A DNA stretch of 15,011 bases, from the NCBI GenBank assembly GCA_044356455.1, contig JBIKWF010000108.1, positions 1 to 15,011 on the forward strand, read 5' to 3'. The notes beneath the pieces are model-generated. The model was not told the origin of the DNA, made no database searches, and saw only the letters and a program-made list of their open reading frames with translations. Position numbers and translations under genes: made by a program. The stretch comes from Bdellovibrionota bacterium (GTDB lineage: Bacteria > Bdellovibrionota_C > UBA2361 > JBGSMV01). Of this stretch, positions 1 through 15,011 are shown one piece after another (the first letter of the stretch is position 1; every line of letters starts with the position of its first letter).

Positions 1-379
1 CTGATTTCAAATCGCCACCACGGGGCAAGTTCAAAGATCATGCGGCACCGGAGGGACCCGGCGCCCCACCAAGATGCTGCACCACGAGGTAGGGCGCGCC
101 GTCCCCGGCGTGCCGAAAGATCTCCCGCACAGCCCAACTGATTTCAAATCGCCACCACGGGGCAAGTTCAAAGATCATGCGGCACCGGAGGGACCCGGCG
201 CCCCACCAAGATGCTGCACCACGAGGTAGGGCGCGCTGTTCCGCCTCTGCCAGTAGGCGACGGCGCGACGCGCGCCCTAGCGCGCCGAAAGATCTCCCGC
301 ACATCCCGACTGATTTCAAATCGCCACCACGGGGTAGCTTCAAAGATCGTGCGGCGCCGTAGGGACACGGCGCCCTACC
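1..379. repeat. Tandem array of REP/BIME-like units (137 bp, 172 bp and a partial third), each carrying inverted GTAG-type REP hairpins
   Basis: CTGATTTCAAATCGCCACCACGGGG starts at 1, 138 and 310. 28-nt hairpin elements of the form GGT(A/G)GGGCGC-nnn-GTCCC(C/T)-nnn-G(C/T)GCCG lie at 43-70 (-), 88-115 (+), 180-207 (-), 225-287 (+, with an insertion) and 352-379 (-). The array sits just 3' of metG. Confidence 0.8.
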
Positions 380-421
380 ATTTCAAATGGCTCGCACACT
401 CCTCAAGGGGTGGTAAAAGCC

Positions 422-2098
422 TCAAGCCTTTTCCGTCTCTATCTTCTGAAAAAGAATCTCAGGCTGCCCAAGGGCATGTCCCGCAGGAAGATTTTGAACC
501 GCCTGCTCCCAGGTTACGGTCTTCGGATCAAGTCCAAGCATCTTGACCATACGCTCACCCGTGGTTGGCATAAACGGCGTGAGCATGACACCAAGGGCCC
601 GAATCGCCTGAATAGCAATATTCAGAGTTGTTTTCGTAAGCTCCGCGTCGGTCTTCTTACTTGTCCACGGCGCTTTATCGTCGACATACTTATTGCAGGC
701 TCTTGCGAACTCCATGACCTGTTCAAGCGCCGTCTTAAAGTTAAACGCCTCGAGGGACTCGGTCACCTTGGCATGCGTACTTACCAGTGACTCAGTGAAC
801 GCCGCATCCACCGGGGTTAACTTTCCTGGTGTCTGCTCGGGAACCGCAGGGCCGTAATTTTTTATTGTGAACGAAAGAATTCGATTCACAAAATTGCCGA
901 TTACGTTTGCAAGTTCAGAGTTCTGACGCTGAATAAGGTCAGTGGTTTGATAGGTCGACTTTGAGCGCTCGGTTGCAATCATGGTGAGATAATACCTGAG
1001 CGCATCAGGGTCTCCCCCATTTTCAAGATACTCCTCAATCCAAACCGCAGTCCCACGAGACTTAGAAATTTTTTGCTCTTCTTGCCCAGGAAACTGGATG
1101 TTCATGAACTGGTTTACAATCACGCCCTTGGGCAGCTTGTAGGAACCTTCCGCAAGCAGCATCGCTATCCAGACCATGCAATGGAAGATGGTATTGTCTT
1201 CGCCAATGAAGTGATAGATCTCGGTGTCATCGGACTGCCACCACTCGCGGTATTTTTCTGCATCCCCCTCGGCTTCTGCGCATACTTCCTTGGTATTTGA
1301 AATGTACCCAATGGGTGCATCAAACCACACGTAAAGCACCTTGCCCTTGGCTTCAGGGTCAGTAAGAGGAAGCGGAACACCCCAACTAATATCGCGCGTC
1401 ATGGAACGTTTGACGAAACCGTTCCCTATCAGCCCCTCGACATATTTTTTGGTGTGCTCGCGCACCACAGAACGACCAAGCCACTCTCCTACCTGTGATT
1501 GAAACTTTGAAAGATCAAGGAACCAGTGCACGGTATCCCGCACCATCGCAGGCTCCCCGGACATCACACTTCGAGCATCCTTAAGATTCTCGACATCAAG
1601 CATTTTTCCGCAGGACTCACACTGGTCACCGTTTTGTTCGACCGTGCCGCAGTATCCGCAGGCCCCCTTTACGAAACGATCAGGAAGAAAGGTTTCGGTC
1701 TTTGGATCATAAAACTGACGCGTACTCTTCTTTTCAAAAAATCCCTTATCAAGCATGCGCTTAAAAAAGTCTTGGCTCATGCCCGCATGATGGGGATTAC
1801 GACTTGTTGAGCTGTAGGTATCAAACTCAATACGCAGTCCATCGAAGGCTCTCTTCTGGCTTTCGTTATAAAACTTGGCTACCTCGGCTGGTGTCTTCCC
1901 CTCCTTCTGCGCGGTGAGCATGATAGCGACGCCGTGATCATCGGAACCGCAAATGAACTTCACAGGAATTCCGCGCAGGCGCAGGAAACGCACGTAGGTG
2001 TCTGAGGGAAGGTATGCTCCCACAATATGGCCTACATGCAGGCGGCCATTTGAATAAGGGAGGGCGGCAGTAACAAGAACTCGTTTTCTAGAAGTCAT
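422..2098 (-). CDS. metG: Methionine--tRNA ligase (class I, MetRS2-like, short form without the C-terminal tRNA-binding domain)
   Basis: N-terminal LVTAALPYSNGRLHVGH (HIGH motif), CGSDDHG, zinc knuckle CGYC...CESC, RDISWGVPLP, YVWFDAPIGY, KISKSRG (KMSKS motif). Ends at ILFQKIE after the anticodon-binding helical domain. Confidence 0.98.
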   Translation of the reverse strand: MTSRKRVLVTAALPYSNGRLHVGHIVGAYLPSDTYVRFLRLRGIPVKFICGSDDHGVAIMLTAQKEGKTPAEVAKFYNESQKRAFDGLRIEFDTYSSTSRNPHHAGMSQDFFKRMLDKGFFEKKSTRQFYDPKTETFLPDRFVKGACGYCGTVEQNGDQCESCGKMLDVENLKDARSVMSGEPAMVRDTVHWFLDLSKFQSQVGEWLGRSVVREHTKKYVEGLIGNGFVKRSMTRDISWGVPLPLTDPEAKGKVLYVWFDAPIGYISNTKEVCAEAEGDAEKYREWWQSDDTEIYHFIGEDNTIFHCMVWIAMLLAEGSYKLPKGVIVNQFMNIQFPGQEEQKISKSRGTAVWIEEYLENGGDPDALRYYLTMIATERSKSTYQTTDLIQRQNSELANVIGNFVNRILSFTIKNYGPAVPEQTPGKLTPVDAAFTESLVSTHAKVTESLEAFNFKTALEQVMEFARACNKYVDDKAPWTSKKTDAELTKTTLNIAIQAIRALGVMLTPFMPTTGERMVKMLGLDPKTVTWEQAVQNLPAGHALGQPEILFQKIETEKA

Positions 2099-2173
2099 AG
2101 TCCCGGATCTTTACCAGGAAATAGGTTTGAAGAAAGCTCTTAGGAGAGATTTGCTTGGTATTCTTGGACCTAG

Positions 2174-2301
2174 GGAACCTCTGAAAAACCCCGATATTCT
2201 ATTCTTTTCTCTGCGATCTCTGTGTCCTCTGTGGTTTTTCAACGATTTAGATCAACCACAGAGGGCACAGAGCTCGCAGATCAGGCTTTTTCAGAGATTC
2301 C
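2174..2301. mobile_element. Non-autonomous IS5-family-like MITE (128 bp)
   Basis: Terminal inverted repeats GGAACCTCTGAAAAA (2174-2188) and TTTTTCAGAGATTCC (2287-2301) match at 14/15. CTAG flanks both sides (2170-2173, 2302-2305), the YTAR-type 4-bp target duplication known for the IS5 subgroup. There is no transposase. Confidence 0.75.
2210..2280. repeat. Long palindromic element inside the MITE (CTCTGTGTCCTCTGTGGTT / AACCACAGAGGGCACAGAG type)
   Basis: Arms 2210-2236 and 2254-2280 are reverse complements at 25/27 positions, around a 17-nt loop. Confidence 0.85.
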
Positions 2302-2371
2302 CTAGGAAGCCCCTGAAAGGCCATATTAATTGAAATACCTCTACCTTCTAGCCTTCCCTGCTAAGGGGGGC

Positions 2372-2809
2372 CTACCCCCTACTCTGATATCGAGCAAGCT
2401 GGGCCCGGTAGAACCGAATGGTCGCGGGATCGTCTATGCTCCCGCTCTCGATGCGCTCTCCAAGCTCGCCCAAATGCGTCCCAGCTGAGTTGAAATCGCC
2501 CGATCCAAGCAGTCCCGCGACAAGGTAGAGCAGCGCTGCAGCTGAATCGCTATCAAGCTTCTGTGCCTGCTGAGCACACGAAATAGCTTGGTCAAACGAC
2601 TTGTTATTTAAATGGACGAATGAAAGGCAAAGCCACGCGGGCGCAAATTCAGGAGCAACGGCAACAAGTCCGTCGGCAATACGCTCAGCTCTCCTGTAAT
2701 CACCATTCTCCAAGGAAAAGCGCGCAAGCTCGTAGATATTCGCGACTTCCTCGTCGGAATATCCACGTTTAAGAACCTCAGAACTAAGTCTTGGGCGAGC
2801 CGGTTTCAT
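2372..2809 (-). CDS. TPR protein resembling class II T3SS chaperones (SycD/LcrH/CesD-like)
   Basis: GYSDEEVANIYELARFSLENGDYRRAERIADGLVAVAPEFAPAWLCLS resembles the SycD pattern G-S--leqiYa-A---y--G-y--A. About three TPR-like helical pairs, 145 aa. I placed the start at ATG 2809 because it overlaps the upstream stop (ATGA). Confidence 0.7.
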   Translation of the reverse strand: MKPARPRLSSEVLKRGYSDEEVANIYELARFSLENGDYRRAERIADGLVAVAPEFAPAWLCLSFVHLNNKSFDQAISCAQQAQKLDSDSAAALLYLVAGLLGSGDFNSAGTHLGELGERIESGSIDDPATIRFYRAQLARYQSRG

Positions 2810-3063
2810 TTCGGTTCCTCCGGACGAACGGCTAGCCAATCAAGGACTTCCTTAAGCATAGATTCTTCAGCCGCCAAGCGCCGAAACGCAGCTCGGTCCG
2901 GCTCGGTACTCAGCTCGTCCTTTAATCCTTGCACCTTCTCAAAACGGGCAAAGAGCGAAGAAGTAAGCGGGGAGAGTCCGCCCACTCGCCCAATCACCGG
3001 CAATAGCAGCACTAGGGGCGATAACCCGAAGGGATCAGGTGGTGAGAGGAGAGACTTCTTCAT
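2806..3063 (-). CDS. Small hypothetical protein (85 aa) with a helical C-terminus
   Basis: ATG start, co-oriented with the export cluster. Its TGA overlaps the TPR gene ATG by 4 bp, which suggests translational coupling. Confidence 0.7.
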   Translation of the reverse strand: MKKSLLSPPDPFGLSPLVLLLPVIGRVGGLSPLTSSLFARFEKVQGLKDELSTEPDRAAFRRLAAEESMLKEVLDWLAVRPEEPK

Positions 3064-3133
3064 AGGTTTAGACTAGCGAATTAGATTGTTTCCTGGAAGA
3101 AGGAGGTTCGGTTGAGGAGAAAGAACTCTGAAA

Positions 3134-3808
3134 CTAATCCCTGCCCCCCTCGGCCTCAATCTCCCTTCGGCTCATGCGGTGGCGGCGCCTAAAGTCGAGT
3201 TGCTCTAGCACCATAGCCGCAAATCCGCCCGCCAGCGCTAGGGGGGCAATGGTAAACACCACGCCCTTGAGAAGCCCAGAGGCAAGTTTCGCAAATGCAT
3301 CTGCATCGATGCGCGTTATCCCCATCCCAAGAGAAGCCACAAAGGCGCCGATAAGAACGCCCATCACTATCCAACCGAGAGCCTTTATACTCGCAGTCAC
3401 GCCCCGACCCCCGATATTCTCAAAGCCAGAGAGCCCAAAGATTCGTTCCCCCTTAAAGGCCACAAGGTCCGGTTTTACGAGAAACTTGGTCTGTACCAAG
3501 CCTGAAAGTATCACCACCACAAAAGCAGCAACGAGTGGTGTAAAGAGCAACACCAGCAAGTCCTTGCTTATTTGCCCTAATCGTTCAGCGGTAAGCGCAT
3601 CAACCCCCGGCTCCCCGGAGCTTCTCACAAGTCCCTCGAACTCTCCCCACCAGCTCATTAGTTCCGTGCGTAGCGCCCAGGTAGAAAGCATGAGCGTGCC
3701 CAGGGCTAAAAGAAACGCGGCAGCAAACGAATAAGGAACCTTTCCCTCGTCTCGTAGCTCTTGAAGTTTATTCTGAGAGGGGGCCTCTGTTTTGTCTCCA
3801 CCTTCCAT
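3134..3808 (-). CDS. sctU: SctU/FlhB-family export protein, membrane domain only (no cytoplasmic NPTH domain)
   Basis: N-terminal DKTEAPSQNKLQELRDEGKVPYS matches the FlhB/YscU KTE-PT-kl--ar--G-V--S signature. It has LVQTKFL, four hydrophobic segments and LDFRRRHRMSRREI (cf. lrMsk-Evk-E), then a stop. Confidence 0.85.
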   Translation of the reverse strand: MEGGDKTEAPSQNKLQELRDEGKVPYSFAAAFLLALGTLMLSTWALRTELMSWWGEFEGLVRSSGEPGVDALTAERLGQISKDLLVLLFTPLVAAFVVVILSGLVQTKFLVKPDLVAFKGERIFGLSGFENIGGRGVTASIKALGWIVMGVLIGAFVASLGMGITRIDADAFAKLASGLLKGVVFTIAPLALAGGFAAMVLEQLDFRRRHRMSRREIEAEGGRD

Positions 3809-3819
3809 AGGCTTACTTT

Positions 3820-4440
3820 CTACTTTCCGAGGCCACGTTCCCGCGCAGAAGCCAAGAGGCTCTTCGGTGAAAATTCATGCGCAAAAAGATCTACAAAAAG
3901 CTGCAAAGAGGCTCCCGCGATGAGCAAAGCACCCAGCAAGCGCACGCCGCTCCAGGGAATAGCAAGCTCAACCTTGCCCATGCGAGCTCCAAGCATGACG
4001 ACCCATTGGCACGTAAGCTGGCCAAGAGTAACCGCAAGGGCGGTCGCCGCAGAACAAAACAAAACCGCCCCAAGCGCTGAGACAAGAAGGGCGGACGCAT
4101 ACCCAGTTTCTGAGCCTTGAAGAGCAGCAAGCATGGCATTTAAGTGCTGTAGCCAGTCTCCTCCAGAAAGAAGCAACCAGAGCGACAAAAGCACCACGAG
4201 CGCTCGAAGAGACTTCACCTGCCCCCGCACTTCACTAAGACGCTCCACGAGAATCACAGAGAAACCAGCGGCTAAAGGCACGAGCAGGATAAGAATTCCG
4301 ACCACAAGGTTCGCCGGAAAGGAGAGTTCAGGCGCCACGACATGCAAACAAAGCGCAATCGTCGCCGCCAAAGCGCAGCCCACTGCCCAAAGGCCAAAGG
4401 CACCAAAGATAAGCGCCAGAACTATTAGGAGAGTCACCAC
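3820..4440 (-). CDS. Hydrophobic membrane protein, positional SctT/FliR analogue (highly divergent)
   Basis: Lies between sctS and sctU, where SctT/FliR normally sits. 206 aa, multiple TM-like segments, LWLLLSGGDWLQHL (cf. FliR lFl---gH---l). Sequence signature weak. GTG start. Confidence 0.6.
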   Translation of the reverse strand: MVTLLIVLALIFGAFGLWAVGCALAATIALCLHVVAPELSFPANLVVGILILLVPLAAGFSVILVERLSEVRGQVKSLRALVVLLSLWLLLSGGDWLQHLNAMLAALQGSETGYASALLVSALGAVLFCSAATALAVTLGQLTCQWVVMLGARMGKVELAIPWSGVRLLGALLIAGASLQLFVDLFAHEFSPKSLLASARERGLGK

Positions 4441-4449
4441 TTCCGTTTC

Positions 4450-4698
4450 CTATTTCCAGCCTAATTCACTTAAGCGCGTAATAGATGAAATGAACCCGGG
4501 AAGCATCAGGTAAAGCACCGCCCCAATAGCGAGCACCCTGGCCGCATATCCGAGCACTGGCTCACGTATGGTGGTCGCAGACTGGAAAACTCCCATAACA
4601 AGCCCAGCCAGTGACGATGCAAGAATCAGTGGGGCTCCAATCAGCACCAAAGCCCGCATGGCCTCTGACACTATTTCGTAAAGATTTGAGGAATGCAT
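4450..4698 (-). CDS. sctS: SctS/FliQ-family export-gate protein
   Basis: 82 aa. EAMRALVLIGAPLILASSLAGLVMGVFQSATTIREPVLGYAARV matches the FliQ pattern (al---l--s-P-l---l-vGl-isifQa-TqiqE-tl-f-pK). GGAG RBS upstream. Confidence 0.88.
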   Translation of the reverse strand: MHSSNLYEIVSEAMRALVLIGAPLILASSLAGLVMGVFQSATTIREPVLGYAARVLAIGAVLYLMLPGFISSITRLSELGWK

Positions 4699-4715
4699 GT
4701 GGTCTCCCCTTCGTT

Positions 4716-5363
4716 TTACCGATACCCCGAGAGCAGTTTCTCAGCGATCAGAGTCCAGCCATCAACGCTAAAGAAAAGAAGCAGCTTGAGAGGCAAACTT
4801 GCAATACGGGCTGAGATTTGAGTGATATGAAGAGCCATCAACAAATTGACAACCAAAAGATCAATAACCACAAAGGGCACGATAAAAAGTACGCCAAGCT
4901 CAAGCGCCTTCTTAAGCTCGGTAATCATAAAACTTAGCGCCAGAGCTGAGAACGAAAGTGAAGGAGTAGGACCTTTCGCCTCACCACTAGCTGCTGATTC
5001 CTTATGAGAGTTCTCTGACTCCGCCGGGGCGCTCGCAGGGGCAGCCGTGAGAGCCGCAAGTTTCCCCATGACAGAATGGTCCGCATTGCGTTCCATGAAG
5101 GGCCGAAACTGTTTCTCAAGAGTATCGCCGCTGACCTTTAGCTCACCCCGCAAAAGTCCTTCCAGCCCTCCCATGGGCTGAAGCTGAGGCTGCATAACCA
5201 CCGCCGAGAGCAGGAGCGCAAAGCCCCCGACGATGGCCCCCATTCCGAGCCCCTCAAGCCCCATTCCCACGCGCAGCACACTAAGCGCCGTGAAAATTTT
5301 GGCGAAGGAGGTAAGAAGTAAAAGGGCGAGAATTCCACCAAGGAATACGGGCAACGAGTCCAT
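4716..5363 (-). CDS. sctR: SctR/FliP-family export-gate protein
   Basis: LLLTSFAKIFTALSVLRVGMG (FliP TSF-ki--vl--lR-alG), SFMITELKKALELGVLFIVPFVVIDLLV and SLPLKLLLFFSVDGW are diagnostic. No FliP-type N-terminal signal peptide, which is more SctR-like. Confidence 0.92.
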   Translation of the reverse strand: MDSLPVFLGGILALLLLTSFAKIFTALSVLRVGMGLEGLGMGAIVGGFALLLSAVVMQPQLQPMGGLEGLLRGELKVSGDTLEKQFRPFMERNADHSVMGKLAALTAAPASAPAESENSHKESAASGEAKGPTPSLSFSALALSFMITELKKALELGVLFIVPFVVIDLLVVNLLMALHITQISARIASLPLKLLLFFSVDGWTLIAEKLLSGYR

Positions 5364-5456
5364 GCCACGACTATAAGGGGTTGGGGCTTCATGGGGCTAT
5401 ATGGAAAGAGAGCAGGCATGGGAGGCCACCTGCTGTGAGGGCATCAGAATGTTTTC

Positions 5457-5536
5457 ACCACAAAGGACGCAAGGGACACAAAGGAATACGTTGAAATTGC
5501 TATTCTTAATTGAGCTTTCTTAGCGTCCTTTGTGGT
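5457..5536. repeat. Palindromic element (ACCACAAAGGACGC ... GCGTCCTTTGTGGT) related to the one at 2210-2280
   Basis: Perfect 14-bp inverted repeat (5457-5470 / 5523-5536). The left arm shows the same roughly 9-nt internal periodicity (CACAAAGGA CGCAAGGGA CACAAAGGA) as CACAGAGGG CACAGAG. Confidence 0.75.
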
Positions 5537-5669
5537 CCAATAAAAGCTTAAGTAAATTTAGCGTTTTACGCCGAACATTCTTGCGCCTTAACCTCCTGTG
5601 CCCTTGCTTGATTAGCCCCTTGGAAACGGGCTTACTACTCACCCGAAGTACATAGATTTGTATCCTTGT

Positions 5670-7214
5670 ATGACAGCCCCCTCTCCCGACCCCACCCCAG
5701 ACGATCAATCCCGCAGGGAACCTGACCGCTCGGATGGTCTCGGATCTCCGGCCCTCTCACCCGAGCAAAAACGAACCGCCTTACAAGAGGGAAGAGAGCG
5801 TCTCACCTCTTGCTTTCGGATAAGCGCGCCCCTTAAGGGGTGGTCCCTCTTTACTGAGGAGCAAATCACCGAACTTAAAGATTTCTGGAGCGATGCGCTA
5901 CGAGCATACTCTTTATACGAGCTTGACAGCGAAACGCCAGGAGCTCTTAATGAGCTCCAAGTTCATTTCCTCTCGGCTGCGGAAGATGATGATGCAATCT
6001 ATTTCCTCGTCTGCCTTGAGGATACTGCACAAGTCACTGCGGTTGCCGTGGGTCAACAGAACAAGCTAGTCCCCCTCTCCTACGGAGCCCACGTCGCCCG
6101 CCTGATTGCGCTGCCTCGGAGTTCATCGCCGGAGATACTCGAAAGCGCGGTAGACTTAGAGACGGAGGACTCTCCAGTAGGTGAAATGCTGCTCATTGAT
6201 CCTCAAAGTATCGCCTTAGAAGCGCGGCGCTTGGGGGCCGGGGATCTCTCGGGGCTCCTTGGCGACTTGTTTCTGGCGTCCCTCGAAGATGCTAAGGGAG
6301 AGGCCACTCTGCCCGAGAACAGCTGGGAGATATCCCCAGGCTGCTTTGCCAAAGAAGAGCGCGGGTTCTACTCCTTTGCCTTTGCGGGAAAGGAAAGCGG
6401 ATCTTACTTTTTTGATATCCAGCACGAGCCGGGAAGCAATTTTTTAATCTATAGTCTTTGTGCCCCTCGAGCCCCTCAAAACAGCCCCCCCGCTTCCCAG
6501 GGTCAGAGAATTCCGCAAGGCACACTCGTTCCTTCAATCTCTCCCGCAAGGGCGCTGCACGAGCTTGGATATCATGAGATTGAGTCTCTCCCTGTGCCAG
6601 GAGGCTCTCCTCCGGCAGAAATCTTTCAGAATGGGATACGATCCCTGCTTAAAGACTGGGCACCAAGTATGCCTTGGCGTGTGCAGTACGAGGCCTGCTT
6701 TGCGAAACCATCCGACCCCGAGGGGAAAATCCTGATCCACGCCTCTGTACGTGGGGGAAACAACGCTTTCCTCCTTCCCTTCCTTAAAGGCAATGCCTGT
6801 GTTGTGAGCAGCAAGGCTCTTGGCCTACTCATTGAAGCCCGGCGAGAGCAAGTAACGCCAACCACGGTCCGCCTCTGCTACCAACCAAGAATGGTTTTTC
6901 TTGGACCTCAAGGGCAACTTGAAGATTTCCTGGCGCAGAGCCTCACCGATCTCCCTAATTCCCTCCTTGGAGCTTTTGCCCTTAGCGCCATCAAGCAGCA
7001 TTTGGACAAGAGAAGTATCAAATGGCTTTCGGGTAACAACTACGGACATGTGCTCTCGTCACTGTGTGAAAGAGACGAAACATGCGCGGGACTACTTTGC
7101 TTTCACTTGTTAGGCGCACACAAATTACTGATTCAAACTCTCGCCGGCGGACTCCTTGATCTTGCGACAGGAGTTCAGCCGCAGGTTCTGTACCCGGAAC
7201 TGCCTCCTTTCTAA
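5670..7214 (+). CDS. Hypothetical protein (about 514 aa), no recognisable family
   Basis: Long ORF with no competing long ORF. First ATG at 5670 (the ORF track starts at TTG 5658). Pro/Ser/Asp-rich N-terminus. Confidence 0.8.
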   Translation: MTAPSPDPTPDDQSRREPDRSDGLGSPALSPEQKRTALQEGRERLTSCFRISAPLKGWSLFTEEQITELKDFWSDALRAYSLYELDSETPGALNELQVHFLSAAEDDDAIYFLVCLEDTAQVTAVAVGQQNKLVPLSYGAHVARLIALPRSSSPEILESAVDLETEDSPVGEMLLIDPQSIALEARRLGAGDLSGLLGDLFLASLEDAKGEATLPENSWEISPGCFAKEERGFYSFAFAGKESGSYFFDIQHEPGSNFLIYSLCAPRAPQNSPPASQGQRIPQGTLVPSISPARALHELGYHEIESLPVPGGSPPAEIFQNGIRSLLKDWAPSMPWRVQYEACFAKPSDPEGKILIHASVRGGNNAFLLPFLKGNACVVSSKALGLLIEARREQVTPTTVRLCYQPRMVFLGPQGQLEDFLAQSLTDLPNSLLGAFALSAIKQHLDKRSIKWLSGNNYGHVLSSLCERDETCAGLLCFHLLGAHKLLIQTLAGGLLDLATGVQPQVLYPELPPF

Positions 7215-7218
7215 GCAG

Positions 7219-10200
7219 CTATTTCAGCAAGCTCGCATAGAGCTCATCGCTCTGCTGAGCTGCGTGCAAGGCCACTTTAATGAGAGTCTCATCATCGAGA
7301 CCATCAACCTCATCGGTAAGTGGATGCGCCGCCAGAAAATCAAGCGCCAAACGATAATCATAGAAGGCGAGCACCCTGCTTTGAGCCTCACGCCTTGAAA
7401 TCACATCGAGATAGAGATGCTGGGGGAGAAGTCCCATTCTTAAATAAAGAGCACTAGCCGCGGCAGAGTTTTTCACTAAGAGTTCCTGAGGGTTCTCTTT
7501 AAGACGAACGACCCCCTTACTCATCACGGAGACCTCAGCCCCAGGAGGCGTCTTAGAAGCAGCCCTCTCTGCCTGTGTAAGCACGTCGCTAAAAAGCGCG
7601 CAAAAGACATTCTCATGGGTGCGAATAAGCCCCTTTCTCAAATGGCGAAGTGAATCTCTTGCTGCCTTGAGATGTGCGGCGAAATCTTCGCGGTTTTGCG
7701 CCGAGGAAGCGATTTTTACGATGTCCCGCGTTGCCGTCTTAAGAATAGATCTTGTTGGCATAACGAAGTCTACTTTCCCAGGCCCCCAAAGAGCGCCCAA
7801 AGTCTTGCTTTCAAGATACGAGCGCTGAACTGCCGCAACTTCAGAGCTGAGAATCCCAAGAGCTATTTTGTCTGGTGACTCACTGGCTCGGAGCCGCGAA
7901 AGCACTTCGCCGCTACACTCCTCTGCTCGAATCGATACCATCTGTGTATAGGCACAATTGAGAAGAATCTGGGCGGCAATCGGTGGTAGCCCAGTAGGCT
8001 GCAAATGGGGGTAATGGGGAGAGCGGAAAAGAACACAGAGCTCGAGGAGAACTTCATAGGCATCAAGCTCAGCACCTGACTTGACGCGGTCGTTCATATG
8101 TTGACCTAACACCGTCAAGCAGCCAGCAAGGCAGCGCGGCGCAGCTAAGGCAAAATGTCTATGAGCTTCTCTCAAAAAGAGCGCATCGCGAGGACTCGCT
8201 CGCTTTAAAAGCCCCTCGCGAAAGCGCAGATACGCCTGAATTTCAGGCGACTGCGCTGCTTCAGCCGCCAATCTTTCATAATGACCATACATTTTCGCTG
8301 AAGTTGTGGAGAGCTCATCTCCAAACGCCAAGAGTCCCGCCTGCCCCTCGGGTAGCCTTGCGTTAAAATCTCTCGCGATTCTCTCAACAATCGAGGGCAG
8401 CCCGTTCCGATACACGCGTCCGAGCTCTAAAAGCTCCTGATCAATTCTTATCCCAAGGTCCTTTATCTTCTCGACCTTTGGATCCTTATCCGATTCACCA
8501 AAAGCCTGGGGCGAGAATGAAAGACCTCCTGAAGCCTCTCGCAGATGAGTCGTGGGACGTAGAACCGGGGCCGGGGCAGCAGTGCTGCGCAGGGTTGACC
8601 CGCGAGAACGCTCGAGACTCTTTTTATAAGTATCCAGCATGCGCCACTCGTGCGCCACAAGCTCATCCTCGGAATACAACAGTTCTTTTGAGGGGAGAAG
8701 GTCGGAGGCCAACTCAAGATAGGGTCTCGCCTGCATCATGAAGCGCTCATACACGCGCTTCTCTTCAGCGGCCAAGTCGGCTCGTACTCGGTCCTGGACC
8801 GTTGAAAACGCAGCAAGAAGGGCAGAGTTCTGGTGCGCCCACTCTTCAGGCGCGCTTCTTCGCTTTGACAGCCTCTCAATCGCAGAAGCTTCCTTCGCGA
8901 TAAGCACACGTAAGACGGCTTCTTCAAAACGACCGGAATCGCTTAAGAGAACTCCTTCAATAAGGCTAAGCTCATCTGAGCCAATCCTCGCAACCGAAAC
9001 ACCAGTAAGCTCACCATAGAGCTCCTTCAAAAGCCCCTCCCGGGCAGTCGAGAGAGTACGCTCGACAATCTTCAAACGGAGCTGTTCACTGGCGCGTTCC
9101 TCATCCGTGAGTTCTTGAGGACTTCCCAATATTCTTTGCTCCTCGGCGGACGTGAACCCCCTCCCCGCCTGCACACGCGCAAGAAGTACTTCAACTTTCT
9201 CGGCTATCTGCTCACCACTTTTCCCAATACGCTCGAGCCAAGAAGTGAGATCTTTAAGGGTATGAGTGTTCCCTGCTTCAGTCGCCTGATCCACAACCCG
9301 TAGGAGTCGAATGAGAAGATCGGAATGCTGCTCCTCTTGAGCGATGAGATCTTCTATTGAGACGTAGCGCAAACTTTGCCCCAGTCTCCTGCCAAGTGCT
9401 CCGAGTTCCACAAGCCCGAGAGCCTCTGCCTCAGCGTCGAGACTAACATTGGAGTCGATGGCCAAGCGCATCAAGGGACAGGGGTGCCGATAGACAACCG
9501 TGACATGTCCCGGAAGTCCCGTGCGCCTTTCATAGGCACAGAGCTGCGCAAGCGCAGAACGACAGATGTTCTCGTAAGAGTTTCGAAATTTTGCTTCGAC
9601 AATCTCCTCTCCCACTAAGAAATCAAGAAATACATGCGAATGAGGGTGACCCTCAAAATCTTTATAGGCAATCGGAAGTTGCACCTGCCTCTTCACCGCA
9701 AGTTCTTCATAATGCAGCGCAAGATATACCCCCACATAGGACTCAAAGAGATTTCCCTTAAGGAAGCGGTCCAAAGAGAGCTCAAGAGAAAGGGAATTTT
9801 TAATACGCTCGACCTCAAAGACAAGGGCGCGTTTGCGCTTGTCCTCTGTCGCTTCTGGAGTGCTGCTCGCAGCCTGCTCCGCGAGGGCACCGAAATGGTA
9901 GCTCACCTGAGCAGGACTAAGTTCAAGCTTAAAATCACGCTTCACGATCAAAAGCGCCTCGTCTCTAGACATGAGTCCCTGGGCAACGAGTTCTTTGAAT
10001 GTTTCAATAACCTTGCGCGCCTCTTGAGGAATGCGCCGATAGAGGCTGGGACTTTGAATGGAATTTACAATCTTAATTCCCTCGCGCGTGAGTTTTTCGT
10101 TGACCTCTCGCACGAGATCGTCAAATCCCTCAGGGAAGCGCTCGATTGACCACGCCACGCGGTCTTGGCGGCGAAATGCCGACTTGTAAAAGCGCGCAAA

Positions 10201-10359
10201 GGCGCCGCCCAAGTCAATCAAAGTTGTAGGACGAAGCTCCTCGCGCAAAGTTCCCTTGCGATACAAATCAACAAGATCAGAAAGGACCGACTCAATCGCG
10301 TCGCCCTTTGCCGGGTCCCAGGTGATGCGGGAGTTGGAAGAAGTTACTTCGCGTGACAT
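7219..10359 (-). CDS. Large hypothetical protein (1046 aa) with an internal GxxExxY-like PD-(D/E)xK nuclease domain and a long helical C-terminal region
   Basis: 3.1-kb ORF. Residues ~202-290: GNLFESY...VKRQVQLPIAYK...FLDFLVGEEIVEAK...AQLCAYERRTGLPG, which follows the GxxExxY/PDDEXK_3 pattern (v-rQv-lpv-Yk...r-Dllv---vivElK...aQl-nYlk-tgl--G). Confidence 0.85.
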   Translation of the reverse strand: MSREVTSSNSRITWDPAKGDAIESVLSDLVDLYRKGTLREELRPTTLIDLGGAFARFYKSAFRRQDRVAWSIERFPEGFDDLVREVNEKLTREGIKIVNSIQSPSLYRRIPQEARKVIETFKELVAQGLMSRDEALLIVKRDFKLELSPAQVSYHFGALAEQAASSTPEATEDKRKRALVFEVERIKNSLSLELSLDRFLKGNLFESYVGVYLALHYEELAVKRQVQLPIAYKDFEGHPHSHVFLDFLVGEEIVEAKFRNSYENICRSALAQLCAYERRTGLPGHVTVVYRHPCPLMRLAIDSNVSLDAEAEALGLVELGALGRRLGQSLRYVSIEDLIAQEEQHSDLLIRLLRVVDQATEAGNTHTLKDLTSWLERIGKSGEQIAEKVEVLLARVQAGRGFTSAEEQRILGSPQELTDEERASEQLRLKIVERTLSTAREGLLKELYGELTGVSVARIGSDELSLIEGVLLSDSGRFEEAVLRVLIAKEASAIERLSKRRSAPEEWAHQNSALLAAFSTVQDRVRADLAAEEKRVYERFMMQARPYLELASDLLPSKELLYSEDELVAHEWRMLDTYKKSLERSRGSTLRSTAAPAPVLRPTTHLREASGGLSFSPQAFGESDKDPKVEKIKDLGIRIDQELLELGRVYRNGLPSIVERIARDFNARLPEGQAGLLAFGDELSTTSAKMYGHYERLAAEAAQSPEIQAYLRFREGLLKRASPRDALFLREAHRHFALAAPRCLAGCLTVLGQHMNDRVKSGAELDAYEVLLELCVLFRSPHYPHLQPTGLPPIAAQILLNCAYTQMVSIRAEECSGEVLSRLRASESPDKIALGILSSEVAAVQRSYLESKTLGALWGPGKVDFVMPTRSILKTATRDIVKIASSAQNREDFAAHLKAARDSLRHLRKGLIRTHENVFCALFSDVLTQAERAASKTPPGAEVSVMSKGVVRLKENPQELLVKNSAAASALYLRMGLLPQHLYLDVISRREAQSRVLAFYDYRLALDFLAAHPLTDEVDGLDDETLIKVALHAAQQSDELYASLLK

Positions 10360-10480
10360 CTCTTTGCCTTGCGCTCACTGCTCTGGCGCGGCAAGGAGTC
10401 TAGCAAGAGACAAAAACCTAAGCTTGCGGCGGCTCGCGATTGAGGAGAAGGCGGTTTAGAGGCTGATTTCAGCTAATTAC

Positions 10481-10642
10481 CTCATCCCCTGGTCACGCTG
10501 GGCGTGAATAATTTCAGGCGCTTATCATTGGCCTCAGTTGATTGCCACAGGTCTGACCGTACCAAAGGTGCGAGCATTAGCTTAGGTTTTTCCCGGGAAG
10601 TACACTCAGCGGTTGATGACACGTTACGGGTGACCCAATGAG
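10481..10642 (+). ncRNA. Candidate rod-shaped structured RNA (6S-like topology, identity unconfirmed)
   Basis: Nested pairings: CTCAT 10481-85 with ATGAG 10638-42; GGTCAC 10491-96 with GTGACC 10630-35; CGTG 10503-06 with CACG 10620-23; GGCCTCAGTTGATTGC 10530-45 with GCATTAGCTTAGGTT 10574-88, where G-U pairs favour the + strand. A poorly paired central region carries a small TTCCCGGGAA palindrome. Confidence 0.35.
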
Positions 10643-11228
10643 CAGAATGAATCATGACGCTGGCGGCAGCGAGGCACGCTTTGGAACCCATATCCTCCAC
10701 TTTCCAAAGGCAACGCGTTGGACGAGTCCATTCGCTGTGGAATGCTTGCGTCAGCAGCTACAGCTAATGCCGGGACTGAAAGTAGAGTTTGACGCCCCCA
10801 AAGGCTGGAGTCCTCTCCCGCTTAACTCTCCCGATGGAAAGTTTTCAATATTTTCACCAGCAAGGAATGCGACTCTCATGTTGTCGGCAGGAGTGCTTCT
10901 GCCTGGGGCAAAACTCGATATGATCGCAGGAAGTCCTTTTATAAAATATCAACAGGCGGGGGCAACCTCTCCTGTTGTGGTGACGACTCCTATAGTTACT
11001 GCTGATCATTTACAAGGTCACCAAATTCACGGACCATTAATGTTTCCGGGCAACCTTCTTGGAATGTCAAACATACCGCATGTGCCAATGTTTAAGCTCA
11101 CTACCGTGATCGCAAAGGGCAGCCATTGGTTTTCATTCGAAACCCAAGCATGGGGGGCCGAATTGAATATCCCTACCGAAGTAGCCGCTCAAATGGAGCT
11201 GTATAGTCGCTTAAAGGTAGTGAGCTAG
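10638..11228 (+). CDS. Hypothetical protein, possibly PsbP/DcrB-like fold
   Basis: 196-aa ORF. VEFDAPKGWS resembles the f-f--P-gW opening of PsbP-like domains. Beta-rich C-terminus (LTTVIAKGSHWFSFETQA). The fold call is weak. Confidence 0.6.
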   Translation: MSRMNHDAGGSEARFGTHILHFPKATRWTSPFAVECLRQQLQLMPGLKVEFDAPKGWSPLPLNSPDGKFSIFSPARNATLMLSAGVLLPGAKLDMIAGSPFIKYQQAGATSPVVVTTPIVTADHLQGHQIHGPLMFPGNLLGMSNIPHVPMFKLTTVIAKGSHWFSFETQAWGAELNIPTEVAAQMELYSRLKVVS

Positions 11229-11314
11229 GACACAGGTAACAAGACAATCCCGTTTTAACATCCGATAGGCCACCGCCAAAAAGCGGCTTGCGCTCCGAAA
11301 GCCCCGTCGACCCC

Positions 11315-11800
11315 ATGTCCGAGCTTATAAAAAAGTTTAAATGCGGCTCGATTCTTGAATTCGACCAGGGGCGCTTTGACGGCTGGTGCATCTACCACAC
11401 TGCGCCAGGCTCGCCGCGGATGGCTATCAAAGACATAGAGATTTTTGGAGAGCTAGAGCTTATTGGTTGGAGGGTAGGCGCGCTGAAGCTGTATCAGGAA
11501 TTCTGCTACATTTACCTGAGAACCAACTCGCTTCTTAGCGCAAAAATAGTAGCTGAGATTTCTGACCTTAGTCTCAAATACGGAGCAGTATCAGAACGAG
11601 TGGATTACTTGCTTACATGCCTCTACGCTGGAATGGTTGCCGAAGAAAACAAAGCTGGTGCCGTTCTTCGAAAGCGAGTGAAACGCCTTGGCGTTCATCA
11701 GCTCCTCGTGGAGGAACGCCCCCCTAGTTACGCCGCAAATTTTAGCCGCGGGAAGCCGTCTCAAGAGCTCATGATAGAATGCGAGGTTCGGGGGTTCTAA
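11315..11800 (+). CDS. Conserved hypothetical protein, DUF7004-like
   Basis: Motifs FDQGRFDGWCIY, LYAGMVAEENK, LRKRVKRLGVHQLL, AANFSRGK and a terminal GF match my recollection of this family. ATG at 11315 is in frame with the track's TTG 11288. Confidence 0.75.
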   Translation: MSELIKKFKCGSILEFDQGRFDGWCIYHTAPGSPRMAIKDIEIFGELELIGWRVGALKLYQEFCYIYLRTNSLLSAKIVAEISDLSLKYGAVSERVDYLLTCLYAGMVAEENKAGAVLRKRVKRLGVHQLLVEERPPSYAANFSRGKPSQELMIECEVRGF

Positions 11801-11801
11801 G

Positions 11802-12197
11802 CGAGGTCAGAAAATAGCAGGCGCAAACCGCTCCTCGGCATTAGAAGACTTTAAGCACCGCATCGCCAAGCTCAATGAATACGTCCAAGGATGGTTCGGA
11901 TACTTCGGTATCTCCCAGTTCTGGACACCGATTGAACCGCTCGACCAGTGGATTCGCAGACGCCTACGGATGGGCCTCTGGAAACAATGGCGCTTCGTGC
12001 GCACCAAAGTCAGAGAACTTGCAAAGCTCGGCGCGGAGGTCAATGACACCATTCGCCTCGCCTTCAAGAACCACGCTCCTTGGTGGTGCTCAGACACTCG
12101 CGAAGTTCAGTTCGCTCTCGATAACAACTACTTTCACAAACACTTGGGGCTTGTCTCGATTAGAGAACTTTGGATTCAGGTGCACTATCCCTCTTGA
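11802..12197 (+). pseudogene. Group II intron reverse transcriptase/maturase C-terminal fragment (domain X / GIIM)
   Basis: In-frame translation RGQKI...ALEDFKHRIAKLNEYVQGWFGYFGISQFWTPIEPLDQWIRRRLRMGLWKQWRFVRTKVRELAKLG...LGLVSIRELW matches IIC maturases. No RT core (no YADD) and no start codon. Confidence 0.88.
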
Positions 12198-12276
12198 AAC
12201 GCCCGGTCCGAGCGGCACGTCGGGTGTTGTGGGGATTGAGAACTCTAGCGTTTGCTAGGGTTCTCGATTACCCGAC
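12196..12276 (+). ncRNA. Group IIC intron domains V and VI (3' end of intron)
   Basis: GAAACGCCCGGT-CCGAGCGGC-AC-GTCGGGTGTT is a short DV with a CGC triad and AC bulge. DVI is GGGATTGAGAACTCTAGC-GTTT-GCTAGGGTTCTCGATT-A-CCC, with the bulged branch A at 12270 and terminal AC at 12275-76. It directly follows the maturase stop. Confidence 0.88.
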
Positions 12277-12281
12277 TAAAC

Positions 12282-12923
12282 TTACCTCTGGCAAAAACGC
12301 GACAATTCCTTTCCACCTTTACAAAAGTAGTGTGCCGAGTTCACTCTAAACGCTATGTCATGTCTCACCCGATAAAGCTTCGAGTCCGGAGGAACCTTGG
12401 TTGATATATCACCATGAATTGCGCCGCCTGAGCTAACTTCATAAATTTGACTCTTCCATTCCACGTTCGCTCGCCAATCAAAATCGCCCTCTCGCCCGTA
12501 CTCTTCGTAATGAAAGATGATCTTACTCCCATCTTCATGACGTGCACCCCAATTCTTATAGTCACTTTGATCAAAACGACGATCCGTTTTAATTTCATCC
12601 TCGCGCAGTTCAGAGAAACCGCCAGCGTACGACGCGCACATATAATCGTAAAATGTCTCCTGAAGGCGCGGACTTGTGGGAAATAAACTATCCACGGCCC
12701 GAGTAAAGCAATCCGCTTGAGAGGATGTAAGCGTTTTTTTCTTAAGCACCTCCGAGTATAGCGTTTCCAGAAATAACCCTATGGGCGAACCAGGAGTTAG
12801 TTCAGGCAAATCATCAGCGTGCCTATGCTTTTCTATTAAATTGGGGTAGCTAATCTGGGCGAATTGGAGAAGTTCTTCCGCACGATGCCTTACAAACTCC
12901 TCTCTTTCCTGGTCTGACACCAT
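12282..12923 (-). CDS. Hypothetical protein (213 aa)
   Basis: ATG-initiated ORF with globular, charged composition. Possible RBS (AAGGA) upstream. No recognisable motif. Confidence 0.7.
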   Translation of the reverse strand: MVSDQEREEFVRHRAEELLQFAQISYPNLIEKHRHADDLPELTPGSPIGLFLETLYSEVLKKKTLTSSQADCFTRAVDSLFPTSPRLQETFYDYMCASYAGGFSELREDEIKTDRRFDQSDYKNWGARHEDGSKIIFHYEEYGREGDFDWRANVEWKSQIYEVSSGGAIHGDISTKVPPDSKLYRVRHDIAFRVNSAHYFCKGGKELSRFCQR

Positions 12924-13080
12924 AGCTTAGTTTCCTTGGGTAAGTTTAACATGTTGTGGATCTGACTCTACAGAATCCCGGCGCGGTACTCCATCCTGGT
13001 AAAATGGCCCAAACTGCATTCCGCTGCGCATCACAAATGACTAATAAGATCGACCATCTACTTGAGGCGTCGGGCAGCTT

Positions 13081-13164
13081 CTTTGATCTCCCAAGATAGC
13101 GCTATCCGGGGAGATCAAAGCCAGCGATTGATCAGTTCATTGCAGCAAGATCTCCCCGGATGGC
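13081..13164. repeat. Palindrome with a third, alternative arm
   Basis: 13081-13120 CTTTGATCTCCC-AA-GATAGCGCTATC-CG-GGGAGATCAAAG is a near-perfect palindrome. 13149-13164 GATCTCCCCGGATGGC is the reverse complement of 13101-13116 at 15/16. Confidence 0.7.
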
Positions 13165-13336
13165 AACTTTCATGTGCCAGTTCCGATTACCCGCAATGAC
13201 AAGATCGCATTTCCCATCAAACGCCCAAAATCCAAAGCTCTTGAACTAAATCCGAATCCTTCTTCGTTCCCGTCCTTACTCGCTTGCCACCGAAATAAGT
13301 TGTTTGAGCGACACTAGTAGGTGGCTACAGGGCAGT

Positions 13337-13376
13337 CTACGACGACGCTGACGCTCCACCGTCAACGTCGTCGTAG
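13337..13376 (-). terminator. Strong stem-loop 3' of the GNAT gene (terminator-like or RNA-stabilising hairpin)
   Basis: 17-bp stem CTACGACGACG-n-TGACG / CGTCA-n-CGTCGTCGTAG with a 6-nt loop. The single mismatch is a G-U pair on the minus strand. It lies 17 nt after the stop. No U-tract, so terminator function is uncertain. Confidence 0.45.
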
Positions 13377-13393
13377 TGCACGGCACACAAGTT

Positions 13394-13991
13394 CTAACTA
13401 AGCCGCGGGAAAGCCGCCTGCACGAGTGGATCGATATCCCTCAACTCCTTGACCATCAGATATTCGTCAAATAGCGCTGTCCCAACTTTAAGCGCTCCAG
13501 GATCTGTTCCGTAAGTACGGAACCCAAGTGCTATATAAAGATTAACGGCGGTCTCATTTGAAGTGACAACAGCCAAATGAACTTGCTCTAGTCCAGATAT
13601 TCTGCCTGCGCGCAACAGGCACTCGTTCATGAGACTCCGACCAACCCCCTTCCCGCGGGCAACAGGAGCGACATACATTCCCCACACAAGAGCCCGATGC
13701 TCCATCTTTTCTCCGTCTTGCCTCGCCAGACCTACGATCCCTACGAGCGAACCATCAGCGAGAAACGCACCTAGTATAAATCCGCCACGATCCTCTGATG
13801 CTCTGAGTCGCGCAGCAATGTGCCCCGGGGAGACCGTCTTAAAGTGTTCGGCGGTTTCACCGAAAGCTTCGGGATGAGCATGAAGTCCATGCTAATCTTA
13901 AAGCGTGGAAAGCCGTAATATCCTGTTCTGCAACGGATCGAATAGTATAACTAACTCGCTCCGCTGATTCCCGTCTCGCTGGTTTCATCAT
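13394..13991 (-). pseudogene. GNAT-family N-acetyltransferase with a +1 frameshift
   Basis: The first frame reads ...YTIRSVAEQDITAFHALRLA. After one extra base at ~13889 the sequence continues GLHAHPEAFGETAEHF...LVGIVGL...KMEHRALVWGMYVAPVARGKGVGRSL...VVTSNETAVNLYIALGF, with the acetyl-CoA motif RGKGVG. Confidence 0.85.
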
Positions 13992-14017
13992 AGCGACTTA
14001 AAGGATTATGGCAAAAA

Positions 14018-15010
14018 TCAGCCGCGCGTCCGCGCGTCGGCTGCATTCGATTGCTCAGCGCCAAGTCTAACAAATTTGCCTTCCCGAATTACCCGCGTCT
14101 CAATCGCACCAGTACGAACCCCGCTGCTGTCAAAGGCCGGATTATTGATCAGAGTGGTGCGCGCGCATTCTATGTCATTGCCACACTTTCGAACTACATC
14201 AAAAAGATAAGTAGCCGCTTGCCGCGGGAAAAAACCAACCGCATCGAGCGCACCGATGGCCGGGTATGAGTAGTAAATTCCGTTGGCATACTTACCTTCA
14301 ACCTCCAGCACATCTTTAAGTTGTGCCGAATAAATCGAAACGGTCGGGATATTAACAAGTCTTACCTTTGCCATCTCGCGGCGAAAGCCTAAAAGGAATG
14401 GGCTAACATCGGGCACATATAGCCCATCAACTTTTAAAGCTTGAAGCCGCGTTACCAAAGGCTTGATCGCTGAAGAATCAAACGACGAGAATGTCAAAGT
14501 TTCAGCAACTGTGCCAGGGAAAGCGGTCCGAAAAGCCTTCTCATGATTGCGGCAGAAGACATCGTCATAGAACAGAAGCGCGACTCGCTTCGCTCCTAGT
14601 TGGTGTAGAAAGTGCGCATTAAAGCGGGCCTCCTCTTCATTAGAATACTGCGGCGAAAAAATTCTATCTCCCGAGAGTCGATAAAGATTTTCGGCTCCGC
14701 TTCCCACGAGCATCGCTAACTTGCCCGACGATTTCACAAGGGGTGCGATCGCCTGCTGAGAGGATCCACAAACGGGCCCTAGAATGTAGGAAACGTGATC
14801 AATCTCTGTGAGTTTTTTATAAGCAGAGAGGGTCTTTGCAGGTAGACATGCATCATCTTCCACAACTAACTCAATGCTACCCGAGTTCGCTTGCTTGATC
14901 CCTTTGAGAACTGTATCCCCAAACGAAGCTAAGTCTCCCGACAGTGGCAAGATAGCGCCAACTCGAATTCGATTCTCCGCATTGGCCGAAGAAAATGTGA
15001 GGCCACCACA
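14018..15010 (-). CDS. ABC transporter substrate-binding protein, LivJ/branched-chain amino acid (PBP1) family; 5' end outside the window
   Basis: The frame is open to the window edge: ...SSANAENRIRVGAILPLSGDLASFG...IELVVEDDACLPAKTLSAYKKLTEIDHVSYILGPVCGS, a typical LivJ/Peripla_BP_6 N-terminus. Confidence 0.9.
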   Translation of the reverse strand, partial: CGGLTFSSANAENRIRVGAILPLSGDLASFGDTVLKGIKQANSGSIELVVEDDACLPAKTLSAYKKLTEIDHVSYILGPVCGSSQQAIAPLVKSSGKLAMLVGSGAENLYRLSGDRIFSPQYSNEEEARFNAHFLHQLGAKRVALLFYDDVFCRNHEKAFRTAFPGTVAETLTFSSFDSSAIKPLVTRLQALKVDGLYVPDVSPFLLGFRREMAKVRLVNIPTVSIYSAQLKDVLEVEGKYANGIYYSYPAIGALDAVGFFPRQAATYLFDVVRKCGNDIECARTTLINNPAFDSSGVRTGAIETRVIREGKFVRLGAEQSNAADARTRG

Positions 15011-15011
15011 G

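Follow-up and report, generated by a model that had tools for sequence, protein, structure and literature searches.

In Myxococcus xanthus, a type III secretion system described without needle or secretin, T3SS* (MXAN_2434-2464), comprises SctJ, SctQ, SctRSTUV and TPR chaperones and is functionally paired with a Tad pilus rich in FHA proteins (PMC10433427, PMC12075869). The Kil system and T3SS* co-localise there, and the Tips may replace the needle (PMC12075869); according to a 2025 review, the co-occurrence of Kil and T3SS* is restricted to the Cystobacterineae (PMC12428579). The Myxococcales are also described as carrying a ‘short’, vertically inherited NF-T3SS locus, a minimal second system again lacking secretin and needle (Abby and Rocha 2012, PMC3459982).

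The DNA analysed here, referred to as the window, is a stretch of 15,011 nucleotides that makes up an entire contig (C95) of a Bdellovibrionota genome from lake-water metagenomes. It holds six minus-strand genes between metG (422-2098) and a 518-aa open reading frame (5658-7214) for which profile searches gave no family match. In the direction of reading these encode an SctR/FliP-family gate subunit of 215 aa (4716..5363; PF00813, E 6e-34), an SctS/FliQ-family subunit of 82 aa (4450..4698; PF01313, E 4e-14), a strongly eroded and shortened protein of 206 aa that is probably SctT/FliR, judging by its position and by transitive profile homology (3820..4440), the membrane domain only of SctU/FlhB, here U' (224 aa, 3134..3808; PF01312 positions 2-218 of 335, E 8e-21), a conserved three-helix protein, orf85, predicted to partner the next gene product and perhaps SctX-like in role (2806..3063), and a 145-aa, SctY-like TPR chaperone (2372..2809). 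The matches of R, S and U' all score under the NCBIfam equivalog cut-offs, the gaps from R to TPR measure 17, 9, 11, 70 and -4 nt, and a promoter and terminator scan of the locus gave signals no better than chance. A sequence-only reading had described six co-oriented genes between metG and an orphan gene, with no SctV, ATPase, ring, secretin or needle gene around them, and the map bears this out: the window holds no T3SS gene besides the six.

The same reading took the six genes for a stand-alone module, which is true of the window and wrong for the genome. When the partner Sct genes were looked for genome-wide, SctJ, SctQ and a pair of FHA proteins were found on contig C24, and SctV, adjoining Tad genes, on C184. 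The six genes make up the distal part of a stripped-down type III cluster that is conserved throughout an uncultured phylum and, in the source genome, split over three contigs (C184, C24 and that of the window). The order of this cluster is Flp pilin, CpaB, CpaF, TadB, TadC, SctV, a pseudokinase and two FHA proteins, followed by SctJ, an orphan, an SctO-like gene, SctQ and then R-S-T-U'-orf85-TPR, and the run from Tad to TPR lies on one contig in G005, G051, G058, G045, G047 and G059, which cover both taxonomic orders examined. In 43 of 54 loci, SctQ is encoded upstream of R at a distance of no more than 6 kb (second-system loci left out, as well as L008 and L009, duplicates of G013 and G016), and the particular SctV of the cluster, SctV2, sits between TadC and the pseudokinase in 16/16 genomes and in the source genome too.

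That the six genes act by themselves, or that the flagellum or a second non-flagellar system (C127/C7) uses them as a spare gate, is a very improbable alternative. In the source genome they are physically separate and flanked by interspersed repeats, and the gate is parted from SctQ in 11/54 loci, three of these at contig ends. Both other systems, however, have their own R, S, T and U (the complete flagellar gate is on C110, with flagellar loci on C110, C16 and C111), and in the ancestral order the gate belongs with J, Q, V2 and Tad, so that this synteny largely refutes the idea.

Compared with Myxococcus, where Kil and T3SS* are separate loci, Tad and type III genes form a single run here. 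T3SS* has SctD, SctI, SctN and SctL, whereas the cluster lacks SctN, SctL and SctI; its SctU, unlike that of T3SS*, is cut short, and its SctR has lost the M-loop. The short Myxococcales locus has an ATPase and an inner rod, of which the cluster has neither; the cluster in turn comprises SctQ, an SctO-like gene and an X/Y-like pair alongside its Tad genes. In the six intact cluster maps there is no ATPase gene, and no possible rod gene but an open reading frame of 73 aa; no translocon is recognisable in the cluster gene maps. The idea, prompted by a motif, that the 73-aa frame is a FliG fragment gained no support from comparisons. The SctO-like gene is absent from several clusters (e.g., G005, G017, G024).

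The SctRSTUV set of canonical injectisomes is present, R, S and U' by Pfam, T transitively and V2 on C184. The gate order P-Q-R-B and the core SctR motifs in alignment are shared with flagellar FliPQR-FlhB, yet the R of the window and its partner V fall outside the flagellar clades, and the loci are separate from flagellar genes. In the SctR tree, 17 cluster R proteins split from 11 others with a support of 99, the only split used given the long branches and weak root, and a quick tree of SctV places all 15 V2 rows in a single clade (SH-aLRT 99), away from the references of the flagellar and pathogen types. SctV2 keeps the SQxYGxMDGAMKF segment of the non-flagellar type. Among the top 120 matches for SctV and likewise for SctR, the minority of entries that bear a name include no Myxococcota. 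The needle protein SctF (PF09392) gave no match at E<=0.1 in the source genome. The proposal made from the letters of the window, of a paralogous, non-flagellar and needle-less gate, is supported, its SctR forming a clade of its own outside the flagellar set.

The gate proteins are altered throughout the family. In alignment, the M-loop of the window SctR is replaced, with the triad I-T-Q, and the methionine gasket is gone family-wide, two Met being found in 0/57 proteins (the R of G016 left out), with a charged residue within the loop in 16/57. Such charged residues fit a closed gate and speak against export; the M-loop as such is not decisive either way, since functional systems, too, can have loops with fewer Met (MIT in the source genome's own FliP, MNQ in Burkholderia SctR). 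U' stops where the linker begins, without NPTH and without cytoplasmic domain: NP[TSE]H is present in 0/48 loci and the domain absent from 48/48, one gene being counted twice (L008 = L023), and alignment places the truncation at a point common to the family. Two free FlhB-C proteins are encoded on C127 and C176; as U' has no linker strand, complementation in trans by them is unlikely. A reading of orf85 as the detached SctU C-domain was rejected, for it has no PF01312 match and the free FlhB-C proteins are encoded elsewhere. The T gene has no FliR/SctT family match of its own. Its order profile aligns with that of the sister order (hhalign 66%, E 6e-5), which in turn aligns with FliR/SctT (97.8%, E 1e-12), whilst the direct comparison gives 3.7% (E 0.011). 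With its monomer model (pLDDT 86), Foldseek found no FliR/SctT at E<=0.001, and a wide VIA search returned unrelated helical proteins (best Z 8.8) and no FliR/SctT. Profile searches of the PDB with alignments of T, orf85 and TPR returned no specific match.

One could see in this a gate that does not secrete at all, R-S-T-U' being a closed structural core around which the SctJ, SctV and SctQ rings nucleate. Serving as scaffold or as sensor of contact, these would position the Tad pilus or activate it by way of the FHA and kinase proteins. The joint loss of M-loop, SctU cytoplasmic domain, ATPase gene and often the stalk would agree with it, as would the erosion of T and U' ahead of all others whilst the cytoplasmic parts stay conserved. 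So would the Salmonella gate without FlhB-C, reported to need no gasket because it stays shut (PMC8239009). Against it, SctV2 still has its charged loop RVxEVxARFxLDxxPGKQMxID (variant in 2/15 rows), and four gate genes plus an X/Y-like pair are kept in both orders, beyond the obvious needs of a scaffold. On balance we consider such a closed scaffold, the main rival to the reading we prefer, unlikely, though not far-fetched.

The divergence and shortening of T and U' could also suggest a decaying relic of a lost T3SS, which is the least credible of all explanations. If so, dN/dS should be near 1, but dN is far below dS for all six genes. The evolution of T and U' is faster than that of J, Q, orf85 and TPR by a factor of about 4-5. 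No indel was seen within the six genes in four lake metagenomes, the truncation point of U' is shared by the family, and orf85 is single-copy in 104/124 genomes of the phylum (68/73 of the high-quality ones). This supports purifying selection on the gate and upholds the earlier judgement that intact genes argue against simple decay.

The last two genes seem to form a pair. For the TPR protein, ATG 2809, preceded by GGAGG and overlapping the orf85 stop by 4 nt, is a likelier start than TTG 2839, and in G022 and G060 orf85 and TPR are in the same reading frame. The window protein matches SctY (NF052415, E 3e-11) and SycD (TIGR02552, E 1e-8), both under cut-off, and in the family the two NCBIfam models perform about equally (20/25 and 19/25 members). 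The predicted orf85:TPR complex scores 0.84, a mark reached by 116/157 solved complexes and 2/215 mismatches (counts only rough for the alignments used), against 0.02 for the best of three controls; contacts agree between runs by at least 85% and the partner's pLDDT is at least 75, though the score may reflect likeness to solved pairs. In this model a three-TPR chaperone is bound at its groove and N-terminal TPR by the adjacent small helical protein, whose one short and two long helices (16-24, 27-51, 57-76) end with the last on the N-terminal TPR. The pair is therefore predicted to bind in the manner of Yersinia YscX:YscY, likewise a small gene adjoining a TPR gene (PMC9163089). However, orf85 shows no sequence similarity to YscX (neither HMM nor hhalign comparison with two SctX gave a signal) and has no counterpart of the long helix extension at the C-terminus through which YscX contacts SctV, and the pair follows sctU, whereas SctX:SctY of Yersinia precedes sctV. 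Foldseek found no match for orf85, and the ESM Atlas gave low-score clusters only, and nothing for the 73-aa frame. The label ‘SycD-like’ initially given to the chaperone thus stands level with SctY by profile matches and is made the less likely one by the YscX:YscY topology of the predicted complex; no SycD-type translocator gene neighbours it in the cluster maps, its neighbour being the soluble 85-aa orf85.

On the pilus side, the parts identified are Flp pilin, CpaB, the CpaF ATPase, TadB, TadC and TadE-like pseudopilins. The Flp match (E 1e-6) is under cut-off, and the pilin precedes CpaB in the source genome and in 4/6 other loci. There are seven further TadE-domain matches, six over cut-off in all eight, which suggest Tip-like sets. 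Kil has the secretin KilC, whereas CpaC (PF13629) is over cut-off in 0/16 relatives and not in the source genome, and no short PF00263 secretin gene was found except one frame cut by a contig start, so that, by these two Pfam families, the Tad system has no CpaC-type secretin for the outer-membrane step. The source genome, 93% complete, has no dedicated SctC and two secretins, in T2SS and PilQ-type operons; each of 16 relatives examined has one to three secretins. As for the ATPase of the source genome: It has one non-flagellar SctL-SctN pair (C112) for two non-flagellar gates, none being in the cluster, and relatives, classed by score, have one lower-scoring SctN-type ATPase in 12/16 and never two, with no such match at E<=1e-80 in 4/16.

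Export with the Tad pilus might instead help the cells to adhere or attach to a host, be it an alga, a protist or a biofilm, and not to kill bacterial prey. Tad pili elsewhere are described as mostly adhesive, although FHA-rich Tad loci such as this one are the signature of Kil (PMC8460266). The lack of a CpaC-type secretin sets this Tad apart from Kil, and the DNA comes from lake water and an uncultured group; the possible Tip-like sets point the other way. The relatives are recorded as Bdellovibrionota, whose known members are predators, and we hold adhesion to be a rather improbable purpose.

The reading we prefer, with a chance a little short of even, is that the six genes are the gate and chaperone-partner pair of a needle-less cluster, a putative inner-membrane export machine for delivery by the Tad pilus on contact with prey. 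R5S4T1 and the trimmed U' would sit inside the SctJ ring, above a ring of SctV and above SctQ. A machine without needle would have no substrate switch, which could make the SctU cytoplasmic domain dispensable. Export would be powered mainly by proton-motive force, with or without the single non-flagellar SctN/SctL of the genome, orf85:TPR might help, in the way of SctX:SctY, with assembly or gating at SctV, and the FHA proteins, Ser/Thr kinase, pseudokinase and PP2C may time assembly with the Flp pilus. This way the inner-membrane exporter would feed the Tad pilus, as is presumed of Kil/T3SS* in Myxococcus, and cargo could leave the periplasm via a borrowed PilQ- or GspD-type secretin. The fast evolution of T and U', the charged residues in the SctR loop, the absence of the SctO-like gene from several clusters, the 4/16 genomes without SctN-type match, the missing CpaC-type secretin and the differences between orf85 and YscX count against it.

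It is hard not to speculate further, with probability rather against us, that this is a single hybrid nanomachine ancestral to the uncultured phylum as a whole. A Tad pilus system without secretin, under Ser/Thr-FHA control, would here have incorporated a type III ring and its ungasketed, switch-less gate; SctN would be replaced by the Tad ATPase together with proton-motive force, and the needle by the pilus. A literature search across papers and main texts available without subscription found no description of the cluster.

The T3SS-Tad pairing, so far known only from myxobacteria, is likely to exist in a different phylum as well, and one run of Tad and T3SS genes there is independent genetic evidence that both can form one machine, with the pseudokinase, the two FHA proteins and the 73-aa orphan as candidate linkers. 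As the M-gasket and the SctU cytoplasmic domain, both thought essential, are absent, nature offers in this gate a way to test which parts a type III gate requires.

The window is an entire contig of a source genome (G000) of 4.7 Mb, 93% complete, and its six tightly packed genes (2372-5363, minus strand) encode the export-gate proteins SctR (R), SctS (S), a putative eroded SctT (T) and a truncated SctU (U'), then an 85-aa helical protein (orf85) and, last, a TPR protein whose SctY and SycD matches are both sub-threshold. R and S have Pfam matches, as does U over its membrane half; the T gene matched no family in Pfam or NCBIfam, and neither did a 518-aa ORF (5658-7214, plus strand) in the position held by SctQ in relatives. 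Elsewhere in the window, a 1046-aa protein (7219-10359, minus strand) weakly resembles PD-(D/E)XK / GxxExxY nucleases in residues 213-283 and nothing else, a DUF7004 protein lies at 11288-11800 (plus strand), and downstream of metG (1-360) a GC-rich unit of roughly 100 nt is directly repeated, twice in full at a spacing of about 137 nt and once in part. Lake-water metagenomes contain this DNA, nine of 24 listed runs carrying at least half of its words (one of the nine possibly being the source), and no indel was found within the six genes across four such runs covering most of the window.

The sequence-only reading took the gate to stand alone, a view not supported by maps of the relatives, which place the module at the end of a cluster joining type III genes to a Tad (Flp pilus) system. 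A first search of relatives gave FliP-family matches in all 41 genomes, and the gene order is FHA - Zn/FHA - SctJ - 73 aa - (FliJ/SctO-like) - SctQ - R - S - T - U' - orf85 - TPR, and in 43 of the 54 accepted loci SctQ is found upstream of R at a distance of no more than 6 kb (three of the remaining 11 end within 2 kb). In six genomes from both orders compared (G005, G051, G058, G045, G047, G059) the run extends upstream, on the same contig, through a pseudokinase/HEAT gene, SctV2 (the SctV partner of this gate), TadC, TadB, CpaF and CpaB and, where contig DNA reaches further, to Flp pilin and a CpaE-like ATPase, with a Ser/Thr kinase, FHA and PP2C also in G005. TadC and the pseudokinase flank SctV2 in 16 of 16 genomes tested, and orf85 is single-copy in 104 of 124 (68 of 73 of high quality). 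This synteny marks the module as the distal third of a single ancestral Tad-T3SS cluster, and a stand-alone role for the six genes is very improbable.

In G000 the FHA-to-SctQ part lies on C24:2684-8131 and the Tad-SctV2 block on C184:7006-22326. Interspersed non-coding repeats, both at very high depth in the lake metagenomes, flank the module and may have helped to split the cluster: the left one (2170-2305), internally inverted in symmetry, has 412 matches of at least 60 nt (120 contigs matched in all, its inverted halves being counted twice), and the right one (5438-5575) has 33. In the same-genus G001 (C55) J-Q-R-S-T-U' is intact, U' and orf85-TPR lie about 5 kb apart with other genes in between, and orf85-TPR still precede metG as in the window. 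The 73-aa orphan between SctJ and SctQ (C24:4007-4225) ranks with the cluster's best-conserved genes, at 87% to G001; no family was found for it, and a link to FliG was not supported. A pair of divergent genes of the sigma-70 family and a protein of 111 aa, possibly dedicated regulators, converge on the cluster end in both orders (C117:38717-40977 in G000); in many relatives, as at loci L011, L024 and L058, they adjoin the TPR gene. TadE matches number eight in G000, with tandem genes at C203:6249-10845 and C62:3843-10506 that resemble minor-pilin Tip sets.

Over the cut-off, G000 holds three each of FliP/SctR, FlhA/SctV and FliF/SctJ, two non-flagellar SctQ and two FliI/SctN. The flagellar set is on C110, C16 and C111, and the window's set is the third; the second, also needle-less, has a gate on C127:34992-43376, whose split SctU ends just before the NPTH position and is followed, two genes later, by a free FlhB-C-like gene of 91 aa, and a sigma-J-Q-SctV3 block on C7:16099-21970, which we infer to be one system. 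Another free FlhB-C-like gene is on C176. The sole non-flagellar type III ATPase of G000 belongs to an isolated SctL-SctN pair (C112:41217-43190), distant from both gates. No ATPase gene lies within the cluster; a lower-scoring SctN-type ATPase occurs in 12 of 16 genomes, at most one in each, and two high-scoring copies are present in each of G051 and G058. Profile searches found no SctF in G000, whose secretins are T2SS-type and PilQ-type only, and no CpaC N-domain over the cut-off in 17 genomes.

That the gate is altered, as proposed earlier, is borne out. U' ends in or just past the linker, with NP[TSE]H absent from 48 of 48 loci; none of 57 distinct SctR sequences has two Met in the M-loop, where position 2 or 3 is polar or charged in 56 (charged in 16), and at least two Met occur in four of six reference proteins, two working references deviating too. 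Profile comparison in two steps (66%, then 97.8%; 3.7% directly) suggests that T is a shortened SctT, its model giving no SctT confirmation in fold searches. In Salmonella the M-loop is reported to seal the channel, and a gate without FlhB-C to be inactive and not to leak (PMC8239009). Such losses are those affordable to a non-secreting gate, which makes a closed scaffold or sensor the strongest rival interpretation, possible if somewhat unlikely. SctV2, unlike U', R and T, retains its conserved loops, and in a quick tree forms a clade apart from flagellar, pathogen-type and SctV3 sequences; the cluster's SctR proteins also group separately in their own tree.

Decay is hardly credible, in line with the earlier reading: by a simple counting method, near saturation, dN stays below dS throughout, at 0.14-0.82 against 1.9 to saturated between the window and G001 (metG dN 0.19). 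Between G024 and G035 (dS at least 1.9) dN is 0.11 for R, 0.15 for S, 0.08 for orf85, 0.11 for TPR and 0.09 for both Q and J, rising to 0.41 for T and 0.42 for U'. All genes compared are under purifying selection, relaxed on T and U'.

Orf85 and the TPR protein, which share a single reading frame in G022 and G060, are predicted to form a complex scoring 0.84 (best control 0.02), over a mark attained by 116 of the 157 solved pairs and by 2 of the 215 mismatched ones, counts that apply only roughly here; at least 85% of contacts are shared between runs, with a partner pLDDT of 75 or more. In this prediction orf85 lies against the first TPR (25-51) with its last helix (65-73), and its residues 16-30 make further contact with the chaperone, probably in the groove. 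YscX:YscY is described with the same arrangement (PMC9163089), and the passing score may therefore reflect that likeness; orf85 shows no sequence signal to SctX and has no protruding C-terminal helix, which speaks against its being an SctX.

The cluster falls outside both the canonical injectisome and the flagellum in membership tests, and is set apart from both myxobacterial T3SS loci by gene content (PMC3459982). No account of a combined Tad-T3SS operon emerged from our literature search: the available part of one report gives both T3SS and Tad-like genes in Bradymonabacteria with no mention of linkage (PMC11509652), and that of another, which reports a Kil-like Tad for 81% of Bdellovibrionota genomes, does not mention T3SS (PMC13200544, whose Table S3 may list the class of G000, probably UBA2361).

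In its working the machine may resemble the Kil/T3SS* of Myxococcus xanthus, a Tad pilus with a needle-less T3SS, where Tips are proposed possibly to replace the needle (PMC12075869, PMC10433427), and it is this model that the mechanism we tentatively favor mirrors. An adhesive role is unlikely. Anatomy, synteny and selection are established by the data, and we infer how the machine assembles, exports, is powered, passes cargo through the outer membrane and takes part in predation: proton-motive force would drive export across the inner membrane, no substrate switch would be needed, and the exporter would load cargo for the co-regulated Flp pilus upon contact with prey.
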